DNA of 64,000 nt, from assembly GCA_048772705.1 (NCBI GenBank), contig JBLWGC010000213.1, positions 248,001 through 312,000 of the forward strand, read 5' to 3'. Made by a program: the position numbers and the translations under genes. The DNA is from Leidyana gryllorum EB-2025a (taxonomy: Eukaryota > Protista > Apicomplexa). Below the pieces are notes generated by a model. That model had not been told where the DNA came from and did not search any database. It saw nothing but the letters and a program-made list of their open reading frames with translations. Shown here one piece after another: positions 1 through 64,000 of the stretch; position 1 is the stretch's first letter; each line of letters begins with the position of its first letter.

Positions 1-553
1 TCGCCTCTCTCTCGTACTTCTCGATGGTACGAGCGTCCACTTGGCCGGTGCTGAAGAGGATGTTACCACAGGTGGTACTCTTTCCGGCATCGACGTGACC
101 AATGAACACCACATTCATGTGGGGTCTCTCATCGGGTTCCTTCAGACCCTTTTTGAGCAGCTTGGCGACAGCCTCTTCAGTGAAAGTCACGTCAGCTTCG
201 TCCTCGTCAACCCCTCCCGCAGTGACCACGTCACCCAAATTCTCACGCACGGCACTGCCCCGTCGCTGTTGACCGGCTGGTGCGGCCGCAGCCTGAGTTT
301 GAGCCGCAGGTGCAGCACTCGCAGACTCCTCCTGCGCCTCTTCGACCTCTGCTTTGTCAGTGACCTCCTCCTCCTCCTCCTCGTCGCTCAGAGCATCAAA
401 GGTGTCCTCCTCCTTGTTGGGGACCTCCTCGTCCTGCTGCTCGACAACAACATCCTCGGTATCACAGACACGGGCGTCGGAACCACCAGGTAACTCATTC
501 TGGTCTGTTTCTGTGTGTTCCCCAGTGGGGGGGACGTACTGTTCCTCCTCCAT
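1..553 (-). CDS. eRF3: Eukaryotic peptide chain release factor 3 (eRF3/Sup35 GTPase), 5' part; runs off the window start
   Basis: Minus-strand reading from ATG 553 gives an acidic N-terminal extension, then [44 protein letters not shown] (G1 motif of eRF3/eEF1A type). Absent from the ORF track because it has no stop in the window. Confidence 0.88.
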
Positions 554-596
554 GGTGTTATTTGGGCGAGGTAAAAAAAAGAGTGATTTTGAGCGG

Positions 597-2478
597 TCAT
601 CGCCTAACAGTGCTGCGTTTCTTAATCTTCTGCTTCTTGATGTGCTTCTTCATCTTATTCTGACGTTTCTCCCTATTGGCTGCTTTCACCTGTCGTTTCC
701 ATTCTTTGGGGTCAACACCTTCGGGGATGTTTCCATCAAATTTCACTCCCTCTTCCTCGTCCACTACACTCTCGTCTGCTGCCGGCCGCCCAGACGACGT
801 CGTCGCATCACTAACGCTCTGACTACTACAAGAATCATCCCCGTCGTCTGCTGGTAGCAACTCAGTGAACCTAGTCTTTTCTCCTCTTTGCTGAGCAGCT
901 ATCTCCCGTTCCAAAGCTTTCATGTCCGGAATCTGCGCGCGAGAATATTTCAATGCGGATAAGGGAGCTGTACTCAATCATTCTACTCACCTCATGCAGA
1001 CTTGCAGCGGGAATGGTGCCAAAGAACTCTGGCTGTGGCTCCAGCGCACTCGTGTGCTCGCGCTCACTTGTGGTATTGATCACATAATTCAGAGTCCGAG
1101 AACACTCCCGGCCGAACCATCGACGCCGTAATCGGAGTTCGTCCAAACTCAATTGTTTGCCGCCCGCGAAGACGGGTTTTATCACTTCCACTTCGCCAAT
1201 ATCTTCAATACTCTCCTTAGCGGCCGTGACTGTGATTTCGCTCTTCTTTTGCATCATGGGGGCCGTGCCTCTCAAACGCTGACCCTCGAATAGCGCTCGC
1301 CACTGACTTTCTTGGAAAGGCAAATCAAAGTCAGGCCACTCGGCGACGGTCTCTTCAGTCGCCAAAGTGTCAATCTTTTGGGTTACAAAGGTGTACATCT
1401 CCTCCACAGTGAGCAGATCTTTGAAGCTTACGTCCAGCTGCTCCTTCAGCAGTCCTTCGTTTAGTTTGAAAGCGTCTTCCTCGGCAACAGAAACAGTCTG
1501 TGGGCGTATTATGGGCATCAACGAGGCCTCGTGATTGTACTGCACATTGAACCCGTCGTCAGCCTCCACCACTTCGCCCCCCTCGCCCTCGCCTTCGCCC
1601 TCCTCATCGTCGTCGTGATTGCCGACGACGAGTTGATCCGCCGCCGCCACCGCAGTTAAACCGTCGTCGTCCTGACTGCGTAATATTCGGGACCGGAAGA
1701 AGCGCGTGAGGTTCAGACAATCGCGTTTCAAGAAGATCTGTGAGTGACAATGATCACTCTCCATACTCTGAGATACATCGATGAGATAGAGATGGCCTCG
1801 GTGGAAAAGAATGTTATATTCACTCAGATCGCCGTGTATCAGTTTGCACGACTGGAGGAGCACTCGCGTCATTGTGAGCGCTTCAATGTACAGTCGTTTC
1901 CACAGAATCATATCGCGGAAGGCACAATCCTTCAGGCGGGGAGCCACTTGATCGATATCGGAGCCGACGAGGGTCATTAGCAGTACGTGGCTACGGAGTT
2001 CTATGGGAATAGGGGCCCGAATGCCGGACACATTGAGTCTCCGGAGGTTTCGAAACTCCTTCTCTGCCCATTGTTGGACCATTTTCCGGGGATTCGAAGC
2101 TCCAACGAAGCCTCTGCGGAACCGGAAATCGCCCTCAACGTATTGATGACGGTTTTTGAAGACCAGAATGGACGTTTTGAATATCTTAATGGCCCGATAA
2201 TAATCGGTACTTTCATTATCGCCCTCAAACTTCAAACGCACAGAGGAAGCGTATACATTGGCTTCCTTTCCAGTACTTATACAGCCATATAAGGTAGTGT
2301 AGAATCCAGCACGTTTGAATTTGGCCAGATATCCTGTCGTCCGAGGATCCAATACTCCGTCAACGGTCGCCCTCGTATCACGCGTCAGACCTCTCTTCCG
2401 GTGCGTCTGCTGCTTCTGAACAGCTCGCTCCGCCTGGTTCGCCACCGTGTGACGCCCATGAGCGCCCTCTAATTCCAT
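597..2478 (-). CDS. RIO1: RIO1 atypical protein kinase (40S maturation), one intron (933-990)
   Basis: Motifs [55 protein letters not shown] and the C-terminal [32 protein letters not shown] intron joins the 871..2643 and 597..977 frames. Start could be ATG 2478 or 2505. Confidence 0.93.
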
Positions 2479-2503
2479 CTTGGAGGAAAAATTTTTGTTG
2501 CTC

Positions 2504-3361
2504 ATGGTACCTCCCAGCCAGCTCTTGGTGGGAGTGCCGCCACTAGAATGGTTGAGTACAGTCAAGTACAAATGGCTCGAAATGGGTCGATACATTCGCA
2601 CAGTCCGTTGTCTCTCCAAGTTGGCCGTTGAGGCAGAGATCAACGGCTTATTGATATATCACCGGTGGCGAGCCACTCTCCATCTCAAAGCCTCTCCTCC
2701 CAGCACTGATCACGTGAACCCCTGTCTTGAGCGGCCCGCCAAAGTCGATCTGTCTCTAATTCAGGAGCGAGCCAAGGACCTTCAGGTCGGGTGTGCGTGT
2801 CTACTGATAGGAGCCAAGACAAGTGATGAACGGAGGCTGGTGATCGACATGGCAAGATGCGGCATTGCTGCATACCAAATAATCAGTGCTCATGAAGGAG
2901 GCGGCCCAGCCCTCTCTGAAGGTGCTCTGGAACGGAAAATACGTGCGAACATTAGAGCAGACGGTGCCCGGTGGGCCGCAGCTGTGGAGAAGTATGAGTA
3001 CGAAGTTCTGGTCGCAATAGGGTTCATGACGTTGACGGTCTGCGACCAGCCTCAACGGTACCTATTGCCCTTAACCCAAGTACTTCTTGGAGACAGTGAT
3101 CGGTCACAGGTTGTCCTCCAGAAAGCTTTCACATTGCTCAATGATAGTGGCGTTTTGCCTCTTGCTGGTGTAGTATGTTGTGCCTTCGATTTGTGTCTGA
3201 TTGCTTTGGAAAGGGTTGTTGCTCACGAGCTGCACTTGGAGAAGTTCGACTCCTTCGCAGCTCTCCTATCCTCAGCAGCCGACCACTCGACCGAAGGGTC
3301 TGTCCTACATTCACAGCTTGGAACTATTCTGGACAATATATTACGAAGAAAAGATTTGTGA
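2504..3361 (+). CDS. Divergent cyclin L/K/T-type (transcriptional) cyclin
   Basis: GLLIYHRW, ACLLIGAKTSDERR, YEYEVLVAIGF..DQPQRYLL and QKAFTLLNDS match cyclin L motifs (GQVLFHRF, ACINLASKIEE, ERRVLKELGF..HPH, AWNYMNDS). Confidence 0.65.
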   Translation: MVPPSQLLVGVPPLEWLSTVKYKWLEMGRYIRTVRCLSKLAVEAEINGLLIYHRWRATLHLKASPPSTDHVNPCLERPAKVDLSLIQERAKDLQVGCACLLIGAKTSDERRLVIDMARCGIAAYQIISAHEGGGPALSEGALERKIRANIRADGARWAAAVEKYEYEVLVAIGFMTLTVCDQPQRYLLPLTQVLLGDSDRSQVVLQKAFTLLNDSGVLPLAGVVCCAFDLCLIALERVVAHELHLEKFDSFAALLSSAADHSTEGSVLHSQLGTILDNILRRKDL

Positions 3362-3367
3362 TAGACA

Positions 3368-4900
3368 ATGGCCACGTTTGCGGTACTCGGACTACAGTGG
3401 GGGGACGAAGGAAAAGGAAAAGTTGTCGATGCTGTCGCAGCCAAAGCCAAACTCTGCGGCCGGTATAACGGTATGTTCCTTGGCACTGGAAACGCCCACA
3501 CACGCGACAAACACTTCAGGAGGAGCCAATGCGGGCCACACCCTAAAGATCAATGGTCAAAAGTTGGCCCTCCATCTGCTTCCGTGTGGTGTCATGAGTC
3601 CAACAGTCACTAACCTAATCGGGTCTGGAGTTGTCCTCCACCTTCAGACACTGGCCAAAGAATTGGACCAGTTGGCCACCGTGGTGGCTGAGACCACCGC
3701 CGTCGTGGATCGCAGGATAGCTATTTCCTCACGATGCCATCTCACTTTCGACTTCCACCGTATGGCGGATGCCGTTAACGAAACCCGTTTGGCCGATCAA
3801 TCAATTGGGACCACTTTGCGAGGTATCGGTCCATCGTATGGGACTAAGGTATGCAGTCGGCAGCCAATCACCGATCGATACTCAATAAAAACATTGATAG
3901 GCGTTCCGACTATCGCTAAGAGCGTGTGATCTGTTACTGCCATTTGAGCAGTTCCGCTCCAAGTACGAGGCGCTGGGCCGCTTTGTGCAGCAAGCTTTCG
4001 GTCTAACCGACTGGGAGCCGACTCAAGAGCTCGCTGTCTTGGAGCCATTAGTTAGGCGATTCGCTCCACTGGTCACGGATGCCGCCTTATTACTCAAGCA
4101 AACACTGGACAAGAGTGGTCCCCGAAGTTTCAGCCCCTCGACTTCTTTGCTCAAACACGACTGGACCGTTGTCGTTGAAGGAGCCAACGCAGTGATGCTC
4201 GACCTGAGTAAGCGGGGTGCTGTTCATCGGGACTTTGATATCTATATCTCCCCAACACAGACTGCGGGACGTACCCCTATGTGACGAGTTCTGATGTAAT
4301 GATCGGAGGGGTCAACGGCGGGCTCCCCCTGAATCCCAGAAAAATAGACTACGTGCTCGGAGTCACCAAGGCATACTGCACCCGGGTGGGCGAAGGTCCC
4401 TTTCCTACGGAACTGAATGGTAGGTGGCGTGATCGAACGTTCATTCGAGTTTTATGCCCTCAGACGAGACTGGTGTGTTCCTGCGCGACCATGGGCGCGA
4501 GTATGGAGCGAGCACTGGTCGACCGCGTCGGTGCGGATGGCTGGATGTTGCTCAACTGCGATACGCGCTGTGGCTCTCTGGTTGCGACTCGGTTATGATG
4601 ACGAAGCTCGATGTCTTGTCGGGGTTGCCCCAAGTCAAAGTTGCCACAGGATATCGTGACGCCGACGGGCAGAAAGTACCAGACGGACTCTTCCCAGCTT
4701 CTCTCGACGAACTGGGTTCTTACACTTGCGAGTATGAGGTCTTTGAGGGGTGGACGGAGCCGTTAGATCAGCTGAGGGAGTACGAGGCCCTACCGAAGCA
4801 AGCACGAGTCTTATTGGAACGCCTCGAGACTCTTATGGGCGTCCCGATCAGGCTCATCGGTGTCAGCCCTGACCGAACTGCCATCATTGAGAAAAAGTGA
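3368..4900 (+). CDS. ADSS: Adenylosuccinate synthetase, 4 short introns
   Basis: [77 protein letters not shown]; canonical GT-AG introns join the frames. Confidence 0.97.
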
Positions 4901-4916
4901 CCACCTGCCCGCTTGA

Positions 4917-7894
4917 CTAGGGTACATCAGGACCTTCACGTTCCTCTCCATCTTCTGGTGGAGTGGGCTCCTCGCTGATCAATTCATCATCACTATTAGC
5001 AACCAAGTTGGACGAAATTGACTTCTTTTGACTGAGCAACGACTGGTCATCGTCCATTCCATAATCTTCCTCTTCGGCACCGCTCAGGGCATCCGGCATA
5101 TCTGGCGAGTGAGCCAAGCCCAAACCACCGCTACCTCTTCGTTGACGCTTTTCACCTTTACCAGATCTTCCGGGCGTCGGCACGGGTTCCCCCACACGAC
5201 GTTTAGGCCCGTAGCCGAATAGCTGGGGCGGCGGGGTTGGAACTTCGGAGTGCTGCAACTGCGAGTCGTCGTCTTCCTCTTCTATCTCGCCCTCTTCGGC
5301 CTCCAGCTCGGCGTCCAGGCCTTCCGACGGGGGTGAAGGGCACAGGGCGGCCTCGCTGGTCAGCGGCGAAGGCTCCACTACGGCCGGCGAGTCCTCCCGT
5401 GTAGTGCCAACTTTGTGGCCCAGTTGACGCTTCTTCTTGGGGATGGCGGTTGTGCTTCCGCTACTCTGTCCCGCCACAGTTTCGTTCACTGCACCGTACT
5501 TCTCTAGTTTCGCTCTTAGCATAATGTCATTTACGGGCAACGGTTGTCCCTCGGCTGCGATCGATCGATAGCACACACGTTTCTACCAAGCGAAACCTTA
5601 CCCAGAGTTAGCAGCTTCCGCCCCATGTCGCCATCCACCTCAACAGAACCTGCGATAACCCCCGAGCTAACGTTCGTCACCAGCACGTTCTTTATCAGCG
5701 AGTAGAACTCATCAGTTCGTATCCCGGCCTCTTCACAAAACTCCTGCTCCTGGAATGAGCATGAGTGAGCTGGAGGCCAAGGTTGACTCACCAGTCCGCT
5801 TGGGCTGTCCTCATCACTAGCTTCGATGGGTCTGATGTCGTCCATGGTACTTGCGCCACTGTGCGTTGAATCTTTGCCCCGTCGGTCGTCCTTGTGAGAC
5901 TTTTCGGTGTGGGTATACGGCTCTCCTCTTTCCAGCACTTCATCCAGTGTCTTCATGCCGGCTTGATGCCAAGCCGTCAGAAGATTCAACCTCTCAGACA
6001 GAGCTCTCTCCTCCAGAACCAGATGAATGAACTCCTCGAGTTCGTGATCTGTCAGTGCAGGTGGGGCTGGTTTTATCTTTCGATCCGAATTAAACAAAGG
6101 AGGCACAGAATCAGAATGAGTGCTCTGTGTATGTTTCCACATAGGACTCAAAAGCTGATGCAACTTCTTCTCCTCAGGTGTACGCAGTCGATCATGTTGA
6201 TCCTGCCACTTCTTATCAAACAGCCGTTTCTCAATCATCAGCTTCTTTCGCCTCATTCGCTCATCCAGAACGCAATTATAATACTCCAGGATCTTCAATT
6301 TTGCTTCCTTTTCCATGGGAGATTCATCTTCTGTGTGTGAGGAAAAAGGTGGAATTGGTGGTTGAGAGCAAGTCTCAAGATTTACCTCTTATATCCATAT
6401 CTGCGATAGCAAACTCAGCATTGTTCTCCCATTCCTGCTCGAAATCTCCTCGAAAGGGCAGAAATCCCAGGATGTGTGACTTTGGAGGGAGCGCTGGAGG
6501 TTCCAAGACCAAGCAGTCTTTGAGATGAATCTTGTCAGGTTCTACGGGGTCATCCATATCCATCCCTGCGGGTCTTAACCGACTGACAGCAGAATGGACT
6601 GGAGATGCGCCCGGATCGGTGGGCGCTCCCTCGCCTTTGTTGGACGGGAGTGACGAAGCTGCTGCAGCCGGGTCCTCTTCAGTGCAAGCACTGATCTGCG
6701 TCAGGAACTGCCGCCATTGGGTATAGGCGGGTGCTCGCAGGAGCGATGAGAATGGCTGCACAGAGAGGTGATTACGCGGGGAGGAAAGAGGTTACTCACA
6801 TGGAGACTACTCGAGGAAGTGGCCGACGGATCAGAGTTCTTGGCCAGGAGGTGAAAATCAAAATAGCGTTTCTCGCAAGCCTCTTTGTCCTTTATGGGTG
6901 CCGACGCCGCGGTACCAGAAGCCACAAACTCTGATACGTCGTGCCAATTACCGAACCCGAACTTCCCAACGGCGTCAAGTAGTAAGAGCTCTTCGTCAGC
7001 CGTCCACTCTGCAAAAAGAGGATAAGGCAGCGTATAGACTCCACGAAGGTCCCAAACCCCCCATGATGACGAAAAGGCAACACACTTACGAGGATGGAAC
7101 AACGGGAACTGGTTAGGCCCGATCGGAATATAGTAATGGGAGCGAAGGTGGCCTTGAACTTCGATGCCCGCACAGAAGCAGCTTTCGCATAGATCGAAGT
7201 CATCACATTCCGCACACCGGATGCGGAAGGATTGTATTTTCATAGCCTTCTTGCACCCGTTACAGTGAAAGGCGGTGGTGGGAGTACTGGTGGTTGTTTG
7301 CTCGGGCCGAGACTCAACTATTTGAGCTCCTTTCCCTGACCCTCGCCGTTCTGCAGGAGGGTCGGATTGCGCAGGTTTTGGCATGTTTTCGTCCCCGAAG
7401 CTCTCTCTGAGCCATTGTGTGGCAACTCGGGCTGCTCGAGCGGCAAGAAGGGGGTCCACAGGCTCAGCGCATCGAAGCACACGAGTGATTATCTCGACTA
7501 GGGTGTCAGGGTCATTGGGAAAGGTGAAAGCTTCTGGGTGTGAAGGCGTACTGAGGGCCAGCTTTGCGGTTAATACAGAGTGTGAGCGGTTCCGCTGATT
7601 GTCAGGGAAGCTGTGAAAGGCTGAGAATGCCCTGTGGTCAACAATGGCGTTTGGTTTGGTTCCCGGTTTGGAGACAAAGGGGGGGGATTGTTTATCGAGG
7701 AGAGCGTTAGTCTTGAGCATAGAATAGACGCAAGCCAGGGCTTCTTCGGCCAATAAAGCCACGAAAGCCTGGCGGGTTTGCCCAGTGCGCGGCTGGAGCG
7801 CCCCGATATTGGAGGACTCCACATTGGGATGGGCGTTAGGGAAGGGGGGATATTGATGATAAGCCAAATCCCACAGGCCCCCCTGAGCATACAT
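4917..7894 (-). CDS. ADA2: Transcriptional adaptor ADA2 (ZZ zinc finger + SANT), multi-exon
   Basis: ZZ finger CNGC..RIRCAECDDFDLCESCF..H..H; SANT WTADEELLLLDAVGKFGFGNWHDVS; GFLPFRGDFEQEWENNAE; KLKILEYYNCVLDERMRRK. Start 7894 assumed from the open frame (alternative 7384). Confidence 0.88.
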
Positions 7895-7914
7895 AATGTG
7901 TTCAAAAAAGCGTC

Positions 7915-8409
7915 ATGTTCGCGCGGGACGGTGGGAGGATTTTCCTTTTGAAGGGTGCAGGAACACACACTTGTACAATGGTGCTGACTACTCTGCGATC
8001 ATTCTCGACCTGGTACGCTCGCTCGAATCAAACGCCCCCTCTCGTGGATGGGTTGTGCCCGTATGCAGTATTGGGGATCAAGAAGAGTGCGAGTAGGGAT
8101 GAGGCCCGGCAGGCTTATCACCGTTTGGCTTGGGAGTGGCATCCCGATCGCCGGCCCCCGGACGGACGGTCTCAAGCTGAGGCTAAGCTGAGTTTGGTGA
8201 TTCGAGCTTACACCTGCATTCGAACACGGCCGCCCTCGTTTCCTTCCAGGCGCTGGCGTCCCGGTGGACCGCCCCCCTCTGCGGGAATGGCTGCGAGTCG
8301 TCCAGCTCCCCCGACATCGCCCTCCTCGAACCACCATCAACTGCTCTCTCGTAATGAGACGGATGCCATTTTTCGTGCCACGTTGGGAGAAGACGCGCCT
8401 CCCTTCTGA
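7915..8409 (+). CDS. Small J-domain (DnaJ type III) protein, possibly mitochondrial
   Basis: CPYAVLGI..ARQAYHRLAWEWHPDR J-domain with HPD; N-terminal R/S/T-rich segment (LRSFST) resembles a presequence. Confidence 0.8.
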   Translation: MFARDGGRIFLLKGAGTHTCTMVLTTLRSFSTWYARSNQTPPLVDGLCPYAVLGIKKSASRDEARQAYHRLAWEWHPDRRPPDGRSQAEAKLSLVIRAYTCIRTRPPSFPSRRWRPGGPPPSAGMAASRPAPPTSPSSNHHQLLSRNETDAIFRATLGEDAPPF

Positions 8410-8499
8410 CTTATGCTGCCCTCCATCGCTCAGTGCGGTGCGATAGTTGCTGTCATCGGCCTTTTGATTTATATCACGATAGGCTGCAAATTTGTCCTC

Positions 8500-8670
8500 T
8501 GAATGAATGAATGAATGATGATGATCGGCCCGACGCGATGCAGTCAGTGCGCTCGCTCGCTGGCTCGCTCGATCGGGACCCCGGGGGTTCGGTTCGTCTG
8601 GTGACTCTCTCTCTCTCTCTCTCACTGTGACTGAGCTCGTTCACCTTGATGATGGATGGATGGATGGTTG
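8500..8670. repeat. Cluster of short microsatellites: (GAAT)n, (GAT)n, (CGCT)n, (CT)n, (GATG)n
   Basis: Directly visible in the longest intergenic gap of the window (8410-8848). Confidence 0.85.
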
Positions 8671-8848
8671 ATACAGTGTTCTCTATATGTGGTGTTGTTG
8701 ACTAATTGGTCCAAGAGAATCATTCCGTGGGTGGGTATCTCTTTCAAACTCTCTCTTTATCAACGCTAGTGATGGGGCCGGCCGACTACATGTTGGAGCC
8801 CCCTACATTTCAAAAACCGAAAAATAAGTTGATGTTACATTGAGGAAT

Positions 8849-10432
8849 ATGATTCCCCGCACGAGACCCGAGCGCGCCCGCACCTCCTTTCTCCCTACTC
8901 TCCTCCCTATCGCTCCTTTTACCCAACGTTTTGGTGTCGCGGACTATGCTGCTGAGGTATCGCCCCAGACTCCTTCCCTGAGTCTGGCTGTCGCCCGCGC
9001 TGCTGCCGAGAGGGGGGGGCACAACACCCAGAAGCTGCACACGTGGTTCAGTGCTTCGAGTATGCTGTCTCAACAAGAGACCGGGGATAAACGTAACTCT
9101 TCTTCACTCAACTCCCACGCGACTCCGTTCGTGGGCGTCGCGTGGGATGAAGCGCGACGCAACGCGGCGGCTATGCAGCTTCGAGCTGCCGAAGAGGAAT
9201 CGCTGAGTAAACCCAAACCGTCCGGTATCGACGTGGCGGACAGACACCCCAATCTCATCTCACCTCCGGGGGGGAGGACCGCCGCGGGAACTCTGGCGGC
9301 TCCCGGGAAGAAGGTATGGAGTCCTGAGTGGGTATCCGAACACCGAAGGGATTTTGTGGAGTCTCAAGGGTCTCTTAAATTTGCCTACCGGCCCGCGACA
9401 GTGATGAGGGCTGTGTTTTCACTCCTCGAGATGGATTCACGCCTCCTCCCGCCCGTTGGGGATCAACGCAGTGTCTGTGAGGACCAACTCTTCCTCCTCC
9501 AGAGTTACATAGAGAGCTGTGAGTGGGACCAGGACACCCCTCCAGAGACGCCGGCGGAGCCCGAAATCTACTATTTGACCGAACATCACGTTCTGAATAG
9601 CGCAGATTTTGCCAACTACCCAAACGACACTCCCCCCTTGACCATCAAGACTCAAGCGCCTCGGGTCACTCTGGTAGCCACCAGCGACTCCCTCGTGCTC
9701 ACAGCCGCAAAGGATTCAGACTGTGGGGCTTTCACCTTAACAGCAGAGAGACTGCAGGAGCTCTTAGCTGCGTGGGCCGAGTCTCAGATAAAGGTGGCGA
9801 CCAATGATCAGACCTTCGAGCAGATGCAGCGAACTTTACACAGCCTCTCAGCCGCTGCAGACCCAAATATTGCATTGCTCCCAAACTGCGACGATGTCCA
9901 CTTGCAGGGCGACTCCGAGTACGAGGACGCTCTCAGAGCCCTCTTGATGCATAAGTGGTGCTTTGAGGCCTGCGCTAAAGTTAGGGGGGGCCCACAGACA
10001 AACTCAACCCCATTCGTTCCTCCACTCCTAATCGCTCCCGATGTTCGAGCGAACTTACTCGAGAACGCGCTGCTCAAGTCGTGCTCCCGAGGCCTCTCAC
10101 GCTTCGCTTTCAGCAAACTCGGCCGCCAAGTCTCCTCCTACCTCGCTAACTACAGTGACGAGGCGGCAGACAGACGAACTCGAGTGACAGCCAACAAGTC
10201 ACACACTTCCGGAACCGCCGATGGCGACGATAACAACACAAGTAGTGATGAAGAGCAAAACGAATCACACACATCAAACACGGGAGTCTTCGTAGCTGGC
10301 CAACTCTGTGAGAGAGGCCCTGCAAACGAGCCAGCCAGCACAAGAGACTCTTGTGTCGAGTTCCTTGACTACTTTTTGCTTCGCCCACTACTGGAGACGA
10401 GACAGCCAAACCAAAAGGCTGCATCATTGTAA
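8849..10432 (+). CDS. Hypothetical protein (~527 aa, single exon)
   Basis: Long open frame filling the space between the J-protein and ASF1; no motif recognised. Confidence 0.7.
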   Translation: MIPRTRPERARTSFLPTLLPIAPFTQRFGVADYAAEVSPQTPSLSLAVARAAAERGGHNTQKLHTWFSASSMLSQQETGDKRNSSSLNSHATPFVGVAWDEARRNAAAMQLRAAEEESLSKPKPSGIDVADRHPNLISPPGGRTAAGTLAAPGKKVWSPEWVSEHRRDFVESQGSLKFAYRPATVMRAVFSLLEMDSRLLPPVGDQRSVCEDQLFLLQSYIESCEWDQDTPPETPAEPEIYYLTEHHVLNSADFANYPNDTPPLTIKTQAPRVTLVATSDSLVLTAAKDSDCGAFTLTAERLQELLAAWAESQIKVATNDQTFEQMQRTLHSLSAAADPNIALLPNCDDVHLQGDSEYEDALRALLMHKWCFEACAKVRGGPQTNSTPFVPPLLIAPDVRANLLENALLKSCSRGLSRFAFSKLGRQVSSYLANYSDEAADRRTRVTANKSHTSGTADGDDNNTSSDEEQNESHTSNTGVFVAGQLCERGPANEPASTRDSCVEFLDYFLLRPLLETRQPNQKAASL

Positions 10433-10469
10433 TTATCAGTCGAACAAATTCTTGTTCCTTTTGGTGTGA

Positions 10470-11141
10470 ATGTCTTTTGTCACTGTGACGAATGTTTGCG
10501 TTAGAAACCCGAACCCAGCGCCCTTAACTGCTGACTTTGCTTTCGAGGTGACATTCAGCTGCCTGCACGATCTGACTGCGCCACTACAATGGCGATTAAT
10601 ATATGTGGGAAGCGCTAATGACAAGTCCAAGGACCAAGAGCTCGAATCTGTCGAACTCGGTCCCATCCGCCGAGGCTGTCTCAAGTTTACTTTTGAAGCA
10701 GAAGCTCCGGACTTTAAGAAAATAGACCCGGAGGACGTTTGGGGAACAACAGTCATTCTCCTTGAGGGCTCTTATTGCAATCAGGTACCGCCACAAGCTA
10801 CCTATCATCGATCTTCACGCAAACACACTTTCAGGACTTCATCCGGATCGGATGGTATGTGCACAACGTCTATCAGGATGCCACCATGCAAGATGACCCT
10901 CCTGAGGTTCCTCAGTTGGACAAGATGCTGCGCTACATTGTGGATGGTACGCACTCGTTGGTTGTGTGTGCTCGCGTGTGTGCTAATCTACTATTCTTCT
11001 TCAGAGCCACGAGTCACCCGTTTCATTATAAATTGGACCCCCAATGGGGCGCCACCCGTCACAACGTGTGCGATGGCAAATGAGGTCGCCCAGGAGCACC
11101 ATCAGCAACCGGCACCTGGTAGTAACCCTAACGTTGCCTAA
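10470..11141 (+). CDS. ASF1: Histone chaperone ASF1, introns 10785-10834 and 10947-11004
   Basis: MSFVTVTNV..NPNPAP..FEVTFSC..LQWRLIYVGSA..DQELESVELGP; spliced QDFIRIGWYV; EPRVTRFIINW. Confidence 0.96.
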   Translation: MSFVTVTNVCVRNPNPAPLTADFAFEVTFSCLHDLTAPLQWRLIYVGSANDKSKDQELESVELGPIRRGCLKFTFEAEAPDFKKIDPEDVWGTTVILLEGSYCNQVPPQATYHRSSRKHTFRTSSGSDGMCTTSIRMPPCKMTLLRFLSWTRCCATLWMVRTRWLCVLACVLIYYSSSEPRVTRFIINWTPNGAPPVTTCAMANEVAQEHHQQPAPGSNPNVA

Positions 11142-11224
11142 GTGAAAAAGAGGATACAACATCTAAACGGGGATGTTTGTCAAGTTCTTCGTCTAGTTAG
11201 CTTTCAAATACATTTTTCTACATT

Positions 11225-12824
11225 ATGAGGACCCCTCCCTATGGAGGTCTTCGACAAACTATATGTGATTCAGGGATAACATACACACCATCTCAGCCGG
11301 ACAAGTGGCAGTCTCTGCCCGAGGAAGCGGACCAATCAGACTATCAATATGTTGACATATTGGGCGAATGGGTCATTTCGGTACCCCGTGACGGCAACAG
11401 CCCCCCTGTCTATGTGCAAACGGCGAATAATGCTGTCTTTATCTGTGACGAACAGGGCAACCTCCAACCGTTGGTTCCTGAGGAGGGCCAGAGCGTGATT
11501 GAAGACGCTGATATTGGGAGGGACACTGTTGGGGGGCAATTGGAGGCCGAGCCTTCTCAGCAGGTTGCTGACGATGCAGAAGTTGGAAGCGGTGCTCGGA
11601 GCGGTGCTGAGGATCTTGGCAGCGATGAGGATCTTGGCAGCGATGAGGCAAACAACAGTCCGGAGGCGGATGATGGTTTCACTCTCGATCTCATAGGAGA
11701 CGTGGTTGCTGGGACGGTTGCATCCACTGAGGTGAGTCCGTCTCAGGCGTTATTTTTAACAACTGAATCCAGTCCGATAAATATCATAGTCGCGAGCGAC
11801 TGATCGTGCCGACTGATGTGTTTGATGACGAGAGCGATTTCGACTGCACGTGGACGGCCCTCTACGAGGGTTCGAGCTCAGGAAGGTAAAAGAAGCGGTT
11901 TTCAGTTGTTCTGACGTGTGTGCAGATCTGCTGAATTCATTGCGGACAAGCTGGTGCCCAGCTACTTGAGCACATTGCGAGCCACATACCTGCGTTGCAA
12001 GCAGCAGCAGGAGTCCCGGGGACGCGATGCGAAGAGGCCGCGAATTGACTCGGCGGCAGCTACGGCGCGGGAGGAGAGTTTCCTGAAATCCGGAACTATT
12101 GAAGAAAGCGTGCCGTTTGCGGCGCTGGAATCGAACCTGGCGAAAGGACTGAAGCAGGCGAACCATAACTGTGTACAGTTTTTGAAGAAGCACCACCCCA
12201 AAGACGACGATGGTGAGTTGAAGGATCATTTCTTTCGGTCTCAATAATGAGTCAGTGTCACAAAGCACCGGCATTATTCTGGGGGGTCCCGATGCTGAGG
12301 GTCTACTTCGCATGATCACTTACAATCTGGGGGGCTGTCGAGCATTTGTTTGTCAGGTAGGCTTCGTTCTATTGGAGAGGGATTCGCATTCAATTGGAAA
12401 GGGTTCGGAAGTCACCGAGTTGACCGAAGCCAATCAGGGCCGTTTGGGCAATAGAGACGAGGGACAGTTGCACATTTACACTCGCACTCGGGTGGTCGAC
12501 CTGGAGCACGACGATTGGGTTTTCATCGGTAGTTCAACAGTTTGGAAGGTTCTGACTCCTTCGAGGGTGAATCAGCTCGTCAGAACCGCATTGAGGGAGT
12601 CGTTTGAAGGTTTCCTGGAGGACGCTCGTCACCGTTTTGATGAGGCGGATGCATCGAATATGGAGGAATGGTTCACATCCGAAGCGAAGAATTGGCTTCG
12701 CAATCTCGATGTCAGTGAAATCCTTGAGAATTCGGTCTTGAATCAGATCAAAGGGGGGGGTGGTGCTCTCACTTTGATGATCTTTGGGTGGAGGCCTTTA
12801 GAAAGCCTTATTGGGGGCGCATGA
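11225..12824 (+). CDS. PP2C/PPM-fold protein, probable pseudophosphatase, multi-exon
   Basis: Spliced product shows PPM motifs in order but degenerate: ALYEGSSSGRSAEFIADKL (cf. vFDGHGG..aaeF), STGIILG, TYNLGGCRAFVC (cf. NlGDSRAvl), WVFIGSSTVWKVLT (cf. lilaSDGLWDvl), GGALTLMI (cf. DNiTv). Confidence 0.62.
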
Positions 12825-12839
12825 TAACTGCTGCAACAT

Positions 12840-15208
12840 CTAACTAATGGCTGCTGGAGGTGAAGGATGCAAGGTGGAACAAGTCGACTGATCCGTTGCT
12901 GAATCCGCTAGTGACCCATCGTGCTCTGCGCGATAATTAACATGAATATCTCCTCACGACACTCACTGACTCTGGCTCCAACCGCTGGGGGAGTTGCTGT
13001 CACATACAGCTCATCCAACCCCATTGGCTGCGTTGGAAGACTCGACAGTCGTCGGCGAGTGGCCACACTGCGCCGAGGACAGCTCCGACTCCGGCGAGCG
13101 GCAGCCGCCGCAGCACTCAGCTGCTCACCCGCCATGACGTGCTCTTGAGCCCACACCTGGTATTGAGCATCAAAGACGCGGAAAGCGTCCATGTGCTTGA
13201 CGTTCAAATCCTGCAACGCAAAGCAAAGACAGTGTCGAGTAGATGAATTACAGAGTTGGAACGTACGAAGGAGAAGTCTGCGTAGAGTGACGCTTCATCG
13301 TTTCGCGGGGGACTTCGTGCCCTGTTGTGTGTTCTACCTCCCTGATGTCGAGCAATTACGGTGTCCAGGTCGTCTTGTCCTCTACTGTAGATGAAGTCTT
13401 CTGATATTTTACGAGCCTCAGCTGCACTCATAGTTTCTCCCTTCCGATGACGCTCATGAATTATGAAGGCAGTGAGTTTCCTGCATTTGTCAGGAAGGTC
13501 GATAGAAGCAATGACTTCCTGTAGCAGAGGGTCATTTGAACCCCTTTTGAGCAATTCTTGGTTAAGAACCTCAATACAAGCTTTAGAGCTGCGCGCTGCA
13601 CTTTTTGAGTGCTCGCTGTACACACTTCCGATCATCAACAGAATCTTCCGCGCGCCGTCGCCTTCGTCAACTAAACACTCCAGGCAACTGTGTGGCTGAT
13701 ATAGCGCAGAAGGTATTAGTAACACACGCGTGTCTCCCATGAAATTAGATCGTGTGTGTGGCTTACCAACATGTGATCAACCTGCTCTTCGCCTGTCAAT
13801 ACCATTGCAGCGAACTTCAGCACACCAGCAGCGATCAAGTGATAAGAAAAGTCGATGGACTGATGGTGAGCCATGAACACTTCTGCTAAGAAGATCGAAC
13901 ACGCTTCGATGGGTGTTTTGCCTATTGCTTCCTTGGTTCCGGGGTACCATCCTCCACGCTTGATGTCCATGATCGCATCTCCTACACGACCTTCTCCAAG
14001 ATTTTCCCCGCAACCATCGCAGACAGTGCACCAGCACTGTCTGGCATGAAGCGGCGTATTTCCCTGACGCGATCTATGTATTCGGACGGCTCGAGCTTCG
14101 CAGAAAAAGCGGATCAGAAACTCCAGAATAGTGGGAACCTGCGTGTACTTTGAGATGGAATTGGTGTCGGGCGGTTTGACTGACATTAATGCGGAATTCG
14201 AGGACCGCTAACATTCTTTGTTCCCACAATCGAATGTCCTTGGCAGCGATCGTACGATCAGAAGCTGTGCAGATATCGTCCGAATGTATGATCCATACAT
14301 CTTCAATCTTTGAGGCTAGCGCCAGGGCAGCGGCTCCAGCGACCTACGCGGTTGGTGGAATAGTAAGCGTTTGATTGCGTACATTTATGCATTGAGAGAG
14401 TTTTTGTTTGGCCTCCCGGGTCCCATGTTTGATGACTTTGCTCGCAAAGCGGTCCAGAGTCGCGACGGCCAGGTGGAGGGTGAAAGGAGATAGAGAGCTG
14501 AGTTTGCGTGTGCAATAGACGAAGAAGTTTACTATTCGCCACCGCGAAGCCGGACTAATGGATGTCGAGGCGAGAACCCAGTTTTTATCGGGTCGAACGC
14601 TCCGCTAACGAGAGTCATTCATGCGATATGAGTGAGCTTACTGCCACGCTTTTGAGATTCTGTAGCCCTGGGAAAACCAGTCGCTGGCTGCAGCTGATGA
14701 TCTCATGGAGACGATCAGTGAACTCGTTGTTGATCAATAATTCCTCATCGGTCGGGAGGCATTTGCAGCAGTAGGCACTGCGGCAGTCCTTTGGGCGGGC
14801 AGTGAGTGTGGGCAGGCCGGGCAGGAGAGGACTCTCGGCAAAGTACGCAGGTGTCACGGCATCGTTCTCTATATCAGGTTTACGTTTGGGTGGTTTGCGA
14901 GGCGAGGGGCGTGTTTCAAGGAGCGGGGGTTGGTTCTCTTGATTGTCTGCCGCTGCGGGATATTTCGCTTTGAGGAAGGCAGCAGTGTTGATCAAATGGT
15001 CGGTGTTCTTGCCTCCTCCTTCGAGGGGAGCCGAGATCTTTCGAGTGCCACTGGTGGTCTTAGTTGGACTCCGATTATTATTGACGAGGTCAGCAGCAGG
15101 GGCCACACTATTCCGAACGCGCCGTCTCTTAGTGGCTCGAAAGGTACTTGTTATTGACACTGTTTCCCCTGCTTCATCAGGGCCAGCACGCTTGGCTCGA
15201 CCCGCCAT
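12840..15208 (-). CDS. A/B-type (group I) cell-cycle cyclin, about 7 exons
   Basis: Exons 14604-14383, 14343-14185 and 14138 onward splice (GT-AG) to RWRIVNFF..FTLHLAVATLDRFAS..VAGAAALALASKIEDV..IRLWEQRMLAVLEFRINVPTILEFLIRF, a cyclin box. Second fold: IFLAEVFM..FSYHLIAAG. Confidence 0.85.
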
Positions 15209-15242
15209 ATAATTAAGAGGGCATCTCTTTTTTTGACTACCT

Positions 15243-18161
15243 ATGCGAGTTGAGGAACCTATTTCAGAGGTGTTTGATCAAGCCTCCGACTGGAAAGAGG
15301 TGATGCCTTTCCTTTGGCCCCGCCAATGATCTCAACAATAACAGAGGGAGGGCTGGTCATCCGCCGCAGCGGCTTGGCTGGCGCGAGGTGCCGCTACTGG
15401 TGCAATATTATGTATGCCCTTAGGACCACTCGGATTTATGTGTGGAGGCATCGCTGGTGGGGGGCTGACGGTCGCTTTTGGTTTATTGGCGGATTGGATT
15501 CGTTTCACGTCGAGACGTCGTCAAGCTCTCAGCCGAGAGGCTCAATTGGAGAATATGCTCCGATGGGCAGAATTCGTGTTTAGCCGCTCTGAAGATCCTC
15601 CTCAGGTATTCCTGTATCTTGTGTCGGAGTTGGAGGTATGTTCTGAAAACTCCACGCCACGGAGCTAATCACACCCGCTGCAGAGCACTGTTCGGCTTGC
15701 TCCAGAAAGCAGAACAGCAGCTGGAATCAACAAGAGATTCAAGGAGTTTCTTGTGAGATGGGACGTCCAAAGTGTGGCGTCCGATTGTCTCGTCGACTTC
15801 TTCTCGCATTGGCGAACAGCCTCTCCTCAGGAAGTGGCAACGTGTAGACGTCTATGTTATGTGAGTCAAAGTCACTCCCGAGACCACCGACATATATACG
15901 CCGCCACCGCCGCGCCCCCCTCAGACTTGCTCCAGAGCTTTCTGGGGAGAAAAGAGAGTTCCTCGGGTGTATGACAGGATGCGCGATTTGCTGCAGGAGC
16001 CCGAAGTGCGCAGATTGTTCGCCTCTGCTGACGACGTGAGACACAGATCTTCTGCCACACACCCGCACACACACGCCAATCTATCTCCAGATGCAAGCCA
16101 CAACTTCTCGAGACGATTGGGCCATGATCGCTGATCTCAAAGGGCATAAAGTTGATCAACTCTTCAAACGGGACGTGGCCTTACGATTTGGCCTCATCAA
16201 GGAAGCACGGAGATCTGAACCCAATCGAATGTTGTCCGACTATGAGCGCCTGTCCTCGGCCCCCATACGATCGGCGAGTAGTCGAGTCTTCCATCCGCTC
16301 CCGCCCGACTCAGCCAACACCGCTCCCCTCGTCGACTCCACCTCTCAGGAGATGGACCCCAATAATGCTCATCCAGTACATCAATCTTCTCTCACTATTA
16401 GATCTGGCGTCTCTGATCCCGACATTGGGGAAGCTCTCAAAGTTCCGCATTCCGGGTGGGTCTGCACCGACGCCGCTCTGACCTCTAAGTATCCTTCCGT
16501 TCGCAGCCCCGGGACGCAGCGCTCGCCTCGACCCAGCGAAGATCAACCACCCCCCACAACCGGAATATTGAAGCGGCAGTGGACCGGCACCTCCGGCTTC
16601 TTAGTACCCTCACGTTGTCCCCATCCTTTCCTGCGAGAACACTCGGCGACTCCCGAGGTACGTGTGGTGTGTGTGTGTGTGTGTGTGTGTGTTTTGAGTT
16701 GGTGATGACCGATTGCACTTGCAGGCGACCGACGACCACGTTCCCATTGAAATTGGGGAGGGTAGCGCGTCCCCGAGTCCTTTGATAGTGGCTGAGATGG
16801 TCCCGACTGCGAGTGGGACGAAAGTGGGCGGCCCGAGTCCGAGTGTTCGGCCGTCGGGCGGCAACCTCATTGAAGCGCCCGTCAAGGAGGAGGAAGACTC
16901 GGTGTCCATCCCTATAATGGTTCCTGAACGGACTGGCGACGAAATGGAGGAAAAAGCTCCCGAAGTCGACCCAGACGAGACCAGTGAGCGTAATCGATCT
17001 GGATCTGGAACAAAGCTACGGACCCAAACGTCTCTGCGAGAGCTGAGGGACGAAATTCGTCGTAGCATCAATGAAGCTGCATCAATGACTGGTGCCGCTG
17101 ACCAAGACGTCCTGGGGCAGACCGTTCGCAGTGAGTGTTTGCTGGCCTCATCATCGGAGGTGGCCTTGGACAATCATCACCACCTTGATCGCAGGGCCGC
17201 CTGAGGAGCCTGCTGAACAGCAGTTCTTCAAAAACTTGCAGGATCTGATGGACTTTTCCCCCGAGCTGAAACATAAGATACCAATGTGAGTGGCTGTAAC
17301 ATTACTGATGACGTCGTGTGTTCAGTGGTAAATACGAGTTCCAATTTCTCAATGAACTAGAACCTGAACTGCCCAACGATAAGACATGGGATAAGGTCAG
17401 CGACAAGAATCGAACCCGAATATATAAACGCGTCGTAACTGTGGCTGGGTCCGATCTGGTGATGGTCAAGGGATATGCAGCTATGGATGGAATTCCGGCC
17501 GAGTGGGTGCTCTGGAATATTCGCGACACGCCCCGGAGAACCTCCTGGTATGATATGGCAGTTGAAAGTATTTTCCCCATTTAAACCCCCACAGGGATAA
17601 GACTTTCGACGGGTTCATACTAGTGGAAGGTGATATACAAGGGAATGAAATGGTTTACAATGCAATTCGCGCCCCGTGGCCTGCAACCGATAGAGACTTT
17701 TTGCAATGGCGCCGTACGGAATTCGAGGCCAACGGTGAGGCGGGGAGTGAGTGCTTCAAGTCACATCTTCTTCGTTTCGCATCTCAGATGTCATCAAGAT
17801 CTTACACAGGTCTGCTGAACATCCTGGTTTCCCGGAGAGCGACTCTTCGAAGATAATTAGGGCTGAGAGCCTGATTTCTGGTGAGCGGCGATCAGTCTGT
17901 TTGCTATCGGACGACTCCTCAGCGTACATCATCCGCCCTCGAGGCCATGACTCGTGTGATCTATTCCTGGTCACTCAGACTGACATCAAAGGCATGGTCC
18001 CTCGGTGGCTCGTCAATGCCACGGCCGCCAAAGCCCCACAAGGATGGATAGAGAATCTGCGCAAGGCTTGCCGTGAGTCGGTGGGGTGGGGCAGACCCTT
18101 GCCAGCCTACAGCCCGAGACCCCTGTATGCTAATGGAATAAAGGTTCAGATGACCCCTTAG
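15243..18161 (+). CDS. START-domain lipid-transfer protein with N-terminal Gly-rich hydrophobic segment, multi-exon
   Basis: Canonical introns join MRVEEP.. / GAATGAILCMPLGPLGFMCGGIAGGG / disordered middle / START motifs WDKV..IYKR, RRTSWDKTF, APWPATDRDF, TQTDIKGMVPRWLVN. The last exon is uncertain (stop near 18141 or at 18161). Confidence 0.75.
16667..16692. repeat. (GT)n microsatellite in an intron of the START gene
   Basis: About 13 GT units between donor GTACGT and acceptor TGCAG. Confidence 0.9.
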
Positions 18162-18194
18162 CTTCTGATATTCTTTCTGTGTAAAAAAATTGAG

Positions 18195-21078
18195 ATGAGT
18201 AGGGGACAGGAGGCTACCAACCAGACTCGCGAGTCGCCGTTGACGTTGAACACTGAAGCCTTGTTGGCCCACCTCAAGAATTTGCAGCATAAAACACGCC
18301 CACTCAATGAGCCGGTCGATGGAGATGACTACGATGAAATCGAAGAGGGCGAAAACTCCGAAATCATTTCCGAGCACCTCCAGCAACTAGGCTCCCGCCT
18401 CGAACTGGGCTTCCCGGGACAGATCTTGCCGGAGGATCAACGCAGCGAAGAAGGTGCCGGCGATGCCAAACCCAGTTGGGCCGCTTTGGCTTCCCAGTCG
18501 GTGAGTTCGCCCTTTCTGTGCCCCCCTCACCACTCTCTCGTTGCCCCCGCAGTTGTTGCACGCCGATCAGAATGCCCGATCCACATATCTCGAGAGACTC
18601 CCCATCGCGGGAACCGTTCGTCAGTCTCAACGCGGCAGCATTGCGGGAGAAACTATCGCTCCCCAAGATGCCAAGTCTGTCGATGATCAATTGGCCTCAC
18701 AGGCCCCCTCCATTGCTCGCGCTGTGGCCGGCACTCCTGCCTTCTCCACCCTCCGGGAATCACCATTGATCGGGCCCATGAGCAGTCCGGACGCCAGTCA
18801 GGGGGCCACAACTGCCGTAACCCCTCCGGCTACCTATCAGCCGAACGTGTCAGCACATCCATCCACACAACCGATGGCCAGCTCGTCCAGCGCCGACCTG
18901 GCCAGTTATATCCGCTTGGTGCTTCCCAGTGGCACTTTGGCACAGCGAGCGCGCCTGGACTCGGAAACGGTGAATGCAGTGAAACTCATCACGCAGGGGC
19001 TGAATATGAGGAGCCGATTCACCTGGAAGTATCACATTTATGATTCTCGAGTGGTCCATGGCCGAGCCCTCCCTCCTCCCGGGGAAGTATACTACGGTTC
19101 CAGAGAGCCCATTTTCTGTCCTCAAGACTGTCCTATACTGCCGAACCTCAATGGTTCGGTTGAAATGGCTGATGGTGTATTGGTTATCCGCACAGATATG
19201 TCTGCCTGTCCCCCCTCACCTCATTCTGCAAGTCAAGTAGTCGATGAGAACTTGCCAATTTTGGGCAAGGGCCAGATTCCTTCCTCGACGGAATTCGTCA
19301 ATGCTCTCAATGAACTTATGGCCATCACCCATCACCCAGCCGTTCGAACTCTGGCGTTCCAACGTCTTCGGTATCTCGAAGAGCGCTTCAGCTTCCATTT
19401 GCTCTTCAATGGGAATCAAGAGATCGCAGATGTCCGCAACAATAACCACCGAGACTTCTACAATGTTCGCAAGGTCGACACTCACGTCCATCACAGCGCT
19501 TCTATGACACAGAAGCATCTCCTCCGTTTCATCAGGTAAACAAGATGCACTCTGTCGTCAGGGGATCTAAAGTTCGAACACGTGTGTGCAAATGTGATTG
19601 CTTGTGCAGACGTAAGTATCGTATGGAAGGCAACACGGTGGTGGCTGAGAACGCCCAGGGTGAACCAATAACGCTGGCTGAGATTTTCCAACACGAGTTG
19701 GGTTTGAGCGCCTGGGAAACTTCCATTGACCATCTCAATGTCCACGCTCTGAACAGTTGCTTCCATCGTTTCGATCTCTTCAACAGCAAGTAAGGCTTAA
19801 GCACCGAGTGCAGCAAGTGCACTGACCTTTGTGCCCGCAGATATAATCCGTTTGGAACTGCTTTGCTGCGGGAAGTGTTTCTGAAGACGGACAATAAGAT
19901 TGGGGGCCGTTATCTGGCGGAGCTGACTCGAGAAGTTATGGATGATTTGGAGGAGCAAAAGTATCAGCACGTGGAGTGGCGTATCTCAATCTATGGACAC
20001 AGCAAGAGCGAGTGGAAGAAATTGGCTTTGTGGATTAAGAACAACAAACTTTACAGCAAGAATGTTCGGTGGATCATTCAAGTTCCGAGATTATATCATG
20101 TTTATCGGAAACGAGGGGTCGTGAGCTCCATGAAAGACTTTTTGAGCAATGTATTTGAGCCGGTCGCCGAAGCCATTCTTCGTCCTCAGGATCACCCCGA
20201 GATCTTCGAGATGCTCCACAGTGTCGTGGGATGGGACAGCGTGGACGATGAGTCGGTATCGAGCAAGTTCACCCTCGCTGGCGGTCACATGCCACTGCCT
20301 GAGGAGTGGACCGGAATGGAGAATCCGCCCTACGCCTACTGGTGCTACTATATGTACGCCAACATCCGAGCCCTCAACCTGCTGTTGCAGAAACGAGAGA
20401 TGAATGCGATGCCGTTCAGACCCCATTGCGGAGAGACCGGAAGTGTCAGCCACTTGGCCGCCGCCGGTCTGCTCGCCGATGGCATCAATCACGGCATCAT
20501 GCTGCGCAAATCTCCCGTGCTGCAGTATCTGTACTATCTGTGGCAGATTGGCCTGGCCATGTCGCCCCTCTCCAACAACGCCTTGTTCCACGAGATGACA
20601 AAGAGTCCCGTGAATTCGTTCTTCCGGATCGGGCTGAACGTCTCGCTGAGTTCAGACGACCCCCTCATGTTCCACTTCACTGATGAAGCTTTGCTGGAAG
20701 AGTACTCCGTCTGTGCTCACGTATGGAAATTAACTCCGGTCGATCTATGTGAACTGGCCCGCAATTCAGTATTGCAGTCCAGCTACGAACCGCAATACAA
20801 ACGTCACTGGGTCGGCCCCAAATACTACAAGAAAGGTCCCAGAGGTGAGTTCTGCAACTACTCCGAGGTCGGCTCTTTCACTAACATAATTCTCCCCACC
20901 AGGCAACCGGATGGACTGCACTAACGTGCCCGATATGCGACTGGCATACCGAGAAGAGACTTTGAAGGAGGAATTGAAGTTCCTGCGAGATGTTTTAGTG
21001 ACATTCGACGAAGAGCCCAGGGAAAGCCCTATAACACGGGTCGCTAGCTCCCATCCCCCGTCTCAGGAGGAGGAATGA
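18195..21078 (+). CDS. AMPD: AMP deaminase, 4 introns
   Basis: HRDFYNVRKVDTHVHHSA, FHRFDLFNSKYNP, LREVFLKTDN, EWRISIYG, FRPHCGETG, SPLSNNALF, VSLSSDDPLMFH, LLEEYS, DLCELARNSV. Confidence 0.97.
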
Positions 21079-21079
21079 T

Positions 21080-24000
21080 TTAGATTCGTATTTTGACAAG
21101 TCTGCCATTGAGACTCAAGATCACCACATGCGACGGTCGGATGAAGGTCGATGACAGATACGTAGAGTGGGGAGAGCCCTCCTTATTTCCGGTACCAGCA
21201 GCCCCACTTCCATCGCGAGTGGTTATGTTGGCCAGAAAGTGACCAATACTGTCCAGCGCACCAATCACCGAGATACGCGTACCCTCCTGCCCGTCACTCG
21301 GACTGGCCGAGGTCGGCACCTCACGCATCAGCCGCAGTGATGGAATGGTACCACTTTCCGGATTGCTCCTCAAATCCACAGCATCGAACACCCACATCTA
21401 CAGCACCCACCACAAATATATAAGTGTCCTCGTTCACCTCTCATCCAAACGTACCGTACAGTTCTCTCCAATCGCAATCAGCCGACAACTCAGAGTGCAC
21501 AGGAACAGCTTCCGGATAGCAATCGGTCGCACAGCCGCCCCTTTCTTTGTTGGAGCCGGGGGGACTCCCGCACCCTGCCAAACCTCACCTGCCTCTCTTG
21601 GCGGCACGGGCACAGGAGGATTGTGCACACAGGTAATCACTCCCGACGTCACAGACATAGTCCGAATGCATCCTTCCTTCGTCGCGTAGATCAATAGCTC
21701 CCGCGCGGGCCAGAACTGCAAACAATCATCACACACACACCGCTCTCTGTCTCTTACCACAATATCAGTCGGATGATCCAACTTGCTGAAAGCAAAGTCT
21801 GCCAACAACAGACTCGGCCGCAGCATCGGTCCGCCTGATAGATTAGGAACGGACTTGTTAAAGTCCCACAAACACAGGGCGCCTGTGTCGTCCACCTGCT
21901 TCATTATGTGTTGGAACGCACTGTGGAACTCGCTCGCTCCCTTCATACACTCTCCAACACCTGGATGATGGATAGCAGGTGACGCCAGTGTGTATCCATC
22001 GCCACTGTTCCATAAAGTATGGTTGGATGAGGTCGATTCGGTCTCCCCCTGGTTGGTTCGTGACCCTTGGAGAACTGAGAAAGCTGGGCCCAGTCCCCGC
22101 CCAGCGGTCACCAGGAAGGGCGCCACCTGATCAGTTGCCAATATTGACGCCAGCCGTGCCGCTTTGTGAGCCCTGAACATCAGCACAGGCAACCCATGAG
22201 CCATGTGGACGTCGGGTGAAATCGTATTTGGCCCCAACAGCCGGGCACGATGCAGCAGCTGCTCGTCTGCCGCGTTCACATTGCCGCCACCAGTGCGAAC
22301 TCTCCATCCCAAGATCCAGCCGCCATCTCCGCTGGTAACCAGCATGTCGCCCATTGTTGACCATTCCAGCGACATTATCTCGCCGACATCTGCGAGTGTC
22401 AGAGTGAACGGAGTGGTGTTCACAGTTGCCGCAGGTGGATTCGTCGAGCATTCTGGGACTGCATTCAGCGGACTCTGAGGAGATCGAGCCGAGCCAGCCG
22501 ATGCCGGGTGCGAGCCGGCATTCATATCCATACTTGATGGGCTGCCTACCCCGAACGTCTTACTCGTATTGCGACGGTTTCCGTGTCCAGCAGCCATAGC
22601 AGATGTACCCCGATGGGTAACGACCACACGTGTCTTGTCACCCGCAGCTATGCCCAGCTGCCCAAGTAACTGGAATCGGGCGGCCCGATGCTCCGTACTG
22701 GGTGTTGCGTCGAGATATTCAAACACCATCAAAGTCACGAGGCCGAGGACCGACGCCCCAGCCGGTTGAGGGGCATTGGGAGGTACAACGCCAGCAATAA
22801 CTGGGAGGTAAGGGTGTGCAGCCAAAACTTGGAATTGTGTGTCGTGTGCGGAGACGCAAGGTTGATGAGTGTTTGCAGCGTTGGGAGGTGCGAGCAGCTC
22901 AGGTGGTAGGGTAGAGGCTCGGATAGCCGCAACAGATGTAGCAACCGCACGACGCGTGTATTGCTGAATGATAACCTTCCACCATCGGATGACCGTTTCA
23001 GCAGTTGTTCCCACTCTTGGCCTCCGAGACGGTTGGAATCCCTCTGACACCCGACAAGACTCGAGGGAGCGCTGCCAGGCTGCATTGATGCTGCCGAGAA
23101 TGAGATGGCCGAATGTGTCGAAAACATTCTCCTTGACGCGTAGATCCATGCACTATAAAAGGAGGTTGACTGGCAGGCGTAATTACAGGTCTTACCTCTA
23201 CTGGGTCACAGAGGGCGGCGAAGAGCCCATGGAAAGGTAACTCGCGCATTCCTCTAGTTGTTGCAATGGAAAGCATAGTGGCAAAGGAGCGTTGTACCCA
23301 TGGGGCCATAGCCACGCCGGGGGCACCAAGATAGGGTAGAAGCATATGATTCGGACGGCCATGAAGAAGCGGGGCGGTCAGATTGAGGGCCACCATTGCG
23401 ACCGGACAGTACACTGCCGTTGTCGTTCCCTCGTCGCCTGCCGTGGCCGGGGACAGCAGATCCCCACTGGTGGTGCCGCCTGGATCCCGTTGATGAATGA
23501 GGTGGAACTTGCCAGAGCCGGCCCCTTCAACAGACTGGAACGCCGAGATTACCAAAGCGGAGGTCTCGCTGGTCCTATGGGGCGGTAAACTGGCCATACC
23601 CCACCCGCAGGGATGGCAGTGGCCGGTGAGTCCACGAAGTAAGAACAACTTGAGTTTGGGAGAGGGGTCTAACAAGCTCCACATTCGGCTAAGATGCGGA
23701 TGATCCAAGTACTCGGCGGTGAAGACGTCCCACTGATCAAACTGATTGAAGAGACACGCCATTCCGGCCGCTGCACTGCCAATTTGCGACGAAAAGAAAT
23801 CGAAGCTCTGACGTACCATCAATCTGAGATAGGATAGCGATGAACTCGCTCTCCACAATCTCGGCCTGAGAATGCACACAGAACACAGTGAGCCTCCTCT
23901 CGATCCATCGGAAGTGTGGGAGTGTTGGAGGCACTGATGTGGCGTGGAAGGATGAGCTGCGATGGGATGAGGGTTGCCACGGGCGATAAAAGTGGAGTGC

Positions 24001-27000
24001 CCTGAACCAACGTAGGCACGACTCGCAATAGGCTAGACAGAGCAGATCCGCTGTGAAGGCCCGGAGTCTCGCTTTGAGTTGGGGATACTGTGTGAAGAGC
24101 GCCTCGGGGATGAGGGGTGTGCTGGTCTTTTCGTTTTGACCGACCACATAGGGCAGCTGAGTTGGGGTCCCTCCGACCTCCACCGGGGTGTCCGTCTGGC
24201 TTAGGGCCGAGAAGGGTGGAGGTGGGGTGGGTAGGAGTCTGTGTTGCGGGGATTCGGCGGTGGTTGTGGTGGTGGCCGTGGCTGTGGCTCCGGGGTACAT
24301 AAAGGCTGTCAACATTGTCATCAGCAGTGTGGTGGCCGTGGAGTTCATCACGTCGGCACTGATCGTCATCCCTGGCTGACACGGTAGCACCGATGTCCAC
24401 AAACTCTGCAAGCGGGCGAGTCCTCTCCAAAGACGGGCTTCTGACGCGTCGGCCATCTGCTCGTTGCTGACATAACCCTTCAGACACCCACAGAGACCAT
24501 CAAAAGTCAACAGGCCAGCTGCGAGCGACATGGTGATGAGAGCAAAGCATAGCGTCCAGCGGTGAGACTGGTCGTCCTCCAGAAGCTCCATCCGGATCAG
24601 ACATGGATGGAAGGTAAGCAGAGCAGTGAGCTCGTGCAAATAGTGAAACACAGCAACTTGCGTCAGACCCCCATATCGAGCGAGAGGGTGCTGCATCAGC
24701 ACACCCAAATCCTTAGTCAGCTTGAGTAAGATAGATCGTTGATCCATACGAAGTACCGTGGGACTCAGCTGCTGTTTCTCCGCAATGGTACCGAACGTAA
24801 AGTTGTGAAAGTACCGCCTCAGAGCCTTCCATGGAACTGCGCCATTAGGGAAGAATTGAGCCAAAAGCGGTACAATACTGGCACCACTTGGTGGGAGATC
24901 CTTATTCATTATGCATTTGAGCAACGAACTAAAGAAGTGCGCAGGTAACCCAGGCGTCACAAACAGCATCCAGTCCTGATTGTCACTCGCATCAAACAGG
25001 TCTCTCCAGGTGGTGGCCATCGCTGGAAGGAAACGTAACGGAGGGCACGTCTTGGCTGCTGCGACCACATGAGGTGTCAGAGAGTCCAGCCCCGGAACCT
25101 GGCTCAATTGAGCGCGGATGTTAGCCAAAACATCCTCGTCGGTCGTTGCCATCTCGCCGTCATGTAGCCACGGATCGCAAGCTTTGTCGAGATCAGAGCA
25201 AATATGTGCATCCGGTCGACTACGCAAACCTGTCGTCCATTGAGCCAGAATCTCGCGGTATATGTGTCTGCCCAATACTTTACAGAGCCTACAAAATCGA
25301 ATACACTTACGGGGGAAGACAATGGGTAAAGGCGGGGAGACGCGTATTGATGAATGCCAATAGACCCAAACCAAACCACAGCTCTCTGCGAATCAAGGCG
25401 GCCAAGAGCGCTCGGCAACTTGATATCCATAACTCAAAGTCCGATCTTCGGAAAAGAGTACTGACAGTACTGAAATACAGACTCAATATGTTTGGACACG
25501 TGTTGAAAGGCCCAAAACGACGTAGATCAACCTGTCCCAACATGTTGCCATCTCTGCTGGGCGGCGTGGGCCCCGCCTCAAACTGTGTTACAGTGGCCAC
25601 GTGATCGTGAGGTAGTGCCCCACGTTCCAACTTGGAGTAAGTGCCTCGTTGTTGCTCAAGTTGCTGGGTGGACTGAAGTAAGACGTTGCGAGGGTGAAGT
25701 CGGCTCAAAGACACCGTTCGAGCGAACAAAAGTAACGATGTGTCCTGTGTTTCCTTGGCCAAGGGTATAAGTTTCTCCTCCACAACATATTGCAACACAC
25801 TCGAGCTCGCAGGCTCCCCGCCTGTTAGCGCCCCAACCGACATGGTGTTGCCACCATCCACAGGTACCACGAACATGTCGTAAAGTCTTGCTATCATGGA
25901 GGCCAATTGCGCGTCTCTCAAGTATCGCACACACACGTCCACAGCTTCGCGTCCTGACTTGCCTAAGATGAAGAAGGCGAGGGAGAAGACATATCGCTTT
26001 TGCGACACCAGTTGCCAAGCGTTCTTGACAGCTGCCAGGCGCCAGCGCGGCTGTGAGAAGTTACTGGCCAGAAAGCTGGCGACTGTGTCGTTTTTACATT
26101 TAGCCTTGAACAACCCAGCCAGTGCTCCAATCTTCCCTCCGAGACAGTACCAGAAGGCAATGTTCTCGAGGACCAATTCATCCAGTTTGCTTTCGTCCAG
26201 TATTCCGGGAAGTTCATTGTTACGGAATTGGGTTTGCAGCCTTCGCAATTCGTCGGCGTACACATCTTTTGGCACACGTTCGATCAATGTTTCTAACACC
26301 ACACGGTCGTACAGCCAGAAACCAGCTCCGACTGCGGCCAAGTTGGTCCAAGTCCAGGGTATGTTGTCGCCCTCGTAGTCAGCACCCTTGGACAGTATCA
26401 GGGCCCTATCGAGCAGAACACCTTGACTCTCGACCAGGAGCCCCCAGCAGAGCTCATCAGTGGTTAGATGCCACTCGTAAGTGTCGAAGGACGCTCGGGC
26501 AACTCCCAGCAACAGATGGACTGTAGGTTGAACCTCAGCAGCAGCGGCTGTGGTGAGAGTGTACTCCATGTTGTTGCCAGTGAGCGCTCCATAGAGAATG
26601 GTCCATCCAATACACGGCTTGGACCAATCGGCACCTTCGCCGAGTGCGGCTATCTTGAGGTAATCGATGAACTTTACCAAATCCAGTAGACTTTTGAGTT
26701 CATCGAGAGTCAGACACAGTGAGAGACCCCAGCCGGCTGGCCACTTTTTCCTCTGGTGATTGCTATCCTCACTGACAATGTCGTCTCGCACATAGTAACT
26801 CATTTTCCGGTTGGCAGTTGCGCCCATTGATATTGGATCACTGTCGTCATTATCTTCTGTATCATCCAAGATGTCCACCAGATGCGTGAGCAATCGGCGC
26901 AGTCGCCGGGCTTCGGCTCCATCGATTGCCCTCACGACCTTTTGACTCAAAGGGAAGTCCACCGCGCTTGGGTCGTTATGCCTTGAGGTCGTCTCACTTA

Positions 27001-30000
27001 GCAAACAGCCGTACTGATCGTCGTCAATGTCAGCTTTAGCCCCGGCATCGCTGTGGGGGTCCATAGAAGACGGTGGAGCGGCCGAGTGTTGGATGTAGGA
27101 GCTGGCGAAGTTTCTTGCGACTCCAGCAGCTCCATTGTCCTCGTCGGAGTCGAGATCTGACATATTCAACAAACTGTCATTGTCCTTATCGCTGCCAAAG
27201 AGATTAGCGGCGCAATCATTTTGATTGGGCCCAGGCGCCCCTCCGGGAATGGTACTTTTGGACTCTGTTGGGGTCACTCGTTCGTCCTGTTGGGAGCCAC
27301 CATGCGACGTTCCAGAGAGTCGCCAAGTCTGGGACGAAGACATGGCGTAAACAGGCGGTGGGGCCGGTGAGGATCGCTGGGAAGTCTGATTATTCAGCTG
27401 CCCGCTGGCACTGGGGCTCGCCAGTCCGCCTTTGAGATCCAAGAGTTCTGACAAACCCGCCAGAGGGGTGTTGCACAGCCGGGTGTCCGTGAGGTCAGGC
27501 AGAGAGATCCCACAATTCCCGAGCGGGAGCGATTTGGGATCCTCACAGAGCTGTAACAAGCGATAGAGCACCACTAAGACTGTCCGTACGCTGCCGCACT
27601 TGAGCCAATTCCAGAGGATGGAGGAACTGAAGAGCGACCGAGGGGCCACCCGACACACGTTATGGAGGGCAGCGCCCGTGGCTGTGGGTAAGGGTACTTC
27701 AGCGAGAGACGTCCTTTGGACAGCAATATCGGACGCCAGCGAATAGGACACCACGACGGGCAGACTCGAGACGCGGTTTGATAGCGTTCTCGGGATGAGA
27801 CTGCGCATCCGGTTCCAGGCGCAAGCGTGAACGAGAACGGGTCCGGTGGTCGACTTTGGTCTCCAGGGGTTAATGGTCCAGGTGAAGCCGGAGATCTCTG
27901 TGCCCTGACGATAGAAGCAGTCGAATTTGCTCATGTCCTCCTCGGCACCCTCATTGGGTACAGTGTTGTTTGGGACTTGGGCCAATATGAGTGGGCTAAT
28001 GAGCGGCATCGAGGCCCAAGCGACTGTTGTGGGCCGAAATGGCCCAGTGGGATTTTGGATCGTCAGATCGTAAATGTTAGTGTATGGGGCGGGGAGATTG
28101 ACGGCTTCGGGCCAATTCAAGAGGAGGATCTCCGGAGACACACTCATACTGTCGGCCGCGGGTTCATAGAAACTCAGAATGGACCACCCGTAGTTGGTGA
28201 GAGTGAGGTGTTGTGCCACCGATGAGGCCGACACTTTGAACAGTAAAGTGTTTTGTTCTTCCGCCTGCGTGTGATCTCCCTGGCCCACCGAGACACCGCT
28301 GGAGCCGATTTCAACGCTGGACAAACTGCGTAAATGTCCCTCGGGTCTTTGTCGCGACGAGCCCAGTCTGCTCAAAGTCTCCTGCAGCCGTCTCCATGGC
28401 GTTCCGGAATGACGGCGTTTCGGGGGTCCGCCATCTTCGCTGCCTGAGCTCATATGATCGTCGTCTGGTGGGAGGGGGGCGGTTTTCCCGGCCCCCATAT
28501 AGTGTTCCACGAGTCGTCGTTGGGCACTCTCAATCTCTGAGCGCCAAACTCTATCGATGTATGAGCCAATGTCAATCGTCTGAACGGCCAAATGTGGAAC
28601 GATCGCTTCGACTTCGCCCATACTTCGGGCAAATGCAGTGATCTGATTGTCCAGTGTCTTGAACGAGTCCGGCCCGTTCTCCACTGCCTGGAGGAGGAGG
28701 CCTTGCATCCGGGTGGACCAGCAGGACCGGAACTCAAAGATGTGCACCTTTGCATTGGAAGTCAATACCACCAGACTTCTCATAGACGTCTCCAATGCGA
28801 GAATGAAACAGCGGGCGCCGCTCTGTTTGGCGAGCACCTCCGAGGTGCCTCGATTGGGGGGGTTCTCAGCGATGCTCTCCTGACTGGAGGCGTCCTCGTT
28901 GGTGACATTGAAGAGATCGCTCTCCTCTCTGCGTACGTCCAATGCAATGTCAACGGGTATCCGCGCCAAGAAATATGGAATCAGTTGCGGCACCAAAGTG
29001 TTCGGACTGCAATTGGCGATTGACGATTGACGACAGAAAATTGGGCGTCACAGCTTACAGAGTCGTCACGGCGCAAACTGGAATTAAGAGACTCGGATGG
29101 CCATCGTGTGGCGCCATGAAGGAGAAGAAAGGGTTGTCATCCTGTTCCAGCGCCGCCTTTACGGGAGGATCTTCCAGGGGAGGGAAGGAAGCCAACAAGT
29201 CAAAGTTGACCCACCCCGGGTGTTGACAGTACTTTACACAACTGTTAATCAGATGACAGTCGACACTTTCGGCTGAAAGAGAGGCAGACAAAGTGTTAGT
29301 TGTGTGTGTTACACGCGGCGCACTTACGCAGATCCTTCAACTTGAACACCACATCGGGTCCCCCTCCGGACTTCTCGTGCGGCGGGAGGTCGGGAATGAT
29401 ATAATTGGTATCGGGAGTGAGGCCGAAGAAGGACGGATTGGAAAAGTCAAAGTAGACGTCCAGAGTATTGGCCTCGAAGGTCATATAGACCGGCGTCATA
29501 CTCTTGCTGCTGGTTCGCGCCACAGAGAGAGTGGTCAGGACGACCTGCTCTTCTTCCACACCGTCGACAACGACTCCCAAATGCAGCAACAGACGGATCC
29601 GTCCGAAATTCTCAGCTTCAGGTGACGTGCGATCCATAAATACAGTGTCGTTTCCGGGAGGAATGGCTCCGGATATGAGTTGGAGACCCAAAACACTCGA
29701 CGTCACCGGTATCAGCGGCTCGTCTGTGACCTTTGATGACTTGTGATTGGGATGAAACGTGGAGTCAACGGCTCCCAAAAGCGAGTTGACCACATCTCGC
29801 CCAAACAGAGACACCGGTGAAGCCACCAATCGGCCATTTAGATCGGCCGATAAGGCGAAAGCGACCAGTTTCCGGGTGCTCTTTGTGACTCCCAAGAATA
29901 TCTCAAAGGCCGAATCCTTTGACGGCAGAGGCAATTGGATTATTTTACTCAACGCCAACACACTCCAATCTAACCCAGTCTGAGTGAGTGAGTGAGTGAG

Positions 30001-33000
30001 TGAGTGAGCAAAGCAGCGGATTTTTTGCCAACAAGAGAGTCTCTCACACTCACCCCATACTGAGCCATTTGATCAATGGGTGCGTTGTCGACTTCAGACA
30101 AAGCAGGAGGGATCTTTGACATATCAATGTCGCGCATAGTGAGGAAGCGAAGTTCAGAGTCAGCATCGCCGATGTCTGCCTGAGTGAAAAGAAATGATTC
30201 TCAATAGCGTCAATGCAATGCCTGACCAACTGATAAAGATCGTTCTCCGGACGCTTGAGACAGTACAGTCTCCCGAGCGTGTCGATGGCCAGACACTCCA
30301 CCTCGATTCGCAGAGGTATCGCTCCCGCCTCTCCATAATTATTCTGAAAAGGGGGTCGGTCGGCATTTCACTCACTGACTCCCTGACTGACTGACTGCCG
30401 ACAGCTCACCTTCAATTCCGGCAAACGCCGATGCTTCGCCTGGGCGCGGATTTGTGGGAGATCGATCGTACAGAAACTGGCAATGTAATTCCAGGATCTC
30501 CGAGTCCCACAGGTCAGGTCGTTCAGTCGACGCCGCTTTGGTGGCAGTCTCATACTGAGACCCTTACTGCTTATCGTATTGTGTATCACCCAAAAGGCGG
30601 TGCTGTAGTCGCAATCCGCCTCCAACAACCCCTCTGCGTTCTCCTTCTTGGCAGTGTGTCGTCGGGAAGCGGCTCGATTGAGATCGCGCGGCTGCAGAAT
30701 GGAGTGCCGCGGCGCATTATTCAGTCTCCCGGGCTCCACAACTCTGATAAACGCCATTGAGAGGTTCGTATTCTTCAAGGGCGGCCCCGTTGCCTCGACA
30801 TTCATCAGTCTCGTCGGATGAACGTTCGTTGCCACCCCCGTCGAGAAGCTGACCAAAGAGATTGGGCTCACGGCAATCTGACCAATTATTTCAGTCAGAT
30901 ACCGCACCATCAGAATCCCAGCGCCTCGCTGATGAGAGTTCACAGTCATCTGGGACACGTCAGGGCGTCCATGACGGTGTACACTGATCTGAGGTCGGAC
31001 CAGAATGGACACTACTCCACCACTGGTGTTCAGACAGGTCAAAACACACGCAGGCAGCAAAAGTCCTTCCTGCAGACGGACGTGTTCGCCCCAACAGCTG
31101 AGTCCCGGTGGTGGAGAGTAGTGGAGTGGGACAATTGCCTGCGACATATCAGCCGAGTCTGTCCCCATCAACAGATTAGCCGCTATCACGGAGCACACCG
31201 GGCTTTGAGGTGGAAGCGGCAGTGTTGAGCTGTCCAGCAGCGACCGTAGAGCCGTTTTGCTCCGTGGCTGCGCCCCGCAGCCTCGCAGAGCCAACACCAA
31301 CAGGGAGCAGAAGCCGGGCACACCAATGGAAGCTGTAGCGGGGGATCCTAACGGGGAGAAACACAAGTACGCCCCCCATCCATTAGACAGCCACTTACGG
31401 TTGACTACGATGAAGAGGAAATCGACCGCTCGTTGTCGATCCACCAACAAACCTCTCGCCAACACGGTGGCGCCCAAGTTCTCTTTACTCATTCCCCCCG
31501 ACATGTCGACATTGGCGCTCGGCAGGATCATGTGATGTCCTAAATGACGTAGCGGAGAGCTCTTCTCCTGTGTAACAACCGGCAAATGCTGATTGTGATG
31601 CATTCGCGCGAGGTACTGTCTGACAGGGTGGGATCCCGGTGACCCCAAAATCGTTCGATGGGTGTCCAGGAAGACTGAAGGGAGACACACACACACGATT
31701 GTGGCGGCTGCGGTGTCAATGGACTCACCTATTGAACAGGAGGACATTGCTCTGTTGGTTGCGCGCACCAACAAGTAGAGACTGCGAGGGTCTTTGAGGG
31801 TGTCGCGCCAAAAGGCGTTGAAAGACCGGGGATCCAGAGCTTCGGTCTGGGTGGATGTCTTGGCCAGCACATGTGACCCTCTCTTCCCATCGAGCCCCCG
31901 GCGGCGCAGAGAAGGCGGGACATAGGGTTTCTTGTTGTGAATGGGCAGTTCTGGGGCCAAATAACACGTGAGAGCGACCGAACTGGAGTCCAATTGCACT
32001 GAGCAGACCACTTCGAAGCAGATCGATTTTTCTCTCCCGGATTCACTCCATATGACCACGCGGCCCGACGAGTCCAAAGCGACGAGTGTGAGGGGTGAGA
32101 AAACCTCATCCGCTTGCGGTCCCTTATCCAGCCACGAATAGCTGAGCAGTGGGGCGGAGTGCACGAGTTCCGTGGCGCAGAAGAAGTCAGAGGGGAGAGT
32201 TGATACCCCCTCCACTGTTGACTCTTGGGTCCGCAGGTCGACGAGAGATCCCATCAAAGCCCACGAGTCCCCAGCGGCGTCGAGTCCGTATGTTACCGAT
32301 TGCCGCCAATCGAGAATACCGCTGGTGGTCGCCCAGTGAGGCCGACCACCCGACCGCCCACGCAGCGTCTTGGCAGTGTTACTCGACGATGACGACGCAT
32401 CACTCGACTCGCCGACCTCAACTGATAGAGAGCGGATCGCTCAGCGCAAAGTGGGAGAGACTTACGGATTATCTGTGGATCGGACCGCTTGCGGTGTTTC
32501 CGTCGATGGAAGAGGGCCGATACCCCCGATCTCAGGCACGAGCGCGTCCGATGCCCACACTGCGAGGCTGTACCTGCGGGCGCAAAGTTGGAGAGCCCTC
32601 CACAAATAAAGTTTCATGACTCACCATGATGATGCATCCGCTCCTGTTGATGGCGTTGGAGGGCTTTCTTGGTGGTCACTCGTGCCATATCCGATATGTG
32701 ACGGAGCGGCTGTGGGGAGGAAAGGAGTGTCTGTCGCTCTCTCTTTTTGCTTCGTTCACTCTTACCATCTGAGATGAGAGATCGCGATCGGGGCTGGTGA
32801 CGTGTTGCACATTGGCAAAGCCAGAATTAAAGTCCAGCTGTTGTGTGGTCGGATTCCGAAACACGAGGACCAAAGCTGTGTTTAAGTGCATTGAGATGGC
32901 AAAGTGTTTCTCTTTGTCCTCCTCGGGGACCTGTTGTTCAGAATTGCTCGGCAGCTCATATTTGAACCAGCACGAGACGAAGCGACCTCCGGGGCTGGGC

Positions 33001-34959
33001 TGCATATCGCGAACGGTCAGAAGCCCAGCGCGTCCTTTGGTGGAAACGTCCGGCATCGCAAAGTCGTCTCGGTCCATCTGTGTGGGTGGCAGGCGTCTGT
33101 CCATTTTTCTTGAGGCGAGGACTCACTGTGGCTTGAGCGAGCATTCGTTCGCGGGTGCGGATCCACATGACTGGTAACGAGGATCTGACGCTCCATCCGT
33201 GGGACGGCTCGGAGGCTACACTGTTGAAGATCCGCAGGTCGCAGAGATTGTCGTTGCCGATAGCATTGGCTCTGCTAAAGACGAAAGGCCGATCCTTATC
33301 GGGTTCAGTCGGGAGAGTGTCGCAGAGTTCCTCGAACTCGCACGGCCACAGATAGAGGGACCCTTCGTCGATCTTTTTTCTGCCGGCGTGGTTGGCTGGG
33401 AGGGCGGTAGTGATCAAATGGTCGCCGATCCAAGCGACGCCGAGAGACGGCTGAGCCATCATGAGGAGTGAAATGAGTCTCATGTTATCAATGCCTCGCG
33501 CTTGGGGTATCCAGCGGGACCACGTCTCGTTTTGGGTAAAGTCCTCTGCGGGGGCGACCGATTTGCCGAGCATCAGATTGAGATTATCTCTGGCGGGGCC
33601 CAAGATGCACACACAGTTTCCATACGACACAGCCAAAGTGAGAGTATTGCGATGCCATTGAACACAATTCATGCGCGGGTTAGGCCCGAAGAGAGTGAGT
33701 GCATCTTTCCGGGGATGCTTTCTTGAAATCATCGCCCGGAGGTTGAGATCGACGACGAGCGAGAGGTCCTGAAGGTGACGAATAGACACTCGAGAGCCTT
33801 CGACCAAAGCGAAGATTTGATATTGCGGATGCAAATGGAGCTTTGTGAAGGGAGTGTGCATAGATTCGGTTTGCGCGGGGAGCGATTCTACCGCCAATAC
33901 ATTTTGGTTCTCGCGATTTGCGAAAAGGTGAGACATCCACTCAGATTTCGTGCGGAGATAAGCATAACGGTAATTAGAATCATTCATTGCCATCAGACAC
34001 TCATTGACAGGCGATCCGCTCTGAGGCGTAAAGGCTTGGATTTTCACCGAGACGTCGAGGTCTCGCATAAAGGCAGGCGGTGCTCGTTTGGGCGCAGGCG
34101 CAGGAACATCGACCTCTTCATGTTCCATTGGGACCTTCCGATGATCGTCACTATCGAATTTCCGTTCACCGTGCGTCTGCTGAGACGTCAAACCCCGCTC
34201 GCTGAAAGCCGACAATCCGAGACCACTTTCGCGCTGCTGACCGGCAGTCCAGCCCGTCTGTTCTTCGTTCACTTCGATTTCCAGGTGCTCGTCCTCGTCA
34301 CCTGACGACTCTCGGGCCCAGTCACTCAACAATGTCTCCATTAAGGCCGTGTCCTGCCCAAAATCGATTGGGTTCTGTCTCCCCCGGGGAGCGGCTCCCG
34401 GGAAGAAGACCGGCTGCGAGCTCTCGCGGTCGGAGGAAGCTGCAGCGGGGAGGGGGAGCTGCTCCCCCTGGGGCGGTTTCTCTCTCTGCTGCTCGAACGA
34501 CTCGAGCCGAGCCCAGATGTCCTGCGCGCGAGCGTTCGAAGCCGAGTTGTGACGAGAGGAATGGCGAGACGACTCTTCTTCCCCACTGTCGGCGTTGTGT
34601 GCGTCGTGGTGGTCGGGCGGCCAGTCGGCGAAGAAAGCGTTGGCCGTGTCGGCTTTGTATGTTGGGAAGGGCGCTGGTAAGACATCGGGTGAGAGGATGC
34701 CCAGGAGAGATGGTGGAGACGACGATTGGCGGTCGTCCGAGGGACCTGAATTCACGATGTTGTCTGGGGGCGGTGATGGAGATTGAGCACTATGGGGCGG
34801 ATAATGGTGGAGAGGAGCTGGCTGGAACTGGGGATGATAAGTTCCCGTGACAGTTATAGATCGGCGACGAGGGGAGGCAGCAGCCGGTGTGGCGCGCGAG
34901 GATGGGGAAGGCGGCGAGGAGAATAGGTTACCCCGCTGCACCTCATCGAACCTGCGCAT
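21080..34959 (-). CDS. Rav1/DMXL (rabconnectin-3 alpha-like, RAVE complex) giant WD40 protein, multi-exon
   Basis: Rav1p_C signature VASFLASNFSQPRWRLAAVKNAWQLVSQKRYVFSLAFFILG..AVDVCVRYLRDAQLASMIARLY and WTNLAAVGAGFWL. Co-oriented long frames with WD-like strands; the junctions I checked are GT-AG and phase-compatible. That it is one gene end to end is inferred. Confidence 0.8.
29981..30008. repeat. (TGAG)7 microsatellite at an intron 3' end of the Rav1 gene
   Basis: Directly visible; reads (CTCA)n immediately before the AG on the coding strand. Confidence 0.85.
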
Positions 34960-34988
34960 GGTAAAAATGGGAAAGATTTTATCGATGA

Positions 34989-37900
34989 ATGAAGGGGTCT
35001 TCCCGCGAGATAGTGGAGCCGATCACCGTACCTGCCACATCGTGGCAACAGAGACCGCAAATACAGCAGGTCCAGGCACCACTCGGGCAGTATTATGTTC
35101 GAGGGACGCCCGGACATCCCTTGCCTCCCATCACTAGTCCTTCACAGAGACCGACACTGCTGCGAGACGCCGCTGCTGGCTATGTGCCCACCATCCCGAC
35201 CCGCTTCGCTCCGGCCACAATGGCTCTGGGAGGAGGTTACGTCGGTCAACACCGTTCCGCTCAGCCCACCCACCCAACAGCAGTAATGCAACTGCACCCG
35301 CCGACATACGAGACGGCCTTCACCCGACCGTCACTCTTGTTGATGTCGCAGCAGCAGCAGCAGCAGCAGCAAGAAGTCAAGCCGACAATGGAGTATGGCG
35401 GAGCCATGAGACCCTCTGTACCCGCTCGAGAGCCCGTTTTAGAACCCCCCAAACTGGGCCAACAACACGCCGAGCGCCAAAGTCGCCCCGCCTGGACACA
35501 CGTCTCCCCTGCGGACGACCGGTACCGTGACGAGCGGTACCGATATGACGCGAGACCGCAGCAGCAGCAGCCGTGGAGAGTGATTCCGGATCAGGAGCAC
35601 TCTCGCGGCGGCGTGGGAGGGAGTGTGCCGCCAGCAGCAGCAGCTCGCCAGCCGCCGCCCGTTTCTGTGTCTCCGACTACCACTCCGCCGCCACCCCCAC
35701 AACAAGGCTCGCCTCAATCGACTATAACGCCTGAATCACCAAAACAATACTCATCTCCGGAGGAGTACCCGTCTCCGTCTCCGAGCCCCGGCCCGTCACC
35801 GTCACCGTCACCCACAAATGATGTGCTTCCCCGCCACTCTTCGAGTTCGTCTTTCAGTTCGAACGAGTATGGGTCAGAAGAGGGTGGCGCACCCAAAGAG
35901 TTTCAGGAAGCATGGATCCCTCTCAAGCCAGCGGAGGGTGACCCCGACGAGCCGCTGTACTGTGACCCCAACACACAACAGTACCTCAAGTTATCGATTT
36001 GGGTCGCGAAATACGGAGAACTGCCGCGCGAAAGTTTGAGGGCGCCGTCTGCTCCGCAGAGTCAAAGTGTAAGCGAAGACGGGTGGCCCGGAAAGAGCTC
36101 TTTCGATGATTCGACCCCCATATCGCCTTCGCAAGCGACCCCAAGTTTCGCTGAGATGGTGGCTGCGCAAGTGCAACGCTTAGGTGCGCCGACCAAACCA
36201 CCCAGTCTCAGTGAAGATCTGCTCTCTCCGACCCTCAACAAATCTACTGCACTCTACGACTGTCCTCCTGGGTCCTTCCCATCGCTTTACAACCCAGGCG
36301 ACATTCTCTCCCCTGCATCTCCCGATCCCGAACCGTCGGGTCCCGTTGCCCTCCCTGAACGTTCGCCCTCGCGGGAGCTGTTATTGAGCGCCGCCCTGGA
36401 TACACCGAGTGTCCCCGATCAGGCGCTGTCTGAGGTGACAGACTATTTCGACTTTACAGCCGACCCCGAACTATCTGAAGAGGCAGCTCGTCACGCGGTC
36501 GAGGAGGCGCAGCGCCAGCGCGGCCTCGCCGCCAAAATCGAAGTAATGGAAAGCGAATTGCGCATTTTGGAGGACGAAACATTGTCAGACAAAGCTGTTA
36601 GCGACATAATTGACTTGCCCACACCCTCACCGGAGAGGCAGGCGTTCAGCAATGATCGAGAAGCCCTGAAAAAAGCATACGAAGAAGAAATAGCGCGTCT
36701 ACGCGCCGTCGCCGAGACCGCCAAACGCCGGGCTGAAGAGGAGGCCAAACGTCACGAAGAGGAACGTTTGCAGAGCCTCCAGCAGCTGCAGAAACTTCAA
36801 GTAAGTTCCACAAAGTCACGCTGGCCGCCAATCAACCCGTCCGTCACAGGAAGAAGCAGCCAGAAGAGCGCGCATTGAAAGCGAAAGCGACAGAGAAAAA
36901 CGCGAGAAACAGGAGGAACAATTACGCGAAATGGCTCGGCGGACTGAGCAGATGCAACAGTTACTGGAACGATTGTCGACTGCTAACACCGCAGCCGGAA
37001 AGGATTACATCCCATTTGACCAACATGGCATCACAGCCATTCAGCTACATATCGCAAAGATCAACACGCTGGATAGTAAGGCTGTACGACACTTGGCCGG
37101 CTGCGTGGTGAGTTACAACGCAACGCTTCTTCTTCCCCCATCCATCGCTCACAGACACTTTATGCAATCGTCAAGTTGGGCAGCAACGATCTGCACAGTC
37201 GAATGCAAGCAGACAGGACAGTACGCGAGCTTCTGGCCACCACGGCAGACCCCCCCGCCCCGATTCCTTGGAATGACACCTTTAACTTCCCATATGTGAA
37301 TGAGCGGTATCTGTCGGTGACCATCCGAGCCAAAGATCTACACCCGGATCAGAAACAGTACGACTATCTGATCGGAGCAGCAAGGATTGATTTGGAGCTA
37401 TTCATCCTCAATCCAGCGGTCTGTGGCCCGCAATTGTTGCAGGTGAGCGAGTGTGTGCCAACCTGCGTGTCCGTGTCTCCTCCTTCTCCGACAACTACCA
37501 CACATTCTCGCACAGCTCTACGACGTGGAGGGAGCGCCCACGGCCACTGTGAACATTGTGTTGCAAGTGTCCTCAGAGGTCCTTCACAGTCCATTCCTAT
37601 CTGTGAAACCTCGGGAGATGACACCCACAGAATGTGCTTTGAACCAGACGCTGAGCAGCGTGTACTTTCAAGGCCCGGAGGAGATTGTTGATGAACAGGA
37701 AGCCGACAAAGAAACTGAGGAAGAAGACTCCAAGTCGGAAGCGAGCGTTGTCGCTCTTCCCGCCCCCAACCCGGCGTTGCGACCACCACCCCCTCTTACG
37801 CAGCACCCCACGACTTTGCACCAGGTTACACAACCGACCCCACCACCACAACCTTTACCCCCATCCCAACACCAAACGTCTGTCCAAAGCCGTCAAGCGC

Positions 37901-39364
37901 CAATGCCCCCTGTCCCACCACCCAGTCCTGCTGACGGTGGGGTGGTCGCACCCCGCAAAACCAGCCTCGATTCCTTGGATACTGCTCTGCGGAACGTGGA
38001 TTTCCGCCGTCTTGGAGTGGTCCACCATCCCCATAACTCTGTCCGCGTCGTCATTGTCTCTGCCCGCGGCCTCAAATTAGGGGACGAGACCCTTCACGCT
38101 GTAAGTTGCCTCCCACACTCCCACGACTTCGCTCTCTCAGCGATTGGGTGTGCGTGTGGCGTTGATGCGACCTGCCCACTACCCCCAGGAGAGTGTGATG
38201 ACTTCGATCCAACCGGTCCAAATCCAACAGTTCACCAAGAAGGGGAAGAAGAGCAAACGTTATGCCTTTATCCCGTGGGATGAGGAGTGTCGCTTCCCGT
38301 TCTCTAATGAACGACAATTACTGTGAGGCGCGGGCAGTCGTTTCCAATGCATTCATCCACAGGTTCCGCCTTCACGACAACCGGTCGTCGCATGAAGTCC
38401 CACAGCAAGTTGTTGAGATTGGGGTGGCCAGCCTGAATCTGCAAAGACTTCTGATGACAGGTCTGACGTGGTTCCGTCGGAAACTGATGGTGAGTGAGCA
38501 GTTCGCCTCCAACTCGGATGATAATATCCGTTACTTTCATCAGATCGAACACACATTCGACGGCCGGAGAGTCGGTTACCTCGAAGTCATCGTCCACTTC
38601 TCCTCAGACATACTCTCGTCGGTCATCTTTGGACCATCGAGCGACCCCAATATATTGCACACACAAGACGGGCCCGACGCCACCATACTTCGGGTGAGGC
38701 TCCGACCGCCGATATTGGTTCAACAACAAAGTTCTTCCACAGGCTCATCAAGAAATGGCTGACGAACGGCTTCGACTCGCCGAGGAAGCTGCTGAACGGC
38801 TGCCTCCGCCTTCCATATGTCACGTCACCATTGATCGTGCTGTAGGACTGCGCCCTCCGGGGGGATACAATCACGTGGTGAGTGTGGGTCGGTCAAAACT
38901 TCTCTCTCTGTATATGGCGGCCAACGATGCAGCTGCCAACGATTAAGATCAAGTTGGGCAACTTTGAGGCCGTCACGGCTCGAGGGTTCGGCCCCGATCA
39001 CAAATGGAAGCTACAGGAGGCACAGTTCATGTTTGATCTCGCGAGCAATTGGAATACCCAATTATTGAGGTGAGGCAGCGTGTGTGTGTGTGTGCGTGTG
39101 TGTCTGAGGTCAGCGCTATATTGGCAGTTTGGAGTGTCACACGGCGGGTCCTGTCGAAAAGCTGGTTGGTATCACCGTTTTACCATTGGGTGACATAGGA
39201 GGGATGCCGTCTCGGTTCTTCTGCGGCGTGGTACGGGTGAGTTTTGGGTGGATACCACTGCTGCTGAGTCTAATCTCTCTTTTCTCTTCTCTCTCTCTCA
39301 GCTGTTTGACAAGACTGGGGCAGAGACTGGTGGTTTGGCCTTGTCTGTCCAACTGACAGTGTGA
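34989..39364 (+). CDS. Pro/Gln-rich, coiled-coil, multi-C2-domain protein, multi-exon
   Basis: Three C2-like segments: IPWNDTFNFPYVNERYLSVTIRAKD..DYLIGAARIDL; VRVVIVSARGLK..WDEECRFPF..IGVASLNL; CHVTIDRAVGLR..LVGITVLPL. Preceded by a long low-complexity N-terminus and an E/R/K coiled coil. Confidence 0.72.
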
Positions 39365-39381
39365 TGGATCATTGCACCAAT

Positions 39382-41051
39382 TTAGTCCCTTTGCGATAAA
39401 TGAGATTGAAAGCGCATCTCCTGAGGAACGGGGGCGGCGGCCGATAACTCGGATGTGTCCACACTGCTTCAGGCTTACCACTGGAGTGAAAGCTCTCACA
39501 TTATCGCGGCGGAACAGCTGCCCATACTGCTCCGGAGCGCACGGCGTATCCAACAGTATTGGGGCATCGCCTTCCAATACTGCCTGCGCAAGAGAGCGCC
39601 AGGAAAAACCCAACGAACTACTGCTCCCTCCCCACGGCAAAACGTTCATTGTCCTGACGCACAACGCAGTCGGGATCAGTTCTTTCTCAAATTGGTCTTA
39701 CCATAGGTCGCTCCCACACACGCACACGTCCGCAACCAGCCGAGTTATTTTCTGACCGTTGCCGAGCTCAAGTCTTTGCCACAGCCCTTTTGCGTATTCT
39801 GCGAAGCCTTCTCTTAGATCTTTCGTCCCTCTCATCGTGCCTTCTGGATCTGTTGGACTGGCTGCCACCAATCGCCCCCACCATATGAATAGCCTCCACA
39901 CAGACGTTTGCCCCTCGTAAGGGAACACTGGACTCAGAACCAGATAGAATGGAAAATACCCTTCTGACCCCAAACGAGAACTGAATTCTCGCGGCGGCAA
40001 TAATCCATCAGAGCTGCCCTGGCCGGAGCTGCTGTCATCCTCCGCCTCGCCTTCAGCGTCAGCATCGCTCACCCCACTCTCTCCTTTGTGCTTCTTCATC
40101 AAAGCCCTGGTTAACTGTTCTAACTCGGCGTTGCGAGCCCCATCCTGAAAAAGTCCTCCCCCCTCCGACATTGAATCAGATGACGACGAAGAAGAAGACG
40201 AGGCGCCAGTTCTGCTGGAGTTCGGGGCTAAGCGTTGCCAGCCCGTCTCTGGTTCGAGACGGTCAGAGCCGTCCAGATCATAGCAGTCCAATTTATTCCC
40301 GAGCCCACTCTCGAGTCCAATCACCCATTCGTCACCCCCGCAGAACGGATCGTCGAGATATTCCCAAAGATCCTCGTGACATTTCAATTTGAGCAAAACA
40401 TCTCTGTGAAGGAACAATTACGTCATCTGGTCCAGCAGCCGGCGTCGCGAGTCAAACTTACGTAAGCGAATGGCACACATCGGAGGCATTGGGCACCACG
40501 GCGTGCGTTTGTATATAATTTAGTGCCACCAGGCATCCGTCAGACTTGAAGTGGCCGAGACCTTCTTGAATTAGCCGATCCACCTCTGGGCACCCGCTGC
40601 CCTGAGCTGAGTCAAACACCATACTCTCTTTCAATAGGAACCCTTTGATGAAGTCCGGGGGTAGCGGCCCGATGAATCTGCGAGACCCAAACCGGTCTAG
40701 AGCGACTCGCGCCCATTTATGAGGCAACAGAGGTACGGACTCTATCAACGAATCTGAGAGAGGGAGATGGGTACTGGACGGTATCGGAGAGTACCTACGG
40801 TGCGCTCCTTGAGGGTCGAGAGTGGCCAGAATAGCCAGGAGGATCTCAGAGTCCGCTTCTACGTGGAATGAGGTTAGCGCCGAGTCAGTTTGTTCGTCTG
40901 AAATCGCACGTTTTATGGCCAACTCGCCGTCGGCATCCAGAATTTGGTGAATCTCAGAACAATCTCCGCCATTAGAGACCACCAGCAGCGGGGGAGAACT
41001 CGGGAGCAATCTCAATAATTCCTCCCTCCACCATCCTTTGACCTGTACCAT
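39382..41051 (-). CDS. Hypothetical protein, multi-exon
   Basis: Frames 40458..41057, 39698..40417 and part of 39137..39664 join through GT-AG introns; no family recognised; start uncertain. Confidence 0.55.
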
Positions 41052-41219
41052 CCACAAATTTTGGCCTGATGCCCGGTCGAGAAAGGGATACAGGTCCAGC
41101 GAGGGGAGCAGCAGACGAATATGGCTCTGAAGAGTAGTGACGGCGCGATATCGGTGCGCAGTTCGTCTTGATCGTCAGAAGGCTGAGGGTTCGGAAGCAC
41201 AGAGCGAAATTTTTCGCTG

Positions 41220-42930
41220 ATGACCGACTTGGATATGGTGGACAGCTCTGAGGTTTCCTCACACGAAATGAGTGACTTTGAGGACGATGAGACGCTTTTG
41301 GCAAAGGCGTTGAGCCGTAAGGACGAAGGCAATTCTAAGGTGAGCTTTTGGACTATGGAGTCCCGAGACGTTTTTGACGGCAGCTGAAAAGTGGAGACTT
41401 GGCTGGTGCTCGGAAAGCGTATGAGGAAGGAGTGAAGCAGTTGGACAAGCGCAGTTCAAAGAACGATGAGGGACACAAAAGTGTCAGCAGCTCGCTGAAT
41501 TTGAACCTCGCACTGGCCTGCATCAAGCTCGAAGCCTACTTTGAGGCCACACAGGCGGCCAGCAAGGTGTTGGAGAACGAGAAAGAGAATCAGAAGGCCC
41601 TCTTCCGTCGAGGTGTCAGTCATGGGCACTTGGGAAACTTCGAAGAGGCCAAACAAGACCTCTTGAAACTTGTCAATTTGGATCCGAAGAACTTGGAAGC
41701 TCGTCGGGAATTGCAGAACATCCGGACCAAGTCTCAAGAAGCCGCCTCCAAACAGAAGGCAGCTTTCTCCGGACTTTTTGCGCGGTCCGGGGGTAGCCTG
41801 TATAAGGACAAGGAAGAGGAGGCAAAGAGGTGGAAAGAGGCAGAAGAAGCTCGCCGTCTCGCATTGAGAAAGGAATATGATGATGAAATGAAAGATCTCG
41901 GTAAGTCTTCCGCCACCCAGCTCTATCCTCATCTTCCTCTTCCTCCGCTCACCCCACAGACGAGTCGAAACGGATATCGTTTGAAGAGTGGGAGAAGAAA
42001 AAGACAGAGACATCGGCCGCACCCCCCAAAGCAGCAGCTGAACCCAAGACGCCCGCCACCGAAACGTCCGCCGGGGCAAAGGACACTACCACTCAATCTT
42101 CTTCAACCTCGACCAAGAAAGCCCCCAAGGAGGCGGAGGCCGAGTTTGATGACGAAGATCTCAAAATCTTGGAGGAGACAAAGAAAAAGGGGTACTGTTA
42201 CTTCCGACGCGAATTGACTGAGGAGGAAAAGCGGCTGAGGGAAACCGTTCACGTGCCCCAGAAGCTGGAAGAGTCTCCGGCACCCAGTCCGCAAGTGATC
42301 AGTCCCGTCAAGAGAGGTGTCTCCGAATGGAATGCTGCTGGAGTGACCTATGAGGAGAAGGATACCACCAAGTGGTGCACAACAATGTTACAGTCGATTC
42401 TCAAGAACGCCAAATGGGAATCCCAGCAGAAAGGCCAAGATGTAATGGAGATGCTCAAGGAACCAGAAGCCTTCGAAAAGCTGCTCACTGGTCTCAAGGG
42501 TGCTGCCGCTGATAAGAATGCTTCACCTGAAGCTATGGACGAACTATTGGCCACACTGCATCCGGTCGAGGCTTCAATCACCCGCGAGCCCGAGCTGAAG
42601 GGAGACGCACAGGTTATGGTCGTGCGTGGTTCCAAGCGGTGGTACTATGAGTTTAGTTTGACTTGCCATTGGGAAGTTAGAGTGTCGCCTGCACCCACAA
42701 TGGATGAGAAGGACGCTGCTGACTCAGCCCCTCGTGTATACACCGGCCGGCTGGTTGTCGAGGAACTCAGCAGCGAGAATGGAGGAAGTCTGGAAAAGGG
42801 AAAGTGGATCCGGGACAGAAAGGCGGACGAATCGGACGAGCCCGTTGTCGAAATGGGTCTCAGAGCATTGAAAAAGGAGTTGGAACGTTGTGTATCTGAA
42901 TTTCAGAAATTGTATCAAGACCGACAGTGA
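41220..42930 (+). CDS. Hsp90 co-chaperone: TPR repeats fused to an Aha1 N-terminal domain, 2 introns
   Basis: Carboxylate-clamp TPR (KDEGN.., LNLALACIKL, NQKALFRRG, LDPKN) and Aha1_N (SEWNAAGVTYEEKDTTKW, KGDAQVMVVRGSKRWYYEFSL..W). Confidence 0.82.
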
Positions 42931-42952
42931 TATAGTTTTTGAGTGTTTCAGT

Positions 42953-44023
42953 ATGACTACCAGACCTACCCTTCAATTTCTCATAGACCTCGCGCTTGAC
43001 GCTGGAAAACGAATTGAAGAAGCCGGCAAACAGGTCAAGAATGTAACACAAAAAGCAAGCTGTAGTGACCTTGTCACAGAGACTGATGTTGCTACCGAAC
43101 GCTTCTGCGTTCAACGAATTCGAGCTGCCTTCCCTGATCATCACTTCCATGGCGAAGAGGAAGAGACAGAACCACTCACGGATCTTCCCACCTGGGTTAT
43201 GGACCCTATTGACGGAACCGCTAACTTCGTTCATACTCATCCGGACCATTGCATTTCTATCGCCTATTTTGAGAAACAGAAACCCATCATGGGTGCCATC
43301 TATATCCCCAATCGGGTGAGTGAGGATGCGACCGCAACATGATCCCGGTCCGTTGCCCACACCCAAATCTACCCTTCTCGCAGAAAGAGCTATACACAGC
43401 AGAACTTGGCAAGGGAGCATATCTTAACGCCCACACAGACACACCAATTAAACTACATGTTGCCCCTAAACGCCCGCTGGCCGAAGCTATGGTCGCAACC
43501 GGATTTATGGTTGGCTATCTTCACAAGCAGATGGATACTGACAAGTTGAAAGAAGACCAGCGGAAATTCAGAGGTAAGAGGGACATTGTATTGACCAACC
43601 CGTGCAAATGTCTGGCAGATGTGATTTTGCATAACGCGGCAGCCCTCCTCGACAATGCCAATGACATCAGACGCACTGGCAGTTGCGCTGTTGACTGTTG
43701 TGCAGTCGGTAAGTGTCAATAGCGTAGTCAGCCACTTTAATTCGAATCTGGCTCCCATCAGCTGCTGGAAGGGTCGATGCTTACGCAGAGATTGGTGTGC
43801 ACACGTACGACTATGGCGCGGGTGTGCTGATCGTAACTGAAGCCGGTGGAGCAGCCCGTGATTACAGTGGCGAACCGGTAAGCCTGAGGCGACTTTCGAG
43901 GGGGAACATCACTTTTAGTTCGATATCCACTCGCGCCACATCATCACTGCTTCAACTGACGAGCTGGCCCTCGAGATTGCTAAGATACTTAAAAAAGCAC
44001 CCATCAGTGATGATGAGTTTTAA
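42953..44023 (+). CDS. Inositol monophosphatase, 4 introns
   Basis: DLVTETD, FPDHHFHGEE, TWVMDPIDGTANFVH, ELYTAELGKGAYLN, IRRTGSCAVD, YDYGAGVLIVTEAGG. Confidence 0.93.
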
Positions 44024-44163
44024 CGTGAGATAGGAGCATATCCCTGACAGCCCGCGAGCCGGGCTAGGTGTGGGTATACGTTTTGTTGCGACATGCGGAT
44101 CATTTGAGGATGTGTTTCAAAAAGAAACACACTTGAGGAGCGCCCATCTTTTTTCCAACTGTG

Positions 44164-46335
44164 ATGAGCATAGAAGACGTCATGGCTCCTGTTAAGAGAA
44201 AGGCCTCGAACGAATTGGATGCAAGTTCTACTAAACTGACTAAAGTAGCCGATCTGCCCACTGAATACCGTGGCATCCCCAATGACGATATTGCCACTAA
44301 ATGTGTGAACACTATCCGTGTCACTGCCCCCTGTTTGCCTTTGGCAGCCAACTCTGGACATCCGGGTGCCCCTATGGGTTGCGCTGTGATGGCCCACGCT
44401 CTCTGGGGGGAGTTGATGAAATTTTCTCCGTCTAGCCCGCTGTGGTGGAACCGCGACCGTTTTGTGTTGTCAAATGGGCACGGATGTGCTTTGCAATACC
44501 TCATGCTCTACTTGACTGGCTACGACATGACACTTGATGACCTGAAGAAGTTCAGAAGTTGGGAGTCAAAGACCCCGGGTCATCCCGAAGTCCACATGAC
44601 CAAAGGAATCGAAGTGACCACCGGGCCTCTTGGACAGGGTATTGCTTCGGCAGTTGGTCTTGCGATTGGACAAGAGTCTTTGGCCGCTCATTTCAACCGA
44701 CCGGGTTATGAACTTTTTGATAACTACACATACTGCATCCTTGGAGATGGGTGTATGCAGGAGGGTGTGGCGAGCGAGGCTTGCAGTCTGGCGGGTCATC
44801 TTGGCCTGGGCAAGCTCATCTGCCTCTACGACGACAACAAAATCACCATCGACGGTGATGTCAAGATTAGCTTCACAGAGGACGTGAAGGGCCGCTTTGA
44901 AGCTTACGGATGGCACGTGCAATGGGTCGCGAACGGCAATGAGGATCTGACGGGTGTACTGGCAGCCGTGCGTAAGGCTCAGGAAGTCACCAACAAGCCC
45001 AGTCTGATCGGTGTCCGGACTACTATTGCTTACGGCAGCAACATCCAGGGTACTGCCAAGTCCCACGGCTCGCCTCTCAAGGAGGACGACATTAAGCAGT
45101 TGCGGGCCAAGTGCGGGTTCTCCGATGATATTTGGGATGTGCCCAAGGAGGCTTTGGAGTACTACAGAAGTGTCGGTGTTGAGGGCAACAAGAAGTGCGA
45201 GGCTTGGAACGCTGTGTTCGCCGAGTACAAAAAGCAGTTCCCCACTGAAGCGGCCGAACTCGAACGTCGGTTCAACGGAGATCTCCCAGAGAAGTGGATG
45301 GAGGCACTCCCCAAGTTCACTCCCGAGAGCAAAGCCGAGGCCACTCGTTCGCTATCGGAGAAGGTCTTGAACGCCCTCGCCGCGGTCTGCCCGGAGTTCA
45401 TTGGTGGAAGCGCTGACTTGACAGAGTCGAACAAGACGGACATTAAGAGTGAAACTGACTTCCAGTCAGACAACCAGATCGGTCGGTACCTGAGATTCGG
45501 CGTCCGCGAACACGGTATGGTCGCTATCTGCAACGGTCTGTTCGCCTACGGTGGCTTCCGTCCCTACTGCGCGACCTTCATGAACTTCTTCACGTATGCT
45601 TGGGGTGCGTGCCGTCTGTCTGCCCTTTCGAACTTCGGTATCGGCATGATCGCGACGCACGACTCAATTGACTTGGGTGAGGACGGACCCACCCATCAGC
45701 CCATTGAGACTGCTGCGCTGATGCGGGCCACTCCCAACATGCTGTTTGTGCGTCCTTGCGACGGCAATGAGACCAGTGGTGCGTACGCCACCTGGTTGAT
45801 CAACCGCACTCGCCCAACTGTGATGGCTTTGTCGCGATCAAACCTTCCTCATCTGGCTGGAACTTCGGTCGAGGGCACTCTGAAGGGTGCTTATGTGCTC
45901 GAAGACTTCGCTGAGGGAGATGGCATGAAAGTGTGCTTGGCGGGCAGCGGCTCCGAAACCCAACACGCTCTTGGTGCGGCCAAGATTCTGAGGGAGAAGG
46001 GTTACAATGTACGCGTGGTCTCAATGCCATGCTGGGAGCTCTTCGACGATCAAGGCGAGGAGGTAAGCGCGGGATGACAGAGTTGGTTCTTCTTATGAAA
46101 GTATCATGTGCAGTATAAACGATCAGTGATACCTCATAAGAGGGATGCTGTTTGTGCCTACATTGAGGCTTATTCAACTTTCGGATTCGCGAGGTACTTC
46201 GAGGAGGAAGCGTCCGTTGGAATGAGAAGATTCGGTTCATCAGCTCCTGCCAAAGAGTTGATGAAACAGTTCGGCTTCACCGCGGAGAACTTCGCCAAGA
46301 CCGTGGAGCAGTGGATCAAGGAGAACCGGTCCTAA
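44164..46335 (+). CDS. TKT: Transketolase, intron 46063-46113
   Basis: ANSGHPGAPMG, NRDRFVLSNGHG, TPGHPE, TTGPLGQG, GDGCMQEG, GGSADL, FGVREHGM, THDSIDLGEDGPTHQP. Confidence 0.98.
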
Positions 46336-46537
46336 ACTCTAGCCCCAACATCATTATTGTGTGGATCGTCCTGCTCGGCGTGCTGTTGAATTGGGTGGTG
46401 TATGACGCTGAGAACGCATACGAGCAGTGCGAGCGACACTATAATCGCACAATAAACCCACATGATAGTGGTTTGCCTCATGGTGGTTTACTGCCTAGTT
46501 TTTCCAATAGTGTTTGTTCATTGTTCCGTCCGGTAAT

Positions 46538-48300
46538 CTATGCACGTGCACACATTCCAGGGGGAGACTGGGACACCACACAACCCGCTATTTGCTCAGC
46601 AGTGTTGCCCGACATACACCAGGCCCTCAAAGACCCACCAGGAGCATACATAGCACAACGACTCTTGCACTCAGAATTCCAATGGGCCGCTGTTCCCTTA
46701 ACCATTGACTCACAAGTGCCACCGCTTCCAGGTGGCACAGTAGTTGGAGCGGTTGTGGGAGCTGCTGTTGTGGGAGCTGCTGTTGTGGGAGCTGCGGTTG
46801 TGGGAGCTGCGGTTGTGGGGGCTGCGGTCGTGGCCCTGGTGGTCGAAGTGCTGCTAACTGTGGGAGAGGTGGTGGTCTGGGTACTGGAACCGCCGGTGCC
46901 CGGCTCCCAACACCAGTCGTGGAGGTGTGCAACACAGGAGCTCCAAGTGGTGAAGGCTTCACAAAGGCAGCGGCCGTGAGTCATGTACCAGTGGCACTGC
47001 TGCTGGCAGGCGCGAGCGCTGGGAAGATCTTGCGAGGTGATAGAAAGCATGCATTCCTCTTCAGACTGGGTGATGTGGTCACCATGTGAACCTCCGGGCG
47101 CGGCGGTAGTGGGGGCAGCGGTGGTGGGAGCGACAGTGGTGGGGGCACGGGTGGTGGTGGCCACAGTGGTAGGGGCCGTGGTAGAGGGAGCGACAGTGCT
47201 GATAGCGCCACCCGCGCAAGGTTGCATGAGCTTGTTGGCTTCAACAAAGAATTTCTCCTTGTTAGCATAGTCGTACTTCCAGAACATAAGTCCTCCGCGA
47301 TATCCGATTTCATTCCAAGCCTTGCAAGCCCACTCACGAACGACTCCCAAGTCCATCCACTGGCTGGCCTGTTCGACATGATTGACGGCGAAAGGTTTAG
47401 ACCAGACGAAACGGTGTTTCGGCAGGCCAGTATTAGCCCAAACTTGCGATACAGCGATCTCTGGGAACCAATCGTGCGACTTGATGAATGACTCCTGGTA
47501 GTTAGCGCCATTTCCAGCACCTTGATTGTAGTACTGAGTAAGGAAAATAAGATCGTGATTATCTTGCGCAAGCTTGTTGAAATCCCAACTGCCACCTGCC
47601 CAAAGACGACTCCACAGAGGAGATTCCGGGGCTGTTGTGAGAAAATCAATATAAGTCTTGCACCGTTTGGTGGAGGACATCATCCAGTTGTAGACAGCGC
47701 TAGTTGCTGCATAGTTCTGGTGAATGGATTCCATATTAAAGTCGACCGCAGTGAGACCCTGAGCCTTTGCCCATCCGCAGACGTCGTCAGCGTAAGCTGC
47801 GGAGCACCAAATTCAACACAGAAGGCTCAAAACACACCACTCACCTTCCGGGTTCTGAGTCAGCCAGGTACTACCAGCTGTGGCTCCTCCGGTGGAGACT
47901 CCGAGGTATCCCCCATTGCGCGATGCGGCGTAGATGGCAGCATCTTTCTGTGCTTGGGTCATATCAGTCCAACGTTTGACCGAATCAGCGACCTTCCCTG
48001 GCCATGCGGGGGCTCCGATAAGATAGAAAGCCATATGCACGACACTGATGCCGGCATCAAACATACGCACTAGATCTTCTGATTGCTGTGCGGGGGTGTA
48101 CGAGACACCTGCAGACTCCGAATGGTATACGTAGAGAGGCAACTTGTTTCCAAACAAGGGGCTGGTGGAATAACCGAATCATCAATGCGTCACAAAGTCA
48201 GTATAACTCACTGAACGTCACTGGACGTCGCCACATGATTGGTACGCTTCATGTTCACAGCCGAAGCTGTTCCAACGAGTGCGGCAACTGAGAGCTTCAT
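46538..48300 (-). CDS. GH18 chitinase-like protein A: signal peptide, DxNxE catalytic domain, TTAAP linkers, two Cys-rich modules
   Basis: MKLSVAALVGTASA signal; GVSTGGAT (SxGG), AVDFNME, LTTAPESP, TQYYNQG, YRGGLMFWKY; two introns at positions shared with the paralogs. Confidence 0.82.
46745..46832 (-). repeat. 15-bp tandem repeat encoding (TTAAP)n mucin-like linker; a second degenerate block lies at ~47095-47200
   Basis: gttgtgggagctgc[t/g] units directly visible. Confidence 0.9.
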
Positions 48301-48328
48301 GACAACTTCAAATCAGCCGACGAGGGGC

Positions 48329-48362
48329 GCACGTCCTCGAAGTAGAACGAATGTCTCATTTA
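48329..48362 (-). promoter_or_regulatory. Candidate promoter motifs upstream of chitinase A (TAAATGAGAC and GACGTGC)
   Basis: GACGTGC recurs at a similar distance upstream of paralogs B and C; TAAATGAGAC recurs upstream of B. Confidence 0.45.
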
Positions 48363-48555
48363 TACCACAAACATGTGTTCGGAATGCCGAACGTGCCGAA
48401 TTCGGGGGAAGCTGATGCGTACATCACTTTCCACAAAGACTCTGGGGGCCGATGTCCAGCACATCTCTCGATCGACCACCCGTGATCTAATTTTCTAGCA
48501 TAATGTCGGTTTACTATGAATTGCGGATAATACTTTTGTGTGGACGATAATGGTT

Positions 48556-49867
48556 CTACACCAACGCCGCCAAAGCAGCTCCAAGAACAAAACATTGAGC
48601 CGCAAACTGTGCTGGCAACCCGCTGGTGCTCTGATCGCCAGTTGCGGTTACGTCGCCAGTTGTGACTCCGTCGCCGCCTCCGACTCCAGCTGTGTGTGAA
48701 ACGCAGTATCCAATGAGCTTCGAATATTAAAAAGATACTTACCAGTGGAGGTGGGTGCAACGGTGATAATACTGCCTCCTGAGCACGGCTGGAGCAGACT
48801 GGTGGCTCGGGTGAAGAATGCCTCCTTGTTAGCATAGTCGTACTTCCAGAACATAAGTCCTCCGCGATAGCCAATTTCGTTCCATGCCTTGCAAGCCCAT
48901 TCGCGTACGTCATCCAAGTTCATCCACTGGTCGGCAGACTCCACATGATTGACAGCAAAAGGCTTAGACCACACGAAACGGTGTTTGGGCAAACCGGTGT
49001 TAGCCCAGATTTGTGAAACAGAAACTTGCGGGAACCAATCGTGGGACTGAATGAACGCTTCCTGATAATTCGCGCCGTTCCATCCACCCTGGTTGTAGTA
49101 TTGAGTCAAGAAAACCAGATCGGCGTTGTTCTGGGCGATCTTGATGAAATCGTTTTCTCCCCCAGCCCACACACGACTCCAAAGCGGGGCTTCCGGAGCG
49201 GTGGTCAAAAAGTTGATATAAGTCTTGCATTGTTTGGTGACAGCCATCATCCAGTCATATACTGCAGATGTTTTCGCGTAGCCCTGATGGATAGATTCCA
49301 TGTTAAAGTCCACTGCGGTCAATCCCTGAGCCTTGGCCCATCCACAAACGTCATTGGCGTATGCTGTCATGGGACATTAAGAGTTGCCAATCGTGCAATC
49401 TACTTACACTCTGGATTCTGCGCCAGCCAGCTGTCTCCGGCCGTGGCACCACCCGTAGACACCCCCAAGTAGCCACCATTGCGAGCAGCGGCTGAAATAG
49501 CGGCGTCCTTCTCAGCCTGAGTCATATCTGCCCAGCGCTTGACTGAATCCGCCACCTTGTCGGGCCATGCGGGAACGCCGATCAGGTAGAAGGCGAGATG
49601 AACCACACTGATGCCCGAGTCGAACATGCGAACCAGATCCTCAGATTGTTGGGCAGGGCTGTATGGGCTGCCAGAAGGGTCGAGGCTGCCGGATGGCTCG
49701 GAGTGATAAATATAAAGCGGCAGTTTGTTGCCGAACAGCGGACTGGGGAGACGACACTCGATGAGGCCTTTAGATACATTGTCGACTCACTGCTGGTCTT
49801 CGGACCGCACGACACCGGCGTCATCTGCCAAAGCGAGGGTGGTGAGAGCGGCGAACGAAAGCTTCAT
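48556..49867 (-). CDS. GH18 chitinase-like protein B with predicted GPI-anchor signal, 3 introns
   Basis: MKLSFAALTTLALA signal; AVDFNME; last exon after the GTAAGT..ACAG intron reads AGVGGGDGVTTGDVTATGDQSTSGLPAQFAAQCFVLGAALAALV-stop. Confidence 0.8.
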
Positions 49868-49899
49868 CTTTTGATCTACAATTCTATGCCTGCAGAAGT

Positions 49900-49932
49900 G
49901 CACGTCGTTATGCAAATCGAGCGTCTCATTTA
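49900..49932 (-). promoter_or_regulatory. Candidate promoter motifs upstream of chitinase B (TAAATGAGAC and GACGTGC)
   Basis: Same two words, in the same order, as upstream of A. Confidence 0.45.
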
Positions 49933-50056
49933 ATCAGCGGTGAACACGCGTGTGGATGATATTAACATTCGCAGGACACTGACGGATGGTTTTTTGCCAC
50001 TTTCTGATGATCACACTGTGTATGACAAGCATAATCGTGCATACATCTCAAGTTAT

Positions 50057-51394
50057 TCATAGCATTGAATATAACAGCGATACTGCACAAAGACCCTCAG
50101 ATATCAATTCCACTGCACCACTGCCTTCGCCCTCTGAGGTGCTGCCGTCTCCAACACTGGTGCTCGGGTTTCCACCACCACCGGTAGTGAACCAGCCGCC
50201 GCCCGAAGTTGTTTCCCAGCCGCCGCCCGAAGTTGTGTCCCAGCCGCCAGCGCCGTTAGTTGTGGCCTCCGTGCCGTCAGTAGCGGGGGGTACCCAGCCG
50301 GAGTCGCTGGTTGTAGTGGGGGCGGGAGTGACTATACTGCCTCCAGCGCAGGGCTGCATGAGTCTGTTGGCCTCGCTGAAGAAGTTCTCTTTATTGGCGT
50401 AGTCATACTTCCAGAACATAAGTCCGCCTCTGTAGCCGATTTCGTTCCAAGCCTTGCAAGCCCAGTCGCGGACGTCATTCAAGTTCATCCACTGATTGGA
50501 AGACTCCACATGATTGACAGCGAATGGCTTAGACCACACGAAACGGTGTTTGGGCAAACCGGTGTTGGCCCAGACTTGGGAAACAGCAACTTGCGGGAAC
50601 CAGTCGTGGGACTGAATGAAGGCTTCCTGATAATTCGCGCCGTTCCATCCACCCTGGTTGTAGTATTGAGTCAAGAAAATCAGATCGTCATTGTCCTGGG
50701 CGATCTTGATGAAATCCCAGTTTCCACCAGCCCACACACGACTCCACAGAGGCGCTTCGGGAGCAGTTGTGAGGAAGTTGATATAATTCTTGCACCGCTT
50801 TGTCGCCTTCATCATCCAGTCATAAACCCTATCATTCGCAGCATAGTTCTGGTGGATAGATTCCATATTAAAGTCCAGAGCGGTAAAACCTTGGGTCTTG
50901 GCGTAGCCACAAACATCGTCAGCATATGCTGTGTCACAGTGATTGATTGGCTGGGGACACAAAGTGAGGACTCACACTCTGCGTTCTGCTGAAGCCAAGT
51001 GTCTCCAGCGGTAGCGCCTCCTGTGGAAAGTCCCAAGTAGGCACCATTGCGGGCAGCAGCAGCGATAGCGGCGTCCTTCTCCGATTGATTCATGTCGGCC
51101 CAGCGCTTCACTGAATCCGCTACCTTGTCGGGCCATGCGGGAGCACCGATCAGGTAGAAGGCGAGGTGGACCACACTGATGCCCGAATCGAACATACGCA
51201 CCAGATCCTGCGACTGCTGAGCAGGCGTGTAGCTGACTCCCGCGGACTCGGAGTGATAGATATAAAGCGGAAGCTTGTTCCCAAATAGGGGGCTGATGAA
51301 GAGGAGATCGAGTGGTGTATTGCACTTTTTGACACTGTACTCACTGATCTCCCGCGACTGCGCTAATGAGTGCTGCGATAGAAAGAATCTTCAT
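50057..51394 (-). CDS. GH18 chitinase-like protein C with Gly/Thr/Trp linker and probable GPI signal, 2 introns
   Basis: MKILSIAALISAVAG signal; ALDFNME; YRGGLMFWKY; C-terminus SEGEGSGAVELISEGLCAVSLLYSML-stop. Confidence 0.8.
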
Positions 51395-51416
51395 GATGTT
51401 ACAACCGAATTGATGC

Positions 51417-51423
51417 GCACGTC
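51417..51423 (-). promoter_or_regulatory. GACGTGC motif upstream of chitinase C
   Basis: 22 nt upstream of the ATG; shared with A and B. Confidence 0.4.
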
Positions 51424-51479
51424 CCTCTCGAAACGCGATCCTCACATTACATGTAACACCAAGAGGCGTGTAGTAAAGT

Positions 51480-52539
51480 TCACATTGGGACTCCCGCTTC
51501 GGAAGTCTTGAGGATTGCAAAACCAGTGCTCCCATCACAATTCGAGAATAACAACTTCATATGGGTGAGCAAACCTTTCTCTCTATGGAGATACTTATAT
51601 AATGCTACCCCGGCTGAGTAACCAAATTCCTGTTCTGCCTCACAAACCCATTCGTGCACAACTCCCAAATCCGTGAATCCACCGGCAAATACCATCCTCG
51701 TGGCACTCGGCTTTGTCAAGGTCCACCGGTCGAGGCGGCCGTCCTTTGTCCGGTCAACGACTTGCTGGATAGCCATTCCCTCCCAGCTCCGTTGATCTGA
51801 GCGTCTGAACGCTTGCCAATACTCCAAAGGATTGGCTGCAATTAGCGAAGGTTACACACACACAAGGAGACACCATCGCGCACTCACCATCATATCCATT
51901 GAAATACCAAATATAAAAGTGCTCCACATCGGGCAAGTGTTGGGCAACATAGACGTACCCGCCACTGTCACCCGTCCAAGAGTCAGATACGTATGCATAC
52001 ATCAATGAATGAGTGATAATATCGACATGTTCAGCACATCTCTTCGAAGCTGTGATGATCCAATCGAGTTGTGTGCGGGGGGTACCAACGTCCATATTTC
52101 TCATCATCCAGTCAACTCCACCGTAGTCATGCGCTTTTGCGTACTTGCAGGCCTCATCAGCAGTGTCTGCATCGGAATGAAGGTCACAGATCACAATTTT
52201 AGTACCTTTTGGGTCCAAGGTCCACCAGTTCTGCGAGAAATCTCCTCCGATAGAGAGGAGTAGTTGGGTGTTTGAGACTTTTAACTTGTCAATAACATTT
52301 GCCTTCTTCTCGTCCTGCAGCCTCTCCCAAGCCAAAGCACTATTGGCAACGTGATCAGGCCACGTGTCGTTGTTCAGTATGTAAGACATCATGATGACTC
52401 GACTAGCGCCTGTGAAGGCGACGGACATGAGATCATCGGCCAAGGCGTCGCCACTTCGGGTCCAGTCATCAAAGTAGATGCCCAGAGACGTGGCGCTGAC
52501 TGTCCATACTAAGGTGAAGGGTAGCAGGAAGGCTCCCAT
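51480..52539 (-). CDS. Divergent GH18-fold protein D lacking the catalytic Glu (chitinase-like lectin/pseudoenzyme)
   Basis: Signal peptide; LLLSIGG; YGGVDWMMR in place of DGxDxDxE; ITHS, FYIWYFN, WTLTKP, DLGVVHEWVCEA..GYSAGVALYKY align with A-C. Confidence 0.72.
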
Positions 52540-52562
52540 TGTCGTGCATGCGTGCGGTTCAT

Positions 52563-53913
52563 TCAGTTATGCAACCTGATGGTGCGGCCGCATATGTCAA
52601 TAGTATTCTGCCGACCTCCAGTGCGAACTTGACGTGAATGCTCTCTCCGCAGCTCAAATGTGCGATTCGTCTTGAAGGGTGTGTATGGAACGCGACGGGG
52701 CGGCCAATTCTGCTCAGTACCAAAAGCCCGCCGCAGATTGATACCTTTGGTCGATGTTTCGAGTCTTCCAATCTCCTTTTCTCCCGCTACGGGCCGAGGC
52801 AATACTCGCCGCACGGGCGGTTTGCAGAGTCTGTCGTAGAAATCATTTAACTTTTGTGTCGCGGGGTCCACGGACGACGATCTGCTGCAGTCGCCTTTGG
52901 CCGGGGCGGCAGTGGCCTGCGGCATGAGAGCGGTTGTGCTGCGTCGGACCCGCGGCATTCGTGTTTGGACCAATTCTGTCGTGACGGCGGCTTGTGCACG
53001 AGTGCTGCGTTCTAAGCTCTTATCCGCTAGATACCCTGGCAAATCCCCTCGGGCGAGTTTCGAAAAACGTGCCTGAGCTACCGCTCGACTCTGTCGCAGT
53101 GCGTTGATTCTCTCTGCCTTATCCTGTAGATCGTGTCCGAGAGGCGTGGGTGCTCTGGGCTTCTCGGTGGGAGCCGATTTCAATGCTTTTAGGAGATTCT
53201 GCTCAATCTCCACCATATCCTCCACCGTACGTGCCTGGGCGACTATGGGAAAGTGATGTGGCCAACACTGACATTGTCTTACTCTGATCGTCAATTTCGC
53301 TCAACGTTGTCTTTGGGAGGGCACTGCTGCCCTTTTTGGACGTAGGCGACTTGCTGGGTGGGACGAAGGCCACAGTCTTGGCACGTGGAGTGATTCGTTT
53401 GAGCGGTGCGTTCGGCAGAGGGGGGCGGCCCCGGTGGCGTTGGGGGGGAGGTGCTAGTCGGGGTGGGATCACTATATTTGGTGTGTGATAGAGAGTTGCT
53501 GAGGGGTCGTAACTGGCTGCTGACTGTGAACTCCGGGCGCTGCATAGGGGCGCGGGGGACTCCATGTAAGCTGGGGATGAAGACGAGTCTTTTCGGGCCG
53601 ACATGATACGAATATGTGAGAAGGTTTGTCGTAATTGCGAAGTTCTCTCAGGAGGACTCATTCGCTTCCATAGCTGAGACTGCTTCACCAGCAGTGTCAC
53701 AAGACTCAGAAGCAAACGACACGACGTGTCGAATCCCGCTTGATCGATAAGCTCCGATATGCTTCGTGCGAGACGTCCATCTATATACTTTGTCCCCGAA
53801 CCAACTGACTCTGCTTCAATATGTGGTGGGGAGCACCGCGGTGTGTTCAGCTCTGACAGGGATCCCACAGGACTCGCCAATCCGGTCTGACAATCTTTAA
53901 CAGCCGCCACCAT
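52563..53913 (-). CDS. Hypothetical Pro/Ser/Arg-rich protein, at least one intron
   Basis: Frames 53203..54060 and 52563..53294 fill the gap between PPCS and chitinase D; no motif recognised. Confidence 0.55.
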
Positions 53914-53938
53914 CTTTTTCTCTCGGGTGCAATACACG

Positions 53939-55113
53939 TCACATGCGTGCCGTAAATGAAGACAGAAGGGCGTCCACAATGGGCGATTCCAGTGGCGTCC
54001 CGCTCGGACAGGCCTCTCCCACGGCCAATCGTTCGGGTTCGCTCTCCCCGTCCCGGCCACCGCGGTAGAGGAACACTTCTTGGTACCGAGTGTGGAGCAG
54101 ATTGCCGATAACGAGGTCGCAAGCGTTCCCCTTTAGCGATTCCTTCGCTTTGCGGTGGAGAATGCCATCGTCAGTCTCCAATTTGAGTGACACAAAGAAC
54201 GCACTTGGGACCAGTTGCCGAAACAGAGACCTGCGGTGACGCAACATCGAGACCGTTGACGCGACATTCCACCCCTTACAGAAACTTTGGCGTCTTCTTG
54301 AAACTCAGTGTGAAGGTATCGCCGATCTGATCCCCTTGGATCTTGTGCTGGGCCTGTGTGTGTGTGTGATTGCGTGTCCATTTTTGGGGGGAGAAGTGTT
54401 GGGAAAAGTAAACTCACCAAAGCCGAGGTGGGCAGGTAAAAGTCCGAGACGGCAGCTGCAAGAATGACAATCGCTGGCCTATCGGCGAGAGCGCGTCTGA
54501 GTAGGTGGCTGATAGATTTGCCAATAAACACGTGAGGGAGGGACGGCCGAAACTCACTACAAACCGTCCAGATACTCCGAGAGGGTAACGTATGAGCAAA
54601 TCTTGAGCAACGGGCTGTTCCGCTTGGCGAGAAGCTCTTCTCTGTTCGGGCTTTCCGTCACTTTCTCGTCCCTGCGGCGAGCGGGGATGTGGGTCGGGCA
54701 CACCCGCACTTTTGCACTCACCCAGTGTACATCTCGCGGAGGAAAGGTTGTTGAGCCGATTGGCGGTTGAAGAACAGCACATGGTACCCGCGGTTCACGA
54801 ACTGCCTGGGGGGGGTCATGAATAGCATAGCAATAGGGGGCGTGTCTCACTCGGCCAAGGAGGCTCCGCGTCTACCAGTGCTGAAATTCTCCAGGGAGCG
54901 AACAGTATTGGCTTCCAGAGGTATGGATGTGCCTCCAGAGGTTATAAGAACGATTGGTCTGTCTTTTGGTACACTGTCTTGAGACCACTGTATCGCGGAG
55001 GCAACTTTGTCACCATCGGAGGGCTCGCCCAAGTCGGCTGTCTGGAAGATATGGTGGAACCTTTGGTCGAGCTGGTCCAAGGGTTGGCCATGGTGATGCA
55101 GAGTAGCGGTCAT
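53939..55113 (-). CDS. PPCS: Phosphopantothenate--cysteine ligase (CoA biosynthesis), multi-exon
   Basis: [64 protein letters not shown]. Confidence 0.92.
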
Positions 55114-55175
55114 GATGCTAAAAATGGGGATATAAATACGTTTCGTATTCAAGTTGTTAAAGTTGCTGTTGGTAT

Positions 55176-55661
55176 CTATGAACTGCGAGCTTTCAATGAG
55201 TCGAGCTGATCTCGAAGTTTCTTGACGACTCCACTCCATCGCCATAATATGCTGAGAGGGTAACAGTGGATATAATATCATTATTATCAGTTAGTTAGAA
55301 CTTACGCCCACTCTACAATGCACATAAGGCAGAGCCACCAATTGCGTTGGTGGCGTAAAACTCTGGCCTTAAGCTCTTCCAGTCCAGCGAGGTTTCCAGT
55401 TTGGTTCATCATGTTGCGGTTAGAGCGCAGGTTCATGAGGGATAGGGTCTCAGATGCACAGGCAATGATAGCGACAGTCAGCATGATGAGGGGTAGGCGG
55501 ATACGGACAGCATTCTTGCCTTCGCCGAGCTTGAGATTGAGGTTGCAGGTGCGGCTTGCGAGATTCTCAAATACGCGGAAACCTGTGAGATATAATAGTC
55601 CGAGGACGCCTCCTGTTTCCAAGACGCCCCATCTAATGAATGTCCATAGGAAGGTCTGCAT
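55176..55661 (-). CDS. BAP29/BAP31-like ER membrane protein, one intron
   Basis: Three hydrophobic segments; [15 protein letters not shown] (cf. BAP31 FRAQRNLYI); spliced tail [26 protein letters not shown]-stop. Confidence 0.6.
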
Positions 55662-55685
55662 GTACGGTTTAGTCAATTTTTCGTT

Positions 55686-55967
55686 CTAAGAGTTATCGCC
55701 ATATACAAATCTCTGTAGCGTCTCATCTAGAGCTACTACTAACTGGATGTGTCGGACGCTGATGACGTCGGAACCGGTCTCACGAGCACAAGCAACCGAA
55801 TCTTCCAATACTTTGTGGACAAATGCTTGCATAGCCGCCGTGAGGAAGCTGGGGGCGTGGCATCCAATTTTGAGGCGCCCCAATTGACCGGAGTGCTGCT
55901 TAGCTAGAAGTAACTCCTCGATCTCTTGCCTTCTGAAGAAGAGTTTCTTGGGGGGTTGTGAAGCCAT
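55686..55967 (-). CDS. Short H2A-like histone-fold protein (93 aa)
   Basis: KIGCHAPSFLTAAM..VLE..ARETGSDVISVRHIQLVVALDETL aligns with H2A [41 protein letters not shown]. Confidence 0.75.
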   Translation of the reverse strand: MASQPPKKLFFRRQEIEELLLAKQHSGQLGRLKIGCHAPSFLTAAMQAFVHKVLEDSVACARETGSDVISVRHIQLVVALDETLQRFVYGDNS

Positions 55968-55986
55968 TGTCTATTATATCAGTCAG

Positions 55987-57523
55987 TCAGTTGAGGAGGG
56001 ATGGCAGAGACCAAAGCTTCACCACACCTCGCTCGGTACCTGCTGCGAAATAGCCCCCACTTTCACTGCCCAAAAGAGAGACACCGTTAACAGAACAGTC
56101 TCCAAAACGATATATGCCCACCTGAAGTCTGCACAGCTGATACGACCAATCCCTGCACTCGGTCCCGGCCAGTTTTGATAGACATAGAAAGGCGACTCGC
56201 GCGTCTGCACTAATCTGGCTGCGTCACGCGCATAGCTGGAGGCCGCCAGTGTGATCCCAGATCCCTGATGGGTTCTCATCACTGTCACTGGACTCGACTC
56301 CAAATTGTTGAAGATTTTTAACGGCTTCGCGGGATCAGCGTGGTCCACCACACTCACGTGGCCCGAGCTCGCGCCCACCAGCAGCTGCCCGTTCGGCCCA
56401 GCCGACAGAGCCGTCACAGAAAGCACTCCATCCATGTTGGTGCGAGCCACACAACGTCCAGCAGACAGATCCCAGGCGAAGAGCTGTTTGTTCAAGGGAG
56501 AAAAGGCGGTAGTTACTGAACATTACGTTTGCCACACACTCACCAGTCCATCTTCGTCTCCCGAGAATAGTCTATTGTCCACACTTGGATGGTAGCAGAT
56601 GGCTTTATTCTTAGTCATGCTATTATAAACTCGCACTGTCCGCTTAGTGCGCTCGTCTACGTGATATATCCTCCCCCGCTCGTCCAGAGCACAGAGAGTG
56701 TTGTTGAAGGAGACAATTTGTTTCACTCTGTCAGTCTTCTCTTTTCCCACCAACGGGTGAAGTTTCTCGAGCTGTCCACTGAAGTGATCAACAATCAATG
56801 GTGAAGCAGAAGAAAAAGAACCCTTTCGTACCTTCTCTCGGGGTCGACTTTGTATATCACCGAACCATCCGATACGATGTAAACTGCCGATTTATCAGAC
56901 GACCAACAAGCGGTCCATATTGGAGTCTTCTCAATGAACTTGGACTCCAGTAACTCGGAATCATCCATTCCCACGCGGTAAAACTTGAGACGCTTGTCAG
57001 GCCCAGTGGAGAACAGTAGCTTAGAATTAGCGTCACGGTCCCTAAACCCGATGGCAGAGCATCGTGACTCGTGAGTCTGGCCAGCATTCACGTCAGTCCG
57101 GGCGAATATGCCAAGTTGGCCCTTCTTGGAACGGCCGCTACTCGATGACCCCACCACCTTCCCTGAAATAGCCACATCCGCACCTCCCTCGCCGCCCATT
57201 GACGCTGCAGCGTTCTTTTCACGGATGAGGTCCATCCATGACCGGTTGTTAGACTGGACTTTCTTGATAATCTCCCCCTGATACTCTTTCTCAGAAAAGT
57301 ACCGCTTCCGTTGCAGACGGTCCGGGGAGTCCAAATCGCGCTCGCTCAGTTCCAGAGCTCTCAACCGTTTATTCTTCAGGACATCAATTCTCGGCTCGTT
57401 TGGGTCCGCGTCTTCCTCCTGGGGCTCCTTCTTTGGCTCTTTCAGCCCTTCCTCCTCGCCTCCCCGCACAATACCGTCGCCAAATACAATGGCATCCAGG
57501 ATATCCAAATCTGCTGCAGCCAT
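55987..57523 (-). CDS. UTP18: UTP18-like WD40 SSU processome protein, 3 introns
   Basis: LDAIVFG; DKRLKFYRV..SKFIEKTPI; ARLV..VYQNWP..IGRISCADFSESGGYFAAGTERGVVKLWSL matches the UTP18 C-terminus. Confidence 0.8.
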
Positions 57524-57629
57524 CAGGAGGCTTTGGATTTTTTCGACGGGCAAAAAGTGAACCAACTATTCCTCGCCAGTACCATCGCCAGTTCCATCAA
57601 AAAAGCACTCAAAATGCCACCAATCCCAA

Positions 57630-59046
57630 ATGGCCGAACCTCTTCTGTTAACGTGTGATTATCAGGCTACACTCACATGCAGATTGTGTAACACACAGAA
57701 AGCTCGATCCCTTTTCACCACCAAAGTATCCGGGGGGCCGCCAGCTGTCCTCAAACTCTCCAAGTTCTCCCATGGCGACCTACGACTTTTGCTAGCGGGA
57801 GATAAATGTGTGAGGTTAGTTATCAAGGGGGGCAAAGGGGCTAAGATCAATGAAAAATCCCGACTCTCATCAGTGTCTTCTCTCTCGATGCTCTCCTGAG
57901 CAATCCCCCCCAAAGGGATGCACTCGTCCCCGCTGATGCTCACCTGCGACCCAACCAGGGACGTCACGTTTTTCATCAACGTCTCGATCGCACCAAGACC
58001 GGAAGCACATTGACAGGCGAATTTGGAGAGACCTCTGACATTATCATTACAGGTAGGTGGTAAACGGGATATGATCTCTTCATTAACTTTCATTCCACTA
58101 CAGGATGCGAAGGCACTGGACTGAGTATCCGCGACCTACGAGTGCCACTCGACTCGGCCGCCTCCTTTCTGTCGGAACCTCAGTTCCCAGAGCAGCGCTG
58201 GACGCTGCCACGGGGGATCGGTCGGCCCAGCAAAGAGTTGCGACAGGTCGCTTGCTCCCCAGATTACACTACGCTCTATGTACTCACTCACCGCAGCCTG
58301 GTGGCTCTCGATCGTCGTCATCTTGTGGCCCCAAAGTATCAAGTTGACCTGCCAATCTCACGACAAGACAGCTCGACTATGGTCAACTTGGGCAGACGGA
58401 AACTTGGCAGTAAGTCTGCCAATATGGCTACCGAGTACAAAAGTCGTTGTCAGAATGTTCGCCGGCGTGGGTGGCTACTCGAAGTGGGATGACTCTGCTG
58501 GTGGAGTAAGTGGGACGACACTCGAGAGTTCTTATCGCGAACCATCACCCAGTGTAAGCGACGACGCCGATGGTCTCGAGCCTGAAAGAATACGTTCTGC
58601 TTTCCAGCCCGATCGAAATGGAATTGGTAAATCCGATGATCGATCCCTGGTCCACAAACTTGGTTGCAGTTTCGGCCATAGCAGCCCATCCTTTCGACTC
58701 CAAGGTCCTGGTCACCGGTTCGAGCACAGGACTGGTAAATCTTTGGGATGCCCAAGCCATTTGGGAGGCAAACGATGCGGAGACACATGTGTGTCCTACG
58801 AGTTTGTTGGGTCACGACCGGTGAGATGACGCCCCGGCACGGTCAAAGAATGTCTGCAGTTGGGTGTGGAGTTTCGATTTCAGCCGCGATGGTCAGATAC
58901 TGGTGTCTTCAAGTTCAGACGGGTCCACCAGAATGTGGGATCTGGCAGAAGGCACAGAGCTCCACTGTCTTCAGAATTCACAGCAGACTGGGCGGCCGGG
59001 AACAGTTCAGCCGCAGGGCATAGTTCACAGTGCGATAATAGACTAA
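57630..59046 (+). CDS. LST8: LST8/GbetaL-like WD40 protein (TOR complex subunit), 6 introns
   Basis: Introns 57815-57873, 58053-58103, 58410-58453, 58506-58552, 58627-58669 and 58821-58859 give one frame: MAEPLLLTCDYQAT.., LLAGDKCVSVF, IITGCEGTGLSIRDLRVP, GHDRWVWSFDFSRDGQILVSSSSDGSTRMWDL, ending IVHSAIID (cf. LST8 GHQRWVWDCAFS..LVTASSD..ARLW and terminal VCxALxD). Confidence 0.7.
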
Positions 59047-59058
59047 AAACATTTTTGA

Positions 59059-59942
59059 ATGCGTCTAGTCATTCAGCGTGTCAGGTCGGCCGCCGTCCAT
59101 GTCGGAGGGGAGCCTGTAGGGCAAATTGGTCCAGGACTTTTGGTTTTATGGGGCATCCAAGCTGGTGACACCTGGTAGGGATTGTTTCGTTCGCGCAAAG
59201 TGACTCTGACAGCACAGGACTGAAGCTGACTATTGTATCCGAAAATGCCTGAACGCCAAACTGTGGAACGAAGACGCCGAGCACGAGGGTCAGTGTCGTG
59301 ATTCGGGCAACAAGTTGATCCCGGCTGCGGGTGGGGGAAAGACTTGGGCCAAATCGGTCATGGATCAGGGATACGAGATTTTGGTGGTGTCACAATTCAC
59401 GTTGTTTGGTTCACTCAAGGCAGGGAACAAACCTGATTTTCATCATGGTGAGTCTGAGCCTGGCGATCACACGAGCTCTGCATTGGTATTCAGCAATGCC
59501 TGCGGGAGAAGCGACCAAGTTTTTCGATGAAATAGTGGCGAAGCTGCGATCACAATATGTGGCTGAGAGAATTCACACTGGTGCTTTCGGGCAATTCATG
59601 CGTAGGCTTCTGCTTCATGGAGCTAAGCAAAATATTGGACGTGCAGAGGTTTCGCTTGTCAATGACGGACCAGTGACACTGGTTCTGGAAGCCCCGAAGA
59701 AGGAGGGCAACGGGCACGGCGGACATGGTGGGCACGGAGGACATGGTGGACACCATGGCCATGGCGGCCACGGACGAGGCCGAGGCCATCACCACCAGCA
59801 CCATCACCATCATCACCACCACCATGGCGCCCAGCAGCAGCAGGGTGAAGGAGGCGAGAAGGCTCCACAAGCGAGTGATCAACAACCAGAGCAACAACAA
59901 CAACAGCAGCTTCATGAAGGAGAAGGCGTGACTATGTGCTGA
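59059..59942 (+). CDS. DTD: D-aminoacyl-tRNA deacylase (DTD1) with His/Gly-rich C-terminal tail
   Basis: [34 protein letters not shown] (Gly-cisPro motif). Confidence 0.95.
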
Positions 59943-59949
59943 GAATGCG

Positions 59950-60522
59950 TTATACAGTGGGGAGGACCTCTTCGTCTTCCGGGTTTAGATCTTGTTCCTC
60001 CTCATCGGCCTGAGAGTTTTCCCCCTCGGGAGGTGCCGGGGCTGAGGGATGGCACTCCAGCTCACTAATGACTTGAACATTGCCCGACTCCATGGCCAAA
60101 TCGATTGGAGACTTGCCGAACTGGTTTTTGAGCGTCACATTGATAGTGGAGTCAGTACATAGGAACTGGACCGTTTCCAAACCCCCAGCGAGTGCTGCCC
60201 AGTGCAGAGGAGTGTTACCCAAACTATTGGGTTGATGTTGGCTGAAACTGAGAGGTTCGCTCATCAACCACTTGACGACGTCTATGTGGCCATTGGCAGC
60301 CGCATGGTGAAGTGCAGTGGAGCCGTTGTCATCAGGGTGGTGGAGGCTCTGTAGTGTATAGGGGTAGTCTTCGGGTCTTCCAGAAGGCCATTCATCTTCG
60401 AACCCTTCAGGTAGTTTCTTGCTTTGAATAAGTTGACAGATTTCCTGTGCAGTCTCGAGGTGACCTTCACCGCAGTGATGACGGAATTCGTCAATGAGAG
60501 TCCATTGGTCCGAGGATGACAT
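59950..60522 (-). CDS. Ankyrin-repeat protein, YAR1-like (Rps3 chaperone)
   Basis: STALHHAAANGHIDVV, GNTPLHWAALAGGLETVQFLC, KNQFGKSPIDLA and an acidic tail. Confidence 0.72.
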   Translation of the reverse strand: MSSSDQWTLIDEFRHHCGEGHLETAQEICQLIQSKKLPEGFEDEWPSGRPEDYPYTLQSLHHPDDNGSTALHHAAANGHIDVVKWLMSEPLSFSQHQPNSLGNTPLHWAALAGGLETVQFLCTDSTINVTLKNQFGKSPIDLAMESGNVQVISELECHPSAPAPPEGENSQADEEEQDLNPEDEEVLPTV

Positions 60523-60545
60523 TAACCTTTTTTTCGCACTTCCAT

Positions 60546-62177
60546 ATGCAGACTCTGTTGAAGCGGGTCGGCCTGTGGACCCCCTACTTGAGTAATGCGG
60601 ACTGCGAGGAGCTGACAAAGTATAAATATCATTCTGGTGCGGGTACTAAGCTCGACAATGTCCTGAACCGGTTTTGGTGGACGCCTCTATCGGAAGTTGT
60701 GCCCAGGGTGAGATCAGAGCCGAGGATCTCAGTTTCAATTGATGTCAGAATGTACACCCGAACGTTTTGACCGTAGTGGCCTTACTATGCAGTTTGGTGA
60801 TGTCATATCTGCCACTCCTGTTATCCGCTGCTGACTTTGCCTCCCCCGCACCTCGCATCGTTTATGGTCTCATAGTCTTGGGGTTCTTCTTGTATCAAAC
60901 CCTCGATGCAATTGACGGCAAACAAGCTCGCCGAACGGGGCTGAGTAGTCCTACGGGTCAAATGATGGATCACGGATGTGATTCTTTGACCACTTATTAT
61001 TCAATGTTCATCATCTGCGCCACTGTGCAACTCGGACAAAGCAGCATGATGTGTTGGGTGAGCCCAAAATCAGTCACCCAGCTTACGATCAATTTCCTCG
61101 TAGATGGTCACCGTGCTGGCCCTCCAACTCTATATGTATCAATGGTGGGAGTGCACATTCGGCGTCTTCCGCTCGTGCACGGGCGAGTATTGCGGAGTCA
61201 CTGAGGGCCAATTCATGGTGGGCTGAGCTGGACGCACAAAGCTCAATGTTCATCGATCCCATAGATCATCTTCTTGGCCCTCATTGGTCTAATCCAACCC
61301 ACAGCCTGGAGTCACCCCGTAGGCGATATGATCGGAGGCCCGATCGGCTTTGTGTGAGCAGTTTGTGGCACCACACACGCACAGCTTTGTCCCTTTACAG
61401 ATTAAACCTGGCGACTTTGCACATTCCCCTATACATCTTTGTCTATGTGGGCGGTTGCGGGGCGTGAGTAACATTTCGGCACAAAGTCTTTCTTTCTGCA
61501 CACCCCCCTTTCAGGCTCTACTGGACTCTTTACAAAGATGTCCGGGCACTCTTCACGACTGACAAACCCAAAGACACCCCCAAGGCTATCCGTGAATGGA
61601 TGCAGATTGGTCTCCAGGTCTATGCCAATGCCGCACTGGTCGTTGGAGGCGTCGTCGCCCGACACCCGTTCCTGGCCACTATGATGATGGCCAACGCGGG
61701 GTCTCTGTTGGCGTGGCGTTTGATTCTGAGTTCTGTTGCCAAAGTGAGGCAGGCGACCGTTCCTGGGACACATCTCTCCTTTCTTCTCCATAGGCCCCAC
61801 TGAGGATCCTCGAGTGGCCCAGCTACCCTTACATTGCACTCAGCATCCTTTGCAGTCTACGGTGTCTCCCGGGCTGGATGGAAAGTGTGCTTCTGATGGT
61901 GAGGCGATTACGGATGGGTGTGGCAAATGCTGAATGACAGGCCGGTTTCGTATGGACGACGGCGGCTTTGCTCTCGTTCATAGGTCTGAATATGATGATG
62001 GTCCGTGACCATCTCGGAATCTGTTTGTTCACTGTGCCGGTGAGCGAGGAGGTCAAAAATCAATCGGGCGTGGGCGCAGAGGTGAAAGAAGATTGGGCGA
62101 GTCCCCAGGTGAAAGCGGGCGAAGAGAGCGTGGAAACTCCCCCGACCTGCGAGCTGAGTCCCGTTGTGACGATGTAG
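60546..62177 (+). CDS. Choline/ethanolamine phosphotransferase (CDP-alcohol phosphotransferase), multi-exon
   Basis: LTKYKY, FWW, HPNVLT, YQTLDAIDGKQARRTGLSSPTGQMMDHGCD, GVTEGQ; many TM segments. Confidence 0.92.
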
Positions 62178-62202
62178 GAGGAAAAGGGTCACAATTTTGT
62201 CT

Positions 62203-63928
62203 ATGCGCCGGGCGTCGAAAGTGATAGGGAGCGAAAGGAGGGAGCCTTCGCGGCCTAACCCTTCCGAAGTAGCTGCAGCTCGAAAGCTGAAGGAGAAACA
62301 AACTGAGTCTGCCGAGCTCTATGGTGTTAAGAGCCTCGATGTTCGAACTAAGAGTGAAACCAGCTTGAATGCTTGCACCCTGGTCGGTCCTGGCTGGATC
62401 ACCATCCCTGACAGGGGAGAAATTGTCGTCTTCGCTCCAGATCGTGTGCTTCGGTCCTTGAAGCTCGATGTCGAAGAGCATCTCAATCGTGTACTCATCT
62501 TTATTCCAGAGTTCGCAAGACCTCACTTCTTTGTAGTTGACGCCCAATGTTTCCAGGCTCAGGCCAGTAAGCTCAATACACACCGACCTTTTCAATGCCA
62601 ACGCTTCTTCTCATCCCCAAACGATGACTGACTGACTGATTGAGGAGAGAAAGATTGCACTGGAAAAGTAGATAACACCACCCGTTCCCCCTCGATCGAA
62701 CACACACACGCACACACGGACGGACACACAGACAGATATTCTAACTTTCATCAGAGGATATCATAACGCAGCTCGATAAGCGAGCAGCTCAGGTGCATTC
62801 TTCGCTTGTATTTTTCCGCCAAAGTGAGTGGCAGCACCACTTATGCCCACCCTTAGATAATGTGCGCTTTTGTTAGATGGCTCGCTTGATGTGGGCTCCC
62901 GGAGCCTACGCCGGGCCCCTCTGGAGGAGTACGCAGATCGCATCACTAAGTTGGAAGTTGATGAAGATGGACGTCGGCGTTTCCGAACATTGCAGACTCG
63001 AACGTCTCAAGTGGAAGCCGAAATAAAGGACATCATCCACGCTGAGCTGAAGCGCTCCCGAGACTTGGCAAATCGTATTCGAAAAATAGATGCTTCACTG
63101 GCCGATCTGAACAAGGAGGCCTCGACCTTAGCCGTGGGGACAGTGAGCTCGGCGGGTGGGACGTCTTCGCCTCGGCTCAGCGACTCGACCGGGCAACGGG
63201 AGTCGGTGCAGGTCAGCTCGGAGGAGAACGCGGAAGCCAATTTGGCTACGCCAACCTTTCGTTCAAGTGACGGGGGCACTTCGGATGACATAATGCCCCC
63301 GCCGACAGCTCCTGTCGGCATGGCGGCGTTGAGGAACACTGTTCAGAGCGGTTTGTGTCGAGTGAATCGGCGGTTCTGTCAGGCTCAACTGGCAGCACAA
63401 CGGACTGGTCGTCAAGTCAGCGCCCGTCGGGCTCGGCGTGCCAAGTCTGTGGAAGACGTTTTGCCAGAAGAGGAGGAGGAACCACCTGGGCGGCCCGAAG
63501 CGGCTGAAGACGAGAATGCCGGTTGGAGGGCGCGTTCCAGGTCGTTTATGCGTCAGGTACCGGGATGGCGTATCCGTCGTCAACCTGCGGCTGCGGCCGA
63601 GGAGGCGGAGGACGAGGTGGGTGGGGATGAGGCGGGAGGTCATTTGAATCTGAGTGTTTCCTCTCTGACCAAAATTGCCCCGCCGGCGGGCGAGTCGTCT
63701 GCTCCGACGGTCGCGCCGCGCAGTGTGTCTCCATTCTCACGGCTTATGGATCGACATGAGTTTAACTTTTGGATCAAATCTCATTTCACCCAGATAGCTC
63801 GGACCCAAGACGACCTGCGCAGGAAGCTGTTGGATCAGCAGGAGCGGTTGATGAGTCATCAGCGCAGTTTGGGGCGATGGTATCAGGATTTGAGGCAACA
63901 ACACCTCCGTGAAACTGGTAAAAAGTAA
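62203..63928 (+). CDS. Hypothetical coiled-coil protein, probably one gene with 2 introns
   Basis: GCC A|GTAAGC..CATCAG|AG and CAA A|GTGAGT..TGTTAG|AT junctions link the 62197..62631 and 62870..63928 frames in phase; no family recognised. Confidence 0.55.
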
Positions 63929-64000
63929 TGCTTGCAGCCCAAGAAGATTTTGCCATATGATTGGGACCGAACCTTCGGTCTTTTTCACTGAACGCAACCG

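Follow-up and report, generated by a model that had tools for sequence, protein, structure and literature searches.

A tandem array of four compact GH18 chitinase-like genes in a eugregarine, with predicted secreted, GPI-type and non-catalytic members

Gregarines are gut parasites of invertebrates, and an array of four chitinase-like genes in a eugregarine genome raises the question of what its members act on and whether they divide the work between them. Within the stretch of 64,000 nucleotides that was analyzed (the window), positions 46538-52539 are filled exactly by four co-oriented minus-strand genes, here called A to D:

46538..48300, minus strand: gene A, 554 aa; a signal peptide precedes a compact GH18 domain (DxNxE), which is followed by a Thr/Pro stalk, a degenerate Cys module, a TTAAP stalk and a terminal 6-Cys module
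48211-48162 and 47844-47797, minus strand: introns of A
48556..49867, minus strand: gene B, 388 aa; a signal peptide and GH18 (DxNxE), followed by a short Gly/Thr stalk and a GPI-like tail
49790-49743, 49407-49364 and 48742-48690, minus strand: introns of B
50057..51394, minus strand: gene C, 412 aa; signal peptide, GH18 (DxNxE), Gly/Thr stalk, weaker GPI-like tail
51344-51293 and 50975-50929, minus strand: introns of C
51480..52539, minus strand: gene D, 322 aa; signal peptide and divergent GH18 barrel, with neither stalk nor tail
51887-51836, minus strand: intron of D
52167..52205, minus strand: further probable intron of D (39 nt, in frame, GT-AG), matching intron 2 of A-C in position and phase

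All spliced models are open from ATG to stop, and all four N-termini are hydrophobic, in line with the preliminary description of this locus as four paralogs with predicted signal peptides. The shared introns it listed were also found: A, B and C have two in common, identical in position and phase, and D probably shares the second. Removal of this 39-nt segment, which if retained would give a D of 335 aa, raised the profile scores of D by 13-15 bits; a 13-residue insertion unique to D was rejected, as the segment is better read as an intron.

The assignment to GH18 comes from paralog E, encoded on another contig, and from a family profile rather than from a direct Pfam match. The Pfam check that had been proposed gave a divided result, as no exon of A-D matched PF00704 (GH18) at an E-value <=1 in the exon-by-exon search, whereas full-length homology was recovered by a profile of 148 relatives of paralog E, with 173-185 bits for A-C (E-values 1e-46 to 1e-49) and 123-137 bits for D (7e-31). 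Single exons of A-D also gave no GH18 match in NCBIfam, and a word-indexed search with the exon-3 domain of A returned no homologue. Paralog E itself scored 24-26 bits against PF00704, under the curated cut-off of 29.6, but was predicted as a GH18 (beta/alpha)8 barrel (pLDDT 91) whose best Foldseek matches are GH18 chitinases (6K7Z, E-value 4e-16, TM 0.70). The barrel fold of A-D was transferred from paralog E by alignment; direct prediction of B exon 3 from the single sequence, without an alignment, gave a pLDDT of 40. In addition, a profile of A-C exon 3 and the proteins P0014/P0158 found Serratia ChiC (E-value 1e-4). The earlier identification of A-D as compact GH18 barrel proteins is thus supported by family profile and modeled fold, and the motifs SxGG, TxAPxxP, QyYNQG, KP and GxMFWxY were all found. 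The suggested likeness to ciliate or basidiomycete enzymes found no support, since the nearest named relatives of the array are gregarine and then euglenid and amoebozoan proteins; the named top matches included no ciliate or basidiomycete protein, and neither Plasmodium CHT1 nor a Leishmania chitinase was among the named matches. In the tree, the gregarine compact GH18 proteins, paralog E and A-D fall on one side of a 100/98 branch. Orthologs of paralog E come from trophozoite transcriptomes of cockroach gregarines (PMC8051059). Orthologs of A-C were found in none of the gregarine trophozoite sets or metagenomes searched, and a metagenome scan for the A-C clade yielded one distant relative only.

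The catalytic strands of A-C depart from those of ordinary chitinases:

47729..47752, minus strand: TAVDFNME, the catalytic strand of A, with the first Asp missing, Asn in place of the middle Asp and the Glu retained
49296..49319, minus strand: catalytic strand of B, TAVDFNME
50861..50884, minus strand: catalytic strand of C, TALDFNME

Where canonical GH18 proteins have D-G-x-D-x-D-x-E, the three genes encode T-A-[VL]-D-F-N-M-E, that is, TxxDxNxE in place of DxxDxDxE. Among the 148 relatives, Asp occupies the middle position in 139 and the first position in 142. The middle Asn is fixed across the three paralogs, where it is encoded by AAT as well as AAC, and further changes occur at near-invariant columns. 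The strand-4 catalytic Glu, SxGG, the strand-6 Tyr and the strand-8 Trp are all retained. The picture of three ordinary enzymes and one dead copy misses this Asp-to-Asn change. As the residues for acid/base catalysis (Glu) and for binding (Tyr/Asn/Trp) are kept while the middle Asp is replaced, A-C most likely cleave chitin more slowly but by the usual substrate-assisted mechanism, and are probably endo-acting. On colloidal chitin, the natural DxNxE enzyme MpChit38 is hydrolytically active, its kcat/Km being about half that of its DxDxE paralog (PMC10799394), and the Leishmania mexicana chitinase, also naturally DxNxE, is reported to be active (PMC13231604). However, these precedents do not clearly cover the lost first Asp and the other near-invariant changes of A-C.

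Alternatively, A-C might act mainly as transglycosylases or slow tight binders that graft onto or hold host chitin, bulk hydrolysis being left to paralog E and to the class V GH18 and GH19 enzymes. Serratia ChiA and ChiB engineered from Asp to Asn at the middle position show a lower Km and more transglycosylation (PMC5505975, PMC10536575), the fixation of Asn under two codons would fit, and canonical hydrolases are already present in the genome. However, MpChit38 is an ordinary endo-hydrolase, and the efficient transglycosylating mutants are deep-cleft bacterial enzymes, whereas the barrel here is compact with best structural matches to ChiC/class III-like proteins. We therefore consider this unlikely and favor slower hydrolysis.

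Beyond the barrel, gene A carries two cysteine-rich segments:

46541..46720, minus strand: 6-Cys module at the end of A, a candidate for a new carbohydrate-binding module
46901..47065, minus strand: inner Cys/His module of A, without the conserved Trp but with six cysteines that can be aligned to the 6-Cys module

Against a profile built without A, the terminal module reached 42.9 bits, compared with 8.9 for the best shuffle. The inner module scored 10.9 bits, with one of 300 shuffles higher, and its membership in the 6-Cys family is weak at best. The 6-Cys module also occurs on paralog E, on an AA15-like LPMO (PF03067, 35.9 bits; closest structure AA15 5MSZ) and on two expansin/cerato-platanin-like proteins, the latter read from motifs and one sub-threshold Pfam match. 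It is terminal and joined through low-complexity linkers to several unrelated polysaccharide-active domains. Homologue searches with the module were blank, and neither Pfam, including the described modules CBM14, CBM18 and CBM1, nor PDB sequences nor the ESM Atlas gave a match, a result that is no proof of novelty. Given this recurrence and the lack of a match to any searched family, the module is a candidate chitin-binding module and may represent a new family of carbohydrate-binding modules.

A short element was found upstream of three of the four genes, within blocks conserved among A-C:

48329..48335, minus strand: GACGTGC, 35 nt before the ATG of A
49900..49906, minus strand: GACGTGC, 39 nt before the ATG of B
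51417..51423, minus strand: GACGTGC, 29 nt before the ATG of C, in the 85-nt gap after the D stop

The pattern RACGTGC lies 13-39 nt before the starts of A-C, and likewise before those of four class V GH18 and three GH19 genes, and is thus common to three unrelated chitinase arrays. It is absent upstream of D, paralog E, the LPMO, both expansin-like genes and two GH19 genes, and a regulon of all chitin-active genes was rejected on these grounds. Genome-wide, the pattern was counted 36 times against 14 for a control; most of the extra matches do not mark gene starts, and one repeat accounts for at least four (five by sequence). We regard RACGTGC as a candidate chitinase regulon element and possibly a stage-specific promoter element. 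Of the proposed co-regulation of the array, the part concerning A-C gains from the conserved upstream blocks and the shared element, but D lacks the latter, so that the array as a whole is probably not regulated as a unit. A-C would probably be activated at the same time as the surface-anchored arrays of class V GH18 and GH19 genes.

The same genome encodes class V GH18, GH19 and LPMO genes, and the array appears to be part of a larger toolkit, most likely working on host chitin. The preliminary description had left the target between an arthropod peritrophic matrix and the parasite's own cyst wall. The chitin synthase family PF03142 gave no match at an E-value <=0.1 in an exon-by-exon search of an assembly that may be incomplete, and PF01644 gave none in the genome either, although its control was equally blank. 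As no chitin synthase was found, host chitin is favored over the parasite's own wall, which weakens the second target. At the proposed stage, the parasite would grip or cross host chitin, i.e., peritrophic matrix, gut lining or ingested chitin. It appears improbable that A-C act on another GlcNAc glycan such as host N-glycans, mucins or bacterial peptidoglycan, as endoglycosidases or lysozymes. GH18 does include endo-N-acetylglucosaminidases and hevamine-type lysozymes, which occur among the fold matches, relatives gave faint TIM-barrel_EndoS matches, and GH85 ENGases use an N-x-E pair; however, chitinases are the closest matches in both sequence and fold, the AA15-like LPMO carries the same Cys module, and the upstream motif is common to GH19 and class V chitinases as well. 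We give equally little credence to a remodeling of the gametocyst or oocyst wall. Fungi remodel their own cell walls with GPI-anchored chitinases, and the absence of A-C from the trophozoite transcriptomes of other gregarines would fit a cyst-stage gene, but the PF03142 result stands against it, as does the lack of any description of chitin in gregarine walls in the literature searched.

With host chitin as the favored substrate, a division of labor among A-D would have to reside in the C-termini and in D:

48559..48630, minus strand: GPI-like signal of B, by a rule-based check only
50060..50125, minus strand: GPI-like signal of C, by a rule-based check only
52099..52122, minus strand: dead catalytic strand of D, GGVDWMMR; no catalytic Asp/Glu, Arg at the Glu site

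The contrasting C-termini described earlier are all present, with linkers and Cys modules in A and a Gly/Thr stalk plus hydrophobic tail in B and C, the stalk of C including three Trp-containing repeats. A lacks a hydrophobic tail and is read as secreted. By simple GPI rules (N-terminal signal, omega site, spacer, terminal hydrophobic run), B fits well, with S-T-S as the omega candidate, placed 24 residues before the end, a 25-residue uncharged end and a mean hydropathy of 2.7 over the last 11 residues. C fits moderately, with G-S-G / S-G-A candidates 20-22 residues from the end and a 12-residue uncharged end after an acidic spacer (mean hydropathy 2.1), and is the weaker candidate. The tail would set the location: A may be released and then retained on chitin through its Cys module(s), with B and C GPI-tethered on stalks of about 30 and 75 residues. 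The catalytic domains had been called near-identical, but A-C are 82-85% identical, and synonymous sites are saturated between A and B/C, for which reason a recent duplication was rejected. With dN at about 0.10-0.12 against saturated dS, a B-C dN/dS of 0.11 and a gene-conversion tract common to B and C, a single type of catalytic domain appears to be kept alike by purifying selection and gene conversion.

Gene D, at only 26-28% identity to A-C, proved as divergent as first described, its catalytic strand lacking the Glu. Phe replaces the strand-6 Tyr and Tyr the strand-8 Trp, yet D has kept, at this divergence, an open frame, a signal peptide, SxGG and each of the four cysteines of the domain, indicating long retention. 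By its sequence, D is a GH18 chitinase-like pseudoenzyme, presumably a soluble non-catalytic copy that may still bind. That A-C are mere dosage duplicates with drifting tails and D a relic is the least credible reading. Gene conversion does homogenize the domains, and D sits on a long branch without the upstream element, but the tails form coherent functional types and D has kept its features.

As a whole, the data are best explained, with a probability of about 0.55, by a tandem expansion of slower chitinases whose location is set by their tails, with a non-catalytic D, co-switching through RACGTGC and host chitin as the target. The expansion would be lineage-specific and derive from a gregarine compact GH18 chitinase resembling P0014 or paralog E, i.e., secreted, DxDxE, with stalk and 6-Cys module. 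It is conceivable, though doubtful, that these genes belong to a gregarine chitin-processing program new for Apicomplexa, in which three unrelated surface-anchored chitinase arrays share RACGTGC, a soluble GH18/LPMO/expansin-like set is aimed by the 6-Cys module, and A-C are natural transglycosylases or grippers on host chitin. The proteins of the array are missed by Pfam at the exon level. If the favored explanation is right, the handling of host gut chitin by gregarines becomes open to testing, and A-C and paralog E provide a natural DxNxE/DxDxE pair for enzymology.

No description of gregarine-encoded chitinases was found in the literature searched. The compact GH18 proteins of Blabericola migrator, Gregarina sp. 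Poly, Protomagalhaensia wolfi and Lankesteria abbotti (EukProt) and paralog E belong to the same subfamily as A-D, and those of the first three species and paralog E share the stalk and 6-Cys module. However, they are canonical DxDxE proteins, 25-29% identical to A-C and none with a GPI-like tail, and paralog E is a single intronless gene, unlike the array. The JGI transcript proteins P0014/P0158 group with A-D (93/83) and have the four domain cysteines and the 6-Cys module, but differ from A-C in their canonical DxDxE, with about 33% identity over the C-terminal half. The insertion-free barrel and the SxGG, AP-x-x-P, Q-Y-N and terminal Trp motifs are shared with Pseudoalteromonas GH18 (6K7Z), Serratia ChiC (4AXN), hevamine and ScCTS1; compact GH18 proteins of known structure are nevertheless less than 20% identical to paralog E in structural alignments, and A-C lack two of their three core aspartates. 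Metschnikowia MpChit38 and the Leishmania chitinases have the same Asp-to-Asn change with reported activity (PMC10799394, PMC13231604), but in the Leishmania motif the first Asp is retained (DGIDFNWE), and in MpChit38 the residue after SxGG, Ala in A-C, is an Asp that may compensate; as these lineages differ, the change is convergent. D resembles concanavalin B, XAIP/XIP-type and YKL/IDGF chitinase-like proteins in having a GH18 barrel without the catalytic Glu, but arose independently, inside the gregarine clade. The ingredients of the array have precedents in tandem GH18 arrays, GPI-type chitinases, dead GH18 copies and natural DxNxE enzymes. In its proposed role, the attack on host peritrophic chitin, it is akin to Plasmodium CHT1, for which this role has been proposed, and to the Leishmania chitinase, both from parasites of the insect gut; these are, however, single secreted enzymes, whereas A-C stand in an array with putatively anchored and dead members.

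The four tandem GH18-type genes A-D were modelled by enumeration of GT-AG introns, and their splicing is a prediction only:

Window 46538-52539, minus strand: genes A-D
Window, ending at 46335, plus strand: transketolase, neighbour of the array

The open spliced models encode 554 aa (A), 388 aa (B), 412 aa (C) and 335 aa (D); an ORF upstream of D stops 23 nt short of it. A, B and C have two introns in common, one of phase 2 past the signal region and one of phase 1 between strands 3 and 4, and B has a third within its stalk. These models bear out the co-oriented array with common intron positions in A-C that had been proposed earlier. In D, an in-frame 39-nt GT-AG stretch matches the second intron of A-C in position and phase. 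Its removal raised the scores by 13-15 bits and restored the modal spacing from SxGG to the catalytic strand, suggesting that D is probably a 322-aa protein with this stretch as a predicted intron, and that it probably descends from the same tandem ancestor as A-C. Just before the ATG of D (window 52545-52551) lies GCATGCA / TGCATGC, which resembles a known apicomplexan AP2 binding site.

A search with the third exon of A as query found no homologue. The family assignment went through E, a paralog on another contig:

C230, about 1204445-1205761 (L004:1093-2409), minus strand: paralog E, intronless

E carries the catalytic motif DGVDFDLE, matched PF00704 weakly and showed a sequence match to solved compact chitinases; its predicted fold is a barrel (pLDDT 91), structurally closest to Pseudoalteromonas GH18 and Serratia ChiC. 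Against a profile of 148 E relatives, A-C reached 173-185 bits and D 123 bits, and a profile from the third exons of A-C and the JGI transcript proteins P0014 and P0158 matched ChiC-type structures. The suggested compact GH18 barrel is thus supported through the fold of E and the profile scores, although single exons of A-D gave no match to Pfam GH18. Exactly five members of this family were detected in the genome. E stands head to head with a secreted subtilisin (Peptidase_S8).

In a 35-row tree (unrooted, taking in the first 75 matches only, or a 26-protein subset), a branch with support 100/98 separated A-D, E and gregarine proteins from euglenid, amoebozoan and unnamed relatives. A-D, with D on a long branch, clustered with P0014 and P0158 (93/83), which combine DxDxE, a stalk and the Cys module described below. 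The named proteins closest to E belong to Blabericola, Gregarina sp., Protomagalhaensia and Lankesteria, which makes the organism almost certainly a eugregarine. For all of these but Lankesteria, the data are trophozoite transcriptomes from cockroaches (PMC8051059). In other gregarines, E orthologs are thus expressed at the trophozoite stage; orthologs of A-C were found in none of the gregarine trophozoite sets or metagenomes searched. Two unnamed relatives in the gregarine part, P0011 and P0154, have degenerate catalytic motifs.

Six cysteines are invariant in an alignment of the last 60 residues of A with the C-termini of E, P0014 and three E orthologs from gregarines. A profile of this module found three further genes (E-values 2.5e-15 to 7e-6), each with the module in terminal position behind a low-complexity linker:

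L044:574-1677 (C211): AA15-like LPMO with 6-Cys module
L041:274-1665 (C104) and L043:706-1674 (C82): two secreted expansin/cerato-platanin-like proteins, stalk and 6-Cys module

The first is secreted with an N-terminal His, scored above the LPMO_10 cut-off and has an AA15 structure as its closest match; for the other two, motifs and one sub-threshold Pfam match suggested an expansin/cerato-platanin-like identity. Against a profile built without A, its terminal module scored 42.9 bits (best shuffle 8.9), and its inner module 10.9 bits, inside the shuffle range. The module had no match in Pfam, PDB or Atlas searches; its arrangement in these proteins is that of a carbohydrate-binding module, for which it is a candidate only. 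A second LPMO-like protein with a His after the signal peptide and no Pfam match lies outside the window (L053:4240-5208, C213).

Further chitin-active genes occur in the genome:

C143:44000-52700 (L013/L014), minus strand: four class V GH18 genes, canonical DxDxE
C230:1675100-1681100 (L051): four tandem GH19 genes
C42 (L052): separate secreted GH19, 691 aa

Another, partial class V GH18 copy lies at the start of C143. Chitin synthase was not detected with PF03142; a PF01644 search was likewise blank, but uninformative. As several chitinase families and an LPMO are present and the synthase went undetected, host or ingested chitin would be the more economical substrate.

The tails were assessed by rules rather than by trained prediction. 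In B, a small-residue candidate for the omega site lies 24 residues from the C-terminus, and the uncharged end is 25 residues long; in C, the candidates lie at 20-22 residues and the uncharged end measures only 12. A shows no hydrophobic run at its C-terminus, and D is without stalk and tail. The two of four C143 tails checked look like those of B and C, and in three of the four GH19 genes on C230 the C-terminus is apparently a membrane helix followed by a short acidic tail. These putative anchors suggest that surface-anchored chitinases are a theme of the genome and no peculiarity of the A-D locus. The stalk of C (window 50189-50245) holds three Gly/Thr repeats with one Trp apiece, odd for a plain spacer and possibly providing weak glycan contact.

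GACGTGC precedes the ATG of A, B and C by 35, 39 and 29 nt, in short conserved blocks within diverged DNA, which taken alone could be explained by common ancestry. RACGTGC also lies 13 nt upstream of all four class V GH18 starts on C143 and 25-35 nt upstream of three of four GH19 starts, at a background of 0.4-0.5% of random windows. The chance of its presence at both further arrays is about 2e-4 to 4e-4, or 0.005-0.01 corrected for loci inspected. Among 68 ATG-initiated ORFs, a rough and small set including many internal exons, three had the heptamer, all GH19 genes. D, E, the LPMO, the pair of expansin-like genes and two GH19 genes lack it in the 50 nt preceding their starts; one unrelated secreted protein has it upstream. 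Because the background set is small, RACGTGC is a candidate element of anchored arrays and not a proven regulon; the co-regulation proposed for the whole array is favoured for A-C, but D probably falls outside the set. Motif-to-ATG spacing near-identical to that on C143 was seen at C33:50205-50222 and C230:345558-345575 (minus strand), and the genes downstream may be further members. Five genome-wide motif matches belong to a repeat that is followed by tRNA-like sequence:

L059, L062, L072 and L076 (contigs C97, C114, C147 and C176): repeated element, same sequence also on C218

The catalytic strand of D reads GGVDWMMR; the conserved Tyr of strand 6 is Phe in D, and the conserved Trp of strand 8 is Tyr. 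D is thus predicted to be a pseudoenzyme, as the preliminary description held. Dead or altered copies have arisen more than once within this family. That description of the array's anatomy was largely right but needs correction for A-C, whose strand is non-canonical, T-A-[VL]-D-F-N-M-E (DxNxE). Of the 148 E relatives, 142 have the first Asp, 139 the middle Asp (3 have Asn there) and 142 the Glu. A-C retain Glu, SxGG, QYYNQG and the terminal Trp, and their domains are 82-85% identical. Between A and B/C the synonymous sites are saturated, dN/dS of the B-C pair is 0.11, and B and C have a conversion tract at roughly codons 180-270, which argues that the motif is old and selected.

The array is real, a variant built from known kinds, and the candidate binding module and common upstream element raise its interest. 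The literature on DxNxE points in both directions: engineered Asp-to-Asn mutants of the middle Asp gained transglycosylation (PMC5505975; PMC10536575), whereas the natural DxNxE enzyme MpChit38 hydrolyses chitin about half as efficiently as its DxDxE paralog (PMC10799394), and activity is reported for the natural DxNxE chitinase of Leishmania mexicana (PMC13231604). An attenuated hydrolase would be the default reading of A-C.
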